Source of the DNA: a virus | Taxonomy: Duplodnaviria; Heunggongvirae; Uroviricota; Caudoviricetes | Direction: 5' to 3' (one strand) | Virus record (IMG/VR): IMGVR_UViG_2562617087_000024 | Length of the DNA: 64,000 nucleotides | Part shown: positions 1 to 64,000 of the stretch, in pieces | Position numbering within the stretch: the stretch's first letter is position 1 | How the letters are laid out: each line of letters begins with the position of its first letter | Notes under the pieces: generated by a model | What the model was told of the DNA's origin: nothing | Databases searched by the model: none | What the model saw: only the letters and a program-made list of their open reading frames with translations | Program-made: the position numbers and the translations under genes

Positions 1-20472: not shown

Positions 20473-22917
20473 TTAAAAATCAGCCTGATTCGGGATCAGT
20501 TTTTGCCAGATAGCTGAAACGTATTTTGCCTGGTAACGAGCGTCATCCAGCGCATTGTGGCGCTCACCTTCGAATGGAATAGCCGTTCTGGCATCGAAGT
20601 CTATGGCTTTCCCCAGCTCAACGATTGTGCGTACATCGCGATCGTTGTAGTAACGCCACGGGCAGGGGATCCCCTGCCGTTCGTATGAACGGCGCAAAAT
20701 CGTGTTGTCGAAGTTGGCTCCATTTCCCCAGACCTGAACAAAAAATTCACCGGAGTTTTCGTCGATAAATTCCCGCAATTGTAACAGTGCATCATCTAAC
20801 GGGATTTCATCGGTCATAATGGCAGATTGCGCTTCGCGTGATTGCTTAAGCCACCATTTAATGGTGTCCCGATCAATGACTCCGCCAGCAGTTTCCAGAT
20901 CGATAGTCTTACTAAATTCCGGTCCCATATCTCCGGTTTGCGGATCGAAAAATATTGCACCTATTGAGATAATCGGGGCATCAGGATTTTTTCCCATGGT
21001 TTCAAGGTCGATCATTAGATGGTCACACGTCCTGCTGGTGGATGTGATAATGCGATGACCGTTCACCGTAATTAAGGGATCTGCCGTCTCGCCAGTTTCA
21101 CTATCGCTGGCGTGGTCCTGAGCGCTGCCAGCATTCTCCTTGTGTGGATGTTCAGCGCCTTCCATTTTCTCCGAATCGTCTTCCTGAACTTCAACCAGGT
21201 TCTTGTCATCGAATGTTTCCTGGTATGTTGCGTCGCCCATCACCGCGCCACAATCAGGGCAGTTGCCGCCACTCCTCTGACCGCAGGCGGTGCAGATCTT
21301 TTCCGGTTCCTGTTGCACTACTGGTTCAGGTTGTTTCGTTTCTGGCTCGTTTTGTTGCGTATTTGGGCTGTTCTGTTCCGCTTTCTGGTCGTTCTGTTCC
21401 GTTTCTGGCTGATTCTGGTACACAGAATCGCGGGTCTGGATCCCCTTAATCCATTTCGGATCATTCGGGTCGCTAATCCCTTCAACAAATTCTCCGCGAG
21501 AGGCAGCCAGTAATTTGTCTGCATCGACAGGATTTTGGGGCGGAATGTTTTTCCGGGCTTCATGGAGTTCTGCCCGCAGTTTCTGATATTTCGCATCAAC
21601 AGAATTTATCTGTGGCTGAGCATCCATCGACTGCGTGTCCTGATTATGTTCAGTTGTATCCGGTTCCACTGCTTCAGTCGTTGCCTGTTCATCTGCCATT
21701 GCGCCAGATGGCTGCGGTTTTTCTTCATCATCCTGTTTTCCTTCTTTTGTTACACGCTGCGGCATTGGAGCAGAGGAGCGACCGCAGGCAATATCCACGA
21801 TTTCTGGATCAGGGTTGGCATGGTCGGTTTCGGTCAGTACTTTGTTCAGATATTCGGTAACACGGTGGGGAGTAGCCTCGATACCAATTGGTGCTTCTTT
21901 CACGGACGCAACCACTATCGCGCGGGAATAATCCAGGTGACCAGGCATGGCGATGAATTTGTCACGAAAAACAGAAAAGGGCGGCTTATTCTCTGAAACG
22001 ATTTCTTCAATGCGTTTGGCGTGTGCCGGATGTGGATTGTAAATATCGATGTCCATTGAACGGGCCAGAACGCCAGCGGCAACGTCACGTTCTACTGACG
22101 CATCATCGTGGACAAAACCTTCACCGCGATCGGTAAGAATTCCTCCGCCAGCATTAGCGCCGGATGGCGTGCGGCTGATGCGTAAAACACGATTTCCTTT
22201 CATCCACTCTTTTGTCAGCAGACCTCGATCGGTATAGTCAGCGTCCAGGTATGCTTCGAAAAAAGCAGTCATTAACCCCAGACTGGAATTAACGGGATTA
22301 GGGAAAACTTTGTCTGTGTCGCGTACCAGTTTGTGAAGGTCGCGAATCTCCAGCGGGTCGAGCAGCTTTGTGTTGTGGGAAATAGCCAGGGCAGTAACAG
22401 CAGGCAGTTCTTCAGCTCGTGCGATATGTAATGCCTGAAGTTCTTCCCGTGAAACGTGCGTTACCGGTTTTTCGCTGCCATGTTGCGCAAGCCAGCGAAT
22501 GGGCAGTTCCTGACCGGAAATCGGCAGGAGCATATTATCCTCAATCTCAGCCATGTCTTCGCCATTGACGTTGGTATTGTCAGAGCTGGCTGGTTTGTCC
22601 TGAACTGAGGGGGAAGGCGCTATAAATATCATTGTGATGCCATCTTCCCCGCCTTTTTCATAGCGGTTGCAGAATTCAGTATCGAACACACCTTCAGGCG
22701 GCAGGTCATTAACAATGGGCAAATTCACGCGAACAGGTTTTTTGAAATCCTCTTCGTCAAATCCAGCATCGTCCATTGCGACAACACCCCGTGATATTGC
22801 AACCGATAATTTTTTTGCTGTGCGCCAGTAAAAACCGCCTTTAATCCCAAGGCGTTTTCTGACTTTGTCATTTTTGGCTTCGTAATACAGTGCAATTTCT
22901 TCTTTATCAGTGCTCAT
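20473..22917 (-). CDS. RecE-like exodeoxyribonuclease VIII family protein with C-terminal DnaQ-like (DEDD) 3'-5' exonuclease-type domain
   Basis: 814 aa; central region matches recalled RecE ([39 protein letters not shown]…); C-terminus has MIDLETMG…GANFD…[10 protein letters not shown] exonuclease motifs; Cys4 ribbon in between. Confidence 0.65.
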
Positions 22918-23009
22918 TGATAAACCTCATAACTATTTTAAGGTTGTACGAATCCCTGCCATTGCTGGCATGCTTAATCAACGGGTATGGCGTTAATACG
23001 GCTGGCGGG

Positions 23010-23198
23010 TTATCCAGCCGGTATTTCGTTATTCAGGTACAGCGATACTTTGTTTAACGGGAGACATTCACCGGAAATTTTTTGCTCGTCTCTTGCCTGA
23101 TGGCAGGATTCTTTACTGGCATAAATTCCGGTAATCACATTCTGTGGCTCACCTGTTATAAGAAAAACCGTCATCATCAGTGCAAACGCTGAACTCAC
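23010..23198 (-). CDS. small protein in ydfD position of dic operon (hypothetical)
   Basis: 62 aa ORF overlapping dicB stop; position as ydfD in Qin-type dic operon. Confidence 0.45.
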   Translation of the reverse strand: MSSAFALMMTVFLITGEPQNVITGIYASKESCHQARDEQKISGECLPLNKVSLYLNNEIPAG

Positions 23199-23383
23199 TG
23201 CTGCCCTCCGAAAATGCCAAGTTCAAGAAGGGCAATTCTGGAGAGTATGGAATTATCATTGAGAAGATAAGGCTCATATTTTCTCATCCTGATGGCGTCT
23301 TCAGTAAACTCCCGGTTACTGAGCAGAATACCAATATTAAAACACCCTTCAGACGTATTAACGTTTGGTAGTGACGTTTCCAT
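23195..23383 (-). CDS. dicB: cell division inhibitor DicB
   Basis: 62 aa, METSLPNVNTSEGCF…FTEDAI matches recalled K-12 DicB N-terminus. Confidence 0.85.
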   Translation of the reverse strand: METSLPNVNTSEGCFNIGILLSNREFTEDAIRMRKYEPYLLNDNSILSRIALLELGIFGGQQ

Positions 23384-23555
23384 TATCGCGTCCTCAACAA
23401 TGAATTTTGTGATGTGGTGCCTGGTGCCTCCAGGTGACGTTAACCAGTTAACAATTAACGCCGGAATACAGAATCACCCATAACGCTGTTTTTAGCTTTA
23501 ACTGTTCCGCGTGCGCTCAGCCGCATTCACCACATCACAAAATTCACTTTAAAAA

Positions 23556-23608
23556 GGGCGGCAGAGCAGTCACGGAGTAAAACTGATACCGCCAAACGTC
23601 ACCAGAAA
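23556..23608 (-). ncRNA. dicF: DicF small regulatory RNA
   Basis: Minus-strand sequence tttctggtgacgtttggcggtatcagttttactccgtgactgctctgccgccc identical to recalled 53-nt E. coli DicF, followed by T-run and flanking processing stem. Confidence 0.9.
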
Positions 23609-23948
23609 ATTGATAACAGAAGGCGTTGCAGCGGGGTTGTCACTTAAGCGTATGGTCAACCTGACAACCCGGTGTCCTCAACGGGGAAGAAATAACCCCG
23701 CCATACTTACCGCCGCACCATTTCGCGGGTTGCCACAACCGGAAGCGCACGGTCGACGAAAATTTAACGACAGGCTATCTATGAACCAGCTACCTCGCCG
23801 TGCGCTTTCGCGTTATGGTCTGACTTTTCAGGGAAATATCCTTTCAGTAAACTGTCAGTGCCGGATGCTCACCCGCGTCCGGCGCACGCACTCCACCTCA
23901 CCCGTGGAGAACTACTTAATTACCAACCTTAGCTTCGTTGGTTAGCTA

Positions 23949-24167
23949 TTAACGCGGGTATGTAATCATTCTGGCAATGCTTAATGCCGCTGCTTTTTCC
24001 AGATTGGTGATATCCTGCTCCAGAGCGGACAGTTTTTCAGCCTGCTTAGCCCTGGCTTCATTGGCCCATTTCAGATCCTGCGCTGCATTAATTTTCTGGC
24101 GCATCCACTCATAAAGTTCATCATCGGTATAGTCTGGTGCGATGATGACGGGTTCTCGTTTCTGCAT
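23949..24167 (-). CDS. YdfC-like protein of dic operon (hypothetical)
   Basis: 72 aa, coiled-coil; same size and position as ydfC upstream of dicF. Confidence 0.5.
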   Translation of the reverse strand: MQKREPVIIAPDYTDDELYEWMRQKINAAQDLKWANEARAKQAEKLSALEQDITNLEKAAALSIARMITYPR

Positions 24168-24196
24168 ACTGATTCCTCGCGGTGCTGTTTCGCTTA

Positions 24197-24325
24197 TCAG
24201 CCGTTAGATTTTGCCGAGCTGGAAAGCGCCTGTTTAAATTCGTTGAAGCTGAGAGCTTCTTCGCCGTCGGCAAGACCTTCGAAGTATTCTTCATAAGCCT
24301 TTTCCATGATTGTGTCGAAATCCAT
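24197..24325 (-). CDS. YdfB-like small protein (42 aa)
   Basis: Hand-translated MDFDTIMEKAYEEYFEGLADGEEALSFNEFKQALSSSAKSNG with aggtga RBS; below the ORF-track size cut-off. Confidence 0.4.
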   Translation of the reverse strand: MDFDTIMEKAYEEYFEGLADGEEALSFNEFKQALSSSAKSNG

Positions 24326-24326
24326 A

Positions 24327-24482
24327 TCACTCACCTGAGTTTCTTTCCAGCCAGCGACGGGCACCATTTTCGGTTTTAAACGTTTTGCTTTTGGTATACG
24401 TCATCGCGGTGAACGTGCCGTCCTGGTTGGGGAACACGCCACATACCAGAGATTCGCTGTTGCCAAGATCGATAGTATCCAT
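24327..24482 (-). CDS. YdfA-like small protein (51 aa)
   Basis: Internal Met of the 86-aa ORF gives a 51-aa product MDTIDLGNSES…; start site uncertain (ORF-track start is 24587). Confidence 0.4.
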   Translation of the reverse strand: MDTIDLGNSESLVCGVFPNQDGTFTAMTYTKSKTFKTENGARRWLERNSGE

Positions 24483-24671
24483 GCTGACCTCATTTCCCCT
24501 TAACGCCGGGTAGCGGAACTGTTTGCTGAGAACACCGTGCGGTGTCTTGATGGGTGGTAATTTAGTTTTCTCATGAATGTTGGTCAAGTATTTTTAATGA
24601 GAAAACTCAATATTTAATGCAAAATAAAGCCAATACATTGAAATGTAAGGCTTTAAAATTTGTGAAGGGGG

Positions 24672-25079
24672 TTACTGATGTTTGTTACGTTTGCGAGCTT
24701 CTAGTAGCTCGGTGAATAGGCGATTAAAATTCTCAACGCGGGCACGGAGTTCGCTGATTTGTGCTTGCTGCTCTGATTTTGGAAGTGCGCGATACAATCG
24801 CAACATCTCCAACTCATCTTCCGATAAGTCTAAGGCGCTGTTGAGTGCAACTGGTGGATCTGGTGTTTTATCCTCGTCACCAAACAGTATCCAAGTTGGT
24901 GAACATTGCAATACCTCAGCCAGGCGATGCAAATTTTGCCCGCGCGGGGCTGTATGGTCGCTTTCCCATAGTGAAATTGATGAGCCAGATACGCCAGCGG
25001 CTTTGCTTAAATCGTTTTGACTTAAACCAACCTGTTTGCGTCTTTCTCTAATTCGTTGACCTAAAGTTTTCTCGTTCAT
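24672..25079 (-). CDS. dicA: prophage repressor, DicA-like (HTH XRE family)
   Basis: 135 aa, N-terminal HTH (QRIRERRKQVGLSQNDLSKAAGVS), …LQCSPTWILFGDEDK… as recalled for DicA; divergent from cro-like gene. Confidence 0.8.
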   Translation of the reverse strand: MNEKTLGQRIRERRKQVGLSQNDLSKAAGVSGSSISLWESDHTAPRGQNLHRLAEVLQCSPTWILFGDEDKTPDPPVALNSALDLSEDELEMLRLYRALPKSEQQAQISELRARVENFNRLFTELLEARKRNKHQ

Positions 25080-25156
25080 ATTTAGATATCTTAATCACCC
25101 TTGACTTGAGATTCCTTGAGTGATTACTATTGAGAAAACTCAACTTTGGAGGGGTG

Positions 25157-25384
25157 ATGTTTAAATCAGACGTAATTAATTTTTATGGGACGAAAGCCAA
25201 AGTAGCGAAAGCTGCTGGTGTTGATCCATCTGCTGTTTCTCAATGGGGGGAACTGGTTCCTGAAGGTCGCGCGATGCGCCTGCAAGAGGCATCCGGCGGG
25301 GAACTTCAGTACGACCCCAAAGTTTATGACGAATATCGTAAGGCAAAGCGGGCGGGGCGGTTGAACAATGAAAATCACCCCTGA
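25157..25384 (+). CDS. dicC: Cro/DicC-like regulator
   Basis: 75 aa from MFKSDVINFYG…; …PEGRAMRLQEASGGELQYDPKVYDEYRK… as recalled for DicC; divergently transcribed from the repressor. Confidence 0.75.
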   Translation: MFKSDVINFYGTKAKVAKAAGVDPSAVSQWGELVPEGRAMRLQEASGGELQYDPKVYDEYRKAKRAGRLNNENHP

Positions 25385-25919
25385 ACAGGTTTGTGAGGCT
25401 CTGGATGCCTGGGTATGTCGACCAGGAATGACACAGGAGCAGGCGACGATATTAATCACGGAAGCATTCTGGGCTCTGAAAGAACGCCCGAACATCGATG
25501 TTCAACGCGTCACGTTTAATGATGGCGAGGTTGATCAACGGGCGCTGGGCGTTAACCGGGTGAAGATATTCGAACGCTGGAAAGCTATCGACACCAGGGA
25601 TAAGCGGGAAAAATTCACGGCGCTGATTCCGGCAATTATGGAGGCTATCCGAATTAGTGATTTCAGGTTGTATCGTGAGATCAGTGATGGAAAAAGCATT
25701 ACGTACATGATCGCCGGATTAAACAAAGAATATGGCGATGTGGTGGAGTCCGGGCTGCTTTTTGCGGATCCAGCTGTTGTGGAACGTGAGACTGACGAGC
25801 TTATAGAAAAAGCTATTGCTTTCAAGCATGCGTATCGTCAGCAGTATCAATATTACTTTGCAGATAAACAAATATCTGCCAGGGGTTCGTATGAGTATCG
25901 ATGCACTACGATGGGCTAA
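25368..25919 (+). CDS. early-region regulatory protein (YdaT-like, putative)
   Basis: 183 aa ORF immediately after the cro-like gene; assignment by position and weak recollection. Confidence 0.4.
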   Translation: MKITPEQVCEALDAWVCRPGMTQEQATILITEAFWALKERPNIDVQRVTFNDGEVDQRALGVNRVKIFERWKAIDTRDKREKFTALIPAIMEAIRISDFRLYREISDGKSITYMIAGLNKEYGDVVESGLLFADPAVVERETDELIEKAIAFKHAYRQQYQYYFADKQISARGSYEYRCTTMG

Positions 25920-26931
25920 AAAGGTGAAAACCGGCAGTTCATCCAGTAAGTCTGTATTGACCTGGCTTGCTGATATGTGCGGTGCCGATTTGTGTGCATA
26001 CCCGTCTGTATCTGCACTGGCAGAAGTAACGGAACTGAACAAAAAGACTGTGCAGGACAGCTTACGACACCTGATGGAGATTGGGTTAATTGTTGATACC
26101 GGTGAGAGAAAAGGCAGAACAAAGCAAATTGTGGTGTACCGACTTATCGGTGTAGAAGAAAGTGTTGCCGAGCCTGAATACACCCAAAAACGGGTGTCTT
26201 TAAAGGTGGGTAAAATTGGTGCTGTTAATAAAAACAGTACCGAAAACGGTTATGTTTCAGCACAAAAGAGCCCCAAAAACGGAACTCTTTGTTGCATGGA
26301 AAATAACCAAAGACACCCAAATTTTCCATCAAAGACACCCAAAAACGGATCACGGAACCCAAAGGAACCCAAAGATCTAAACCCCACACATAACGCACGC
26401 GAGAGTGCTCCGACCAGTGAGCAGGAAGTTTTGTCGTTACAGGCAGCCCCCCATGTATTCCTGGATGGCCTGAGCGAACCCATCGGAAAATTCCCGATGA
26501 CCGATAGCTGGTATCCGTCACGGGATTTTCGACGACGGGCTGCGTTGTGGGGGATGGCTTTGCCGGAGACAGAATTTACACCTGCTGAACTTACCGCATT
26601 CCGGGACTACTGGGCAGCGGAGGGGAAAGTGTTTACGCAGATTCAGTGGGAGCAGAAATTCGCCCGTCACGTAAATCACGTCAGGGCGCAGGTTAAACCA
26701 GTCAGCAAGGGGGTAAACCATGCAGCAGCACCAGGTGGCACCGCATCACGGGCAGTTCAGGAAATTCGGGCAGCACGTGAGCAGTGGGAACGTGAAAACG
26801 GATTTATCAGCGACGGAAACGGCCTGGAAGCTGTGGGAACTCATGGGGGAGGTTTATTCGAACCGCTGGACCCAGAAGAACGGGGCCGCACCTTCGAAGC
26901 TCTGGATTGCACAGATTGGCGCGATGACTGA
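25891..26931 (+). CDS. replication initiation protein (O-like; winged-helix N-terminus)
   Basis: 346 aa from MSIDALRWAKK with agggg RBS; N-terminal HTH; precedes P-like gene with ATGACTGA overlap. Confidence 0.55.
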   Translation: MSIDALRWAKKVKTGSSSSKSVLTWLADMCGADLCAYPSVSALAEVTELNKKTVQDSLRHLMEIGLIVDTGERKGRTKQIVVYRLIGVEESVAEPEYTQKRVSLKVGKIGAVNKNSTENGYVSAQKSPKNGTLCCMENNQRHPNFPSKTPKNGSRNPKEPKDLNPTHNARESAPTSEQEVLSLQAAPHVFLDGLSEPIGKFPMTDSWYPSRDFRRRAALWGMALPETEFTPAELTAFRDYWAAEGKVFTQIQWEQKFARHVNHVRAQVKPVSKGVNHAAAPGGTASRAVQEIRAAREQWERENGFISDGNGLEAVGTHGGGLFEPLDPEERGRTFEALDCTDWRDD

Positions 26932-27385
26932 GCAGCAAATCCGGCAGGTCTGCCGCCAGTGCATGGACCGCTGCCGGGCGGGTGAAACATGGCCTCCGGA
27001 CCTGGCTGAGTTTGTGGCGCTGATTTCGGAAAGCGGGGCCAATCCATTTGGCCTGACGGTGGATGCTGTGATGGAGGAGTATCGCCGCTGGCGTAATGAG
27101 TCCTGGCGATATAACGGAAGCGACAAATATCCGTGGCCTCAGCCTGTGCTGTATCACATTTGCCTCGAGATGCGTTCAAAGGGGATTGAACGCCAGATGA
27201 CCGAAGGGGAATTAAAACGGCTTGCAGAACGGCAGCTGACGAAATGGGCAAAGCATGTTAGTAACGGCCTGAGCGTTCCGCCAGTACGGCGACAACTGGC
27301 GGCACCAAAACGCCCGTTGGGACCAACGCCAATTGAGTTGCTGAAACAGGAGTATGAACGCCGGAAAGCGGCTGGTTTTGTCTGA
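26924..27385 (+). CDS. replication protein P-like (helicase loader family, putative)
   Basis: Sequence pattern (…TEQQIRQV…[15 protein letters not shown]…[13 protein letters not shown]…) parallels recalled lambda P; start chosen at ATG overlapping the upstream stop. Confidence 0.5.
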
Positions 27386-27419
27386 TTTGAGAAGTAATTT
27401 TTATCCGGAGGAAATTTTA

Positions 27420-28190
27420 ATGGGAACCGTATTGCATGCACTGAAAGCGATGGGTAAAGCCAATTCTGTTGAACTGGCGGCGCGGCTTGATATCAGCCGT
27501 GAAGAAGTTCTCAACGAACTGTGGGAACTCAAAAAAAATGGCGTTGTTGATAAAACGGGTCACACCTGGTTTCTGGCTGGTGAAGGTGAATCCGGGGTAA
27601 CCGAAGAACAGCCAGCACAGTCTGAAGTACCGGATGTGCTGACCGGGGAGGTCGAACAAAAAGTTACTGCGGACATGATGATTGAGTTTATCTGTCAGGA
27701 TGGGGCTAAAACGTGTGAGGAACTGGCGGATAAGTTCGGTGTTAGCATTCGCAAGGTTGCTTCCACGTTGGCGGTCGTAACAGCAACGGGGAGCCTGGCA
27801 CGCGTAAATCAGAACGGTAAATTTCGTTACTGCATACCGGGCGCTGATTTACCGGCAGAGCCGGAAGCTGCATCGGTAACGGAAACCGATGGTAAAGCCT
27901 TTCCTCAGCCAACAGGTGTTGCGTTACCAGTCCGGGAAGCGGAAACACAGGAAGAAATAAAAACTGAAAGTGTGGCGGTCACAGTGCAGTCACAGCCGTT
28001 GTTCACCAGAAAACATCCGGATGGTCTGATTTTACCATCGCTGCATGTGGCTAACCGCGAGCTGCGCCGGGCAAAAGGTCAGGTTCAGAAGTGGGAGCGT
28101 GTCTGCGCCGCGCTGCGGGAGCTGAACAAGCACCGGGATATTGTTCGGCAGATTGTCGATTCATCCGGTCGTATTGTGTCGGAAAAGTGA
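27420..28190 (+). CDS. hypothetical protein with two winged-helix-like segments
   Basis: ORF with ggagg RBS; no recognised family. Confidence 0.5.
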
Positions 28191-28205
28191 TTGCCGGAGG
28201 CGCTT

Positions 28206-28601
28206 ATGGCGAAACCTTTTACACACGAACAGCGTGAAGAACTGAAGGCCCGAATTATCGGGCTGGTACGCAAAAATGAACGCATGACGATATCACAACT
28301 GGAGAGAGCGACGGGAGCAGGCTGGCATTCAGTCAGACGTTGCCTTGTGGATGTACTGGCTTGCGGCGATTTATACATGCCCGGTAAATACGGTGTTTTT
28401 ACATCAGAACAGGTGTATCGCGTATGGCGTAAGGCAGCGGAGAAAACAACCGACCAGACATTGATTCGAAAGTTACCAGACGGAGAAATACGCCGCTACG
28501 ACAGACAACAGAACATAATCTGTGGCGAGTGCCGGAAGAGTGAAGTTATGCTGCGTGTACTGGCGTTCTATCAGGGCAATTTTCAGGAGGCGGTATTGTG
28601 A
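28206..28601 (+). CDS. hypothetical protein
   Basis: ORF with ggagg RBS before ATG 28206. Confidence 0.45.
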   Translation: MAKPFTHEQREELKARIIGLVRKNERMTISQLERATGAGWHSVRRCLVDVLACGDLYMPGKYGVFTSEQVYRVWRKAAEKTTDQTLIRKLPDGEIRRYDRQQNIICGECRKSEVMLRVLAFYQGNFQEAVL

Positions 28602-28654
28602 GTGAATTAGCTATCAGGCTTCAATTGTCGCTGGCATTCACATCAAAGGAGAAG

Positions 28655-29014
28655 AGCATGGAAATAAAACCAGAAGATGAGTTAAGCAATATCGTTTTAT
28701 TTCCGGTAAAAGAGGATGACCCACGTAATCAGGTTAATTTTCTTTATGAGCCATCGGAAAGAGCATATTGTCATCACGCCTCTGTTCGGGTTGACGAAAA
28801 AGAGCGTCAGGTCCGCTGTAAAATCTGCGGTGCAGTTGTGGAGCCATTTGACTGGATGCTCTCTGTGGCGAAAAGAGAAACCAGACTGGCAGATGATGTA
28901 AGGATCTTGCGCCAGGAGGAACGGGAAAGGCGGAGAAATATAGAAAAGCTAATTCAGATTGAGCGTAACGTGAAAGCGCGGATACGCAGGGTGACAAAAT
29001 CCAGAACTGAATAA
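28655..29014 (+). CDS. hypothetical protein with CxxC…CxxC zinc-ribbon
   Basis: ATG 28655 preceded by aaggaga RBS (ORF track extends to alternative start 28598). Confidence 0.45.
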   Translation, partial: SMEIKPEDELSNIVLFPVKEDDPRNQVNFLYEPSERAYCHHASVRVDEKERQVRCKICGAVVEPFDWMLSVAKRETRLADDVRILRQEERERRRNIEKLIQIERNVKARIRRVTKSRTE

Positions 29015-29062
29015 TTAAATTTAGCTCTGTTAAAAATTTAATCCTTAACCGGAGGTATATCA

Positions 29063-29275
29063 ATGTCAAACGCACAGAAAGTTATTAACGCTGAAAAATA
29101 TAACGAGTGGGTGAAAAAGTTCTCAGAGCAGATTTTTAAAATTACTGGCGACGAGAATGCGGCAAAAAATGAATTAGAGCCGTGGACACCTGAAGGTGTC
29201 GACCCAAATTATTGCTGGTGGGATGTTGATCCAGTTGATGCTGCAAATGAAGCTATGAGTTATCACAACGATTAA
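29063..29275 (+). CDS. hypothetical protein (70 aa)
   Basis: ORF with ccggagg RBS. Confidence 0.45.
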   Translation: MSNAQKVINAEKYNEWVKKFSEQIFKITGDENAAKNELEPWTPEGVDPNYCWWDVDPVDAANEAMSYHND

Positions 29276-29310
29276 TGTCAGGAGGCCGCCCGAAAGGGCG
29301 GTAATGAAAA

Positions 29311-29682
29311 GTGACTGAATTAACCAAAGAGAAATTAATCGAAGAAGCCAAATTAAAAATAGCGATTGCGAAATGCTACCCCAATTCAGGGATGGCACGG
29401 GTAGAGGGCGAGTTATTCAAAATTGCACTGGCATCGCTGGAAGCAGAACCGATAGCGTGGGAATGCGGTGAAAACATAATCCTGTTTAACCCTGACACAG
29501 TTGAAGCATACGCAAAACGTGCGGAAATATCACCTAAACCACTATTCTCCGCGCCGCCAGCGCTGGTAGTGCCTGATAAGTTGCCGCGTGAATACAGAAA
29601 CGGTTGGCCTCTTGCGTATAGTGATTATGCTGAAGGCTGGAACGACTGCCGCGAAGCCATGCTTCAGGGAGATAAATCATGA
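29311..29682 (+). CDS. hypothetical protein (123 aa)
   Basis: GTG start, operon context. Confidence 0.4.
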   Translation: MTELTKEKLIEEAKLKIAIAKCYPNSGMARVEGELFKIALASLEAEPIAWECGENIILFNPDTVEAYAKRAEISPKPLFSAPPALVVPDKLPREYRNGWPLAYSDYAEGWNDCREAMLQGDKS

Positions 29683-30041
29683 TTAATCGTATCAAGCTGG
29701 AGCACATCCTCGAATATGCCAGGCAGCAGAGGCATATTGGTCAGCATTGTAAAATTCCACCAGGAGATATGGTTGAAATCATGGAGATTGCCATGCGCAA
29801 GGCTGGCAATTCTCCGGTAACTCCGGATGGTTGGATAAGCTGTAGTGAGCGAATGCCGAATACCAAAACAGCCGTTCTTGTTGCCGTGGAGTTTGACAGG
29901 AAAGGTGACTGGCGAATGAAATTGGCTACTTACATCCCGGGGCATCCTGACGCTAATGATGGGTGGATAATTCCTGGTGCGTCGTGGAAACCGTCACACT
30001 GGATGCCGCTACCAGAACCGCCGCAGGAGGTGCGCCAATGA
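29679..30041 (+). CDS. hypothetical protein (120 aa; DUF551 suspected)
   Basis: Overlaps previous stop; domain assignment is from memory only. Confidence 0.45.
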   Translation: MINRIKLEHILEYARQQRHIGQHCKIPPGDMVEIMEIAMRKAGNSPVTPDGWISCSERMPNTKTAVLVAVEFDRKGDWRMKLATYIPGHPDANDGWIIPGASWKPSHWMPLPEPPQEVRQ

Positions 30042-30506
30042 TCTGGCCTGAAGCCTTTGCAATTACAGGCGTTGCTATAGCTATTGATTTTTTAGTATAT
30101 GTTATTTGTCGGTGGGGGTAAAAACGTTCGCCGGGATTCACACCAAAGGAGGGAATATGTCGGATGATATTTCACTGGCAATGGAAGGTGCGCTGGCTGT
30201 TATTGCTGTTGTGGGCGTTTACTGCCTGGTTGTGTTTTTGATGGATCGACTAGGGAACTGAATTCATTACGATATGGGAATTCCCATATCGGGTAAAAAC
30301 GGTTTGCGGTAAAGCGAGAGTTAAGTAGAATTGCTGCGGGTGCTTGAGGCTATCTGCCTCGGGCATGAACACCAACGGCAGATAGAGAAAAGCCCCAGTT
30401 AACATTACGCGTCCGGCAAGACGCTTAACATTAATCTGAGGCCATATCTATGCTCTACACACGTAGGTTAGCCTCTTACGTGCCGAAAGGCAAGGAGAAG
30501 CAGGCT

Positions 30507-30662
30507 ATGAAGCAGCAAAAGGCGATGCTAATCGCCCTGATCGTCATCTGTTTAACCGTCATAGTGACGGCACTGGTAACGAGGAAAGACCTCTGCGAGG
30601 TACGAATCCGAACCGGCCAGACGGAGGTCGCTGTCTTCACAGCTTACGAACCTGAGGAGTAA
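30507..30662 (+). CDS. Hok/Gef-family type I toxin
   Basis: 51 aa MKQQKAMLIALIVICLTVIVTALVTRKDLCEVRIRTGQTEVAVFTAYEPEE, closely matching recalled HokC/Gef; structured leader upstream and terminator 30720-30752. Confidence 0.8.
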   Translation: MKQQKAMLIALIVICLTVIVTALVTRKDLCEVRIRTGQTEVAVFTAYEPEE

Positions 30663-30879
30663 GAGACCAGGCGGGGGAGAAATCCCTCGCCACCTCTGAT
30701 GTGTCAGGCATCCTCAACGCACCCGCACTTAACCCGCTTCGGCGGGTTTTTGTTTTTATTTTCAACGCGTTTGAAGTTCCGGACGGCGCCGGAATAGAAT
30801 CAAAAATACTTAAGTAGCGCGCAGGGAGAAGAGGGATGGACCCCGAACAGGGGAGTGCTATTTATCTGGAAGGATTCTG

Positions 30880-31140
30880 TTGATGAGAATCGAAGAATTA
30901 CGTGAAATTTTTAGTGAAGATGGCCTCTATACTGTGCGCGTTGAGAAGGGCGCTATTGTCAGCCACTGCCGTATTAAATGTTTACAGTCTCAACAAAGGA
31001 AGAGTGGAGCTGCGTTAATTCATTTTGTGGATGGGCTTGTGACGGATGGTTTTATTTTGCGTGCAAATGAATTTGTCACATCGTTGCCGTCTCTGAAAGA
31101 AGCTGGGATTAAGGCTGGTTTTTCTGCTTTTGAAGATTAG
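30880..31140 (+). CDS. hypothetical protein (86 aa)
   Basis: ORF, no family recognised. Confidence 0.4.
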   Translation: MMRIEELREIFSEDGLYTVRVEKGAIVSHCRIKCLQSQQRKSGAALIHFVDGLVTDGFILRANEFVTSLPSLKEAGIKAGFSAFED

Positions 31141-31209
31141 TGAATTCATCTACAATTCAGCGCAGGGCTGAACCCCTGTTGAGTAACACTGTGCCACCGG
31201 AGAAAGCCG

Positions 31210-31488
31210 ATGGCGCAAAATTCCAGACTACACAATTCTGATGATTCTGCCGTCTTTGCCAGCAGGCGCGGACGGTGTTTTCACGCATTCAAATCTGACT
31301 GGTACCAGCATCCCCCATGCACTGAAGAACAGGCCGAATGGCTCATTCAGTGTTACCGCAGGCGCGGATGCGAGGTTAAAAAAGCCCTTAGCCTCGACTA
31401 CCGTCACTGGATAATCTCCGTCAGGCCCCCTTACTCCGAACGGCCACCGCGTCCGTCCCGCACATTCCAGCAACGGATCTGGAGGTAA
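31210..31488 (+). CDS. hypothetical protein (92 aa)
   Basis: ORF, no family recognised. Confidence 0.4.
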   Translation: MAQNSRLHNSDDSAVFASRRGRCFHAFKSDWYQHPPCTEEQAEWLIQCYRRRGCEVKKALSLDYRHWIISVRPPYSERPPRPSRTFQQRIWR

Positions 31489-31489
31489 T

Positions 31490-32539
31490 GTGCGGGTATT
31501 ACTTCGACCTGTTCTGGTACCGGAACTCGGTCTGGTTATCGTTAAGCCAGGCCGTGAATCAATGTCAGCATTCCATAACGGCAGAATACTGGTGGAGCCG
31601 GAACCAAAAAGCATGCGAGCTCTGCCGTCCGGGGTTGTACCTGCCGTTCACCAGCCGCTGGCGGAAGATAAATCACTACTGCCATTTTTCAGCGATGAGC
31701 GGGTGATCCGTGCTGCGGGTGGCGCTGGTGCACTGTCTGACTGGTTATTACGTCACGTGAAATCCTGCCAGTGGCTACACGGTGATTATCATCACAGCGA
31801 AACCGTCATTCACCGTTACGGTACCGGCGCGATGGTGTTGTGCTGGCACTGCGACAACCAGCTGCGGGAGCAGACATCTGATTCACTGGATCAACTTGCT
31901 CAACAGAATCTGGCCGCCTGGATGATTGACATCATCCGTCACGCAATGAATGGCGCACAGGAGCGTGAATTATCTCTGGCTGAATTATCCTGGTGGGCGG
32001 CCTGCAATCAGGTGGTGGATGCACTACCTGAGGCAGTAGCGCGTCGTTCTCTGGGATTACCGGCGGAAAAAATCCGCTCCGTATACCGTGAAAGCGACAT
32101 CATACCGGGAGAACAGACCGCCACCAGCATACTGAAGCAGCGCACAAAAAATATTGCGCTACCGCCTCACACCCACCAGCAACAGAACCCACCACAGGAA
32201 AAGACGGTGGTCAGCATTGCCGTTGATCCGGAGTCTCCGGAATCCTTCATGAAACGACCTAAACGTCGCCGCTGGGTAAATGAGAAATACACACGCTGGG
32301 TAAAGACACAGCCGTGTGCGTGTTGTGGTAAGCCAGCCGACGATCCGCATCACCTGATTGGTCATGGTCAGGGCGGAATGGGGACAAAATCTCACGATAT
32401 TTTCACGCTACCGCTGTGTCGGGAGCATCACAACGAGCTTCATGCGGATCCGCTGGCGTTCGAAGAAAAGCATGGTTCTCAGGTTGATTTAATTTTTCGT
32501 TTTCTTGATCACGCCTTTGCAACCGGCGTGCTCGGGTAA
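31490..32539 (+). CDS. phage protein with C-terminal HNH-like Cys/His cluster (DUF968 suspected)
   Basis: 349 aa; C-terminal CACCGKPADDPHHLIGHGQGG…CREHHNELH; ggagg RBS, GTG start. Confidence 0.55.
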   Translation: MRVLLRPVLVPELGLVIVKPGRESMSAFHNGRILVEPEPKSMRALPSGVVPAVHQPLAEDKSLLPFFSDERVIRAAGGAGALSDWLLRHVKSCQWLHGDYHHSETVIHRYGTGAMVLCWHCDNQLREQTSDSLDQLAQQNLAAWMIDIIRHAMNGAQERELSLAELSWWAACNQVVDALPEAVARRSLGLPAEKIRSVYRESDIIPGEQTATSILKQRTKNIALPPHTHQQQNPPQEKTVVSIAVDPESPESFMKRPKRRRWVNEKYTRWVKTQPCACCGKPADDPHHLIGHGQGGMGTKSHDIFTLPLCREHHNELHADPLAFEEKHGSQVDLIFRFLDHAFATGVLG

Positions 32540-32551
32540 AAGAGGTGACTG

Positions 32552-32926
32552 ATGCTCATAGATTTGGTTTTACCTTACCCGCCGACGGTGAACACTTACT
32601 GGCGACGCCGTGGCAGCACATATTTTGTATCAAAAGCCGGGAAGCGTTATCGCCGGGCAGTGGCGCTTATTGTTCGCCAGCAGCGACTGAAATTAAGCCT
32701 GTCCGGACGGCTGGCAATAAAAATTATTGCAGAGCCACCGGATAAGCGCCGCCGCGACCTGGACAATATCCTGAAAGCACCGCTGGATGCGCTGACGCAC
32801 GCGGGGTTGTTAATGGACGATGAGCAGTTTGATGAAATCAATATTGTACGTGGAAAGCCAGTATCTGGTGGACGTCTGGGGGTGAAGATTTACCCCATAA
32901 TGCTTGAAGGGCAGGTCAAAAAATGA
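32552..32926 (+). CDS. rusA: Holliday junction resolvase RusA
   Basis: 124 aa; …DKRRRDLDNILKAPLDALTHAGLLMDDEQ… matches the RusA catalytic region. Confidence 0.85.
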   Translation: MLIDLVLPYPPTVNTYWRRRGSTYFVSKAGKRYRRAVALIVRQQRLKLSLSGRLAIKIIAEPPDKRRRDLDNILKAPLDALTHAGLLMDDEQFDEINIVRGKPVSGGRLGVKIYPIMLEGQVKK

Positions 32927-33744
32927 AACTGGAAGATTTACCGAAATACTACTCCCCAAAATCCCCTGGCCTGACCGATGCATCGGCCTCAACGTCAAAA
33001 GATGCGCTGAGTATCACTGATGTGATGGCCGCGCAGGGCATGACACAGAATCGGGCTGAGATGGGGTTTTCTGCGTTCCTTGGGAAAATGGGCATTAGTA
33101 TGAATGACAGAGAGCGGGCAACAGAATTGCTGACAGAATATGCACTCAGTCGGTGTGATCGCGTGGCGGCGTTAAGAAAACTCCCGGCAGAAATAAAACC
33201 GGCAGTGATGCGTATTATGGCTTCGTATGCGTTTGAAGATTATGCCCGTAGCGCGGCGAGCAAAAAACAGTGCCCCTGCTGTCACGGAAAAAAATTTATT
33301 GAAAGCGAGGTTTTTACAAACAAGATCCAGTATCCGGATGGTAAGCCGCCAGTGTGGGCAAAGTGCACAAAAGGCGTGTATCCGTCTTACTGGGAGGAAT
33401 GGAAAAAAGTCAGGGAGGTGGTAAAAGTTGCCTGTCCGGAGTGTGGAGGGAAGGGAGAGGTATCCACTGCCTGTAAAGATTGTCGTGGGCGCGGTGTTGC
33501 CATTCATCGTGAAGAGTCGGAAAAACAGGGTGTGCCGGTTTTCAGAAACTGTCAGCGTTGTGGTGGGCGTGGCTATGAAAGATTACCTTCAACGGAGGCA
33601 TTTAATGCCATATGTAATGTAACCGATGCCATATCTCTTGATACATGGAAAAAAACAGTTAAACGTTTTTACGATACGCTGGTGGTGCAGTTTGATATTG
33701 AAGAAGCATGGGCAGAACAACAACTGAAAAAGGTGACCAGATAG
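32923..33744 (+). CDS. putative late-gene antiterminator (Q-like) with multiple CxxC zinc fingers
   Basis: 273 aa between rusA and the late promoter/terminator; four CxxCxGxG motifs. Confidence 0.5.
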   Translation: MKLEDLPKYYSPKSPGLTDASASTSKDALSITDVMAAQGMTQNRAEMGFSAFLGKMGISMNDRERATELLTEYALSRCDRVAALRKLPAEIKPAVMRIMASYAFEDYARSAASKKQCPCCHGKKFIESEVFTNKIQYPDGKPPVWAKCTKGVYPSYWEEWKKVREVVKVACPECGGKGEVSTACKDCRGRGVAIHREESEKQGVPVFRNCQRCGGRGYERLPSTEAFNAICNVTDAISLDTWKKTVKRFYDTLVVQFDIEEAWAEQQLKKVTR

Positions 33745-33752
33745 CTTTGTTG

Positions 33753-33790
33753 ATTTTTCCCGAATCTGTGGTAAATTTGCCCAAACGATG
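33753..33790 (+). promoter_or_regulatory. candidate late promoter (pR'-like): TTGATT …16 nt… TGgTAAATT
   Basis: Sigma70-like -35 and extended -10 just downstream of the Q-like gene. Confidence 0.3.
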
Positions 33791-33825
33791 GGCGTTTTAT
33801 GCCTGACGTTAGAAGATTTTTTACA

Positions 33826-33851
33826 CCCCGCCGCCTGGCGGGTTTTTTATG
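33826..33851 (+). terminator. candidate tR'-like intrinsic terminator
   Basis: cccgcc-gcct-ggcggg hairpin followed by TTTTTT, about 40 nt after the candidate late promoter. Confidence 0.45.
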
Positions 33852-33970
33852 ACTGAAATCGCGTCAGTACAGTAAACGCGCTGGTGGCGGTGAATACCGG
33901 TCTTTCAGCTTGCTGGCTTTTTTGACAAGAGTTATTGGTGTGTCACGTTAACCGAAAAAGGGAAAAAGAC

Positions 33971-34168
33971 ATGCTGAAACAGCAGGATATGACAGAAACT
34001 GCCAGAGCAGTGTTTAATGAATTAAGCGTCACCGAACCGGCGACAGTCGGGGAGATTGCGCAGAATACTTACCTTTCACGCGAACGCTGCCAGTTAATAC
34101 TGACCCAGCTTGTTATGGCGGGTCTGGCAGACTATCAGTTCGGTTGTTACAGACGCCTTCAGTCCTGA
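33971..34168 (+). CDS. small winged-helix-like protein (65 aa)
   Basis: ATG with aaaggga RBS; immediately upstream of the methyltransferase gene. Confidence 0.45.
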   Translation: MLKQQDMTETARAVFNELSVTEPATVGEIAQNTYLSRERCQLILTQLVMAGLADYQFGCYRRLQS

Positions 34169-34318
34169 AGGCTTTTTTATTTGTGGTAAATGGGCGACTG
34201 GTGGGTGTTAGGGGCACTCACCAGCCATCTGCTCATGCGTCTGGATCACAAGCAAACCTCAGGCCCACTGCTTTGCGCAAAAGCGGTATGAGCCTATCAG
34301 AGACAGGCTTAATGATCC

Positions 34319-35377
34319 ATGTTTAATACTGTAAAAATATCCAGTTGTGAGTTAATCAACGCCGACTGCCTGGAATTTATCCGGTCGTTACCCGAAAATT
34401 CTGTTGACCTGATAGTCACGGACCCGCCGTACTTTAAAGTGAAGCCTGAGGGCTGGGATAACCAGTGGACGGGTGATGAGGATTACCTGAAATGGCTGGA
34501 CCAGTGTCTGGCGCAGTTCTGGCGGGTGCTGAAACCTGCCGGAAGTCTTTACCTGTTCTGTGGCCATCGCCTGGCATCTGACATTGAAATCATGATGCGT
34601 GAACGCTTCAGTGTGCTGAACCATATTATCTGGGCGAAGCCGTCCGGACGCTGGAACGGGTGCAACAAGGAAAGCCTGAGGGCGTATTTCCCCGCCACAG
34701 AGCGCATTCTGTTCGCGGAACATTATCAGGGGCCGTATCGTCCGAAAGATGCCGGGTATGAGGCGAAGGGCAGGGCACTGAAACAGCATGTGATGGCTCC
34801 GCTGATTTCTTACTTTCGTGATGCGCGTGCTGCCCTGGGGATAACGGCAAAACAGATAGTGGATGCCACAGGAAAGAAAAACATGGTGTCGCACTGGTTC
34901 AGTGCCAGTCAGTGGCAGCTACCGAACGAAAGCGATTATCTGAAATTACAGGCGCTGTTTGCCCGGGTGGCAGAAGAGAAGCATCAGCGCGGTGAACTGG
35001 AAAAGCCCCACCACCAGCTGCTGGAGACGTATACTTCACTGAACCGGCAGTATGCGGAACTGCAGAGTGAATATAAACATCTGCGGCGGTATTTTGGCGT
35101 GACGGCGCAGGTGCCGTACACGGATGTGTGGACGCATAAACCGGTGCAGTACTATCCCGGGAAACATCCGTGCGAAAAACCGGCAGAAATGCTGCAGCAG
35201 ATAATCAGTGCGAGCAGTCGTCCGGGTGACCTGGTTGCAGATTTCTTCATGGGGTCGGGTTCGACAGTCAAAGCCGCGATGGCGCTGGGGCGTCGTGCAA
35301 CTGGCGTTGAGCTGGAGACTGAACGTTTTGAGCAGACGGTCAGGGAAGTACAGGATTTAGTCAGTCAGAACGGATGA
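34319..35377 (+). CDS. DNA N6-adenine/N4-cytosine methyltransferase (DPPY motif), orphan
   Basis: 352 aa; motif IV DPPY (LIVTDPPYF) and C-terminal AdoMet-binding FxGxG (DFFMGSGST); no adjacent restriction endonuclease ORF. Confidence 0.85.
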   Translation: MFNTVKISSCELINADCLEFIRSLPENSVDLIVTDPPYFKVKPEGWDNQWTGDEDYLKWLDQCLAQFWRVLKPAGSLYLFCGHRLASDIEIMMRERFSVLNHIIWAKPSGRWNGCNKESLRAYFPATERILFAEHYQGPYRPKDAGYEAKGRALKQHVMAPLISYFRDARAALGITAKQIVDATGKKNMVSHWFSASQWQLPNESDYLKLQALFARVAEEKHQRGELEKPHHQLLETYTSLNRQYAELQSEYKHLRRYFGVTAQVPYTDVWTHKPVQYYPGKHPCEKPAEMLQQIISASSRPGDLVADFFMGSGSTVKAAMALGRRATGVELETERFEQTVREVQDLVSQNG

Positions 35378-35417
35378 TATTGCAGGATTAGTTACGTACC
35401 GTTATTATCCTGCGCCC

Positions 35418-35493
35418 GGCCCTTTAGCTCAGTGGTGAGAGCGAGCGACGCATAATCGCCAGGTCGCTGGTTCGAATCCAGTACAACGCGCCA
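35418..35493 (+). pseudogene. degenerate tRNA-like sequence (ileZ-type tRNA-Ile2 remnant)
   Basis: ggccctttagctcagtggtgagagc…ggttcgaatcc has intact D- and T-arms but G at position 33 and a 3' acceptor strand that cannot pair with the 5' end. Confidence 0.5.
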
Positions 35494-35970
35494 CACTTAT
35501 TTTCCCTGGCTCGCTTTTGCGGGCCTTTTTTTAAATGTCTCACAATTCAGGCGGTTGACTGTTGTCTGGTTTGCGGGGAGTTTGTTAAAAGAAACTGGCA
35601 TGGTGAATCCCCCTGTGCGGAGGGGCAATCAGCAACCAGGTATATGTGATAATCGCGGATTCAGGTGCTGATACTGAATTCACCGGGAGGCACCCGGCAC
35701 CATGCAAGAAAAAGAATGTGCATGCAAACATGCCCCTCTCCGGAGGGGCTTTTTTATGGGTAAAAAATGCCCGAATGGGTTCGGGCAATAGCATGAGATA
35801 CTGATATTGTTGTGTTGTTATCGTGTGGATTTTAACCAGGGTTTATCAGGCTGCGCAACTGCGTGGCCTTTTTTCATTTCTTGGGCTGTAGTCCCCGTGT
35901 GTCATTCAGGCTTCCGGACTACAGCCCACTCCATATCTGATTTAATACACTATCCCGGCCGGGAGGAATA

Positions 35971-37917
35971 ATGACATTTAAACATTATGATGTTGTCAGG
36001 GCGGCGTCGCCGTCAGACCTTGCTGATGCACTTGCGCAAAAAATTCGTGAAGGATGGCAACCATACGGTGGGCCGTTTTCTTCGTATACGGATGATGGCG
36101 CAGCACTTATTCAGGCGATTGTCGCAGAAGGTGATGTGAGCACACCTGTTGTGGTGAAGCTGACAGGTGGAGAAGGTGCAGTAATCAGCGCCACCAGAGA
36201 CCCGGAGTATTACTTTATTGTGGTTCTGGCGGGGCAGTCAAACAGCATGGCATATGGTGAAGGCCTTCCGCTGCCGGAGACATATGACCGTCCGGACCCG
36301 CGTATTAAGCAGCTGGCGCGCCGCAGTACGGTGACACCGGGCGGTGTCGCCTGTAAATATAACGACATCATTCCGGCGGACCATTGTCTGCATGATGTGC
36401 AGGACATGAGCCGCCTTAACCATCCGAAAGCGGACCTGTCAAAGGGGCAGTACGGAACCGTGGGGCAGGGGCTGCATATCGCCAAAAAATTGCTGCCGTT
36501 TATACCGGCGAATGCGGGCATTCTGCTGGTTCCGTGCTGTCGTGGTGGTTCAGCGTTCACCACCGGAGCTGATGGCACATACAGTGACGCGAGTGGTGCT
36601 TCGGAGAATTCAACCCGCTGGGGTGTGGACAAGCCGCTGTATAAGGACCTTATCGGTCGAACAAAAGCAGCACTGAAGAAGAACCCGAAAAATGTGCTGT
36701 TTGCCGTGGTGTGGATGCAGGGGGAATTTGATTTTGGCGGTACGCCGGCAAATCACGCAGCACAGTTTGGTGCGCTGGTTGATAAATTCCGTGCAGACCT
36801 GGCGGATATGGCAGGTCAGTGCGTCGGTGGCTCTGCTGACGGTGTTCCCTGGATATGCGGGGACACGACGTATTTCTGGAAGCAGAAGAACGAAGCCACC
36901 TACCAGACGGTGTACGGCAGCTACAAAAACAAAACGGAAAAAAATATCCATTTCGTACCGTTCATGACGGATGAGAACGGGGTGAATGTGCCGACGAACA
37001 AACCGGAAGAAGACCCGGACATTCCGGGTATCGGATATTACGGTTCGAAATGGCGTGACAGCTCAGCCACCTGGACGTCACAGGACAGGGCGAGCCATTT
37101 CAGCGCCTGGGCACGCCGTGGGATTATTTCCGACCGTCTGGCAACGGCGATTTTGCGCCATGCGGGAAGAGTGGCGCTAAACGCGGGGGCATCATCGACA
37201 GTATCAGAGGTGCGCCCGTCATCGCCTTCCGGTGCAGAAGCCACAGGCATCACAACACTGCTCTCTTACCTTGCCAGCGAGTCAGAGGGAAGCCTGAAAG
37301 TACAGGGATGGTCAGCCAGTGGCGGCAGGGCAGAAGTGGTCAGCGATGCGGAGGGAACCGGAGGTAAGGCAGTGAAGCTGACCAAGGAAGCCGGTAAAAG
37401 CAGCTGGGTGCTGGAGTACGCCGCGGGCAACGGTGCGGCTCTGTTACAGAAAGGGGGGCAGATTCGCTGCCGCTTTAAGGTTTCGGGAGCGCTGGCTGCG
37501 AACCAGTATGTTATGGCGTTTTACTGGCCGGTATCTTCACTGCCACAGGGCGTTGCCCTGACCGGAGACGGGGGGAATAACCTGCTGGCAGCGTTCTACA
37601 TCCAGACAGATGCAAAAGACCTGAATGTGATGTACCACAATGCGAAAGTGGCGACAAACAACCTGAAACTGGGAAGCTTTGGCGCATTTGATAACGAATG
37701 GCATGCGCTGGCTTTCCGCTTTGCCGGGAATAACAGCCTTCAGGTGACGCCGGTTATTGATGGTCAGGATGGTACACCGTTCACGCTGACGCAGTCACCG
37801 GTCAGTGCCTTTGCGGCGGATAAACTGCATGTGACAGACATTACCAGAGGTGCGACTTACCCGGTACTGATAGACAGCATTGCGGTGGAAGTGAACAGCA
37901 CAGACACTGCGGCATGA
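35971..37917 (+). CDS. prophage sialate O-acetylesterase NanS-p-like protein
   Basis: 648 aa in the Q-to-lysis position where NanS-p sits in related prophages; esterase-type GQSN motif; gggagga RBS. Confidence 0.8.
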   Translation: MTFKHYDVVRAASPSDLADALAQKIREGWQPYGGPFSSYTDDGAALIQAIVAEGDVSTPVVVKLTGGEGAVISATRDPEYYFIVVLAGQSNSMAYGEGLPLPETYDRPDPRIKQLARRSTVTPGGVACKYNDIIPADHCLHDVQDMSRLNHPKADLSKGQYGTVGQGLHIAKKLLPFIPANAGILLVPCCRGGSAFTTGADGTYSDASGASENSTRWGVDKPLYKDLIGRTKAALKKNPKNVLFAVVWMQGEFDFGGTPANHAAQFGALVDKFRADLADMAGQCVGGSADGVPWICGDTTYFWKQKNEATYQTVYGSYKNKTEKNIHFVPFMTDENGVNVPTNKPEEDPDIPGIGYYGSKWRDSSATWTSQDRASHFSAWARRGIISDRLATAILRHAGRVALNAGASSTVSEVRPSSPSGAEATGITTLLSYLASESEGSLKVQGWSASGGRAEVVSDAEGTGGKAVKLTKEAGKSSWVLEYAAGNGAALLQKGGQIRCRFKVSGALAANQYVMAFYWPVSSLPQGVALTGDGGNNLLAAFYIQTDAKDLNVMYHNAKVATNNLKLGSFGAFDNEWHALAFRFAGNNSLQVTPVIDGQDGTPFTLTQSPVSAFAADKLHVTDITRGATYPVLIDSIAVEVNSTDTAA

Positions 37918-38273
37918 TAAAAAAACCGCCAGCGACAGGAATGGACGCTGGCGGTGGTAATACCTATGGAGAAAAAATAAAGGAACGATACTTTCGTGCT
38001 CTGGTTTTTTAAATGAAAACAGTTCTTATTGTCAACAATAACGGAAAGAAATTATGACATTTCTGAACCAGTTAATGCTGTACTTCTGTACGGTGGTCTG
38101 TGTGCTGTATCTCCTTTCGGGTGGGTACAGGGCCATGCGTGACTTCTGGCGCAGACAGATTGACAAAAGGGCCGCTGAGAAAATCAGCGCCAGTCAGTCA
38201 GCCGGAAGCAAACCCGAAGAGCCGCTCATTTAGCGGCAACTTTCTTAATCACACCTTTCGACGAGAAAATCCC

Positions 38274-38519
38274 ATGTCAGAAATTACATCCCTGGTCACT
38301 GCTGAAGCAGTGAAGGAAGTCCTGCGCTCTGAAGAAGTCCGGAGCGCACTGAAACAGAAACTTCGCCATAACCTGGAAGCGCGTCTTGATGCAGAAGTGG
38401 ATGCCATTCTGGATGAACTGCTGGGCGCACCGGCAGCTCCGGAGCCGGAAGGCATCGCGGGTGAGGGGAGTGCTTCAGACAGCGGTGACCCCACACCGGA
38501 CAGCGACATGATGATGTAA
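38274..38519 (+). CDS. hypothetical acidic protein (81 aa)
   Basis: Internal ATG 38274 of the 38100 ORF; start uncertain. Confidence 0.35.
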
Positions 38520-38596
38520 GCATGCGTCAGGGACCATCGGTGTGTGCCGGTGGTCTTTTTTATTGTTGTGAGCTTCCGGATTGCGGGAGGCGGGGT

Positions 38597-38812
38597 ATGA
38601 ACCAGATGGAAAAAATCACAACAGGTGTGTCATACACCACGTCAGCGGTGGGAACGGGCTACTGGTTCCTGCAGTTGCTGGACAGGGTTTCCCCGTCTCA
38701 GTGGGCGGCAATAGGCGTGCTGGGGAGTCTGCTGTTTGGTCTGCTGACGTACCTGACGAACCTGTATTTCAAAATCAGAGAGGACAGGCGTAAGGCGGCA
38801 CGGGGAGAGTAG
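38597..38812 (+). CDS. class II holin, phage 21 S-type (pinholin)
   Basis: 71 aa [15 protein letters not shown]…YWFLQ…[14 protein letters not shown]…[20 protein letters not shown] matches recalled S21; dual-start motif M-N-Q-M. Confidence 0.85.
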
Positions 38813-38815
38813 GTG

Positions 38816-39373
38816 ATGAACCATGAAGAAATGAATCAGCGCTTCAGTCGTCTGGAAAATGAAATTGCTGAACTGAATAAAAAACTGTCGGCGCTGATGC
38901 CTTCTGAAGATGAAAAAAAACGCCGCGATGAGCAGTTTGCTGCGTTTGACGATTATTGTCGGAAAGTGATGAGCAGAAATCTCGCAGAGTGTTTCAGTAT
39001 TCATAATGATAATTGCAGTGAGCTGGAATGGGAGTGTAACCGGCCATCCTTTGTTGTATCCGGTGATGACGGGAAAATCACCATATCAGAAAATGGAAAA
39101 GTAACACTGCCATCGCACCAGCACAGTGAGACGCTCATTGAATTTGCCATTGATTACCTGAAGAACAATAAAAAACAGGGGCTGATGCAGCGCATTGGTC
39201 GTTGCATGGGGTATCTGCAGGTAGCCACTGAGATTGAAGCGCTGGCCAGTGGTGCTGATAAGGATGCAATTGTGCGGGAGGCTCTTCTTCGTAATTTTAA
39301 TACTCCACCCTTTAAAAAAGTGCCGGCTTACTGGCTTCATCCCGGACTGACTTATCTGAAAGTGCGTATTTAG
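38816..39373 (+). CDS. hypothetical protein inserted between holin and endolysin
   Basis: 186 aa ORF starting one codon after the holin stop; N-terminal coiled coil; no family recognised. Confidence 0.5.
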   Translation: MNHEEMNQRFSRLENEIAELNKKLSALMPSEDEKKRRDEQFAAFDDYCRKVMSRNLAECFSIHNDNCSELEWECNRPSFVVSGDDGKITISENGKVTLPSHQHSETLIEFAIDYLKNNKKQGLMQRIGRCMGYLQVATEIEALASGADKDAIVREALLRNFNTPPFKKVPAYWLHPGLTYLKVRI

Positions 39374-39409
39374 TGGGCCTGGGACAGCGGCTGAATATTT
39401 AATATATCC

Positions 39410-39943
39410 ATGAACACAAAAATCAAATACGGCCTGTCGGCTGCCGTTCTGGCGCTGATTGCCGCAGGTGCTTCTGCGCCTGAAATTCTCGACCAGTTTC
39501 TTGACGAAAAAGAAGGTAACCACACCACGGCATACCGTGATGGTGCGGGTATCTGGACCATCTGCCGTGGAGCCACCCGGGTGGATGGTAAGCCTGTTAT
39601 TCCTGGCATGAAGCTGTCGAAGGGGAAATGCGACCGGGTTAACGCCATTGAGCGTGATAAGGCGCTGGCATGGGTGGAGAAAAACATCAAAGTGCCACTG
39701 ACTGAACCCCAGAAAGCGGGGATCGCGTCATTCTGCCCGTATAACATTGGCCCCGGTAAGTGTTTCCCGTCGACGTTTTATAAACGAATTAATGCAGGCG
39801 ATCGCAGGGGAGCGTGTGAAGCGATTCGCTGGTGGATTAAGGACGGAGGCAGAGACTGCCGTATCCGCTCAAATAATTGCTATGGTCAGGTATCCCGTCG
39901 TGACCAGGAGAGCGCGCTGGCGTGCTGGGGTATCGACAGATAA
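39410..39943 (+). CDS. SAR endolysin (phage 21 R-type lysozyme)
   Basis: 177 aa; N-terminal signal-anchor-release segment (LSAAVLALIAAGASAPEIL) followed by lysozyme catalytic region. Confidence 0.8.
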   Translation: MNTKIKYGLSAAVLALIAAGASAPEILDQFLDEKEGNHTTAYRDGAGIWTICRGATRVDGKPVIPGMKLSKGKCDRVNAIERDKALAWVEKNIKVPLTEPQKAGIASFCPYNIGPGKCFPSTFYKRINAGDRRGACEAIRWWIKDGGRDCRIRSNNCYGQVSRRDQESALACWGIDR

Positions 39944-40241
39944 GCAGAATATTTTGCTGAAAAATGACGTTGGCCAACGCGGACGGATAACACGAAATCC
40001 TGCGAACTGGCAAAACCTGAGTGAATAAAAGTAAAAACCCCGTTTGTTAGCAGCAGGTGGGGTTTTGTGTTTCCTGACTCCGGAAAAGTCAAAGGAGAAA
40101 GTGTGTTTGATTTTAGCAAACTGATTCGGGAGATTTGAGTGATGGCTGAAAAATTATCTACCTGGAAGTTCATTCTTATCTGGCTGGTGTTTGTGATTAT
40201 GGTCTCCGGTTATTTCATCGGTCAGATACGCTGGTGGTGAA

Positions 40242-50697: not shown

Positions 50698-53343
50698 ATG
50701 GCAGGTAATTTTGCCGATCTGACAGCCGTGCTGACACTGGATTCTGCCCGTTTTTCTGAAGAGGCAGCGCGGGTAAAAAAAGAGCTGGGTGAAACCAGTG
50801 CGCTTGCTGATTTGATGTCCGGGAAAGTCAGTCAGTCTTTCAGAAAACAGGCTGATGCTGCTGAGCAGAGTCTGAGCCGACAGGCGCTGGCTGCACAAAA
50901 AGCCGGGATATCAGTCGGACAGTATAAGGCTGCCATGCGCACACTGCCCGCACAGTTCACGGATATTGTCACTCAGCTTGCTGGTGGTCAGAATCCCTTC
51001 CTTATCATGCTGCAGCAGGGGGGGCAGATCAGCGATTCATTCGGTGGACCGCTCAGCCTGCTTACCCTGCTGAAGGAGGAACTTCTCGGGATCAGGGATG
51101 CCTCTGAATCATCAGAGGAGTCGCTGTCAGATACGGCAAATGCACTGGCTGAAAATGCCCGGAATGCCGGTGAGCTGGGACGATTTATGTCGGTGGCCCG
51201 TGTGGCGGCAGGTGGCGGGGTTGCCGTACTGGCCGCGCTTGCTGCCGCCGCCTGGCAGGCAGAGCAGGCTGATCGGGCCTTATTGCGTTCACTGATCCTG
51301 ACCGGAGGGGCGGCTGCCACCACAACGGCAGAATTGTGGAAAATGGCCGGGGTGATCAGCGATGAAGCCGGTGGTGGTATCAGACAGGCGGCAGAAAATC
51401 TGGCCCGTCTGGCAGAAAGCGGGAAATATACCGCCGGGCAGCTACGGATCATGGGGGAAACCTCTCAGAGATGGCTGCAGACGGTGGGGGACGATGCCGG
51501 GAAGGTGGAAAAAGCCTTTGAAGGGATTGCAGCAGATCCGGTGAAGGCGCTGGCCTCCCTGAATCAGCAGTATAACTTCCTGAGCGTTTCCCAGTTACGC
51601 CATATTGATGAGCTTGAGCGCACGAAAGGTAAACAGGCTGCGGTGACGGAGGCGATGTCCCTGTTTGCGGATGTCATGAATGCACGTCTGGAGCAACTTG
51701 ATAAAGCGGCCACGCCGGTGGAAAAAATCTGGGACGATGTTAAAACCTGGACTTCTGACGCATGGGCATGGATAGGTGATCATACACTGGGGGCACTCAG
51801 TCTGATCACTGACGTGGTGGCCGGAACCGTTGAACAAGTGAAGCTGCTGCTTGTGCAGGGGGATCTGGCGCTGGCTGAATTTATTCAGTCAGCCTGGGAA
51901 ACGACAAAGAATGTGCCCGGCGTTGGTGCGTTGTTTGGTGAACTGGCAGAAGAGAACCGCGTATTTATTGAGAAAACAAAACGCGATGAACTGGCGCTGA
52001 GAAAATCCATTGCGGAACGGGATGCGCGTATACGCCAGGGGGAAATAGGGTACATCAACCGCTCGCGTGCAACAGGCGTCAGCAAAGGTCCAGGGCAGCA
52101 GGAAGCCGTCAGCCGTCTGGCTGAAGAGCTGACAGGTAAAAAGCATACATCACCGAAAACGCGCTCTGCCGGGGAGAGGGAAGAGGAGCAGGCAAGAGAG
52201 GCTCTGCTTGCCCTTGAAGCTGAGCTCAGGACGCTGGAAAAACACAGCGGTGCGAATGAGAAAATTAGCCGGCAGCGCCGTGATTTATGGAAGGCGGAAA
52301 GTCAGTATGCGGTCCTGAAAGAGGCTGCCACGAAACGGCAGTTATCCTGGCAGGAAAAATCCCTGCTGGCCCATGAGAAAGAGACGCTGGAGTACAAACG
52401 CCAGCTGGCTGACCTGGGCGACAAGGTTGAACACCAGAAACGGCTGAATGAGCTGGCACAGCAGGCTGCGCGGTTTGAGCAGCAGCAGGGCGCGAAGCAG
52501 GCGGCAATCAGTGCCCAGGCGCGGGGCCTCACCGACCGTCAGGCGCAGCGGGAGTCGGAAGAGCAGCGCCTTCGTGACGTGTACGGTGATAATCCGGATG
52601 CGCTGGCGAAGGCCACATCGGCACTGAAGAACACCTGGTCTGCGGAGGAGCAGCTTCGTGGAAGCTGGATGGCCGGTCTGAAGTCCGGCTGGGGCGAGTG
52701 GGCAGAAAGTGCGACGGACAGTTTTTCGCAGGTTAAAAGCGTGGCCACGCAGACCTTTGACGGTATTGCACAGAATATGGCAGCGATGCTGACCGGCAGC
52801 GAACAGAACTGGCGTGGTTTCACCCGTTCTGTGCTCTCCATGCTGACAGAGATTTTTCTGAAGCAGGCGATGGTGGGGATAGTCGGGAGTATCGGCAGCG
52901 CCATTGGCGGTGCTTTCGGTGGTGGTGCATCTGCTTCCTCGGGGACGGCCATTGAGGCTGCGGCGGCGAACTTCCATTTCGCGACCGGAGGATTTACGGG
53001 GACGGGCGGCAAATATGAGCCTGCGGGGATAGTTCACCGCGGGGAGTTTGTTTTCACGAAAGAGGCAACCAGCCGGATAGGTGTGGGGAATCTTTACCGT
53101 CTGATGCGCGGCTATGCGGAAGGTGGTTATGTGGGTGGTGCCGGAAGTCCGGCGCAGATGCGGCGGGCGGAAGGTATTAATTTTAATCAGAACAATCACG
53201 TGGTGATTCAGAACGACGGCACCAACGGACAGGCGGGGCCGCAGCTGATGAAGGCGGTGTATGACATGGCCCGCAAGGGGGCGCAGGATGAGCTCCGGCT
53301 GCAGTTGCGTGATGGCGGTATGTTATCGGGGAGCGGGCGATGA
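50698..53343 (+). CDS. H: tail tape measure protein H
   Basis: about 880 aa; extensive match to recalled lambda gpH (…LSRQALAAQKAGISVGQYKAAMR…HRGEFVFTKEATSRIGVGNLYRLMRGYA…). Confidence 0.9.
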   Translation: MAGNFADLTAVLTLDSARFSEEAARVKKELGETSALADLMSGKVSQSFRKQADAAEQSLSRQALAAQKAGISVGQYKAAMRTLPAQFTDIVTQLAGGQNPFLIMLQQGGQISDSFGGPLSLLTLLKEELLGIRDASESSEESLSDTANALAENARNAGELGRFMSVARVAAGGGVAVLAALAAAAWQAEQADRALLRSLILTGGAAATTTAELWKMAGVISDEAGGGIRQAAENLARLAESGKYTAGQLRIMGETSQRWLQTVGDDAGKVEKAFEGIAADPVKALASLNQQYNFLSVSQLRHIDELERTKGKQAAVTEAMSLFADVMNARLEQLDKAATPVEKIWDDVKTWTSDAWAWIGDHTLGALSLITDVVAGTVEQVKLLLVQGDLALAEFIQSAWETTKNVPGVGALFGELAEENRVFIEKTKRDELALRKSIAERDARIRQGEIGYINRSRATGVSKGPGQQEAVSRLAEELTGKKHTSPKTRSAGEREEEQAREALLALEAELRTLEKHSGANEKISRQRRDLWKAESQYAVLKEAATKRQLSWQEKSLLAHEKETLEYKRQLADLGDKVEHQKRLNELAQQAARFEQQQGAKQAAISAQARGLTDRQAQRESEEQRLRDVYGDNPDALAKATSALKNTWSAEEQLRGSWMAGLKSGWGEWAESATDSFSQVKSVATQTFDGIAQNMAAMLTGSEQNWRGFTRSVLSMLTEIFLKQAMVGIVGSIGSAIGGAFGGGASASSGTAIEAAAANFHFATGGFTGTGGKYEPAGIVHRGEFVFTKEATSRIGVGNLYRLMRGYAEGGYVGGAGSPAQMRRAEGINFNQNNHVVIQNDGTNGQAGPQLMKAVYDMARKGAQDELRLQLRDGGMLSGSGR

Positions 53344-53669
53344 AAACCTTTCGCTGGAAAGTGAAGCCGGATATGGAGGTGAACTCGCAGCCGTCGGTGC
53401 GTGAAGTGCGTTTTGGTGACGGGTACTCACAGCGTATGGCGGCAGGGCTGAATGCTGACCTGAAAACATACCGTGTGACGCTTTCCGTGACCCGGGAGGA
53501 GGCCCGGCATCTGGAAGCGTTCCTGGCAGAGCACGGAGGCTGGAAGGCATTTTTGTGGAAGCCACCCTATGCATACCGGCAGATAAAGGTGACCTGTGCC
53601 GGGTGGTCTGCGCGGGTCGGGATGTTGCGCGTTGAGTTCAGCGCGGAGTTTAAGCAGGTGGTGAACTGA
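53340..53669 (+). CDS. M: minor tail protein M
   Basis: 109 aa MKTFRWKVKPDMEV…EFSAEFKQVVN matches recalled lambda gpM. Confidence 0.9.
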   Translation: MKTFRWKVKPDMEVNSQPSVREVRFGDGYSQRMAAGLNADLKTYRVTLSVTREEARHLEAFLAEHGGWKAFLWKPPYAYRQIKVTCAGWSARVGMLRVEFSAEFKQVVN

Positions 53670-54367
53670 TGCAGGATATTCACGAAGAAAGTCTGAACGA
53701 GTCGGTTAAATCAGAGCAGTCACCGCGGGTGGTACTCTGGGAAATCGACCTGACGGCGCAGGGCGGTGAGCGGTATTTTTTCTGCAATGAGCTGAATGAA
53801 AAAGGGGTGCCGGTGACCTGGCAGGGGCGTGAATATCAGGCGTACCCGATTGAGGGCAGCGGCTTTGAGATGAACGGAAAGGGCAGCAGTGCCCGCCCGT
53901 CGCTGACGGTGTCCAATCTGTTCGGTCTTGTCACCGGGATGGCGGAGGATTTGCAGAGCCTGGTGGGTGCCACGGTGGTCCGCCGCCGGGTGTATGCGCG
54001 TTTTCTGGATGCGGTGAACTTTGTGGCAGGCAATCCGGAGGCCGACCCGGAGCAGGAGCTGACTGACCGGTGGGTGGTGGAGCAGATGTCAGAGCTGACG
54101 GCCATGACGGCCTCGTTTGTGCTGGCAACACCGACGGAGACGGACGGGGCGCTGTTTCCTGGTCGCATCATGCTGGCGAACACCTGTATGTGGGATTACC
54201 GGGGAGATGAATGCGGGTATAACGGTCCTGCGGTGGCGGATGAGTTCGACAACCCCACCACGGATATCCGTAAGGACAGATGCAGCAAGTGCATGCGCGG
54301 GTGTGAGATGCGCGGCATGGTGGCTAATTTTGGCGGTTTCCTTTCCATCAATAAACTTTCGCAGTAA
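53669..54367 (+). CDS. L: minor tail protein L
   Basis: 232 aa, position and size as lambda gpL. Confidence 0.85.
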   Translation: MQDIHEESLNESVKSEQSPRVVLWEIDLTAQGGERYFFCNELNEKGVPVTWQGREYQAYPIEGSGFEMNGKGSSARPSLTVSNLFGLVTGMAEDLQSLVGATVVRRRVYARFLDAVNFVAGNPEADPEQELTDRWVVEQMSELTAMTASFVLATPTETDGALFPGRIMLANTCMWDYRGDECGYNGPAVADEFDNPTTDIRKDRCSKCMRGCEMRGMVANFGGFLSINKLSQ

Positions 54368-54377
54368 ATCCTGTTTT

Positions 54378-55121
54378 ATGACACAGACTGAATCAGCGAT
54401 TCTGGTGCATGCCCGGCGGTGTGCGCCTGCGGAGTCGTGCGGCTTCGTGATAGGCACCCCGGAGGGCGAACGGTACCAGCCCTGCGTGAATATCTCCGCA
54501 GAGCCGGAGGCGTATTTTCGTATTGCGCCGGAAGACTGGCTGCAGGCAGAGATGCAGGGGGAGATTGTGGCGCTGGTTCACAGCCACCCTGGTGGTCTGC
54601 CCTGGCTGAGCGAGGCCGACCGGCGGCTGCAGATAAAGAGTGCCCTGCCCTGGTGGCTGGTCTGCCGGGGGGAAATTCACAAATTCCGCTGTGTGCCGCA
54701 CCTGACCGGGCGTCGTTTTGAGCACGGGGTGACGGACTGTTACACCCTGTTCCGGGATGCATACCATCTGGCGGGGATAACGCTGCCGGATTTTGTGCGT
54801 GAGGATGACTGGTGGCGCAACGGTCAGAACCTTTACCTGGACAATATGGCGGCGACTGGTTTTTACCGGGTGCCCCTGTCCTCTGCACAGGCGGGCGATA
54901 TCCTGCTGTGCTGCTTTGGCGCATCGGTGGCCAATCATGCCGCCATATACTGCGGCAACGGTGAACTGCTTCACCATCTGCCTGAACAACTGAGTAAACG
55001 GGAGAGGTATTCTGAAAAATGGCAACGACGAACGCATTCTGTCTGGCGTCACCGCCACTGGCACGCATCTGCCTTCACGGGGATTTGCAACGATTTGGCC
55101 GCCGCCTCAGCCTGTACGTGA
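54378..55121 (+). CDS. K: tail assembly protein K
   Basis: MTQTESAILVHARRCAPAESCGF…HSHPGG… matches recalled lambda gpK; ATG 54378. Confidence 0.9.
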   Translation: MTQTESAILVHARRCAPAESCGFVIGTPEGERYQPCVNISAEPEAYFRIAPEDWLQAEMQGEIVALVHSHPGGLPWLSEADRRLQIKSALPWWLVCRGEIHKFRCVPHLTGRRFEHGVTDCYTLFRDAYHLAGITLPDFVREDDWWRNGQNLYLDNMAATGFYRVPLSSAQAGDILLCCFGASVANHAAIYCGNGELLHHLPEQLSKRERYSEKWQRRTHSVWRHRHWHASAFTGICNDLAAASACT

Positions 55122-55696
55122 ACACGGCAGCGGAAGCCATCCGTGCCCTGTCGCTGCAGATGCCGAGATTCCGCCGTCAGATGAACGAAGGCTGGTACCA
55201 GATACGTATTCGCGGTGAGGACACGGCACCGGAGGCGGTGTACGCCCGTCTTCACGAACAGCTGGGTGAGGGAACGGTCATCCACATTGTGCCGCGACTG
55301 GCCGGGGCCGGAAAGGGTGGACTGCAGATTGTGCTGGGGGCGGCAGCCATCGTGGGCTCTTTCTTCACTGCCGGGGCATCAATGGCGTTATGGGGTTCAG
55401 CCCTGGCAGCCGGTGGTTTTTCTGCCACCACGATGCTGTTTTCACTTGGAGCCAGCATGATTCTGGGCGGTGTGGCCCAGATGCTGGCCCCGAAGGCAAA
55501 AACACCGGATTACCGCGCAACGGATAACGGCAGACAGAACACGTACTTTTCCTCGCTGGATAACATGATTGCTCAGGGGAACCCGATGCCGGTGCCTTAC
55601 GGTGAAATGCTGGTTGGCTCCCGGCGAATCTCCCAGGACATCAGTACCCGTGATGAGGGCGGAGACGGGAAAGTGGTGGTTATCGGGCGGGGATGA
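55019..55696 (+). CDS. I: tail assembly protein I
   Basis: 225 aa; …ARICLHGDLQRFGRR…IHIVPR…GGVAQMLAPKA…QNTYFSSLDNM… matches recalled lambda gpI. Confidence 0.9.
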   Translation: MATTNAFCLASPPLARICLHGDLQRFGRRLSLYVNTAAEAIRALSLQMPRFRRQMNEGWYQIRIRGEDTAPEAVYARLHEQLGEGTVIHIVPRLAGAGKGGLQIVLGAAAIVGSFFTAGASMALWGSALAAGGFSATTMLFSLGASMILGGVAQMLAPKAKTPDYRATDNGRQNTYFSSLDNMIAQGNPMPVPYGEMLVGSRRISQDISTRDEGGDGKVVVIGRG

Positions 55697-55936
55697 AAAT
55701 AAAAAAATCCCGCAGAGTTAGCGGAGCTGCGGGAGAGAACGATGAAGATTAACGTTATGGAGTTATTTTTCAGGCATCAAAAAAGTAACGCAGCGTCATT
55801 ATTGCGGCTACAGGCAATTGCCGGAAATGTGAAGAGTTTCAGAAATTTTATTCCGTCATGACACAGGCACCCTCCGGGGTGCCTGTTGTTTTCTGGCATA
55901 AACAGATTCAGACATCAGACAGGAGAGGGGGACAGA

Positions 55937-58900
55937 GTGGGTAAAGGGGGCGGCAAGGGGCACACGCCGGTAGAGGCAAAGGACAATCTTAAGTCCACGC
56001 AGATGATGAGCGTGATTGACGCCATTGGTGAAGGGCCGATTGAAGGTCCGGTGAAGGGGCTGCAGAGTATCCTGGTGAACAAAACCCCGCTGACGGACAC
56101 GGACGGTAATCCTGTGATACATGGTGTGACAGCGGTCTGGCGCGCCGGGGAGCAGGAGCAGACACCACCTGAAGGCTTTGAGTCCTCCGGGGCGGAAACC
56201 GCACTGGGCGTGGAAGTGACGAAAGCAAAGCCGGTGACGCGCACCATTACGTCCGCGAACATTGACCGCCTGCGGGTCACCTTCGGGGTGCAGTCACTGT
56301 TGGAGACCACCTCAAAGGGCGACCGTAATCCCTCTTCTGTCCGACTGCTGATTCAGTTGCAGCGTAACGGTAACTGGGTGACGGAAAAGGATGTCACCAT
56401 TAACGGCAAGACCACCTCACAGTACCTGGCGTCGGTGATTCTGGAGAATCTGCCTGAGCGGCCCTTTAACATCCGGATGGTCCGGGAGACGGCGGACAGC
56501 ACCACGGACCAGCTGCAGAATAAGACGCTCTGGTCGTCATACACCGAAATCATCGATGTGAAACAGTGCTACCCGAACACGGCGATTGTGGGGCTGCAGG
56601 TGGATGCGGAGCAGTTTGGCGGTCAGCAGATGACGGTGAACTACCATATCCGCGGTCGCATCATCCAGGTACCGTCAAACTATGACCCGGAAAAACGCAC
56701 GTACAGCGGCATCTGGGACGGCAGCCTGAAACCGGCATACAGCAACAACCCGGCCTGGTGCCTGTGGGACATGCTGACTCACCCGCGCTACGGCATGGGA
56801 AAACGTCTGGTGGCGGCGGATGTTGACAAGTGGGCGCTGTATGCCATCGGGCAGTACTGCGACCAGACGGTCCCGGATGGTTTCGGGGGCACAGAGCCGC
56901 GGATGACCTTTAATGCGTACCTGTCACAACAGCGTAAGGCGTGGGACGTTCTCAGTGATTTCTGCTCGGCGATGCGCTGTATGCCGGTATGGAACGGCCA
57001 GACGCTGACGTTCGTTCAGGACCGTCCGTCGGATGTGGTGTGGCCGTACACCAGCAGCGATGTGGTGGTGGATGATAACGGCGTGGGGTTTCGCTACAGC
57101 TTCAGCGCCCTGAAGGACCGCCACACGGCGGTGGAGGTGAATTACACCGACCCGCAGAACGGCTGGCAGACCTCCACGGAACTGGTGGAAGACCCGGAAG
57201 CCATACTGCGCTACGGGCGCAACCTGCTGAAGATGGATGCGTTCGGTTGCACCAGTCGCGGTCAGGCCCACCGTGCCGGGCTGTGGGTGATAAAGACCGG
57301 ACTGCTGGAAACGCAGACGGTGGATTTCACGCTCGGGTCACAGGGGCTGCGTCACACACCCGGTGACATTATTGAAATCTGTGATAACGACTATGCCGGG
57401 ACCATGACCGGCGGACGTATCCTGTCCATCGATGCCGCCAGCCGCACCCTGACACTGGACCGTGAGGTGACCCTGCCGGAGACAGGTGCCGCCACGGTGA
57501 ACCTGATTAACGGCAGCGGTAAGCCGGTGAGCGTGGCCATCACTGCACACCCCGCGCCGGACCGGATACAGGTCAGCACCCTGCCTGATGGTGTGGAGAC
57601 ATACGGTGTATGGGGACTCTCCCTGCCGTCACTGCGTCGTCGCCTGTTCCGCTGTGTCTCCATCCGGGAAAACACGGACGGCACCTTTGCCATCACGGCG
57701 GTGCAGCACGTACCGGAAAAGGAAGCCATCGTGGATAACGGGGCCAGCTTTGAGCCGCAGTCAGGCACCCTGAACAGCGTCATCCCTCCGGCAGTGCAGC
57801 ACCTGACGGTGGAGGTGAGCGCAGCTGACGGTCAGTATCTGGCGCAGGCGAAATGGGACACGCCGAAGGTGGTGAAGGGCGTGAGCTTTATGCTTCGCCT
57901 GACCGTGGTCGCGGATGACGGCAGTGAGCGGCTGGTCAGCACGGCCCGGACGACGGAAACCACATACCGCTTCACGCAACTGGCGCCGGGGAACTACAGG
58001 CTGACAGTCCGGGCGGTAAATGCGTGGGGGCAGCAGGGCGATCCGGCGTCGGTATCGTTCCGGATTGCCGCACCGGCAGCGCCGTCACAGATTGAGCTGA
58101 CACCGGGCTATTTTCAGATAACAGCGGTCCCGCGTCTTGCGGTGTATGACCCGACGGTACAGTTTGAGTTCTGGTTTTCGGAAACGCGGATTACCGATAT
58201 CAGGCAGGTTGAAACCACAGCCCGCTACCTTGGCACGGGGCTGTACTGGATAGCCGCCAGTATCAATATCAAACCGGGCCATGATTATTACTTTTATATC
58301 CGCAGTGTGAACACCGTTGGCAAATCGGCATTTGTGGAGGCTGTTGGCCAGCCGAGTGATGATGCATCCGGCTATCTGGATTTTTTCAAAGGAGAGATAG
58401 GGAAAACCCATCTGGCTCAGGAGTTGTGGACTCAGATTGATAACGGTCAGCTTGCGCCTGACCTGGCGGAAATCAGAACGTCCATCACGGATGTCAGTAA
58501 TGAAATCACGCAGACCGTCAATAAGAAACTGGAAGACCAGAGTGCAGCGATCCAGCAGATACAGAAGGTTCAGGTTGATACAAATAATAATCTGAACAGC
58601 ATGTGGGCTGTGAAGCTGCAACAGATGAAGGACGGACGCCTTTATATTGCGGGTATCGGTGCCGGTATTGAGAATACGCCAGCAGGAATGCAGAGTCAGG
58701 TGCTGCTGGCGGCAGACAGGATTGCGATGATTAATCCTGCGAATGGCAACACAAAGCCGATGTTTGTTGGTCAGGGCGATCAGATATTCATGAACGACGT
58801 GTTCCTGAAACGCCTGACGGCTCCCACCATTACCAGCGGCGGTAATCCTCCGGCATTTTCCCTGACACCGGACGGAAAGCTGACCGCTAAAAATGCAGAT

Positions 58901-59413
58901 ATCAGTGGCAGTGTGAATGCGAACGCCGGGACGCTCAACAATGTCACAATTAATGAGAACTGTCAGATTAAGGGGAAACTGTCAGCCAACCAGATTGAAG
59001 GCGATATAGTCAAAACAGTGGGTAAGGCTTTTCCGCGGGACTCCCGGGCACCGGAGCGGTGGCCATCAGGGACCATTACCGTCAGGGTTTATGACGATCA
59101 GCCGTTTGACCGGCAGATTGTTATTCCGGCGGTGGCATTCAGTGGCGCTAAGCATGAGAGAGAGCATACTGATATTTACTCCTCATGCCGTCTGATAGTG
59201 CGGAAAAACGGTGCTGAAATTTATAACCGTACCGCGCTGGATAATACGCTGATTTACAGTGGCGTTATTGATATGCCTGCCGGTCACGGTCACATGACGC
59301 TGGAGTTTTCGGTATCAGCATGGCTGGTGAATAACTGGTATCCCACAGCAAGTATCAGCGATTTGCTGGTTGTGGTGATGAAGAAAGCCACCGCAGGCAT
59401 CAGTATCAGCTGA
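55937..59413 (+). CDS. J: host specificity protein J (central tail fibre)
   Basis: GTG start with aggagag [25 protein letters not shown]… and long collinear match to recalled lambda gpJ. Confidence 0.9.
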
Positions 59414-59432
59414 ATTTTATAACCCATATACG

Positions 59433-59457
59433 GGCGCCAGAAATGGCGCCTTTTTTA
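59433..59457 (+). terminator. intrinsic terminator after J
   Basis: ggcgcc-aaat-ggcgcc hairpin + T-run, same as 1458-1482. Confidence 0.6.
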
Positions 59458-59480
59458 TTGCAGAAAAGCGAGAGGTAATT

Positions 59481-60080
59481 ATGCGTAAACTTTATGCCGC
59501 CATTTTGTCCGCAGCCATTTGTCTGGCCGTATCCGGTGCGCCTGCATGGGCGTCTGAACATCAGTCCACGCTGAGCGCGGGGTATCTTCATGTCTCGACG
59601 AACGTTCCTGGCAGCGATGAACTGAACGGGATTAACGTGAAATACCGTTATGAGTTTACGGACACTCTGGGAATGGTGACGTCATTCAGCTATGCAGGAG
59701 ACAAGAATCGCCAGCTGACCCGTTACAGCGATACCCGCTGGCATGAAGATTCCGTGCGTAACCGCTGGTTCAGCGTGATGGCGGGGCCGTCTGTGCGCGT
59801 GAATGAATTGTTCAGCGCGTATGCGATGGCGGGTGTGTCTTACAGCCGTGTGTCGACTTTCTCCGGAGATTATCTGCAGGTGACCGACAACAAGGGGAAA
59901 ACGCATGATGTGCTGACCGGAAGTGATGACGGTCGCCACAGCAACACGTCTCTGGCGTGGGGAGCTGGCGTGCAGTTTAACCCGACCGAATCCGTGGCCA
60001 TTGATATTGCTTATGAAGGCTCCGGCAGTGGCGACTGGCGCACTGACGGTTTCATCGTGGGTGTCGGTTATAAGTTCTGA
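59481..60080 (+). CDS. lom: Lom/Ail-family outer membrane protein
   Basis: 199 aa paralog of 1506-2105 (…YEGSGSGDWRTDGFIVGVGYKF). Confidence 0.9.
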   Translation: MRKLYAAILSAAICLAVSGAPAWASEHQSTLSAGYLHVSTNVPGSDELNGINVKYRYEFTDTLGMVTSFSYAGDKNRQLTRYSDTRWHEDSVRNRWFSVMAGPSVRVNELFSAYAMAGVSYSRVSTFSGDYLQVTDNKGKTHDVLTGSDDGRHSNTSLAWGAGVQFNPTESVAIDIAYEGSGSGDWRTDGFIVGVGYKF

Positions 60081-60106
60081 TTAGCCAGGTAACACAGTGT
60101 TATGAC

Positions 60107-60134
60107 AGCCCGCCGGTTCAGGCGGGCTTTTTTG
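60107..60134 (+). terminator. intrinsic terminator after lom
   Basis: agcccgcc-ggttca-ggcgggct hairpin + T-run. Confidence 0.6.
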
Positions 60135-60144
60135 TGGGGTGAAT

Positions 60145-61458
60145 ATGGCAGTAAAGATTTCAGGTGTACTGAAAGACGGCACAGGAAAACCGGTAGAGAA
60201 CTGCACCATTCAACTGAAAGCCAGACGGACCAGCAGCACGGTGGTGGTGAACACGGTGGCCTCTGAAAATCCGGATGAAGCCGGTCGTTACAGCATGGAC
60301 GTTGAGTACGGTCAGTACAGCGTCATTCTGTTGGTGGAAGGATTCCCGCCGTCACATGCCGGGACCATCACCGTGTATGAAGATTCTCAACCGGGGACGC
60401 TGAATGATTTTCTCGGTGCCATGTCGGAGGATGACGTCCGGCCGGAGGCACTGCGTCGCTTTGAACTGATGGTGGAAGAGGTGGCGCGTCACGCTGAGGA
60501 GGCGAAGAAGAATGCCGGAGAGGCGGAGACGTCAGCGAGGAATGCCGGCATATCAGCCAGTCAGGCAGAAGAGAGCGCTGCAAATGCTGACACTTCAGCA
60601 GGGGAGGCATCGGAGTCAGCCCGGCAGGCGGCAGAAAGTGCAGCCTCAGCAAAGCAGTCAGAGGATGCGTCCTCGTCCTCGGCTTCTGCGGCCGCTCAAA
60701 AAGCCAGTGAGTCATCACAAAGTGCAGCAGAAGCTGAATTGTCAAGAAAGACGGCAGAAAGTGCAGCCGGTAATGCAGCCAGGGATGCAACGACCGCAAC
60801 AGAAAAAGCCCGGGAGTCAGCAGAAAGCGCACAGTCAGCGGAACAAAGCAGGATAGCGGCGGAAGAAGCCGTAAACAGAATCCCCACCGTGGTGGGACCT
60901 CCCGGGCCAAAGGGGGAACAGGGGCCCGCGGGTCCTCAGGGGCCGAAGGGTGATAAGGGAGAGCGCGGTGACACCGGCCCTGTCGGGGCAACCGGCGAAC
61001 GGGGACCGGCAGGTGATGCTGGTCCGGCAGGCCCGCAGGGGCCGAAAGGTGACAGGGGAGAGCGGGGAGAGACCGGTCTGACGGGAAATGCAGGTCCACA
61101 GGGTCCAAAGGGAGATACCGGTGCGGCAGGCCCGGCAGGCCCACAGGGACCGAAAGGAGAAACAGGTGCGGCTGGCCCGGTGGGGGCAACCGGACCTCAG
61201 GGGCCGAAGGGCGACCCGGGGGAGACACAAATCCGTTTTCGTCTGGGGCCGGGAAACATTATTGAGACAAACAGCCATGGCTGGTTCCCGGATACAGATG
61301 GCGCACTCATCACCGGACTGACCTTTCTTGACCCCAAAGATGCCACACGGGTTCAGGGTTTTTTTCAGCATTTGCAGGTCAGGTTTGGTGACGGGCCGTG
61401 GCAGGATGTCAAGGGGCTGGATGAAGTGGGCAGTGATACAGGCAGAACAGGAGAATGA
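60145..61458 (+). CDS. side tail fibre protein with collagen-like repeats (second copy)
   Basis: Paralog of 2257-3561 with one extra Gly-X-Y triplet (…[11 protein letters not shown]…). Confidence 0.85.
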
Positions 61459-61459
61459 C

Positions 61460-61729
61460 ATGAATATACTAAAAAAACTTATGCAGCGTCTGTGCGGTTG
61501 CGGAAAGCATGATGACCGTGAAAACGGGGAGTTACTTACAGCACAGCTGCGACTGGGACCGGCAGACATTCTGGAGTCCGATGAGAATGGTATTATTCCG
61601 GAGCAGGCCAGGGTAATCACGCAGGTGGTGATACTGGATGCGGATAAAAAGCAGATACAGTGCGTGGTAAGACCGCTGCAAATCCTGCGTGCTGACGGGA
61701 CGTGGGAAAATATTGGCGGGATGAAATAG
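61460..61729 (+). CDS. conserved small protein downstream of tail fibre (second copy)
   Basis: 89 aa paralog of 3563-3832. Confidence 0.6.
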   Translation: MNILKKLMQRLCGCGKHDDRENGELLTAQLRLGPADILESDENGIIPEQARVITQVVILDADKKQIQCVVRPLQILRADGTWENIGGMK

Positions 61730-61780
61730 CCGACAGCTTCACAAAAACCGGAGTCCGGCTCCGGTTTTTGTTGTCATGTC
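61668..61780 (+). repeat. tail-module terminal repeat, copy 3
   Basis: Matches 3768-3880 and 7838-7960. Confidence 0.75.
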
Positions 61781-61988
61781 CGGTGGATGTTTGTTAGGAA
61801 TGTTCAGACAGGTTTATTTTGAATTTACACAGAATCCTAAACAGGTTCGAGAATTAAGAAAGAGGTTGTATGTTTAGCATAAGAACCCTACTACCTATTA
61901 GCGCCAGCGTATCAGTTCCGACAAAACAATCTCGGTAATGCTGCCAACTTACTGATTTAGTGTATGATGGTGATTTTAAGGTGCTTGC

Positions 61989-62264
61989 GTGGCTTCCATT
62001 TCCATCAGATGTCCTTCCTGCTCCGCTACTGAAGGCGTGGTGCGTAACGGCAAAAGCACTGCCGGACATCAGCGCTATCTCTGCTCTCCTTGCCGTAAAA
62101 CATGGCAACTACAGTTCACTTACACCGCCTCTCAGCCCGGTACGCACCAGAAAATCATTGATATGGCCATGAATGGCGTCGGATGTCGCGCCAGTGCACG
62201 CATTATGGGCGTTGGCCTCAACACGGTTTTACGTCACTTAAAAAACTCAGGCCGCAGTCGGTAA
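61989..62264 (+). CDS. insA: IS1 InsA
   Basis: 91 aa [32 protein letters not shown]… zinc-finger/HTH protein. Confidence 0.9.
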
Positions 62265-62686
62265 CCTCGCGCATACAACCGGGCAGTGATGTGATTGTCT
62301 GCGCTGAAATGGACGAACAGTGGGGCTACGTCGGTGCTAAATCACGTCAGCGCTGGCTGTTTTACGCGTATGACAGGATACGGAGGACGGTTGTGGCGCA
62401 CGTCCTCGGTGAACGCACTCTGGCCACACTGGAGCGTCTTCTGAGCCTGCTGTCGGCCTTTGAGGTCGTGGTATGGATGACGGATGGCTGGCCGCTGTAT
62501 GAATCACGCCTGAAGGGAAAGCTGCACGTTATCAGCAAGCGTTACACTCAGCGCATTGAGCGACATAATCTGAATCTGAGACAACACCTGGCAAGGCCGG
62601 GACGGAAGTCACTGTCGTTCTCAAAATCGGTGGAGCTGCATGACAAGGACATCGGGCATTATCTGAACATAAAACACTATCAGTAA
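62183..62686 (+). CDS. insB: IS1 InsB (transposase C-terminal part, expressed as InsAB by -1 frameshift)
   Basis: 167 aa …[21 protein letters not shown]…. Confidence 0.85.

Positions 62687-64000: not shown

What the first reader, a model, noticed from the sequence alone, without database searches (positions are those of the whole stretch)
20473..22917. RecE-like protein whose C-terminal domain looks like a DnaQ/DEDD 3'-5' exonuclease, with no recT partner
The N-terminal and central two-thirds resemble RecE (exonuclease VIII), but the C-terminal ~200 aa carry motifs typical of DEDD-type exonucleases ([23 protein letters not shown]) rather than the lambda-exo-like nuclease expected for RecE. 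A Cys4 ribbon (CTACGQ…CPDCG) precedes it, and no RecT/Bet-like annealase gene is adjacent. This domain combination may represent a distinct recombination or anti-host nuclease function.
Basis: inference. Interest (0 to 1): 0.55.

Follow-up and report, generated by a model that had tools for sequence, protein, structure and literature searches.

The report
RecE chassis carrying a 3'-5' exonuclease
This E. coli O157:H7 prophage gene keeps the function-unknown front 600 residues of the recombination nuclease RecE but replaces RecE's 5'-3' nuclease with a DEDDh 3'-5' exonuclease and has no RecT partner; the arrangement is common in databases, but I found no experimental study of it.

Summary
Window 20473-22917(-) encodes an 814-aa protein. 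Residues 58-617 are 75% identical to K-12 RecE 50-592. Homology stops just before RecE's PD-(D/E)xK nuclease. Residues 633-804 are an Rv2179c/DexA-like DEDDh 3'-5' exonuclease (Pfam E 2e-67; AF2 pLDDT 90.6; best solved match T4 DexA). The catalytic residues D637, E639, D737, H787 and D792 are intact.

The Cys4 ribbon is also present in canonical RecE, so it is not distinctive.

The gene is the last early-left gene before xis-int of a lambdoid prophage at ompW. It is not rare: it covers at least 80% of the query in 1252 of 5426 complete E. coli genomes, where it is annotated 'exonuclease'.

In 60 loci from Enterobacteriaceae, 20 of 20 DEDDh versions lack recT and 30 of 30 PD-(D/E)xK versions have recT abutting. 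The two nuclease types are interleaved on a tree of the shared N-terminal domain. DEDDh-type prophages are Chi-rich (this one has 11 active and 3 inactive sites) and fit the published 'no Rec module, high Chi' class.

Best reading: an annealase-independent, end-directed 3'-5' exonuclease made early in lytic growth. Its biological role is inferred, not shown. It is a new variant of a known kind, of moderate interest.

The parts
20473..22917 (-). Whole gene: 814-aa RecE-N::DEDDh exonuclease, identical to WP_000102168.1
   Evidence: ORF. 100% identical to an annotated 'exonuclease' in E. coli 2014C-3061 and TW14359. Exact protein P0001 is seen on at least 999 contigs.
22618..22917 (-). N-terminal alpha/beta domain, aa 1-100 (part of the RecE chassis)
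21733..22560 (-). Helical domain, aa 120-395, the best-conserved part of the RecE N-terminal region
   Evidence: AF2 pLDDT about 80-98. Falls within the stretch that is 75% identical to K-12 RecE. Used for the tree.
21499..21603 (-). Conserved helix pair, aa 439-473, at the start of the segment shared with RecE and with the YdfE-type protein P0125
   Evidence: Helices 439-456 and 466-473 with pLDDT about 80-90. P0125 matches query residues 462-814.
21250..21294 (-). Cys4 zinc ribbon (C542, C545, C553, C556)
   Evidence: Motif positions. Weak Pfam DZR hit at 539-560. Conserved in K-12 RecE. AF2 pLDDT about 75.
21022..21066 (-). Breakpoint linker, aa 618-632, where homology to RecE ends and the DEDDh domain has not yet begun
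   Evidence: BLASTP homology ends at residue 617. Pfam domain starts at 633. DNA homology to Rac recE starts at query nt 599 = window 21071. AF2 predicts disorder over 564-632.
20506..21021 (-). DEDDh (Rv2179c/DexA-like) 3'-5' exonuclease domain, aa 633-804; catalytic D637, E639, D737, H787, D792
   Evidence: Pfam match. PDB sequence hit to 8kel at E 1.6e-6. In a 60-sequence alignment D637, E639, D737 and H787 are invariant and D792 is at least 90% conserved. AF2 and Foldseek results.
21034..21041 (+). Chi site (GCTGGTGG on the + strand) inside the gene, at codons 626-628 in the breakpoint linker
   Evidence: The same position, 9 codons before the DxE motif, holds a Chi in L016, L004, L005 and Atlantibacter L048.
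20445..20452 (+). Chi site between the exonuclease gene and xis
20160..20408 (-). Excisionase gene directly downstream
   Evidence: Pfam Exc. PGAP 'excisionase'.
19043..20182 (-). Integrase gene, split into two ORFs in this window by indels; attL lies next to an ompW fragment
   Evidence: ORFs. Pfam Arm-DNA-bind and Phage_integrase. Intact in TW14359. Indels at 19622 and 19893-19927.
23010..25079 (-). Rest of the early-left operon upstream: DUF1482/ydfD-like, dicB, DicF sRNA (23556-23607), ydfC, ydfB, ydfA and the DicA-like repressor (24672-25079). No annealase or RecBCD inhibitor.
   Evidence: Pfam, Rfam DicF at 76.7 bits, PGAP annotation.

Best explanation
The gene encodes a modular early-lytic nuclease built on the RecE 'chassis'. 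The chassis has two folded N-terminal domains of unknown fold (aa 1-100 and 120-395). These are followed by long acidic disordered linkers, a short helix pair and a Cys4 zinc ribbon. In place of RecE's PD-(D/E)xK 5'-3' nuclease, the chassis carries a DEDDh (DnaQ-superfamily, Rv2179c/DexA-like) domain. That domain should remove nucleotides from free 3' ends by two-metal-ion hydrolysis, with His787 as general base. DNA is the most likely substrate, because the closest solved relative is the T4 DNase DexA.

It acts without a single-strand annealing partner. The gene lies at the distal end of the repressor-controlled leftward operon, directly before xis and int. The phage has no Rec module and instead carries many correctly oriented Chi sites, so homologous recombination is left to host RecBCD/RecA.

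My inferred role is processing of 3' ends at phage or host DNA ends during lytic growth. The N-terminal chassis would supply targeting that is independent of nuclease polarity.

Shown here: the architecture, the fold, the intact catalytic residues, the gene context, the exclusion of recT and the Chi enrichment. Inferred: substrate, polarity in vitro, time of expression and biological role.
For: Architecture and breakpoint.

Fold and catalytic residues.

Gene order: cI-like repressor, small genes, exonuclease, xis, int. This order holds in the window, in four other E. coli genomes and in two E. coli phage records, one a complete genome (HannyBb).

Comparative set of 60 Enterobacteriaceae loci:
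- 20 of 20 DEDDh-type genes are followed only by xis and int (276-366 nt from stop codon to int), and none has a RecT-family ORF within 8 kb.
- 30 of 30 PD-(D/E)xK-type genes have a RecT-family ORF abutting the stop codon.

No Bet, Gam or Sak4 homologue was found in DEDDh loci. Larger upstream ORFs carry no SAP Pfam domain.

A neighbour-joining tree of the shared helical domain interleaves the two nuclease types. The nuclease module has therefore been exchanged repeatedly on one chassis.

Chi: 14 sites, all in the prophage, 11 on the + strand and 3 on the - strand, against 2.4 expected. Active-orientation Chi averages 4.3 per 10 kb in DEDDh loci against 1.7 in RecE/RecT loci, p = 1.6e-4. This fits the 'no Rec module, high Chi' class of Zheng et al. 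2025 (PMC12315714). That paper also notes sporadic DnaQ-type nuclease genes near int.
Against: No biochemical or genetic data exist for this protein or any full-length relative.

Pfam names the domain family after an exoribonuclease (Rv2179c), so RNA could be the substrate.

3'-5' exonucleases generally destroy the 3' tails that recombination needs (noted in PMC12315714), so a pro-recombination role is not obvious.

Lambdoid cos ends carry 5' overhangs (general knowledge), which need no 3' trimming.

A published E. coli DexA homologue acts as an anti-T4 defence (PMC12153337).

Expression from the early-left promoter is inferred from gene order only. The promoter and terminator scans are no better than chance.

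The locus comparison is not corrected for shared ancestry, and the tree has no bootstrap support values.
Confidence: 0.5

Rival explanations
1. It is a prophage-encoded exclusion (defence) nuclease of the HREX type. Like the E. coli DexA homologue EcD, the DEDDh domain would spare unmodified DNA and degrade the modified (5hmC) DNA of superinfecting T-even phages. The RecE-like N-terminal region would serve as sensor or tether.
For: The domain's closest solved relative is T4 DexA. Kang et al. 2025 (PMC12153337) report that an E. coli DexA homologue protects against T4 and digests the T4 genome but not unmodified dsDNA. They note that Escherichia is the commonest bacterial genus holding DexA homologues. 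The gene is carried by prophages in about 23% of complete E. coli genomes.
Against: EcD is a different protein: its cloning primers give an N-terminus MIDTET and a C-terminus ...TIPETYD, and no retrieved relative matches. The residue whose loss defines the 'defence' form, DexA D90, aligns with a retained Asp here (D709). The 5hmC-stacking Trp (DexA W152) is Tyr757 here, although the family consensus is Trp. The gene sits inside the repressor-controlled early-left operon and not in a lysogenically expressed moron position. PADLOC gives only a weak generic DEDDh hit. Repeated exchange with a recombination nuclease on one chassis points to DNA metabolism.
Confidence: 0.17
2. It is an RNA exonuclease. 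The Rv2179c-like domain would trim or degrade RNA 3' ends during lytic growth, acting on host or phage transcripts or on sRNAs such as the co-transcribed DicF. Alternatively it would restrict RNA phages, like the ISG20-like TONDO enzymes.
For: Pfam and PGAP name the domain a 3'-5' exoribonuclease. Structural neighbours include RNase T, oligoribonuclease and REXO2. DEDDh exonucleases with auxiliary domains defend against RNA phages (PMC13344964). DicF lies in the same operon.
Against: The best structural and sequence match is a DNase, DexA. The TONDO authors describe their enzymes as distinct in sequence from other defence-associated DEDDh domains. The chassis is otherwise attached to a dsDNA exonuclease with a DNA annealase. 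There is no RNA-binding domain.
Confidence: 0.12
3. It is a counter-defence or host-takeover enzyme. It would remove 3'-ended nucleic-acid species that trigger or carry out host immunity (for example retron msDNA or signalling oligonucleotides), or scavenge host DNA fragments for nucleotides as T4 DexA does.
For: DexA's classical role is host-DNA scavenging (PMC12153337 abstract). Relatives such as Orn and REXO2 degrade short oligonucleotides. The inferred early lytic expression suits a takeover function.
Against: Nothing in the locus links it to a particular defence system. As far as I know (general knowledge), temperate lambdoid phages do not degrade the host chromosome. A 600-residue chassis shared with RecE is unexplained by a pure scavenging role.
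Confidence: 0.1
4. It is a decaying recombination accident with no function of its own: a chimeric remnant in a defective prophage.
For: The prophage in this window has a disrupted integrase. K-12 carries an IS2-truncated pseudogene (ydfE) of the sister architecture. One E. coli copy is frameshifted.
Against: The reading frame is intact over 814 codons and all five catalytic residues are conserved. The architecture occurs in about 15 clusters at 50% identity, down to roughly 25-45% identity. It occurs in 20 loci from more than 12 genera and in isolated phages.
Confidence: 0.03

Closest known systems
RecE (exodeoxyribonuclease VIII) of the Rac prophage, E. coli K-12
   Same: Residues 58-617 are 75% identical to RecE 50-592. 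This covers the Pfam Exonuc_VIII domain, the helical domain, the acidic linkers and the Cys4 ribbon. The gene occupies the same place in the early-left operon ahead of xis-int.
   Different: The C-terminal PD-(D/E)xK toroidal 5'-3' nuclease (RecE residues 564/606-866) is absent and replaced by a DEDDh domain of the opposite expected polarity. There is no recT. The match scores below the NCBIfam RecE cut-off (1093 against 1269) and covers only profile positions 1-603 of 877.
T4 DexA (exonuclease A; PDB 8KEL/8KEN) and the Rv2179c-like family PF16473
   Same: The C-terminal 180 residues have the same fold and the DEDDh catalytic set. The family is very common in phages as a stand-alone protein of about 180-230 aa.
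   Different: DexA and most relatives are single-domain proteins. Here the domain is tethered to a 630-residue RecE-type N-terminal region. Identity to DexA is only about 20%. The position of DexA W152 holds Tyr.
YdfE-type exonuclease of Qin-like prophages (823 aa, P0125; K-12 ydfE is its IS2-truncated remnant)
   Same: It shares the C-terminal ~350 residues (helix pair, Zn ribbon, linker, DEDDh domain; query residues 462-814). It occupies the same slot after dicB-ydfD and before xis-int.
   Different: Its N-terminal ~470 residues are unrelated to RecE.
'No Rec module, high Chi' lambdoid phages (phage LLS class; Zheng, Casjens, Davidson, Amundsen, Smith 2025, PMC12315714)
   Same: This prophage has no annealase or RecBCD inhibitor. 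It has 11 Chi sites in the active and 3 in the inactive orientation, which meets the paper's description of at least 8 active and at most 6 inactive. The paper mentions sporadic DnaQ-type nuclease genes near int.
   Different: The paper does not describe the RecE-N::DEDDh fusion and explicitly leaves such nucleases out of the Rec module. LLS itself carries other genes (yfbR, yfdQ, yfdP) in that region.
EcD / HREX defence exonuclease (Kang et al. 2025, PMC12153337)
   Same: It is an E. coli homologue of DexA with a conserved DEDDh catalytic set.
   Different: EcD appears to be a short stand-alone protein with different termini. The diagnostic substitutions are not reproduced here (D709 retained; Tyr757 instead of Trp).

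Membership tests
RecE / exodeoxyribonuclease VIII (NCBIfam NF007259 equivalog) | N-terminal Exonuc_VIII region (PF06630) and the RecE middle region | tested here: met
   PF06630 E 4e-34. 75% identity to RecE 50-592.
RecE / exodeoxyribonuclease VIII (NCBIfam NF007259 equivalog) | Whole-protein score above the curated cut-off | tested here: not met
   1093.2 bits against a cut-off of 1269. Only profile positions 1-603 of 877 are matched.
RecE / exodeoxyribonuclease VIII (NCBIfam NF007259 equivalog) | C-terminal PD-(D/E)xK (RecB-like, PF12684) nuclease domain | tested here: not met
   No PF12684 hit, whereas K-12 RecE has one at 615-850. No homology after residue 617. The predicted fold is DEDDh.
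RecE / exodeoxyribonuclease VIII (NCBIfam NF007259 equivalog) | 5'-3' dsDNA exonuclease activity | not testable with these tools
   Needs an enzyme assay. The domain that carries this activity in RecE is absent.
SynExo two-component recombinase (exonuclease plus single-strand annealing protein) | Adjacent annealase gene (RecT, Redbeta, Erf or Sak) | tested here: not met
   No RecT-family ORF in the window or in 20 of 20 DEDDh-type loci, against 30 of 30 PD-(D/E)xK-type loci. No Bet, Gam or Sak4 homologue. Erf and Rad52-type proteins were checked only through PGAP annotation and Pfam scans of selected ORFs.
DEDDh exonucleases, Rv2179c/DexA-like (PF16473) | Profile match above the gathering score | tested here: met
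   226.7 bits against 27; residues 633-804 cover profile positions 2-177 of 177.
DEDDh exonucleases, Rv2179c/DexA-like (PF16473) | Catalytic Asp-Glu-Asp-Asp plus His (Exo I DxE, Exo II D, Exo III Hx4D) | tested here: met
   D637, E639, D737, H787 and D792. In 60 diverse homologues D637, E639, D737 and H787 are invariant and D792 is at least 90% conserved.
DEDDh exonucleases, Rv2179c/DexA-like (PF16473) | RNase H-like DnaQ fold | tested here: met
   AF2 pLDDT 90.6. Foldseek probability 1.00 to DexA, RNase T, REXO2 and Orn.
DEDDh exonucleases, Rv2179c/DexA-like (PF16473) | Metal-dependent 3'-5' exonuclease activity and substrate (DNA or RNA) | not testable with these tools
   Needs an enzyme assay.
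HREX defence exonuclease (EcD-like) | Loss of the DexA D90 tetramerisation residue, with the 5hmC-recognition Trp (W152) and Asp (D169) kept | tested here: inconclusive
   In the phmmer alignment DexA D90 pairs with D709 (retained) and W152 pairs with Y757. The D169 position lies outside the aligned stretch.
HREX defence exonuclease (EcD-like) | Protection of the cell against T4 and selective digestion of 5hmC DNA | not testable with these tools
   Needs plaque and nuclease assays. The published data concern a different homologue.
'No Rec module, high Chi' lambdoid phage class (PMC12315714) | No annealase, SSB or anti-RecBCD module in the early-left operon | tested here: met
   PGAP annotation and Pfam scans of all early-left ORFs. 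No RecT, Bet, Gam or Sak4 homologue.
'No Rec module, high Chi' lambdoid phage class (PMC12315714) | At least 8 Chi sites in the active orientation and at most 6 in the inactive one | tested here: met
   11 on the + strand and 3 on the - strand within about 45 kb of prophage, and none in the 19 kb to the left of it. 2.4 are expected by chance.

The most novel reading that the evidence does not exclude
The RecE N-terminal region, whose function has been unknown since RecE was dissected, is an autonomous targeting module for DNA ends or for a host factor, and it accepts nucleases of either polarity. With the PD-(D/E)xK domain it always works with RecT. With the DEDDh domain it defines an annealase-free strategy in Chi-rich phages. 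In that strategy 3'-end trimming prepares or regulates DNA ends for host RecBCD-Chi-RecA recombination, or excludes competing phages. Chi sites placed in the linker just upstream of the DEDDh domain may themselves promote the repeated module exchange.
Probability: 0.2. Interest if true: 0.7.

Novelty: new variant of a known kind. Interest (0 to 1): 0.45.

Why it matters
RecE/RecT is a workhorse of recombineering, yet the review literature still calls the 600-residue N-terminal part of RecE a domain 'of unknown function' (PMC11611040).

Here that same region is kept, repeatedly and across many genera, while the nuclease behind it is swapped for one of the opposite expected polarity and the annealase is dropped. 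This separates the function of the N-terminal region from 5'-3' resection and from RecT. It gives a natural pair of proteins for testing what that region does.

On the practical side, database names such as 'exodeoxyribonuclease VIII' (seen for this protein or close relatives) are misleading. K-12 ydfE can be read as the remnant of a sister exonuclease.

Tried and rejected
- The word-indexed homologue search with the full protein returned only near-identical E. coli sequences and gave no diversity. The representative search was used instead.
- I expected K-12 ydfE to be a truncated copy of this gene. It is not homologous to the RecE-like N-terminus. It is instead 99% identical to the N-terminus of the 823-aa sister protein P0125.
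- I tried to obtain the sequence of the published defence homologue EcD (HAK9828821.1). Only its cloning primers are available, and none of the retrieved proteins has those termini. The HREX result cannot be transferred directly.
- The 39-sequence alignment A3 was too divergent for the locus scan. A closer 13-sequence alignment worked.
- K-12 RecE could not be included in the structure job.
- I fetched part of P22 to get an Erf seed but the stretch did not contain erf. Erf-type annealases were therefore excluded only through annotation and Pfam scans.
- The promoter and terminator scan around the gene was no better than shuffled sequence for promoters (9 found, 8.8 expected). It says nothing about an own promoter.
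- Literature searches for 'Rv2179c' with 'prophage', for 'PF16473', and for 'ydfE' with 'Qin' and 'exonuclease' found nothing. The first 'RecE' search was polluted by word-start matches such as 'recent'.
- The idea that the Cys4 ribbon is a novelty of this protein is rejected, because it is in canonical RecE.
Full report
**1. What is at the coordinates**

Window 20473-22917 on the minus strand is an uninterrupted 814-codon ORF that starts with ATG.

- Pfam finds two domains above threshold: Exonuc_VIII (PF06630, residues 56-189, E 4e-34) and the Rv2179c-like 3'-5' exoribonuclease domain (PF16473, residues 633-804, E 2e-67).
- NCBI's RecE model matches only residues 1-617 to profile positions 1-603 of 877. 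The score, 1093 bits, is below the curated cut-off of 1269.
- PHROGs holds several 'exonuclease' families with this C-terminus.

**2. Where it comes from**

The window is an E. coli O157:H7 chromosome, 99.9% identical to strain TW14359. The gene belongs to a lambdoid prophage of about 45 kb inserted in ompW. The window contains almost all of that prophage.

PGAP calls the protein 'exonuclease' (WP_000102168.1). Other sources call it, or near-identical proteins, '3'-5' exoribonuclease', or misleadingly 'exodeoxyribonuclease VIII'.

At megablast level the gene is covered at 80% or more in 1252 of 5426 complete E. coli genomes. The thing is real, but it is common and already catalogued.

**3. The chimera**

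BLASTP against K-12 RecE gives 75% identity from residue 58 to 617 (RecE 50-592) and nothing beyond that. In K-12 RecE the PD-(D/E)xK nuclease (PF12684) occupies residues 615-850. Homology therefore ends in the linker just before the nuclease.

- The last 200 residues hit T4 DexA (8KEL/8KEN) by sequence at E 1.6e-6.
- In an alignment with 59 diverse homologues, D637, E639, D737 and H787 are invariant and D792 is at least 90% conserved.
- An AlphaFold2 model of residues 600-814 has mean pLDDT 90.6.
- Foldseek against the PDB finds DexA first (E 8e-12), then RNase T, REXO2 and oligoribonucleases. No PD-(D/E)xK nuclease is among the 50 best matches listed.

**4. The N-terminal part**

An AlphaFold2 model of residues 1-632 shows the following.
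- Confident alpha/beta domain: residues 1-100.
- Confident helical domain: residues 120-395.
- Helix pair: residues 439-473.
- Moderately confident zinc ribbon: around residues 538-563.
- Low-confidence, presumably disordered stretches that are acidic and polar: 395-437, 494-537 and 564-632 (composition).

**5. Gene context**

The order on the minus strand is: DicA-like repressor, ydfA, ydfB, ydfC, DicF sRNA, dicB, a DUF1482 (ydfD-like) gene, the exonuclease, xis, int.

The same order, with the exonuclease directly before xis-int and no annealase, is seen in other E. coli genomes and in the E. coli phage records vB_EcoS-689R5 (a partial genome) and HannyBb (a complete genome).

Rac has recE-recT-ralR-rcbA-xis-int at the corresponding place. 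K-12's Qin prophage has the pseudogene ydfE in this slot. ydfE is unrelated to the RecE-like N-terminus. It is 99% identical to the first 256 residues of an 823-aa protein (P0125) that shares the C-terminal ~350 residues with our protein.

The zinc-ribbon-linker-DEDDh module is thus joined to at least two unrelated N-terminal regions.

**6. How general is it**

A search of 1.84 billion cluster representatives gave 11,753 hits at E <= 0.001. Classifying the long hits with domain queries gave three groups.

| Group | Clusters at 50% identity |
|---|---|
| RecE-N plus DEDDh | about 15 |
| RecE-N plus PD-(D/E)xK | about 11 |
| RecE-N with no recognisable nuclease | about 14 |

Pfam finds only PF06630 in the third group, and one member is a RecE-N::RecT fusion.

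A scan of one genome per GTDB species returned 60 loci in Escherichia, Shigella, Salmonella, Citrobacter, Klebsiella, Enterobacter, Kluyvera, Atlantibacter, Phytobacter, Kosakonia and other genera.

- 20 loci are DEDDh-type. The gene (685-851 aa) is followed only by an 80-118-aa xis-like ORF and then, where the locus reaches that far (19 of 20), by int. The distance from stop codon to int is 276-366 nt.
- 30 loci are PD-(D/E)xK-type with enough flanking sequence. Every one has an ORF of 269-386 aa starting at about the stop codon. Eight of these were tested with Pfam and all are RecT family. An HMM built from them, together with K-12 RecT, finds such an ORF in 30 of 30 of these loci and in 0 of 20 DEDDh-type loci. 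It also finds none in the window, in HannyBb or in the other E. coli loci.
- Bet, Gam and Sak4 homologues are also absent from DEDDh loci. Ten of the larger same-strand ORFs upstream have no annealase domain.

A neighbour-joining tree of the shared helical domain interleaves the two types. For example, this protein is sister to Rac RecE, Raoultella RecE is sister to a K. pneumoniae DEDDh protein, and Phytobacter RecE groups with Kosakonia and Phytobacter DEDDh proteins. The nuclease module has therefore been exchanged several times on one chassis. The tree has no support values, so the exact number of exchanges is uncertain.

**7. Chi**

The window has 14 Chi octamers against 2.4 expected. All lie in the prophage, 11 on the + strand (the strand of the late genes) and 3 on the - strand. 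There are none in the 19 kb to the left of the prophage.

This matches the class described by Zheng, Casjens, Davidson, Amundsen and Smith in 2025. These are lambdoid phages without a Rec module that carry at least 8 Chi sites in the active and at most 6 in the inactive orientation, and that grow better with RecBCD (PMC12315714). The same paper remarks that DnaQ-type nuclease genes occur sporadically near int and does not count them as Rec module genes. It also mentions 'RecE-2' proteins without a nuclease.

Across my loci, active-orientation Chi density in the roughly 10-12 kb that ends with the nuclease or recT gene is 4.3 per 10 kb for DEDDh-type loci and 1.7 for RecE/RecT-type loci (Mann-Whitney p = 1.6e-4). 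HannyBb has only 5 active and 2 inactive sites, so the association is a tendency and not a rule.

One Chi lies at codons 626-628, inside the breakpoint linker and about 30 nt from where DNA homology to Rac recE ends. Other DEDDh-type genes also have a Chi 9, or 56-77, codons before the DxE motif. This could help module exchange, but I did not test it against a proper null.

**8. What it most likely does**

- Follows from established knowledge of the families: DEDDh enzymes remove nucleotides from 3' ends by two-metal catalysis, with the histidine as general base. SynExo recombinases need a 5'-3' exonuclease to make the 3' tail on which the annealase is loaded. An enzyme of opposite polarity has no use for RecT, which fits the perfect exclusion seen here.
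- Inferred: the enzyme acts on 3' ends of DNA during lytic growth, the N-terminal chassis supplies targeting that does not depend on nuclease polarity, and homologous recombination is left to host RecBCD, Chi and RecA.

What the trimming is for is open. Candidates are preparing ends for RecBCD, limiting unwanted 3' tails, or something else.

I give this reading about 0.5. Rivals:

| Rival reading | Basis | Weight |
|---|---|---|
| HREX-like exclusion nuclease | Published E. coli DexA homologue EcD protects against T4 (PMC12153337); EcD is a different protein and the diagnostic substitutions are not seen here | 0.17 |
| RNA exonuclease | Family name; RNase T and Orn as structural neighbours; TONDO precedent | 0.12 |
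| Counter-defence or scavenging enzyme | DexA's classical role; oligonucleotidase relatives | 0.1 |
| Functionless remnant | Contradicted by conservation | 0.03 |

**9. Novelty and score**

The domain combination is already recorded in public resources: precomputed Pfam hits, PHROGs families and PGAP names. DnaQ-type nucleases near int have been mentioned in print. I found no paper that describes this fusion or tests it.

I file it as a new variant of a known kind: a RecE-family protein with a swapped nuclease. It is a member of the DEDDh/Rv2179c-like family. It is not a member of RecE in the functional sense, because the defining nuclease domain and the RecT partner were tested and are absent.

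Interest is moderate (0.45). The protein is ordinary in abundance. However, the strict either/or pattern with RecT, the repeated module exchange and the link to Chi-rich phages make the long-unexplained RecE N-terminal region experimentally approachable.

Noticed in passing
window 19043-20182 (-): The integrase gene is split into two ORFs here (216 aa and 90 aa). Compared with the intact 1131-nt gene of TW14359 and 2014C-3061, there is a 1-nt insertion at 19622 and an 8-9-nt altered patch at 19893-19927. This copy of the prophage may be unable to excise, or the sequence may carry errors.
   Followed up: partly
window 21034-21041 (+), and L004, L005, L016, L048: A Chi octamer lies in the disordered linker 9 codons before the DxE motif of the DEDDh domain, about 30 nt from the end of DNA homology to Rac recE. 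Several other DEDDh-type genes have a Chi 56-77 codons upstream of the domain. Chi-stimulated recombination might favour exchange of the nuclease module. This was not tested against a null model.
   Followed up: partly
L010 7079-7999 (K-12 MG1655 ydfE, Qin prophage): The K-12 pseudogene ydfE is the IS2-truncated N-terminal 256 residues (99% identical) of an 823-aa protein (P0125). P0125 ends in the same zinc ribbon, linker and DEDDh exonuclease as the protein studied here but has an unrelated N-terminus.
   Followed up: yes
window 23556-23607 (-): A full-length DicF sRNA (Rfam RF00039, 76.7 bits) lies between ydfC and dicB in the same leftward operon, as in the Qin prophage.
   Followed up: no
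L011 and L012 8001-12091; L019 7869-9296; P0123: Further variants of the RecE chassis exist. One is a 474-aa nuclease-less form lying upstream of a Gam-like gene and a Sak4-type (AAA_24) gene in E. coli and Shigella. Another is a direct RecE-N::RecT fusion in Citrobacter braakii and in representative P0123.
   Followed up: partly
window 1-18900: To the left of the prophage lies the end of another lambdoid prophage (tail genes J, lom and tail fibre). It is followed by type III effector genes (nleA, nleH1-2, nleF, nleG, espM1) and several IS elements. This stretch contains no Chi site at all.
   Followed up: no
window 32552-32926 (+): The prophage encodes a RusA-family Holliday-junction resolvase in its nin-like region. 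This is the only recombination-related gene annotated in the prophage besides int and xis.
   Followed up: no

Follow-up and report, generated by a model that had tools for sequence, protein, structure and literature searches.

The closest described relatives of the locus analyzed here are the dicBF operons of the Qin prophage in Escherichia coli K-12 and of the prophages in E. coli O157:H7, which carry the genes for DicF, a small RNA (sRNA), and for the cell division inhibitor DicB. The 53-nt form of DicF receives its 5′ end from RNase E and its 3′ end from an intrinsic terminator (PMC5069750; PMC9438474), whereas the 3′ end of a 72-nt form is made by RNase III acting on the full-length mRNA (PMC5069750; PMC9438474, both citing Faubladier 1990), and the 5′ end of a 190-nt precursor is generated by RNase III at transcript positions 813/814 (PMC10448788). 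In experiments with K-12 and EHEC, DicF was found to repress ftsZ, manX, pykA, and xylR together with Hfq; in EHEC, it activates pchA, and through it the LEE, and represses stx2A (PMC7873438). In K-12, DicF builds up in stationary phase despite the repressor DicA, and the Qin protein Rem serves as an antirepressor of DicA (PMC10448788). The mechanism of DicB, via MinC, ZipA, and ManYZ, has also been published and was shown solely for the K-12 allele. Several dicBF copies have been published for Sakai and for the EDL933 prophages CP-933O, M, and P (PMC5069750), and four dicF copies, a figure taken from reviews, are given for EHEC along with the regulation of pchA and stx2A (PMC7873438). The presence of multiple dicBF copies in O157 prophages, the biogenesis and targets of DicF, and its role in EHEC are all in print already, and the copy described below adds no new biology to them.

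A comparable layout is known from phage lambda, whose PL operon with Kil is likewise a repressor-controlled early-left operon that places a small division inhibitor upstream of the exo/recombination genes, xis, and int, and whose early polycistronic RNA is likewise processed by RNase III. The dicBF operon is not known to be related in sequence to Kil or N, and its division block is exerted by an sRNA and a MinC-recruiting peptide.

We analyzed a stretch of 64,000 nucleotides of DNA, referred to here as the window, and found that the locus within it is, with a probability of about 0.93, a copy of this already well-studied prophage operon, located in a lambdoid prophage of E. coli O157:H7 and encoding DicF together with a diverged DicB. 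None of the observations spoke against this identification. A 2.5-kb query around the dicBF locus was 100% identical to E. coli O157:H7 strain TR01, in whose record PGAP names dicB, ydfB, and ydfC at the matching locus. The ends of the prophage are marked by two ompW 3′ fragments, one at window positions 18882-19007 (attL) and one just beyond the window end, giving an element of about 45 kb; ompW, also called yciD, is the integration site of the Sakai prophage Sp9 (PMC8190617). Because the copy is 100% identical to an O157:H7 chromosome and sits at the Sakai Sp9 site, we regard it as one of the O157:H7 dicBF set (EDL933 CP-933O/M/P; Sakai Sp), with no substantive difference from the other members. 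The dicBF operon is the early-left (PL-like) operon of this prophage at ompW. In the TR01 record, it is followed downstream by a gene for an 814-aa RecE-N/3′-5′ exonuclease, xis, and int, and to the right of the immunity switch lie a dicC-like gene, a ydaT-like gene, replication genes, hokD, a Q-type antiterminator gene, and the lysis, head, and tail genes. The initial annotation, which had called the module Qin-type, was thus right for the immunity and early-left region but not for the element as a whole, a lambdoid prophage of ~45 kb that is integrated at ompW and has complete sets of head and tail genes. The limits that it had given, 23195 and 23608, coincide exactly with the stop codon of dicB and the 5′ end of dicF. 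The protein-coding genes of the operon and its immunity switch are as follows.

23010..23198, minus strand: ydfD-like gene (DUF1482; Pfam PF07358, E = 1.8e-14)
23195..23383, minus strand: dicB, 62 aa, diverged allele of the MinC-dependent cell division inhibitor (PF05358, NF049927)
23949..24167, minus strand: ydfC, 71/72 aa identical to K-12 YdfC
24197..24325, minus strand: ydfB, 40/42 aa identical to K-12 YdfB
24327..24482, minus strand: ydfA (DUF1391), 49/51 aa identical to K-12 YdfA; Pfam PF07151
24672..25079, minus strand: dicA-like repressor gene, 135 aa (NF007257; Pfam HTH_3)
25157..25384, plus strand: dicC-like Cro gene, divergent from dicA (NF007282, 168 bits against a cut-off of 130; Pfam P22_Cro)

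Compared to K-12 Qin, the window has the same gene order and orientation: dicC, dicA, ydfA, ydfB, ydfC, dicF, dicB, and ydfD. The small ydfA/B/C-like frames proposed upstream of dicF were borne out, with DNA 95-98% identical to that of K-12. In the RNA-coding part, dicF is 100% identical between the two, the 340-nt leader is 96.8% identical with no gaps, and the dicF-dicB spacer is 94.9% identical at the DNA level. Both prophages also have the two RNase III stems and the terminator, as well as a Rem homologue and hokD elsewhere in the prophage. In contrast, dicB, ydfD, and dicA are different alleles (69%, 61%, and 57% DNA identity, respectively). The host elements differ as well, as a near-complete 45-kb lambdoid prophage at ompW carries the window copy whereas the Qin of K-12 is a 20-kb remnant, and the RecE-like gene is uninterrupted by IS2 in the window, unlike that in K-12 Qin. 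This gene corresponds to an 814-aa open reading frame (ORF) at 20473-22917 (minus strand) with an N-terminal RecE (Exonuc_VIII) region and a C-terminal Rv2179c-like 3′-5′ exoribonuclease domain; the ORF is open in the window, although PGAP calls the identical TR01 locus frameshifted.

The RNA elements encoded between ydfC and dicB are listed below in the direction of transcription.

23609..23948, minus strand: structured 340-nt ydfC-dicF leader, cut by RNase E at its 3′ end to form the 5′ end of DicF (K-12 identity, fold)
23733..23818, minus strand: long imperfect hairpin of 23 pairs holding the published upstream RNase III site (fold; site from PMC10448788)
23556..23608, minus strand: dicF, encoding the 53-nt DicF sRNA, in which the seed is single-stranded at the 5′ end and precedes the terminator hairpin (K-12 identity, Rfam RF00039)
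23551..23555, minus strand: T5 run of the Rho-independent terminator, which makes the 53-nt 3′ end (sequence; biogenesis from the literature)
23528..23548, minus strand: 5′ arm of the downstream stem, containing ~23537, the 3′ end of 72-nt DicF (repeat search, fold)
23399..23419, minus strand: 3′ arm of the downstream stem, ending 16 nt before the dicB start codon

The minus-strand sequence at 23556-23608, TTTCTGGTGACGTTTGGCGGTATCAGTTTTACTCCGTGACTGCTCTGCCGCCC, matches dicF of E. coli K-12 MG1655 (b1574) at 53 of 53 bases, the 5′ seed included, so that the exact DicF sequence named in the initial annotation stands without a single mismatch. It is the sole exact copy within the 64-kb window, and chance cannot explain the match. 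The Rfam search that had been suggested as a check returned RF00039 with a score of 76.7 bits, well over the family's gathering score of 48 bits (E = 3.6e-15), and with a full-length match covering model positions 1-52 and no noncanonical pairs flagged. The setting is also that of the family, with ydfC-type genes upstream and a U-run and a long RNase III stem afterward; the T-run noted earlier is present as TTTTT directly after dicF. The terminator hairpin has 7+4 bp, to which RNAfold adds one further U·G pair, with a free energy of −15.9 kcal/mol. This structure was taken from Rfam and RNAfold; a simple scan for terminators missed it, as its loop and bulge exceed the scan rules. Because the RNA is identical, the function of DicF can be carried over from K-12 without reservation: production of a ~53-nt species by RNase E and termination, binding to Hfq, and repression of ftsZ should all transfer directly from K-12 and EHEC to the window DicF. 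Among 5,426 complete E. coli genomes, 3,969 contained a 73-nt query comprising dicF and its immediate flanks, in as many as 7 copies in a single genome.

The inverted repeat proposed between dicF and dicB is real and is one nucleotide longer per arm than first described, pairing 23401-23419 with 23528-23546 (19 nt, 100% complementary). In the RNA fold, it extends to a 21-bp stem, 23399-23419 with 23528-23548, which is perfectly Watson-Crick in the window and contains two G·U pairs in K-12. When 72 nt are counted from 23608, the end falls at 23537, inside the 5′ arm of this stem, so that the reading of the repeat as a downstream processing stem agrees with the 72-nt DicF of the literature, which owes its 3′ end to RNase III. 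The second published RNase III site, upstream of dicF, had gone unmentioned in the initial annotation. A precursor of 190 nt sharing the 3′ end of DicF would begin at ~23740-23745, and counting 813 nt from the predicted transcription start leads to ~23739; both estimates of the precursor 5′ end (~23739-23745) lie in the 3′ arm of the 23-pair hairpin at 23733-23818. As the published RNase III cuts thus land in long predicted helices, the earlier reading of the downstream stem is correct.

The fold of the 340-nt leader has a z-score of −2.3. A new structured RNA or a put-like antiterminator in this leader was considered and rejected, given a z-score of only −2.3 and an RNAalifold covariation term of about 0 (−0.05). 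Rfam run in E-value mode over the 340-nt leader gave no match, and the main leader hairpin needs no new RNA because the published RNase III site already explains it. On the opposite strand, PGAP places a 54-aa hypothetical protein, WP_001302137.1, at 23781-23945 (plus strand), antisense to the ydfC-dicF leader. This ORF is doubtful because most of it overlaps the leader segment for which other loci carry a replacement, and it is probably not a gene. On the TR01 record, PGAP leaves dicF without annotation, with no features under the match. The main value of the present analysis is therefore a correct annotation, since PGAP omits dicF and puts a doubtful antisense ORF in its leader.

Conservation of these elements was examined in a set of 120 dicF loci on viral contigs, most of which are prophages of E. 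coli and Shigella, and in 8 loci that a strict dicF pattern scan returned from genomes. For the stem analysis, 60 distinct dicF-to-dicB regions were aligned; because the loci are closely related, the power to detect covariation was low. In this set, 99.3% of the cells of the downstream stem were paired. One pair of the stem is C-G in 43 loci, U·G in 13, and U-A in 3, which amounts to one compensatory pair, and at the adjoining pair G-C and G·U alternate. The stem is also kept in five loci with a gene other than dicB downstream (L009, L035, L037, L057, and L103). Shuffle controls were weakly exceeded in these closely related sequences, and for the whole structure the number of pairs changed on both sides did not exceed the control, as 157 of 500 shuffles reached the observed value. 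Conservation of the downstream stem is hence supporting evidence, short of proof.

Among 97 distinct leaders, conservation was 0.9-1.0 from ~23760 to dicF, and upstream of ~23820 other loci carry a replacement sequence. In 37 diverse loci, the hairpin with the upstream RNase III site has a constant basal stem and a variable apex. Judged by these alignments, the conserved unit is a ~420-nt RNA-processing cassette (~23399-23820), shared by approximately 100 distinct loci (L004-L131), which begins with the upstream RNase III hairpin, continues through the leader, DicF, and its terminator, and closes with the downstream stem. Its flanking genes are exchanged among loci, with ydfC or others upstream and dicB or others downstream.

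Another predicted helix joins DicF to dicB. Nucleotides 5-15 of DicF are complementary to dicB codons 2-5 over 11 bp, a complementarity found as inverted repeat I2, and in the 263-nt precursor it yields the helix that closes the minimum-free-energy fold (z = −5.4). All 11 pairs are Watson-Crick in the O157-type allele, and the K-12 allele keeps all of them through three G·U wobbles. DicF might by this pairing regulate its own operon, in cis within the read-through RNA or in trans, limiting DicB translation. We consider such self-regulation unlikely: none of the pairs shows a compensatory change across the 60 distinct loci, the central pair 12-253 is broken in 13 of the 60, including by DicF G12A and G12U without a matching change in dicB, and the DicF seed is unchanged at loci where another gene replaces dicB. 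In the published literature examined, no report of DicF-dicB self-regulation was found.

The DicB assignment is well supported at the family level. The 62-aa product matched Pfam PF05358 over residues 1-62 of 62 with an E-value of 7e-34 (115.7 bits against a cut-off of 27), as expected from the claim that the gene after dicF is dicB, and scored barely above the cut-off for NCBIfam NF049927 (102.2 against 100 bits). Its context fits the family as well, with a protein of about 62 aa encoded immediately downstream of dicF and overlapping a ydfD-type gene. A Shine-Dalgarno sequence, GAGGA, is located 8 nt before the ATG, between the 3′ arm of the downstream stem and the start codon, and at the other end of the gene the GTG start of the ydfD-like gene overlaps the dicB stop codon in the junction GCAGTGAG. 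The product of the ydfD-like gene is identical to K-12 YdfD at 28 of 63 residues (44%).

Compared to K-12 DicB, the window protein is identical at 36 of 62 residues (58%), and the differences are unevenly placed. A mosaic joint lies within dicB, as 48 of the first 54 nt and 37 of the last 81 nt are identical to K-12. This pattern marks the N-terminal half of DicB as conserved and the C-terminal half as a different allele. The initial annotation had stated that DicB blocks septation; for an allele 58% identical to K-12 with a diverged C-terminal half, family membership leads us to infer the same activity. By extrapolation from the K-12 allele, the window DicB may also bind MinC, need ZipA, and block ManYZ-dependent phage entry. 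Two more specific proposals, (a) that the fully Watson-Crick seed pairing lets DicF throttle its own toxin and (b) that the diverged C-terminal half gives DicB a different partner or phage-exclusion specificity, seem to us improbable. As toxic division inhibitors, DicB and DicF make it useful to map the prophages with intact copies and the dicB allele that each carries.

Upstream of the operon, the DicA-like repressor gene that had been proposed to control it is present, with its product scoring 238 bits against a cut-off of 101 for NF007257. By Pfam, the protein has an HTH domain only, with no match to the S24 peptidase family, and it is identical to K-12 DicA at 74 of 137 positions (54%). 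Together with the dicC-like gene, it forms a divergent HTH repressor/Cro pair upstream of the operon, which is the K-12 arrangement, with both members above their family cut-offs. The immunity specificity is probably different from that of K-12 Qin. The candidate control elements are listed below.

24559..24587, minus strand: candidate dicB promoter (PL analogue) upstream of ydfA, TTGACC, 17-nt spacer, TAAATT (consensus scan, 9/12 matches)
24562..24609, unstranded: two operator-like sites bracketing the candidate dicB promoter, with TGAGAAAACTCA exact at 24598-24609 and with 1 mismatch at 24562-24573 (minus strand)
25131..25142, plus strand: third operator-like site, TGAGAAAACTCA exact, immediately after the candidate dicC promoter, whose −10 element ends at 25130
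30880..31140, plus strand: Rem-like gene, 86 aa (73% identical to K-12 Rem, E = 2e-40), whose product is a candidate antirepressor for the DicA-like protein

The candidate dicC promoter, TTGACT-18-TACTAT, faces the dicC-like gene. The 12-nt quasi-palindrome TGAGAAAACTCA occurs with no more than one mismatch only at 24562, 24598, and 25131 within the 64-kb window, and these sites are predicted to be the operators of the DicA-like repressor. Control of dicBF by this repressor is a well-motivated prediction from the operator-like motifs and the Rem-like gene. The latter adjoins hokD, and its presence suggests that the route of derepression from Rem to DicA also exists in the O157 prophage. In the same early-right region, a type I toxin-antitoxin pair was observed, consisting of a sok RNA (RF01794, 111.7 bits) at 30338-30512 and hokD at 30507-30662, both on the plus strand.

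A working model can be drawn from these elements, in which the window contributes sequence identity, anatomy, family membership, stem conservation, and operator-like motifs, and experiments in K-12 and EHEC supply the processing enzymes, the targets, and the DicB mechanism. A repressor of the DicA family would keep the operon off in the lysogen by binding to operators of the TGAGAAAACTCA type, both at the dicB promoter and at the dicA/dicC switch. The operon would be turned on by a Rem-like antirepressor or when the DicA/DicC switch flips stochastically. Transcription would then pass through ydfA, ydfB, and ydfC into the structured 340-nt leader, where cleavage of the long hairpin by RNase III would give the 5′ end of the 190-nt precursor; RNase E would trim this precursor to the DicF 5′ end, and the intrinsic terminator would complete the 53-nt DicF. 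Transcripts reading through the terminator would go on into dicB and the ydfD-like gene, and an RNase III cut in the 21-bp stem of this RNA would release the 72-nt DicF, parted from the dicB mRNA. With Hfq, DicF would repress ftsZ, manX, pykA, and xylR and, in EHEC, activate pchA and, through it, the LEE. DicB would bring MinC to ZipA at midcell, so that Z-ring formation is blocked, and would also block ManYZ-dependent entry of phage DNA. In EHEC, DicF couples oxygen limitation to LEE and Stx2 expression.

That the locus is instead a decayed and silent remnant, its sequence conserved through recent descent but the copy unexpressed or dicB nonfunctional so that it adds nothing beyond the other dicF copies in the genome, is very improbable. 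In favor of this view, an intact repressor gene leads one to expect the operon to be off in most cells, as it is in K-12 (PMC10448788), DicB is diverged, and in TR01 PGAP marks a frameshift in the exonuclease gene downstream. Against it, the seven small ORFs are all open and retain their start codons and Shine-Dalgarno sequences; the overlapping stop and start of dicB and ydfD are kept; the promoter-like hexamers, operator-like sites, terminator, and both RNase III stems are intact; the prophage retains int and xis as well as its genes for replication, lysis, heads, and tails; in K-12, stationary-phase cells accumulate DicF even though DicA is present (PMC10448788); and the 814-aa exonuclease frame is open in the window.

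The description of this prophage as effector-associated held for one gene within the att bounds, which encodes an OspG-family effector kinase and is located downstream of the tail-fibre genes:

62862..63452: OspG-family effector kinase gene

Most of the type III secretion system (T3SS) effectors lie beyond attL, outside the prophage; these are the NleA, NleH1-2, NleF, EspM1, and NleG genes at window positions ~4.8-17.8 kb. They sit, within positions 1-18880, among IS elements, an integrase pseudogene, and tail-fibre fragments. Most effectors are accordingly cargo of an adjoining remnant, and the term effector-associated is a fair one.

Two groups of loci in the survey deserve mention. In a Salmonella enterica locus (L006:3429-3696), the DicF terminator hairpin is kept, the 5′ region is unrelated (GTGAGAGTTGGG...), and the flanks are different; the locus resembles a DicF-like scaffold in which the seed has been exchanged. 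In addition, E. coli-type dicF loci were found in metagenome-assembled genomes labelled Veillonella parvula (L008) and Collinsella sp. (L010), i.e., in Firmicutes and Actinobacteria bins, which most likely reflects binning contamination rather than transfer.

The late region of the prophage contains a tRNA at 35424-35483, a full STnc100 sRNA (RF02076, 149.9 bits) at 35569-35761 (plus strand), and, abutting the latter on the opposite strand, the anti-GcvB sRNA AgvB (RF02702, 96.5 bits) at 35762-35823 (minus strand). The dicF-dicB spacer at 23351-23558 (minus strand) scores 39.8 bits (E = 1.4e-6) against this Rfam STnc100 family, below its gathering score of 47 bits, and is not filed as a member. 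The spacer, which includes the RNase III stem, and the full copy, which lies in the late region by AgvB and not by dicF, share the core TGGTGAAT ... TCACCnGGAGGCACCnGGCACCA, with an alignment score about 6.5 sd above shuffles, and both form long-range stems around small hairpins. This likeness may point to a recurrent phage RNA-processing module.

Follow-up and report, generated by a model that had tools for sequence, protein, structure and literature searches.

An intact and probably functional hok/mok/sok type I toxin-antitoxin locus in the nin region of a lambdoid prophage of Escherichia coli O157:H7

Positions 30290-30757 of the window, i.e., of the whole 64,000-nucleotide stretch of DNA that was analysed, very likely hold a type I toxin-antitoxin cassette (hok/mok/sok, HokD/HokW subgroup) that is complete and probably functional and that would operate by the canonical mechanism. 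All sequence and structure features that define the hok/sok family and can be tested in silico are found in the cassette (Table 1). Toxicity, antitoxin activity, 3' processing, and RNase III cleavage are presumed for this copy from its close homologues. The cassette is of an already known kind. It is an ordinary hok/mok/sok locus, and hok/sok is a textbook type I toxin-antitoxin system.

Table 1 Features of the hok/mok/sok cassette and predicted pairings within the hok/mok mRNA (window coordinates)
Feature	Position	Strand	Description
Predicted hok/mok promoter	30304-30331	+	-35 TTGCGG 30304-09, 16-nt spacer, -10 TAGAAT 30326-31
Full-length hok/mok mRNA (predicted)	30338-30757	+	~415-420 nt; from Rfam start, terminator, and fold z-score
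tac GGGUGCUUGAGG	30338-30349	+	5' end of mRNA; pairs with fbi, ucb, and the adjacent downstream segment
tac partner in the 5' metastable hairpin of the nascent transcript	30356-30366	+	from fold and duplex energy
ucb / anti-SD box AAAGCCCCA	30389-30397	+	predicted to mask the mok SD in full-length RNA; tac partner after 3' processing
Sok-target hairpin	30438-30475	+	mok SD GAGG(C) 30438-42 / dcb GCCUC 30471-75; fold -13.2 kcal/mol
Hypervariable patch	30443-30464		Sok 5' tail / target loop and internal loop / mok codons 2-5; flanks the invariant mok ATG
mok-like leader ORF	30450-30662	+	70 aa, in frame with hok; N-terminally extended Hok
Predicted Sok-like antisense RNA	30458->30382	-	77 nt; ~15-nt single-stranded 5' tail, long hairpin, CUUUUCUCUAU tail
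Sok promoter (Psok)	30465-30493	-	-35 TTGCCT 30493-30488, 17-nt spacer, -10 TAACCT 30470-30465
hok Shine-Dalgarno AGGAG	30493-30497	+	read from the sequence; invariant in all reference loci
hok (HokD-type) toxin gene	30507-30662	+	51 aa plus stop; Pfam HOK_GEF
fbi (fold-back inhibition) element CCUCAACGCACCC	30712-30724	+	complementary to tac
Intrinsic terminator of hok mRNA	30731-30757	+	hairpin 30731-30748 (7-bp GC-rich stem, UUCG loop), then T-run
tac x fbi	30338-49 x 30712-24		-21.5 kcal/mol; 12 bp, one bulge
tac x metastable partner	30338-49 x 30356-66		-18.3 kcal/mol
tac x ucb	30338-49 x 30389-97		-10.7 kcal/mol
ucb x mok SD	30389-97 x 30436-42		-8.2 kcal/mol
mok SD x dcb	30436-42 x 30471-75		-9.3 kcal/mol

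The window corresponds exactly to positions 1718264-1782263 of EC4115 (NC_011353.1). In E. coli O157:H7, a structurally complete lambdoid prophage has inserted at ompW, and the cassette lies in its nin region. The location within a prophage, proposed in the initial annotation from the sequence alone, is thus confirmed by the RefSeq gene context, the lambdoid gene order, and the ompW site. The genes are arranged in the order int, xis, dicB/DicF, repressor/cro, replication genes, nin genes, hok, rem-like, DUF968, RusA, Q, lysis, and head/tail. The orientation of hok is that of the early-right operon (cro-O-P-nin-Q). The K-12-type relBE-hokD arrangement was not encountered at the locus: the region upstream of the cassette contains a DUF551 gene and small ORFs but no relBE, and the leader is complete. 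RefSeq annotates a CDS alone, named 'hokD', and neither the mok ORF nor the sok RNA. This name suits the protein but not the architecture of the locus. No IS insertion, frameshift, or truncation was found in the cassette, unlike in K-12 hokC and hokD. The cassette goes well beyond chance: several E. coli O157:H7 chromosomes contain the 471-bp segment with 100% identity, and similar DNA was found in 4728 of the 5426 complete E. coli genomes (median of 2 and maximum of 10 places per genome; 8 places in EC4115).

The 51-aa product is a Hok/Gef-family toxin, as had been recognised at the outset. It matches the full Pfam profile PF01848 HOK_GEF (positions 1-42) with an E-value of 1.2e-23 and 82.9 bits (cutoff 22), as well as PHROG 251 'MokW-like host killing' (2.8e-33). 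The toxin is 100% identical to K-12 HokD, 92% to HokW, 82% to HokC, and 41% to R1 Hok. In RefSeq, the protein is listed as WP_000813254.1, 'type I toxin-antitoxin system toxin HokD'. The toxicity of RelF/HokD, which has the same sequence as the present 51-aa toxin, was reportedly described by Gerdes et al. in 1986.

The in-frame upstream extension to the ATG at 30450 had been put forward as a possible mok-like leader ORF. Indeed, it matches the annotated K-12 mokC position for position, with a stop codon common to mok and hok. Its start aligns with the annotated starts of both mokC and mokB, and a GAGG lies 8 nt upstream. From the 120 phage contigs that a pattern scan yielded in IMG/VR, 83 unique copies with at least 85% identity were aligned. 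The mok ATG is invariant among these 83 phage homologues, and the 70-aa in-frame mok is kept in 73 of them. One mok allele (9 copies) carries a 2-nt deletion resulting in a 19-aa mok, which, by frame reading, would stop at a TGA overlapping the hok ATG. As in the rest of the hok/sok family, translation of hok would be coupled to translation of the predicted mok ORF.

The promoters of the cassette are inconspicuous. The generic sigma-70 scan found neither the hok nor the sok promoter, and both were placed by homology instead. With 8 of 12 (hok) and 7 of 12 (sok) matches to the sigma-70 consensus, both fall under the threshold of that scan. The hok promoter is known to be weak, and its sub-threshold score fits this. 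Its -10 and the TT.GC of its -35 are conserved in the 83 homologues, and the DNA upstream is variable. The single nearby match of the generic scan, on the plus strand at 30425-30454, lies inside the leader and is probably due to chance.

The Rfam scan covered the whole window at the gathering threshold. RF01794 matched positions 30338-30512 on the plus strand with 111.7 bits (gathering score 59; E = 1.4e-24) and full model coverage. This 'sok' model of Rfam is written in the sense of the hok mRNA, beginning with tac and ending at the hok AUG. Therefore, the plus-strand match marks the leader and not the antisense RNA. The ~200-nt structured leader of the initial annotation was right as to structure, RF01794 being matched end to end, but not as to length, which amounts to 169 nt from 30338 to the hok AUG. 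The +1 at 30338 is predicted from the start of the Rfam model and from the alignment to the 5' end of the R1 hok mRNA. Counted from this position, nt 113-115 form the mok AUG and nt 170-172 the hok AUG, close to their places in the R1 numbering (T117/G118, G176), where the mok AUG is at ~116-118 and the hok AUG at ~174-176 (PMC9841398). The fold of the 415-nt RNA (30338-30752) reaches a z-score of -6.55 against shuffles, and 0 of 100 shuffles were as good. As for the strong terminator claimed earlier at 30720-30752, the hairpin at 30731-30748 and its T-run were retained, and 30720-30730 was reassigned to the 3' part of fbi plus a spacer.

In the hok switch as it has been defined, a tac/fbi 5'-3' stem closes the full-length mRNA, and the mok SD is masked by ucb. 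Trimming of the 3' end gives rise to the tac/ucb and mok-SD/dcb stems, which permit mok translation and Sok binding. A 5' metastable hairpin blocks co-transcriptional translation in the hok mRNA (PMC9841398). In the cassette, the minimum free energy (MFE) structure of the 415-nt RNA combines the 5'-3' closure (tac/fbi) with the ucb/mok-SD pairing (GCC/CAG). The tac/ucb and SD/dcb stems appear in the Rfam consensus structure aligned to the window. In the Sok-target hairpin, the upper stem pairs 30446-52 with 30462-68, and the 9-nt loop contains mok codons 2-4. The tac/ucb stem is missing from the MFE structure of the 3'-trimmed RNA. Because this structure keeps a metastable-type 5' hairpin, single-sequence MFE is considered unreliable for the refolded state. 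Support for the predicted refolded state comes from the Rfam consensus structure and the duplex energies, not from single-sequence MFE.

Covariation between tac and fbi supports the closed form of the mRNA. In K-12 hokB, the complementarity is preserved by compensatory changes (U7-A to C7-G and G12-C to A12-U; -21.8 kcal/mol), and it is likewise kept in R1 via compensatory changes. These two loci were used for the assessment instead of the IMG/VR set. In that set, the search pattern had fixed positions 30336-30356, so the conservation of tac is meaningless and was excluded from the conclusions.

The antisense Sok-like gene that had been expected opposite the leader is supported at the sequence level by homology projection, by the Psok hexamers, and by conservation. 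Annotated K-12 sokC and sokB were projected through the alignment, and both give 30458->30382. The suggested search of the minus strand for a promoter and terminator pair yielded a candidate Psok (TTGCCT-N17-TAACCT) and a hairpin with a U-rich tail, placed by homology. This Psok aligns with that of R1 (TTGCGC-N17-TATCCT), and its hexamers are those of the validated sokW. Among the 83 homologues, its -35 is invariant and its -10 nearly so. The predicted Sok RNA folds with -31.8 to -36.6 kcal/mol (z = -4.1). Its hairpin is lengthened by a ~18-nt GC-rich insertion compared to sokC, sokB, and the Rfam consensus. The terminator-like tail CUUUUCUCUAU is a weak U-tract. In its 5' tail, the predicted Sok differs from validated sokW at ~7 of 22 positions.

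The 83 phage copies hardly vary in ucb, the Sok hairpin, Psok, both SDs, the hok CDS, and fbi: the mean minor-allele fractions are 0.00-0.03, and the entropy of the hok CDS is 0.07. Outside the cassette, upstream of the hok promoter and downstream of the terminator, the minor-allele fraction rises to 0.24-0.37. In mosaic phage genomes, the cassette thus acts as one conserved module.

Among the named loci, hokW-sokW (mokW/hokW; the 'gef homolog' of VT2-Sakai) of the Stx2 prophage Sp5 (933W-type) of O157:H7 shows ~94% nucleotide identity over 30294-30734. The likeness extends to the promoter region, tac, ucb, the extended Sok hairpin, the Psok hexamers, the hok SD, and fbi, and the two copies are identical from 30463 to 30506, up to the hok ATG. 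Both have a 70-aa in-frame mok and lie in the nin region of a lambdoid prophage, and the 92% identical toxins differ at the C-terminus (TAYEPEE vs VDYESEK). The copies also carry different alleles of the patch at 30443-30464 (~7 of 22 nt). Homology stops just past fbi, and the 3' terminator is thus not the same. Furthermore, the prophage described here is integrated at ompW and is not Stx-converting. HokW of Sp5 arrests growth, and sokW expressed from its own promoter prevents this arrest. Mutations in the -10 of the sokW promoter restore toxicity and abolish the antitoxin effect, and sokW supplied in trans rescues the cells. Smaller RNAs and a partial dependence on RNase III and Hfq were reported for hokW as well (PMC8621323). 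The doubt attached to the initial annotation, that both an antisense transcript and toxicity on expression might be lacking, is largely answered because the ~94% identical hokW-sokW is toxic and neutralised by its antisense RNA (PMC8621323).

An alignment to the K-12 hokC and hokD loci, which had been proposed as a check, matched the in-frame mokC layout and revealed an identical HokD protein in a 5'-truncated K-12 hokD locus. The hokD (relF) CDS of the cryptic K-12 prophage Qin differs by one synonymous change only. Its 3' UTR, fbi, and terminator are identical, and the downstream synteny rem - ydfU(DUF968) - Q is shared. The window and Qin are near-identical from ~30494 (hok SD) through the CDS, 3' UTR, and terminator into rem, and the ORF downstream of hok is 73% identical to Rem. 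In contrast, relBE lies directly upstream of K-12 hokD, and relE replaces the sequence 5' of 30494. The K-12 locus is thereby without the hok promoter, tac, ucb, the mok start, the Sok target, and the sok gene. As the homology begins only at ~30494, K-12 hokD is regarded as a 5'-truncated copy and the window as the holder of the complete cassette. K-12 hokC/mokC/sokC (gef) shares with the window the in-frame mok ending at the hok stop, an identical tac, and an equivalent position of sok, and its toxin is 82% identical. It differs in that its 3' end, including fbi, was removed by IS186 and in that the sokC hairpin is without the ~18-nt GC-rich extension. Unlike the mok of the window, mokB is out of frame with hok.

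The family prototype, hok/mok/sok (parB) of plasmid R1, has the same order and spacing of tac, ucb, mok SD/AUG, Psok, dcb, hok SD/AUG, and fbi. The differences concern the low protein identity (41%), the shorter Sok hairpin, the plasmid location, and the role in post-segregational killing. Moreover, R1 mok is out of frame with hok, with an offset of 58 nt (numbering of PMC9841398) vs 57 nt in the window. Faridani et al. (2006) contains nothing on O157 or hokD copies.

By analogy with these loci, the cassette would function as follows. A weak promoter (~30304-30331) would give rise to a ~415-nt mRNA from 30338. In the full-length RNA, the 5' tac would sit on the 3' fbi and ucb over the mok SD, so that the RNA would be neither translated nor bound by Sok. 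Slow 3' trimming would take off fbi, tac would join ucb, and the mok SD and AUG would become exposed in a hairpin. Translation of mok from the ATG at 30450 would bring ribosomes to the hok start at 30507 and lead to the 51-aa inner-membrane toxin. A constitutive but unstable antisense RNA of ~77 nt, read from 30458 to 30382 on the minus strand, would pair with the mok start region of the processed mRNA. This pairing would block translation of mok and hence of hok, and the duplex would be directed to RNase III. Once Sok synthesis stops, the stable mRNA pool would be translated, and Hok would depolarise the membrane. Read-through after prophage induction could be what switches Sok off. Such silencing of Psok is suggested by the orientations: the cassette runs in the direction of the early-right operon, and Psok fires in the opposite one.

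Two other readings would deny the cassette this function. It could be an inactive relic, a silent or non-toxic copy passively carried by the prophage, like most of the chromosomal hok loci of K-12. Degeneration is common among hok loci on chromosomes (PMC2887945). In K-12, hokA, hokC, and hokE are IS-disrupted, IS186 having cut the 3' end of hokC, and hokD is truncated and without its leader. The promoter matches of the present copy are weak, and any one copy is dispensable in O157, where many coexist (8 places in EC4115; 14 Hok/Gef genes in Sakai, PMC2887945). However, all elements are intact here and strongly conserved in the 83 phage copies, with no IS, frameshift, or truncation; the protein is identical to HokD, and the near-identical hokW-sokW is active (PMC8621323). 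A relic is thus judged very unlikely. It is extremely unlikely that hok is an orphan toxin, a passenger of the early-right operon without working antisense control, comparable to K-12 relF expressed from the relBE promoter. The orientation shared with cro-O-P-nin-Q, the K-12 orthologue read from an upstream operon without sok, and the lack of an annotated sok in RefSeq would agree with such a passenger. Nevertheless, its own promoter, tac, ucb, mok, and Psok are present and conserved, which would be pointless under read-through-only expression, and sokW from an identical promoter is needed to neutralise HokW (PMC8621323).

The role of the complete hok/mok/sok cassette is a separate matter. The initial annotation named prophage stabilisation or abortive infection; both are speculative, though plausible by analogy with R1. 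In the single experimental study of a prophage copy, that of hokW-sokW, the role differs, as the locus helps lysis and phage release after induction (PMC8621323). The cassette may have the same mechanism but serve mainly as such a helper of lysis and release, firing on prophage induction, and this is given somewhat less than an even chance. Upon mitomycin C treatment, sokW was lost and HokW increased in a RecA-dependent manner, and deletion of the locus halved the release of Sp5 phage (PMC8621323). The window copy is found at a similar place in the nin region and runs in the direction of early-right transcription, which is convergent with Psok. On the other side stand the origin of these data in one study on a different prophage with a two-fold effect (PMC8621323) and the exclusion of T4 by R1 hok/sok, reported as cited in PMC8621323.

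The one hypervariable stretch within the conserved core is the patch around the mok ATG. Its mean minor-allele fraction is ~0.25 vs ~0.02 in the neighbouring elements of the 83 copies. The patch diverges 7.4 times as much as the remainder of the transcript, and it falls into ~6 discrete major alleles. The window copy and hokW carry different alleles, both being O157 elements. In R1, the corresponding site is where Sok recognition begins. The alleles might represent Sok specificity ('incompatibility') groups, which is thought rather unlikely. The same low probability is assigned to the related idea that early-right read-through shuts Psok and ties the release of Hok to induction.

A search with allele-specific 34-mers in the 5426 genomes gave no evidence of allele avoidance between co-resident copies. 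Allele A was found at 566 places in 525 genomes (1.08 per positive genome) and allele F at 708 places in 609 genomes (1.16 per positive genome), against ~1.07 places per genome expected under independent assortment, a rough figure derived from summary statistics. The allele of the window occurs twice in some genomes, O157:H7 TR01 among them. Only two same-genome pairs in IMG/VR were usable; the alleles differ in both, as they would in ~87% of random pairs. The Sok-target hairpin persists in nearly all alleles, with 92% of cells paired over 20 alleles. In these 20 alleles, no pair had changed on both sides, and the shuffle control was uninformative, so covariation lends the structure no independent support. 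It may just be that the patch is under less constraint than any other part of the cassette, as the two RNAs of a cis-antisense pair remain complementary after any mutation.

As a discovery, the cassette carries little weight since it is already on record that such loci abound in O157 prophages (PMC2887945), and a ~94% identical copy was the subject of an experimental study (PMC8621323). The current annotation, nonetheless, hides the mok ORF, the Sok RNA, and the completeness of the locus relative to the truncated one of K-12. The discrete alleles of the Sok tail imply that probes and knock-downs must be allele-specific in multi-copy strains. If the alleles truly were specificity groups, they would allow independent control of the many hok/sok copies in an O157 genome or of resident vs incoming phage. 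The Sok-tail alleles also constitute a small natural set for tests of antisense specificity.

Variation in the hok/mok/sok cassette is concentrated at the start of mok. Positions 30443-30464 of the window, which flank the invariant mok ATG, are hypervariable, and the rest of the cassette is near-invariant. The patch occupies the 5' tail of the predicted antisense RNA Sok together with the target loop, and its alleles are discrete, about six in number. Avoidance of the same allele between co-resident copies, i.e., cassettes within one genome, was looked for at this patch with allele-specific 34-mers in 5426 E. coli genomes, and none was seen. One allele, found in 9 of the 83 IMG/VR copies aligned to the window, carries a 2-nt deletion directly 3' of the mok ATG, and its mok product is 19 aa long. 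Judging by the reading frame, the stop codon of this short ORF would be a TGA that overlaps with the hok ATG, and the allele may thus represent a change from in-frame read-through to termination-reinitiation coupling.

Features in and around the hok cassette (window positions)
Feature	Position	Strand	Remark
DicF sRNA and dicB segments	23556-23607 and 23195-23383	- and -	DicF by Rfam, 76.7 bits
Small hydrophobic ORF, 27 aa	30038-30121
Small hydrophobic ORF, 34 aa	30157-30261		hypothetical protein in RefSeq
Weak terminator-like hairpin	30212-30228
Unannotated segment	30382-30506		EC4115 NC_011353.1 1748645-1748769
mok 2-nt-deletion allele	aligned to 30450-30470		example phage-borne copies L008, L012, L027, L040
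tRNA-Met	35423-35493
STnc100	35569-35761	+	149.9 bits
Anti-sRNA AgvB	35762-35823	-	96.5 bits

Immediately upstream of the hok promoter lie two tiny hydrophobic ORFs (30038-30261); neither had a match in Pfam or PHROG searches.

Other RNA genes were observed in the window. The DicF sRNA gene adjoins dicB, with ydfABC-like genes close by, and this region is a Qin-type immunity/division-inhibition module. A cluster of three RNA genes, at 35423-35823, lies downstream of Q and of a DNA methyltransferase gene. Those of STnc100 and AgvB abut directly, and a pseudo-CDS fragment is laid over STnc100 in RefSeq.

As for the wider surroundings, the window opens (1-18150) with the tail end of an adjacent lambdoid prophage (J, Lom and tail fibres), followed by a type III secretion effector island in which nleA, nleH1-2, nleF, nleG and espM1 are interspersed with IS remnants. 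The hok-bearing prophage, whose attachment site is marked by an ompW fragment (18882-19007), looks otherwise complete, but its exonuclease-domain gene (20474-22917, minus strand) is annotated as frameshifted, which hints at a partial defect.

The hokD CDS is the sole RefSeq annotation at the locus, the mok ORF and Sok RNA being absent from it. The Rfam model RF01794, named "sok", is oriented in the hok-mRNA sense, beginning with the tac element and finishing at the hok AUG (hit at 30338-30512); a match therefore marks the leader strand and not the strand encoding Sok. Whereas the K-12 hokD locus is 5'-truncated, the window copy is the complete form, and the RefSeq name "hokD" conceals this completeness.

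Follow-up and report, generated by a model that had tools for sequence, protein, structure and literature searches.

An M.EcoGII-type adenine methyltransferase in the late operon of a lambdoid prophage, encoded behind two terminators and a conserved leader RNA predicted to sequester its start site

Phage Mu provides the classical example of translational control over a toxic adenine-modifying enzyme. The leader of the mom gene folds into a structure that occludes the mom start, and Com, a zinc-finger protein, binds this leader and opens it. Mom itself is not a SAM methyltransferase.

A methyltransferase with comparable properties is M.EcoGII, described along with M.EcoGI from E. coli O104:H4 C227-11 (Murray et al. 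2018, PMC5778455) and now a widely used reagent (chromatin footprinting, RNA tools) and the paradigm of a non-specific adenine methyltransferase. According to that report, M.EcoGII methylates adenine whatever the surrounding sequence, in DNA and also in RNA, and it is fully active by itself, with no partner; its discoverers describe it there as toxic on expression and silent in the native prophage. Reconstructed ancestors of the clade were still non-specific. Mom and M.EcoGII have been paired as silent and toxic enzymes (PMC12707154), and the role proposed for M.EcoGII is protection of phage DNA against restriction (PMC12707154 and PMC5778455). The published accounts that we consulted give no mechanism for the silence. 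The M.EcoGII open reading frame was cloned alone, and the accessible parts of PMC5778455 do not describe an upstream winged-helix gene, terminators or a leader.

Three other systems bear on the arrangement described below. In the Stx phage PA8, the holoenzyme M.EcoPA8orf6770P-PNB-2 contains a winged helix-turn-helix (wHTH) subunit encoded just upstream of the methyltransferase (Gong, Chakraborty and Koudelka 2023, PMC10810198). In restriction-modification (R-M) systems, C proteins with an XRE-type helix-turn-helix time the expression of the endonuclease via C-box palindromes. Lastly, the short StxS/EcOnc15 transcript of Stx phages illustrates late control by PR' and tR' (PMC7547250).

Here, we analyse a locus within a window of 64,000 nucleotides, the whole stretch of DNA taken from the virus record IMGVR_UViG_2562617087_000024. 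The virus is a lambdoid prophage of the O157:H7 type, and the prophage setting of the locus is shown by its context in strain TW14359. An earlier sequence-only reading had pointed out a 65-aa open reading frame and a 352-aa methyltransferase with a DPPY motif; both are indeed present, on the plus strand and downstream of Q. The features of the region are as follows.

32923-33744, plus strand: gene for the Q antiterminator, 273 aa (PF03589 Antiterm, E=5.3e-52; PHROG 127/25523, anti-termination protein Q-like)
33750-33794, plus strand: putative lambda-like late promoter PR', from alignment with the lambda Q-end/PR' region
33827-33849, plus strand: tR'-type intrinsic terminator, CCCGCCGCCTGGCGGG and a T run, from the terminator scan
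33909-33943, plus strand: motif U, a conserved non-coding element upstream of the small open reading frame, CTTGCTG-N10-[C/A]AGAGTTAYMTGTRTG
33971-34168, plus strand: gene for the small winged-helix protein, 65 aa (PHROG 331), with a Shine-Dalgarno sequence, AAGGGA, at 33958-33963
34155-34178, plus strand: second intrinsic terminator, GCCTTCAGTCCTGAAGGC and T6, from the terminator scan
34179-34318, plus strand: conserved structured leader RNA, its 135 nt placed at 34185-34318, from alignments, RNAalifold and covariance model R1
34319-35377, plus strand: gene for the methyltransferase, 352 aa, very probably a beta-class N6-adenine enzyme of the M.EcoGII type (PF01555; identity to M.EcoGII and to phage 1720a-02)
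35424-35483, plus strand: degenerate ileZ-like tRNA remnant (Rfam tRNA, 37 bits, model positions 7-64 only)
35508-35532, plus strand: terminator 3' of the tRNA remnant, with which it makes up the right end of the leader-methylase-tRNA cassette
35971-37917: gene for a NanS-p-type esterase (SASA/DUF6645/DUF1737)

We are highly confident that the 352-aa product is an M.EcoGII-type beta-class adenine methyltransferase placed in the late operon. It matches Pfam PF01555 (N6_N4_Mtase) over profile positions 1-219 of 221 with E=6.7e-44 and 150.9 bits, above the curated cut-off of 26.7 bits. Its motifs follow the beta-class order, with DPPY at residues 35-38, a central target-recognition region, and the C-terminal FxGxG as FFMGSGST at residues 309-316; the DPPY and FFMGSGST motifs are both invariant across the alignment of these enzymes. 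M.EcoGII shares the family, the motif order and the lambdoid prophage setting, and 325 of its 349 residues are identical over the full length (about 93%, a figure that carries a small error since the reference sequence, PMC11551740 Table S1, was machine-read with a few reading errors). An exact look-up of the corrected M.EcoGII sequence gave nothing, and that sequence is identical to none of the fetched cluster members. The two enzymes differ at about 24 positions, several of them inside the target-recognition region. Phage 1720a-02, named in the M.EcoGII paper as the bearer of a very similar methyltransferase (PMC5778455), has the whole cassette in common with this prophage, at 97.8% nucleotide identity.

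The 93% identity, together with the non-specificity of the reconstructed ancestors, suggests that the present copy is non-specific as well. No target motif is expected from an enzyme so close to the context-independent M.EcoGII, and prediction of a motif by REBASE-type comparison is therefore moot. The enzyme is of an already characterised kind, and this is an ordinary and very common prophage copy: of the 5426 complete E. coli genomes, 3468 carry the small open reading frame and methylase as a module.

Could the methylase and its small neighbour be the remnant or a variant of an R-M system, with the small protein as controller and the DUF968/HNH gene 1.8 kb upstream as endonuclease? The methyltransferase had been called an orphan, and this holds: in the TW14359 locus, which is 99.8% identical, the annotation of the surrounding 42 kb includes no restriction endonuclease. 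The sole nuclease-like neighbour is that DUF968/HNH gene of the nin region, at 31490-32539 (PHROG 96), and 33 of the 80 loci do have such a protein at most 4 kb from the methylase. However, DUF968 is missing from the other 47, it is separated from the methylase by rusA and Q, and it belongs to a different, delayed-early transcription unit. Moreover, a non-specific methylase offers no cognate site to share with an endonuclease. The likeness to C proteins is limited to a small protein of DNA-binding fold encoded 5' of a methyltransferase. The small open reading frame has no match to the XRE-type Pfam family HTH_3, only weak winged-helix matches, and no palindromic C-box lies 5' of it, where the conserved motif is bipartite and non-palindromic. 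The suggestion that its layout resembles that of controller proteins thus finds no footing: the fold is that of a winged helix and not of an XRE-type helix-turn-helix, there is no endonuclease to control, and the methylase can do without it. We regard the R-M remnant as highly improbable, and effectively refuted.

The late-operon position proposed for the gene is borne out, in that a lambda-like PR' and tR' precede the methylase, which thereby belongs to the Q-dependent late unit. The assignment of PR' draws on its similarity to lambda: a -35-like TTGATT (33750-33755) and a -10 TAAATT (33772-33777) are followed by the pause region AACGATGGG, and the alignment with the lambda Q-end/PR' region gives the common core GGTAAATTTG.C..AACGATGGG. 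A consensus sigma-70 promoter scan of 33500-36200 reported no promoter; PR' agrees with the consensus at just 8 of 12 positions and was missed for that reason. As in lambda (PR'-qut-tR') and in the StxS/EcOnc15 system of Stx phages, a near-identical PR' core would go with early termination as the constitutive state and with Q-dependent passage into the cassette downstream. Unlike those systems, the present locus adds a second terminator and a structured leader just before the methylase.

The tR'-type terminator is the left edge of the cassette common to Stx phages, homology beginning at query position 83, which is window position 33827. The second terminator overlaps the stop codon of the small open reading frame and directly precedes the leader. 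A hairpin and T run stand 5' of the leader in every locus inspected, including those that lack the small open reading frame. On the right side of the cassette, ARAGORN found no tRNA downstream of the methylase, and the Rfam match there is a truncated tRNA-like one; the PGAP annotation of TW14359 places a tRNA-Met at this site. In deletion variants, the sequence passes from window position 34208 straight to 35528.

Between the second terminator and the methylase ATG lies the leader, which is new here and for which the following helices are predicted.

34180-34187, plus strand: one strand of P0
34190-34236, plus strand: P1 hairpin
34242-34253, plus strand: 5' strand of P2, UGGAUCAC-AAGC, paired with 34307-34319 (GCUU-AA-UGAUCCA)
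34258-34302, plus strand: P3/P4

In P2, both single-sequence and alignment predictions pair the 16S-like GGAUCAC with the UGAUCC-AUG start region, such that the 3' strand takes in the A of the methylase AUG, and compensatory changes are found at three of its pairs. The methylase has no canonical Shine-Dalgarno sequence, and the sole stretch complementary to the 16S GGAUCA is UGAUC(C/U).

Several kinds of evidence argue that the leader is a conserved RNA tied to this gene. It occurs in 45 of the 47 enterobacterial loci (Xenorhabdus and Photorhabdus, which retain a P1-like hairpin alone, are excluded from this count), each time abutting the methylase ATG, and in all 113 viral loci the methylase starts 72-73 nt past the leader pattern. 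It was found solely adjacent to the methylase, and the gap between the small open reading frame and the methylase is kept at 146-154 nt. Covariance model R1 has a single match in the window, at 127 bits; the folding energy has a z-score of -3.3, and 96% of the alignment cells are paired. Compensatory pairs number 11, against 3.2 in shuffled and 3-6 in slid controls, in an alignment that was fitted to a model already holding part of the structure. They are few because the leader is highly conserved, and their main sources are Providencia, Morganella and a few further loci; the addition of 75 viral loci contributed little new diversity, since the search pattern demanded an exact core. Nucleotide identity is 0.79 in the leader versus 0.35 at the four-fold sites of the methylase, where synonymous change is saturated.

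A 5.5-kb scan against Rfam 15 at E<=1 returned nothing in 34179-34318, and a scan of 601 bases at E<=10 gave only chance-level miRNA matches. Neither the leader nor a function for the small open reading frame turned up in literature searches. A 60-aa open reading frame at 34144-34326, which overlaps the leader, was considered as coding sequence and rejected, as the leader alignment contains 1-nt indels and lacks a codon period in its conservation.

We consider that the leader is probably a translational control element that sequesters the start site, and that it can probably be switched. Its on/off function is suggested by an alternative fold. The P0 helix is predicted in truncated transcripts for nearly all of the 47 sequences, and the predicted ON and OFF conformers are 2-4 kcal/mol apart; the alternative helix has a conserved UGUG/CACA and lacks compensatory support. 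A kinetic ON/OFF switch of this sort is put forward tentatively, at somewhat below even chances. It is rather doubtful that the leader founds a class of its own among bistable cis-regulatory RNAs, one reserved for M.EcoGII-type genes and switched by a specific factor: the small protein, the methyltransferase, or a small ligand such as SAM or SAH. If the methyltransferase were that factor, the result would be autoregulation, possibly via m6A on its own leader; and on this view the winged-helix protein would be a partner, overlooked until now, that determines when the non-specific enzyme acts, or on which substrate.

How, then, might a toxic enzyme be kept silent in the lysogen and released on induction? 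The explanation that we favour, and think likely as a whole, is that of a Q-dependent, triple-guarded anti-restriction hypermethylase; it builds on the gene identities, architecture, conservation, covariation and co-occurrence observed among these loci. The methylase would be the first enzyme-coding gene in the Q-dependent late operon. During lysogeny, transcripts from PR' would end at tR' (33827-33849), and any read-through would end at the second terminator (34155-34178). In transcripts that escape both, UGGAUCAC (34242-34249) would pair with UGAUCCA (34313-34319), which includes the first base of the start codon and contains the sole ribosome-complementary stretch. Upon induction, Q-modified RNA polymerase would pass both terminators, and an alternative, near-isoenergetic helix, which joins the 16S-like strand to the leader's 5' edge, would form first on the nascent RNA. 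This helix would leave the start region open and allow limited production of the enzyme, which would then hypermethylate replicating phage DNA, thereby shielding it from many restriction systems, and the winged-helix protein would be translated from the same late transcript.

Silence in the lysogen is proposed here from the two terminators, the sequestered start and the methylomes of homologues: methylome reports, PMC5778455 among them, describe no methylation signal in lysogens for M.EcoGI, M.EcoGII and the STEC homologues. Two terminators and a folded leader that hides the start may thus explain why the toxic enzyme is silent, and the comparison of this locus with about 200 related loci yields a concrete, testable silencing architecture. 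Two functions had been suggested for the gene by the sequence-only reading. Protection of phage DNA from restriction agrees with the role already proposed for its relative M.EcoGII (PMC12707154; PMC5778455). Alteration of host gene expression during lysogeny is unlikely, given the missing methylation signal in lysogens carrying the relatives and the position of the gene behind two terminators and a predicted start-sequestering leader.

The small open reading frame is a real gene, under purifying selection, and encodes a winged-helix protein. It falls into 340 clusters across the Enterobacterales, with 81-94% amino-acid identity between genera, a dN of 0.04-0.2 and a saturated dS. The wHTH character ascribed to it is upheld by an AlphaFold model (pLDDT 91) with the canonical H1-b-H2-H3-wing order, which superimposes on MarR/IclR-type winged-helix domains with TM 0.6-0.8. 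In Pfam, the matches to TrmB, MarR_2 and HTH_24 are sub-threshold (E 1e-3 to 1e-2); the PGAP name is 'TrmB family transcriptional regulator', and no NCBIfam model covers the protein. Foldseek searches against the PDB and viral models returned only generic winged-helix matches (E about 1e-3), which permit no functional assignment. The open reading frame at the equivalent position in lambda, orf-64, was examined as a counterpart and is unrelated.

This companion of the methylase, pinpointed here, is conserved yet optional. Of 80 species-level loci, about 58-60 have the small gene 5' of the methylase, as do 101 of the 111 viral loci. About a quarter of the species-level loci have the methylase without it, and a prophage lineage that lost the methylase keeps it. 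That each occurs alone weakens the case for an obligatory functional link. We put the chance that the small protein modulates the module, whether by Com-like action on the leader or as a PNB-2-like partner of the methyltransferase, at about even; an unrelated late function is possible, though somewhat doubtful.

By analogy with Mu, the winged-helix protein could be a translational activator or leader regulator that binds the leader RNA or DNA and shifts it to the open fold. The parallel with com-mom extends to an upstream small protein gene, directly 5', a leader that hides the start of the modification gene (predicted in the present case), a toxic, promiscuous adenine-modifying enzyme, and a late transcription unit. 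In addition, the leader is bistable by prediction, it contains strongly conserved unpaired stretches, which suggest a bound factor, and both it and the small protein are better conserved than the enzyme. The two systems differ, however. Com is a zinc finger, while the present protein has a winged-helix fold and just two cysteines; it is not basic (net charge about -1 by sequence count), and in many loci the module does without it. The leader is unrelated to the Mu RNA and much larger, with four helices. It is also unaltered in loci without the small gene, one of which has the leader directly after Q and tR', and divergent variants of the small protein (about 40-55 bits) occur alongside canonical leaders. 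We consider a Com-like role unlikely.

A second proposal makes the winged-helix protein a subunit of the methyltransferase, with an accessory or specificity role, that would bind the enzyme and redirect or restrain it, for instance toward phage DNA or a particular RNA, as in the PNB-2 case. The precedent comes from a Stx-type lambdoid phage with an adenine methyltransferase, an upstream winged-helix gene and frequent co-occurrence: the PA8 wHTH protein and methyltransferase form a 1:1 holoenzyme with a preference for 16S rRNA, and the gene pair co-occurs in >83% of strains (PMC10810198), which is comparable to the co-occurrence here. M.EcoGII likewise acts on RNA (PMC5778455), a net charge near -1 is unusual for a stand-alone nucleic-acid binder, and the best Foldseek matches include the winged-helix dimerisation domains of O-methyltransferases. 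It is difficult, though, to reconcile a subunit with an M.EcoGII that is fully active alone (PMC5778455), with the quarter of species-level loci devoid of the small gene, or with the lineage that retained it after the methylase was lost. The PA8 enzyme is of the MT-A70/DPPW type, not PF01555/DPPY, and is encoded by overlapping genes in the early region, whereas a terminator and a 150-nt leader separate the genes here. PNB-2 has 143 aa against the 65 aa of the present protein, with no detectable sequence similarity (BLASTP E=0.21 to PNB-2 and E=13 to PNB-1). On balance, a subunit role is quite unlikely.

Alternatively, the two genes may be mere neighbours, the small one an independent late moron (for instance a DNA-binding factor with its own target) and the leader a constitutive damper that does not switch. 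The separate occurrence of each gene fits such an arrangement, as do recombination breakpoints inside the module: in the viral loci L122 and L124, the methylase stands at 84% identity, the leader and small gene at 98%. The small gene also has its own conserved upstream element, motif U, whose spacing is constant and whose conservation reaches from Escherichia as far as Xenorhabdus and Providencia. Motif U has no predicted consensus RNA structure, and comparison by eye with the sigma-70, sigma-54, IHF and DnaA consensus sequences gave no convincing fit; it could act as a promoter, which would free part of the module from Q. Against simple neighbourhood, order, strand and spacing are constant over three families of Enterobacterales, and the conservation of unpaired positions and the near-isoenergetic fold exceed what simple occlusion would need. 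We judge this arrangement rather unlikely.

Returning to the late operon and its guarded methylase, the gene had been thought to sit where related phages carry stx. This proves mistaken: Stx2a_1447, phiP27 and many other Stx phages have the same small gene and methylase with tRNAs and stx downstream, in the order small gene-methylase-ileZ-argN-argO-stx. For the biology of EHEC, two points become clearer: the cassette ordinarily comes first in the same late operon that drives stx, and it is unlikely to be an epigenetic regulator of lysogenic conversion. In the present prophage stx is missing, and its slot is occupied by STnc100-like and AgvB sRNA genes.

A short leader RNA, conserved across much of the Enterobacterales relatives examined and ending at the start codon of the methylase gene, emerges as the distinctive element of this locus. 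The sequence-only reading described an orphan methyltransferase preceded by a small winged-helix ORF, and both genes are indeed found, sharing strand and reading frame, between a Q antiterminator and a NanS-p-type esterase as that reading had it. The features of the region are as follows:

32552-32926, RusA
32923-33744, Q antiterminator (PF03589)
33827-33849, + strand, first terminator (tR'), from a terminator scan
33971-34168, + strand, small winged-helix ORF, 65 aa
34155-34178, + strand, second terminator, a hairpin plus T run overlapping the small ORF's stop codon
34319-35377, + strand, methylase, 352 aa (PF01555)
35424-35493, degenerate ileZ-like tRNA remnant (Rfam tRNA, model positions 7-64 only, 37 bits)
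35569-35761, + strand, STnc100-family sRNA (150 bits)
35762-35823, - strand, AgvB, an anti-GcvB sRNA (96.5 bits; AsxR-like, 43 bits)
35971-37917, NanS-p-type esterase
37917-37994, - strand, weak Esr41-like match

Across this region, TW14359, EC4115 and other E. coli O157:H7 strains are 99.8% identical to the window, and in them it is part of a lambdoid prophage adjoining an ompW fragment. The methylase is solitary, as proposed, in that no restriction endonuclease is annotated across the 42 kb surrounding it in TW14359. A DUF968 protein of the nin region (31490-32539), with an HNH-like C-terminal part and membership in PHROG 96 ('HNH endonuclease'), is encoded no more than 4 kb from the methylase in 33 of the 80 loci fetched around methylase relatives (one genome per species); considered as a cognate endonuclease, it was judged to be an ordinary lambdoid gene instead.

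The methylase itself is an already known and very common enzyme. It matches PF01555 (N6_N4_Mtase, E=6.7e-44), with DPPY at residues 35-38 and FFMGSGST at residues 309-316, and a full-length alignment shows identity to M.EcoGII at 325 of 349 residues, the reference being a machine-read copy of Supplementary Table S1 of PMC11551740 that contains a few errors and for which no exact copy was recovered. The region is matched by 356 phage records, and of 5426 complete E. coli genomes 3468 match it, the median genome doing so in two places. The M.EcoGII paper (PMC5778455) describes the enzyme as one of "a very large family" found in E. coli prophages, with phage 1720a-02 named as the carrier of a very similar gene; that phage shows 97.8% nucleotide identity to 33827-35481. 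The paper also reports that M.EcoGII methylates adenine in any context, in both DNA and RNA, that the lysogen does not express it, and that constitutive expression is harmful. Homologs in O111 STEC are published as lacking a methylation signal, and published work on reconstructed ancestors of the clade indicates that they retained non-specificity. Considering the likeness to M.EcoGII together with these data, we infer that the window methylase is a non-specific adenine methyltransferase, in which case the target motif anticipated by the sequence-only reading would not be expected.

That reading also placed the methylase where related phages carry stx, which is incorrect: Stx phages have the same gene pair upstream of stx. 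The order in Stx2a_1447 is small ORF, methylase, ileZ-argN-argO, stx2AB and nanS-p, and phiP27 has the same order but with stx2e. The ileZ-argN-argO cluster has shrunk in the window to the single degenerate remnant at 35424-35493, where ARAGORN calls no tRNA and for which PGAP calls tRNA-Met in the TW14359 equivalent. The stx slot is occupied by the STnc100-family sRNA and AgvB, which abut on opposite strands.

Immediately 3' of Q, alignment with lambda reveals a match to the PR' core, GGTAAATTTG.C..AACGATGGG, and homology to Stx phages of other Q types starts exactly at the first terminator. The PR' match and the two terminators place the module in a Q-dependent late unit, and the methylase is guarded by both terminators. 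The PR'-like element and tR' (33745-33849) predict a short constitutive RNA of about 65 nt, an analog of lambda 6S RNA or of StxS/EcOnc15 of Stx phages; the sole Rfam match in this interval is isrK, at chance level (E=6.7).

The leader (34179-34318) lies between the second terminator and the methylase ATG; the gap from small ORF to methylase keeps a length of 146-154 nt in Enterobacteriaceae and Erwiniaceae. Compared with the window, the leader has a median nucleotide identity of 0.79, versus 0.35 (saturation) at four-fold sites of the adjacent methylase, and indels of a single nucleotide rule out that it is coding. A covariance model scores a single match in the window (34179-34324, 127 bits) and detects the leader in 45 of 47 loci outside Xenorhabdus and Photorhabdus, always ending at the ATG; in this set, loci without the small ORF all keep the leader, except L027 and L037. 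A leader sequence pattern was also used to retrieve viral contigs, and in 113/113 of these the pattern is followed 72-73 nt later by the methylase start. No Rfam family matches the leader. Xenorhabdus and Photorhabdus loci (L049-L082) carry a shorter, divergent leader, some 100 nt 5' of the methylase, in which a P1-like hairpin, in many cases with a U run after it, is all that is retained, and their small-ORF homolog is divergent as well (E about 1e-10). Their methylases show 65-67% similarity to the E. coli enzyme, versus 62% for Providencia, which has the full leader.

Four helices make up the predicted fold: the long hairpin P1, the long-range pairing P2, and the inner P3 and P4. In the 47-sequence alignment 96% of cells are paired, and two-sided changes occur in 11/38 pairs, compared with 3.2 in shuffles (0/500 reach 11) and 3-6 in slid controls, although part of the tested structure had already guided the fitting of the alignment, and its sequence diversity is limited. 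In P2, UGGAUCAC-AAGC (34242-34253) pairs with GCUU-AA-UGAUCCA (34307-34319). The 5' strand is a copy of GGAUCAC from near the 3' end of 16S rRNA; the 3' strand is the sole 16S-complementary stretch near the methylase start and takes in the A of AUG, and no canonical Shine-Dalgarno was found at that start. We read this predicted structure as sequestering the ribosome-binding site. An alternative helix, P0, is predicted between the leader 5' edge (YUGUGR) and the 16S-like strand in nearly all sequences when the transcript stops short of the start region, and in full-length RNAs the P0-containing fold is just 2-4 kcal/mol above the sequestering fold; the leader is thus probably switchable, as judged from the folding models. 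Each P2 strand also holds a GATC (Dam) site (34244-34247 and 34314-34317), the one immediately 5' of the ATG being nearly invariant across loci. A role at the DNA level is conceivable, for instance a Dam-dependent effect as at Mu mom.

This architecture, which appears to be undescribed in Rfam and the searched literature, suggests a testable explanation for the silence of M.EcoGII-type genes. During lysogeny, transcripts from PR' would stop at tR', leaked transcripts would stop at the second terminator, and residual full-length RNA would fold with its start site hidden. Upon induction, Q-modified polymerase would read through, and a limited burst of enzyme could hypermethylate replicating phage DNA and protect it from restriction.

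The small ORF is a genuine gene, as indicated by its 340 clusters at 90% identity (Escherichia, Salmonella, Klebsiella, Citrobacter, Buttiauxella, Pantoea and others), 81-94% amino-acid identity across genera, dN of 0.04-0.2 with saturated dS, and a usable Shine-Dalgarno. It belongs to PHROG 331, a family of no assigned function; its AlphaFold model is a confident winged helix (pLDDT 91), for which Foldseek returns generic winged-helix relatives only (MarR, IclR and O-methyltransferase wH dimerization domains). The suggested resemblance to controller proteins fails, since an XRE fold, an endonuclease to control and a palindromic operator are all absent; it falls along with the stx-slot placement, while the late-unit location and missing endonuclease stand. 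By analogy, the protein may act on the leader like Com, the translational activator of Mu mom. It is also a candidate partner of the enzyme in the manner of PNB-2, the winged-helix partner of an adenine methyltransferase in Stx phage PA8 (PMC10810198), but the PA8 proteins have no sequence relationship to the window pair and their genes overlap. An unrelated late function is a third candidate.

Whatever its role, the small ORF is a frequent but separable companion of the methylase. Of the 80 methylase loci, 58-60 have it immediately 5' of the methylase and in the same orientation, in hosts as far apart as Escherichia and Xenorhabdus, Photorhabdus or Providencia; elsewhere, its slot is filled by unrelated genes, or Q and tR' immediately precede the methylase. 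Conversely, 63 of 73 prophage contigs retrieved via the small ORF contain the methylase, and the other 10 share one deletion joining window position 34208 to 35528. Because this deletion removes leader, methylase and tRNA remnant together, these behave as one cassette. The deletion lineage recurs (viral contigs L094, L103, L112, L140, L144, L158-L161) with small ORF and terminator intact; the loss starts in the middle of P1, with about 73 nt of other sequence instead.

Finally, a second conserved non-coding stretch, 5' of the small ORF, motif U (33909-33943), reads CTTGCTG-N10-[C/A]AGAGTTAYMTGTRTG. No RNA structure is predicted for it, and it does not fit the promoter geometry of sigma-70 or sigma-54 well; a protein-binding site or a promoter that depends on an activator are candidate roles. 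The motif is shared, with invariant spacing, from Escherichia through Xenorhabdus and Providencia.

Follow-up and report, generated by a model that had tools for sequence, protein, structure and literature searches.

The ileZ-argN-argO tRNA gene cluster, carried by Stx-converting as well as other lambdoid phages (933W / VT2-Sakai type) and encoding a tRNA-Ile2 (ileZ, anticodon CAU) and two tRNA-Arg species (argN, UCG; argO, UCU), is the closest described system to the locus reported here. The cluster is found downstream of the Q antiterminator gene and, in some phages, downstream of a methylase gene. Tandem tRNA gene copies are known to be lost when neighbouring copies recombine unequally or through short homology, as in the classical example of tandem tyrT in E. 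coli. In lambdoid prophages of EHEC the site is the 'moron' location that follows PR', where convergent sRNAs have been reported (PMC4104026). More recently, tRNA-like hits near Pas and STnc100 sRNA genes have been read as integration-site remnants (preprint 10.64898/2026.05.13.724894). In the literature searched no description of an ileZ::argO hybrid was found, nor any paper naming ileZ, argN and argO together, and on phage tRNAs the search returned only a general statement regarding rare codons. The parent genes are well known and deletion between neighbouring tRNA genes is classical. Gene names are used here as in AP012531 and the Sakai annotations.

Here we describe a tRNA-like element within the window, by which we mean the whole 64-kb stretch of phage DNA that was analysed. 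The element at 35418-35493 is very probably a non-functional hybrid tRNA pseudogene, ileZ::argO, the term 'non-functional' being a prediction from its structure and from general tRNA biology. It resembles the intact cluster in its position, in the promoter-like block that precedes it and in its terminator, and differs from it by an internal deletion of 174-176 bp, by the absence of argN and of any functional tRNA gene, and by replacement of U33 with G. This is ordinary gene decay in a prophage and its scientific weight is small. It does provide an exactly mapped instance of the erosion of redundant prophage tRNA cargo, in which a deletion at a 7-nt T-arm microhomology inactivated three genes. 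The features of the locus are collected in Table 1.

Table 1. Features of the hybrid tRNA-like element and its surroundings; positions are those of the window.
Feature	Position	Strand	Description
Q antiterminator gene	32923-33744		Upstream of the hybrid; PF03589
N6/N4 DNA methylase gene	34319-35377		Upstream of the hybrid; PF01555
Promoter-like site	35380-35408	+	-35 TTGCAG (35380-35385), 17-nt spacer, -10 TATTAT (35403-35408)
Hybrid tRNA-like element	35418-35493	+	Sequence GGCCCTTTAGCTCAGTGGTGAGAGCGAGCGACGCATAATCGCCAGGTCGCTGGTTCGAATCCAGTACAACGCGCCA
ileZ-derived part, tRNA positions 1-56	35418-35473	+	55/56 identical to ileZ of Stx2a_F422 and Nil3
T33G substitution	35450	+	G in place of U33
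Crossover interval CTGGTTC, 7 nt	35467-35473	+	Common to the T-stem/T-loop of ileZ and argO
argO-derived part, last 27 nt	35467-35493	+	27/27 identical to the argO 3' end of Stx2a_F422 and Nil3
Intrinsic terminator of the tRNA cluster	35508-35532	+	GGCTCGC-TTTT-GCGGGCC, then a T run; terminator scan
STnc100 sRNA gene	35569-35761	+	Rfam, 149.9 bits
AgvB sRNA gene	35762-35823	-	Rfam, 96.5 bits
nanS-p-like esterase gene	35971-37917		Downstream of the hybrid; DUF1737, SASA and DUF6645 domains

Sequence and structure of the tRNA-like element

The initial annotation had reported at this location a D arm, an anticodon loop containing CAT and a T arm, the whole resembling an ileZ-type tRNA-Ile2, together with a G at position 33 and a 3' acceptor strand unable to pair with the 5' end. 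Each of these observations was borne out by a cloverleaf layout of the sequence. The D stem (GCTC/GAGC) was paired at 4/4 positions, the anticodon stem at 4/5, equal to intact ileZ, and the T stem at 5/5, one pair being a G-U wobble, with a loop of TTCGAAT; the CAT anticodon occupies 35451-35453. Between the 5' strand GGCCCTT and the 3' strand ACAACGC of the acceptor stem two of seven pairs can form (G1-C72 and T7-A66). The G at position 33 replaces U33, to our knowledge a universally conserved position in tRNAs. An ileZ-type tRNA has a CAT anticodon and an ileZ body, both of which are found here, and also GGCCCTT/AAGGGCC pairing in the acceptor stem and A73, in place of which the hybrid carries ACAACGC and a discriminator G derived from argO. 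Acceptor-stem pairs help TilS and IleRS to recognise tRNA-Ile2.

The element was then compared with genes of intact clusters using tRNA-finding programs. ARAGORN returned zero tRNAs from the entire 64-kb window, and likewise with thresholds lowered to 95% and 80%, while every intact ileZ, argN and argO gene scored for comparison was detected. With the threshold at 60% a 90-nt 'tRNA-???' with a four-base anticodon (gtga) was produced, a call rejected as meaningless. Rfam RF00005 matched the hybrid locally over model positions 7-64 of 71 (37.3 bits, E = 3e-4), a span that takes in all but the acceptor stem, whereas the genes of intact clusters matched over their full length (ileZ 70.9-72.5, argO 70.1-71.4 and argN 52.2 bits). 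Minimum-free-energy folding gave a z-score of -0.97 for the hybrid, with the GCC of its 3' GCCA end base-paired, and of -1.55 when the trailer was included, compared with -4.0 and a complete acceptor stem for intact ileZ.

In public genomes the hybrid is labelled by PGAP as a 71-nt tRNA-Met beginning at cloverleaf position 6, with no pseudogene flag (2472-2542 in both L003 and L004). This label was found on 34/34 full-length carrier rows among the matches listed, the junction being present in at least 162 complete RefSeq genomes. PGAP is understood to use tRNAscan-SE. The mislabel inflates tRNA counts and introduces a spurious Met or Ile2 gene into inventories of STEC prophages. Taken at face value, the presence of a PGAP tRNA-Met in all carrier genomes listed would point to a functional, unusual tRNA (Met or Ile2) whose acceptor stem is non-canonical, as would an Rfam score above the gathering score of 29, the intact D, anticodon and T arms and the GCCA at the 3' end. 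We regard such a tRNA as extremely unlikely, given the two of seven acceptor pairs and the G in place of U33. A search upstream of the hybrid for GCGTTGT, the 5' strand that would pair with ACAACGC, found no such alternative strand. Moreover, the PGAP feature starts inside the cloverleaf, the Rfam match is local, ARAGORN rejects the sequence even at 80%, and a fusion of two different tRNAs fully accounts for the acceptor mismatch (see below). Neither ARAGORN nor PGAP thus provided a high-scoring tRNA with a proper acceptor stem, in keeping with the degenerate state proposed in the initial annotation.

Parentage and crossover point

BLASTN searches against phage genomes gave two-piece matches in which ~202 query bases covered ~377 bases in Stx-converting phages, and in these phages an ileZ-argN-argO cluster is annotated. 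Comparison with such clusters of related prophages had been suggested in the initial annotation, and the window was aligned with two intact references, Stx2a_F422 (with ileZ, argN and argO annotated) and phage Nil3. The alignment contained a single clean gap with collinear flanks on either side, and located the fusion junction. The ileZ-derived part holds the 5' acceptor strand, D arm, anticodon arm, variable loop and 5' T-stem strand, and its sole mismatch to the ileZ genes of Stx2a_F422 and Nil3 is at position 33. The argO-derived part holds the T arm, the 3' acceptor strand ACAACGC, the discriminator G and CCA. Base-by-base comparison with the parents limited the crossover on one side by an ileZ-specific G at 35466 and on the other by an argO-specific G at 35474. 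Measured against Stx2a_F422 the deletion is 176 bp long, and against Nil3 174 bp; it took away the 3' end of ileZ, argN in its entirety and the 50 nt at the start of argO. With 55/56 bases identical to ileZ and 27/27 to argO, the resemblance of the hybrid to tRNA is not due to chance. The sequence features expected of a hybrid tRNA pseudogene born by deletion were found, namely collinear parents, loss of argN, matching flanks and a junction in sequence common to both parents, and loss of function is predicted.

The T arms of ileZ and argO (GGTCgCTGGTTCaAATCCAG and GGTCaCTGGTTCgAATCCAG, respectively) are identical at 18/20 bases and the T arm of argN differs, which accounts for the position of the crossover. 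The broken acceptor stem is likewise explained by the deletion, because the partner of ACAACGC, the argO 5' strand GCGTTGT, was deleted and the GGCCCTT strand of ileZ cannot pair with it. The initial annotation had considered a remnant left by decay or by recombination, as well as a tRNA-derived regulatory element; the recombined remnant is the one that stood, in the form of an ileZ::argO fusion with a deletion of 174-176 bp, and no support was obtained for the regulatory element (see below). Its expectation that lambdoid phages usually carry functional tRNA genes at this place also proved correct, as intact ileZ-argN-argO clusters were found in Stx2a_F422, in Nil3 and in a sibling prophage. 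The latter, from an O145:NM strain, has the methylase gene upstream and STnc100, AgvB and the esterase gene downstream, with all three tRNA genes intact. As in the loss of tandem tyrT copies, recombination between similar neighbouring tRNA genes would have deleted the intervening DNA. In the hybrid, however, the partners differ (Ile2 and Arg) and only the T arm is common to them, so that a dead mismatch was left rather than one good copy.

These comparisons also bear on whether the element is a scar of site-specific integration, that is, an att fragment derived from a tRNA gene of the host and left behind when a prophage inserted or excised. Phages often integrate at tRNA genes, and the preprint cited above interprets tRNA-like hits close to Pas sRNA genes as such remnants. 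For the hybrid this interpretation was rejected as incompatible with the collinear alignment with intact clusters, and has hardly any probability left. The hybrid lies inside the prophage, between the Q/methylase and esterase/lysis genes, and not at a prophage end; its two halves each correspond to a phage cargo tRNA, and neither their order nor their flanks depart from those of intact clusters; and an integration scar would be a 3' tRNA fragment beside an integrase gene, not an ileZ body with an argO tail. The tRNA hits beside STnc100 at such loci are ileZ-argN-argO cargo clusters or their decayed remains, not att scars. As a general caution, tRNA-like hits in prophage late regions should not be taken for integration scars.

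For the ileZ::argO pseudogene we propose the following course of events. An ancestral prophage would have carried ileZ, argN and argO between Q/methylase and the lysis region. A short-homology deletion with its crossover in CTGGTTC, most simply by replication slippage or by recombination between the T-arm repeats, would then have taken out 174-176 bp, leaving an ileZ body joined to the 3' acceptor strand of argO and an acceptor stem unable to form. From established tRNA biology, an RNA whose T arm has no acceptor stem stacked on it should not be a proper substrate for RNase P, TilS or an aminoacyl-tRNA synthetase. Lacking the acceptor and discriminator features of tRNA-Ile2 as well as a free NCCA end, the hybrid is predicted to be neither matured nor charged. 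The allele may subsequently have gained U33G under relaxed constraint and have moved among lambdoid prophages of STEC by homologous recombination. With the promoter-like site and the terminator surviving, a transcript of ~115-120 nt may still arise, most probably an unstable by-product.

Distribution among genomes and history of the allele

The distribution of the junction was determined with a specific 42-mer probe, for which full-length matches were sought in 5,426 complete E. coli genomes. The junction was present in 162 of these genomes, in all cases on the chromosome, and carriers include the STEC serotypes O157:H7, O111:H8, O145, O45:H2 and O121. It was also present in 22 IMG/VR contigs, whilst no copy was found in the GenBank phage collection or in a one-genome-per-species collection. 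By comparison, 2,905 of the complete E. coli genomes hold the intact 3' end of ileZ, at 7,119 places overall, the maximum in any one genome being 10. Because the junction falls inside a short repeat, collapse of two similar T-arm repeats during assembly might be suspected. The chance of such an artefact is negligible, as a repeat of 7 nt does not collapse assemblies and the identical junction, with linked G33, is seen in independently assembled genomes (all 162) and in the 22 IMG/VR contigs.

The G33 form of the ileZ 5' half was detected in 160 genomes, and G33 chimeras number about 160-162. No T33 chimera was found among the 5,426 genomes, and no G33 was found in intact ileZ among ~7,000 copies in 2,905 genomes. 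U33 is therefore kept in every functional ileZ copy and lost only in the dead hybrid. The complete linkage of junction and G33 indicates a single origin of the allele. T33G would appear to postdate the deletion, although G33 is simply specific to the chimera and the order of the two changes is not directly readable. Taken together, the junction and G33 form a single-origin marker that could be used to trace recombination of lambdoid prophages across STEC serotypes.

In an alignment of 25 copies of the hybrid, 0.1% of cells differed from the window compared with 1.4-9% in the flanks, and variation within the hybrid was limited to a single column (two contigs with G17A). The hybrid follows at least two different upstream flanks, either the 3' end of the methylase gene or a flank identical to that of ileZ4 in Sakai Sp10. 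This pattern fits one origin followed by spread through prophage recombination. Swapping of flanks is easy because the invariant tRNA sequences give recombination a place. Low variability was considered as a sign of function and rejected, since the parental ileZ and argO genes are equally invariant across prophages; the hybrid inherited its near-invariance from them, and this carries no information on selection acting on the hybrid. The low variation could also be read as constraint, but is equally expected if the event was recent and the parental tRNAs are nearly invariant. Carrier genomes listed contain 6-9 places each that match an ileZ query, most of them ileZ copies, and loss of the cluster is tolerated because the same genomes hold several other ileZ copies.

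Neighbouring genes, transcription signals and a possible regulatory RNA

A promoter-like site precedes the hybrid, with a GC-rich stretch between its -10 hexamer and the tRNA 5' end. The -10 hexamer TATTAT is invariant in 7/7 otherwise diverged upstream contexts and the -35 hexamer is TTGCAG or TTGCGG in 6/7, the homology between contexts starting exactly at the -35. A strict sigma-70 consensus scan of 35300-35900 found no promoter, the promoter-like site matching the consensus at only 8/12 positions. This conservation makes it probable that the tRNA module is transcribed from a promoter of its own and does not depend on PR'. The terminator hairpin that follows the hybrid is the same as that found 3' of argO in intact clusters, and the hybrid probably still lies within a transcription unit.

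Directly 3' of the hybrid are the convergent sRNA genes STnc100 and AgvB. The STnc100 copy in the window has internal gaps relative to the 175-bit copies in L028 and L030. AgvB in the window matches the family consensus at every position, compared with a score of just 56 bits for the copy of the Sp9 type. On the minus strand PGAP annotates a partial pseudogene for a 'hypothetical protein' (L003 2637-2780, corresponding to approximately 35583-35726 of the window), which falls wholly inside STnc100 and is probably a spurious ORF call. Two further RNAs were identified in the same prophage, the sok antitoxin RNA (30338-30512, plus strand, 111.7 bits) and DicF RNA (23556-23607, minus strand, 76.7 bits).

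Given these surroundings, the hybrid might have been reused as a tRNA-derived regulatory RNA, a transcript running from the surviving promoter to the surviving terminator that would work as an sRNA or sponge, or would decoy tRNA-binding enzymes. Consistent with this are the conservation of the promoter-like hexamers, an intact terminator complete with U-tail, and the near absence of variation among 25 copies of the hybrid whose flanks differ. Prophage sRNAs are also known to be concentrated in this region, which already holds STnc100 and AgvB. We nevertheless consider reuse of this kind very unlikely. The low variation comes from two parents that are invariant everywhere and every copy derives from one event; the allele is rare, with 162 genomes against 2,905 with intact ileZ; and the fold is no more stable than that of shuffled sequence, whether the hybrid is taken alone or with its trailer (z-scores above). 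There is also no published sRNA at the hybrid site, though the one relevant screen would filter such sites out. In that Hfq-crosslinking study, of strain Sakai, peaks lying <=100 nt from sense-strand features and peaks on predicted tRNAs were removed. Sakai prophages Sp9 and Sp10 are without the chimera. A more specific form of the proposal, in which the ~115-120 nt hybrid transcript is stable in lysogens and sequesters TilS, RNase P or another tRNA-binding factor, or acts beside STnc100/AgvB, is improbable to a similar degree. Were the regulatory or decoy reading true, the hybrid would represent a tRNA pseudogene turned sRNA in STEC prophages.

Decay of related tRNA clusters

Erosion of redundant tRNA clusters at the same type of locus was also observed in strain Sakai. 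The argN gene of Sp9 (L030 39155-39234) lacks 12 nt in the anticodon arm, and that of Sp10 (L031 4782-4881) has accumulated many substitutions and indels; both are missed by ARAGORN and by Rfam. These two argN sequences are unannotated tRNA pseudogenes, and they share with the ileZ::argO pseudogene the lack of any pseudogene annotation. The mode of decay differs, in that Sp9 and Sp10 have small indels or substitutions confined to argN, with ileZ and argO intact, whereas in the hybrid one deletion killed all three genes.

Two minor observations concern related loci. In Stx2a_F422 the last ~48 nt of the methylase frame with its stop codon are kept before the ileZ promoter block (L001 1500-1548) without a methylase gene, and this tail looks like the remnant of an earlier deletion. 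In Sakai Sp10, argO4 (L031 4882-4958) shows two mutually compensating substitutions in its T stem, from ACTGG/CCAGT to AGTGG/CCACT, together with an A-to-C change in the T loop; the compensatory change indicates that argO is still under structural selection.

What the first reader, a model, noticed from the sequence alone, without database searches (positions are those of the whole stretch)
38597..39943. Pinholin and SAR-endolysin lysis pair interrupted by an unassigned 186-aa ORF
The holin and endolysin are of the phage 21 type, which normally sit adjacent. Here a 186-aa ORF (38816-39373) with an N-terminal coiled coil and no recognisable family lies between them, starting one codon after the holin stop, so it would be co-expressed at lysis time. 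It could be a lysis regulator or an unrelated moron.
Basis: inference. Interest (0 to 1): 0.55.

Follow-up and report, generated by a model that had tools for sequence, protein, structure and literature searches.

The report
Uncharacterised cargo gene in lysis cassette
A real but uncharacterised prophage gene sits between the hole-forming and wall-degrading lysis genes of an E. coli O157:H7 prophage, and this layout turns out to be common in E. coli rather than an oddity.

Summary
A phage-21-type holin (38597-38812), a 185/186-aa ORF "X" (38816 or 38813 to 39373) and an R21-like SAR lysozyme (39410-39943) lie in one late operon, followed by Rz/Rz1. The window matches E. coli O157:H7 TW14359.

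X is a real gene under constraint (dN/dS 0.24-0.42). It is soluble, has lower GC than its neighbours, and has no Pfam, NCBIfam, PADLOC, PDB or fold match. It is not an orphan: it is PHROG 1085. It corresponds to the coiled-coil plus C-terminal domain of the 287-296-aa "YdfR family" proteins, without their DUF1327 domain.

The slot after S is usually occupied in E. coli. Junction probes found S→DUF1327-YdfR in 1,212 of 5,426 complete genomes, S→X in 261, and direct S→R in 479. K-12 Qin (essQ-ydfR-rrrQ), H-19B and Stx2 phage 86 share the layout.

X takes the ribosome-binding site that serves R in phages without an insert. R is left with an SD-less, A/U-rich leader.

Most likely X is dispensable late-expressed cytoplasmic cargo, not a core lysis component. 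Many inducible Stx phages lack it and many genomes carry it frameshifted. A lysis-timing role is not excluded. Interest is low to moderate.

The parts
38529..38558 (+). Terminator-like hairpin followed by a T run, just upstream of S. It could insulate the lysis genes from non-antiterminated upstream transcription (inference).
   Evidence: 13-pair stem, tail TTTATTGTTG
38597..38812 (+). S: phage-21-type class II holin (pinholin family), 71 aa, with a dual start Met1/Met4 (MNQM...).
   Evidence: PF04971 E 9e-33, phrog_9876/phrog_20 'holin'. Two hydrophobic segments visible in the sequence. RefSeq 'class II holin family protein'.
38802..38809 (+). Shine-Dalgarno GGGGAGAG inside the last codons of S. 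It serves X here and serves R in phages where S and R are adjacent.
   Evidence: Sequence. Junction comparison of 11 loci.
38816..39373 (+). ORF X, 185 aa from ATG 38816 (186 aa from GTG 38813). A soluble, slightly acidic, low-GC member of PHROG 1085, and a DUF1327-less variant of the long YdfR-family proteins.
38822..38992 (+). X residues 3-59: helical hairpin / coiled-coil module. It is shared with 161-263-aa proteins that carry a different C-terminus, so it is an exchangeable module.
   Evidence: A1 alignment. AlphaFold helices 3-27 and 31-59. phrog_2091 and phrog_15975 partial matches.
39029..39370 (+). X residues 72-185: conserved C-terminal domain (three-stranded sheet plus four helices). 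Motifs are GRCMGYLQVAxEIE and PPFKKxPxxWxxPGxxYLK. No known fold.
39374..39409 (+). 36-nt X-R spacer. An A/U-rich, unstructured leader for R with no Shine-Dalgarno (…gaatatttaatatatccATG).
   Evidence: Sequence. Same leader in MS15046. RNA fold z-score +1.09 with the start codon in an open loop.
39410..39943 (+). R: SAR-type T4-lysozyme-fold endolysin, 177 aa. Gly/Ala-rich N-terminal segment at residues 7-24. E35-x8-D44-x5-T50 triad.
   Evidence: PF00959 E 3e-24. PDB 3HDE R21 E 5.6e-17 and 4ZPU RrrD E 1.1e-16, both aligned from residue 12. Hydropathy maximum 1.78 at residue 9.
40034..40066 (+). Terminator-like hairpin between R and Rz, in the position where related phages carry ant.
   Evidence: compare
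40139..40240 (+). 33-aa single-TM ORF abutting the Rz start. Not annotated in RefSeq.
   Evidence: phrog_6632 E 1.6e-19. KD19 2.26. Absent from the feature table.
40242..40709 (+). Rz i-spanin, with the embedded Rz1 o-spanin at 40462-40647.
   Evidence: PF03245 E 3.4e-50 and PF06085 E 1.7e-21

Best explanation
X is a real late gene carried as exchangeable cargo in the slot right after the pinholin gene of E. coli lambdoid (Stx-phage-like) prophages.

It belongs to the same cargo family as the 'long YdfR family' proteins, which are built as DUF1327 + coiled coil + C-terminal domain. X is a mosaic variant that has lost the DUF1327 domain and keeps only the coiled coil and the conserved C-terminal domain.

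Shown: X is transcribed on the Q-dependent late operon with S, R and Rz/Rz1, because no promoter or terminator match separates them. It sits behind the Shine-Dalgarno sequence embedded in the 3' end of S, the same one that R uses in cassette-less phages. As a result, R starts from an SD-less, A/U-rich, unstructured leader. X has no signal peptide and no transmembrane segment.

Inferred: X is made in the cytoplasm at lysis time. It is not a core part of the holin-endolysin-spanin machinery and is dispensable for lysis. It most likely acts on a cytoplasmic host target. The only experimental lead is that the DUF1327 domain of K-12 YdfR binds the catalytic half of RNase E and may bind RNA. X lacks that domain, so it can at most supply the partner function of the coiled coil and C-domain, for example oligomerisation or binding of another target. 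A secondary consequence of any insert in this slot is altered translation of R.
For: Real and constrained: 165 homologues; dN/dS 0.24-0.42 overall and 0.12-0.42 in the last 66 codons; C-domain columns invariant down to 26-38% identity; confident AlphaFold C-domain.

Family: phrog_1085 E 8e-111, matching profile positions 117-296 of 296. The 287-296-aa homologues carry PF07041 in front of the same sequence. Distant relatives keep the order DUF1327-like N-domain + coiled coil + C-domain.

Cargo behaviour: GC is 44.8% (GC3 44%), against 55%/71% for S and 54%/57% for R. The slot is empty in Ss-VASD, VT2-Sakai and 37 of 50 sampled phage records. In the others it holds inserts of about 0.4, 0.6, 0.8, 1.0, 1.1 or 1.3 kb. 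Modules are shuffled between proteins. In one contig X lies after a lambda-S-type holin and a different endolysin.

Dispensability: inducible Stx phages lack it. It is frameshifted and annotated as a pseudogene in MS15046-like genomes, and truncated in Shigella flexneri.

Expression logic: no promoter or terminator match between S and R; conserved left and right junctions; open leader for R.

Cytoplasmic location: maximum KD19 0.63 and a charged N-terminus.

YdfR-RNase E interaction: PMC13232886.
Against: No experiment addresses X or its C-domain, so the function is inferred from context only. X lacks the one domain (DUF1327) that has an experimental partner.

The family is almost always next to lysis genes, even with a different holin type. 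That is also what a lysis regulator would look like.

Dispensability is argued from presence/absence and pseudogenes in prophages, many of which may be defective, not from a deletion experiment.

Promoter and terminator scans are consensus matches only.
Confidence: 0.6

Rival explanations
1. X is a cytoplasmic lysis-timing regulator. It would bind the charged cytoplasmic C-tail of the pinholin, in the manner of T4 RIII, or otherwise delay or sharpen triggering. It would be translated stoichiometrically with S by coupling.
For: X starts 3 nt after the S stop behind the S-embedded SD. The family is found next to lysis genes in all contexts read, including with a lambda-S-type holin. The long form of S here begins MNQM, without a basic residue in the extension (the comparison with S21 MKSM is from memory). 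This could leave room for another regulator. S stop and X start are in frame (TAG+3 nt), so rare read-through would tether X to the holin tail.
Against: X is absent from 37 of 50 sampled closely related phage records with near-identical S and R. It is frequently a pseudogene. In L012 it sits after the endolysin, not after the holin. Its GC content is foreign and its modules are shuffled. It has no similarity to any PHROG in the 'lysis' category or to any Pfam family.
Confidence: 0.17
2. X is half of a two-gene accessory module with the convergent 104-aa ORF Y (phrog_1853), for example a defence, exclusion or toxin-antitoxin-like pair. In this prophage Y has been deleted and X is an orphaned partner.
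For: X-type genes are followed by a reverse-strand 101-104-aa ORF in Stx2 phage 86, Stx2_12E129, L009-L011 and L012. The window and MS15046 share a shortened 36-nt X-R spacer where Y would be.
Against: There are no PADLOC hits for X, for the long forms or for Y. X has no promoter of its own, so it would not be expressed in a lysogen. X without Y is intact, identical on 85 contigs and under purifying selection.
Confidence: 0.1
3. X is a decaying remnant. It would be an N-terminally deleted long YdfR-family gene that has lost its functional DUF1327 domain, stays open by chance or recency, and does nothing.
For: DUF1327 is missing. Related copies are frameshifted in many genomes. The prophage is one of many in O157:H7 and may be defective.
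Against: DUF1327-less forms of 185-222 aa make up a large, diverse set down to 47% identity, with dN/dS 0.24-0.42. The S→X junction is present in 261 complete genomes. This shows a stable gene type, not a one-off deletion.
Confidence: 0.08

Closest known systems
YdfR of the K-12 Qin cryptic prophage (P76160, 103 aa, DUF1327/PF07041), and the unannotated 114-aa YdfR-like ORF of Stx1 phage H-19B
   Same: Same genomic slot: directly after a P21-type holin gene (essQ / S) and before the SAR lysozyme gene (rrrQ / R), behind the same S-embedded SD. Long YdfR-family proteins join DUF1327 to exactly the coiled coil and C-domain found in X.
   Different: X has no DUF1327 domain. It shows no profile similarity to DUF1327 (hhalign probability 0.3%). 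The reported RNase E N-terminal-half binding maps to YdfR residues 1-72 (PMC13232886), so it cannot be transferred to X.
Stx2-converting phage 86 gp05 (YP_794052.1, 268 aa, 'YdfR family protein')
   Same: The C-terminal domain is 80% identical over 114 residues, in the same slot after S, in a sequenced Stx2-converting phage genome.
   Different: gp05 has a DUF1327 N-domain and a different linker. It is followed by the reverse-strand 104-aa ORF and a 128-bp leader, both missing in the window.
Phage 21 / DLP12 lysis cassette (S21-R21-Rz/Rz1; essD-rrrD-rzpD)
   Same: Same holin family (PF04971), SAR lysozyme alignable with R21 and RrrD structures, and Rz/Rz1 embedded spanins.
   Different: S and R are adjacent or overlapping there (DLP12; phage 21 itself from memory). 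Here 597 nt, comprising X and its 36-nt spacer, intervene, and R has lost the S-embedded SD.
Cytoplasmic or membrane holin regulators (T4 RIII/RI, lambda S107, S21-71 antiholin)
   Same: Made together with the holin. T4 RIII is likewise a small soluble cytoplasmic helical protein (from general knowledge).
   Different: No sequence, family or fold similarity was detected. Unlike the dual-start antiholins, X is a separate, optional gene.
Late-region cargo of lambdoid phages (lambda bor/lom morons; stx, nanS-p, DUF1378 and DUF826 genes in Stx phages)
   Same: A compositional island in the late region, present or absent among otherwise near-identical phages (PMC10462455, PMC8136144).
   Different: Classical morons have their own promoter and terminator. 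X has neither and depends on late-operon transcription and the S-embedded SD.

Membership tests
P21 holin S family (class II / pinholin), for S | Match to PF04971 above the gathering score over the full profile length | tested here: met
   112.5 bits against a cut-off of 26, positions 1-63 of 64
P21 holin S family (class II / pinholin), for S | Two transmembrane segments and a dual-start motif (Met1...Met4) | tested here: met
   MNQMEK... start and two hydrophobic stretches in the sequence. The 3-residue extension lacks a basic residue, so an antiholin role for the long form is uncertain.
P21 holin S family (class II / pinholin), for S | Forms small heptameric pinholes that depolarise the membrane rather than release endolysin | not testable with these tools
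   Needs biochemistry or genetics. The literature classifies H-19B and Stx-phage S proteins as pinholins by homology (PMC10462455, PMC8136144).
SAR endolysin (R21-like), for R | T4-lysozyme-type catalytic domain with an E-x8-D-x5-T triad | tested here: met
   PF00959 E 3e-24. E35, D44 and T50 read from the sequence.
SAR endolysin (R21-like), for R | N-terminal weakly hydrophobic Gly/Ala-rich signal-arrest-release segment | tested here: met
   YGLSAAVLALIAAGASAP at residues 7-24. It aligns with the R21 N-terminus in 3HDE from residue 12. KD19 1.78. Membrane release itself was not tested.
YdfR family / DUF1327 (PF07041), for X | Presence of the DUF1327 domain | tested here: not met
   No PF07041 hit for X, whereas YdfR, Stx2-86 gp05 and the Stx1_14040 ORF hit at 1e-53 to 7.5e-34. 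hhalign of the C-domain against DUF1327 gives probability 0.3%.
PHROG 1085 (long YdfR-type proteins, function unknown), for X | Full-length match to the coiled-coil plus C-terminal part of the profile | tested here: met
   E 8.2e-111, residues 2-186 against profile positions 117-296 of 296. 82-91% identity to 287-296-aa members.
PHROG 1085 (long YdfR-type proteins, function unknown), for X | Location in or beside the lysis cassette of an enterobacterial lambdoid prophage | tested here: met
Moron (autonomous accessory transcription unit) | Own promoter and terminator flanking the gene | tested here: not met
   No promoter-like or terminator-like site between 38812 and 39410 (consensus scan only)
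Moron (autonomous accessory transcription unit) | Deviant base composition and presence/absence polymorphism among close relatives | tested here: met
   GC 44.8% against 54-55% for the flanks. The slot is empty in 37 of 50 sampled phage records.
Known anti-phage defence proteins (PADLOC-DB) | Match to any defence-system profile | tested here: not met
   0 families for X, two long forms and Y
Antiholin / holin regulator | Physical interaction with the holin and an effect on lysis timing | not testable with these tools
   No similarity to 'lysis'-category PHROGs or Pfam families. Functional tests are required.

The most novel reading that the evidence does not exclude
The coiled coil plus C-terminal domain shared by X and the long YdfR-family proteins could be a previously unrecognised cytoplasmic effector of lambdoid phage late development. 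One version is that it times pinholin triggering by binding the holin's cytoplasmic tail; rare in-frame amber read-through could even tether it to S. The other is that it redirects host RNA decay at the moment of lysis, as the partner of the RNase E-binding DUF1327 domain. Either way, lysis cassettes in more than a thousand E. coli genomes, including Stx phages, would carry an extra regulatory component that affects the timing of toxin release.
Probability: 0.12. Interest if true: 0.6.

Novelty: new member of a known kind. Interest (0 to 1): 0.27.

Why it matters
In Stx phages, toxin release depends on the late operon and on lysis timing. An unrecognised protein made together with the holin could therefore affect how much Shiga toxin is released and when.

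The practical value of this analysis is mainly corrective. An ORF between S and R is the commoner state in E. coli prophages with P21-type holins, not an anomaly. The ORF here belongs to a catalogued but unstudied family.

Two small, testable points come out of it. First, the conserved C-terminal domain has no Pfam family and no structural neighbour, so it is a candidate for a new domain definition. Second, every insert in this slot takes R's ribosome-binding site and leaves R with an SD-less leader, so the cargo may tune endolysin dosage whatever its protein does.

Tried and rejected
- Pfam, NCBIfam and PADLOC scans of X gave nothing above threshold. The best Pfam hit was Relaxase_C at E 0.048, on the coiled coil only.
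- A profile search of PDB sequences gave a best E of 0.16.
- I tested whether the C-domain is a diverged duplicate of DUF1327 (both are sheet-then-helix). hhalign probability was 0.3%, so this is rejected.
- The exhaustive profile search found only 42 representatives in 1.84 billion proteins. The scan of GTDB species representatives found only Escherichia and Shigella. Viral-contig scans with two distant relatives found one locus with a DUF1327-like N-domain but no C-domain.
- Rfam found no RNA family in 38000-40800.
- The 90%-identity cluster of X contains 114-116-aa YdfR proteins, but these are unrelated to X (BLASTP E 2.1). The link comes only through the long forms.
- Literature searches for DUF1327, ydfR and a gene between S and R found only the RNase E interaction paper (PMC13232886) and a supplementary-table listing of the ydfR deletion as an envelope-permeability hit (PMC3879167). 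That hit could equally be a polar effect of the resistance cassette on rrrQ (my inference).

Full report
WHAT IS THERE

The 1.5-kb stretch 38500-40000 is 100% identical to E. coli O157:H7 TW14359 (NC_013008.1 1755738-1757238) and RM6067W. It is 99.5-99.9% identical to many other O157:H7 and O111:H8 genomes.

It lies in a lambdoid, Stx-phage-like prophage that has no stx genes. The gene order is: Q antiterminator, DNA methyltransferase, tRNA, a 648-aa NanS-p-like esterase, DUF1378, DUF826, S, X, R, Rz/Rz1, then terminase.

- S (38597-38812) matches PF04971 'Bacteriophage P21 holin S' at E 9e-33.
- R (39410-39943) matches PF00959 at E 3e-24.
- Rz and Rz1 match their Pfam families.
- R aligns with the phage 21 endolysin structure 3HDE and with DLP12 RrrD (4ZPU) from residue 12 onward. 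The alignment therefore includes the Gly/Ala-rich N-terminal segment YGLSAAVLALIAAGASAP.
- R has the E35-x8-D44-x5-T50 triad, read directly from the sequence.

The 'pinholin plus SAR endolysin' description is thus supported by homology. It agrees with published surveys of Stx phages (PMC8136144, PMC10462455).

The ORF in between runs to 39373. It starts at ATG 38816 (185 aa, the RefSeq start, WP_001015159.1 'hypothetical protein') or at GTG 38813 (186 aa).

IS X A REAL GENE?

Yes.

- It has 165 database homologues.
- The identical protein occurs on 85 contigs.
- Nei-Gojobori dN/dS against six homologues with 58-94% amino-acid identity is 0.24-0.42.
- The last ~65 residues hold a block of invariant columns, GRCMGYLQVAxEIE ... 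PPFKKxPxxW..PG..YLK. This block persists in relatives only 26-38% identical.

X has no hydrophobic segment (maximum KD19 0.63) and a charged N-terminus, so it should be cytoplasmic.

AlphaFold gave mean pLDDT 80.7 once distant relatives were added to the alignment. The model has:
- an N-terminal helical hairpin at residues 3-59, consistent with the heptad pattern F10/L13/I17/L20/L24/L27;
- a disordered linker at residues 58-69;
- a confident C-terminal domain at residues 72-185 (pLDDT 83-96), made of a three-stranded sheet and four helices.

WHAT FAMILY?

Pfam, NCBIfam and PADLOC give nothing. PHROGs gives phrog_1085 at E 8e-111, with X covering profile positions 117-296 of 296.

The explanation lies in the homologue list. 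Many hits are 287-296-aa 'YdfR family / DUF1327 domain-containing' proteins, 82-91% identical to X over 98% of its length. They carry a PF07041 domain in front.

More distant relatives from the exhaustive profile search keep the same order: DUF1327-like N-domain, coiled coil, C-domain. X is therefore a DUF1327-less member of the long YdfR-type family.

X is also a mosaic. Its first ~40 residues are those of the 213-aa DUF1327-less type (Stx2_12E129). The rest matches the 296-aa type.

The family is narrow. It has 42 representatives at 50% identity among 1.84 billion proteins, and only Escherichia and Shigella among GTDB species representatives.

THE SLOT

The gap between S and R is a variable locus.

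Adjacent S and R:
- Shigella phage Ss-VASD, with a 4-nt gap;
- DLP12, where essD and rrrD overlap;
- VT2-Sakai and most Stx2a phages.

Occupied slot:

| Source | Content of the S-R slot |
|---|---|
| K-12 Qin | ydfR (103 aa) |
| H-19B | unannotated 114-aa YdfR-like ORF |
| Stx2_EH2201 | 114-aa ORF |
| PhiR12_2_star | DUF1327 protein plus a reverse ORF |
| Stx2_499 | 161 aa plus 0.5 kb |
| Stx1_14040 | 263 aa plus 0.5 kb |
| Stx2_12E129 | 213 aa plus a reverse 104-aa ORF |
| Stx2 phage 86 | 268-aa gp05 plus the same reverse ORF |

In an evenly spaced sample of phage records, 50 matched both S and R. Of these, 37 had S and R adjacent, 9 had a ~0.4-kb insert, and 4 had larger inserts.

In 5,426 complete E. 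coli genomes I used 140-nt junction-spanning probes, counted at >=80% coverage:
- S→R adjacency: 479 genomes;
- S→X: 261 genomes;
- S→DUF1327-type YdfR: 1,212 genomes.

In E. coli prophages an occupied slot is therefore commoner than adjacency.

DNA of X itself is found in 879 genomes, with >=80% coverage in 233. Many other copies are frameshifted and annotated as 'YdfR family protein, incomplete'.

X is not strictly tied to the S-R position. In one contig it follows a lambda-S-type holin and a different endolysin.

JUNCTIONS AND EXPRESSION LOGIC

In all eleven loci compared, the left junction is immediately after the S stop codon, behind the SD GGGGAGAG that lies in the last codons of S (one locus, L009/P0117, is the exception, see below). 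In adjacent-type phages this SD serves R, whose product starts MSRKFRYG. In every occupied locus it serves the insert.

In every occupied locus R begins MN[A/T]KI[K/R]YG. It is preceded by a conserved A/T-rich leader...gataaatcctgataaatatccATG, with no SD. The window and MS15046 have a shortened 36-nt version of this leader. That leader is predicted to be unstructured, with a z-score of +1.09.

L009/P0117 differs at the left junction: it has a different holin 3' end and a 42-nt gap before its ORF.

The consensus scan found no promoter or terminator between S and R. It did find terminator-like hairpins just upstream of S (38529-38558) and between R and Rz (40034-40066).

X is a compositional island: GC 44.8% and GC3 44%, against 55%/71% for S and 54%/57% for R.

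From this I infer three things. X is transcribed only with the late operon. It is translated efficiently next to S. Any insert here changes how R is translated.

MECHANISM

The best-supported reading (confidence about 0.6) is that X is late-expressed, cytoplasmic, dispensable cargo of the YdfR-type family, and not a component of the holin-endolysin-spanin machinery. The molecular function is unknown.

The only experimental lead for the family is that K-12 YdfR residues 1-72 (the DUF1327 domain) bind the catalytic N-terminal half of RNase E, and that the protein co-purifies with RNA (PMC13232886). X lacks that domain. At most it provides the partner activity of the coiled coil and C-domain.

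A ydfR deletion scored as an envelope-permeability hit in a genome-wide screen (PMC3879167, supplementary tables). This could be a polar effect on rrrQ; that is my inference.

Rivals:
- Cytoplasmic lysis-timing regulator (about 0.17). Favoured by the tight linkage to lysis genes and by the uncharged MNQM extension of S. Disfavoured by absence from most close relatives, frequent pseudogenes and module shuffling.
- Orphaned half of an X+Y module, where Y is the convergent 104-aa phrog_1853 ORF (about 0.10). There are no PADLOC hits.
- Decaying remnant (about 0.08). Contradicted by purifying selection and by the breadth of DUF1327-less forms.

VERDICT

The anatomy is real and correctly described. 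However, the layout is ordinary for E. coli lambdoid prophages, and the ORF belongs to a catalogued though uncharacterised family.

I rate it as a new member of a known kind, with low-to-moderate interest (0.27). The residual value lies in three points:
- an undefined, structurally novel-looking C-terminal domain;
- the displacement of R's ribosome-binding site by the insert;
- the open question of what YdfR-type proteins do at lysis time in Stx phages.

Noticed in passing
window 38810-38818: The S stop codon (TAG) and the X start (ATG 38816) are in the same reading frame, separated only by GTG. Amber read-through or a suppressor host would give an S-X fusion, tethering X to the holin's cytoplasmic tail. 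TAG plus 3 nt recurs in Stx2_12E129, Stx2_499, Stx1_14040 and PhiR12. H-19B, Stx2-86, EH2201 and MS15046 have TAA plus 4 nt, which is out of frame.
   Followed up: partly
window 39374-39409, and the R leaders of L002-L005, L008, L009, L017-L019: Every locus with an insert between S and R has an SD-less, A/T-rich leader before R and an R N-terminus MN[A/T]KI[K/R]YG. Adjacent-type phages use the S-embedded SD, and their R starts MSRKFRYG. This suggests one ancestral right junction inside the first codons of R.
   Followed up: partly
window 40139-40240 (+): Unannotated 33-aa single-transmembrane ORF ([33 protein letters not shown]). It ends 1 nt before the Rz start. It matches phrog_6632 (E 1.6e-19, function unknown).
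   Followed up: partly
window 38529-38558 and 40034-40066 (+): Two terminator-like hairpins lie inside the late operon. One is directly upstream of S. The other is between R and Rz, where relatives carry an ant gene.
   Followed up: no
L002 4085-4399(-), L003 3470-3784(-), L009 3661-3975(-), L012 3634-3939(-): A convergent 101-104-aa ORF 'Y' (phrog_1853, no Pfam, NCBIfam or PADLOC match) follows many X-type genes, and a hairpin-containing 128-bp region separates it from R. It is absent from the window.
   Followed up: partly
window 35424-35823: Between the methyltransferase gene and the NanS-p-like esterase, Rfam finds a tRNA (35424-35483), sRNA STnc100 (35569-35761, +) and the anti-GcvB sRNA AgvB (35762-35823, -). 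There are no stx genes at the position where Stx phages carry them.
   Followed up: no
window 23556-23607 (-) and 30338-30512 (+): DicF antisense sRNA, and a sok antitoxin RNA beside hokD, elsewhere in the same prophage.
   Followed up: no
window 38597-38608: The long form of the holin starts MNQM, and relatives start MYQM. The three-residue extension has no basic residue, unlike the MKSM I recall for phage 21 S. The dual-start antiholin mechanism may therefore work differently here (the comparison is from memory).
   Followed up: no
window 35971-37917 versus NC_013008.1: The esterase ORF coordinates are offset by 2 nt relative to the offset that fits S, X and R in TW14359. The window may therefore come from a very close relative rather than from TW14359 itself, or it has a 2-nt indel between 37917 and 38500.
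   Followed up: no
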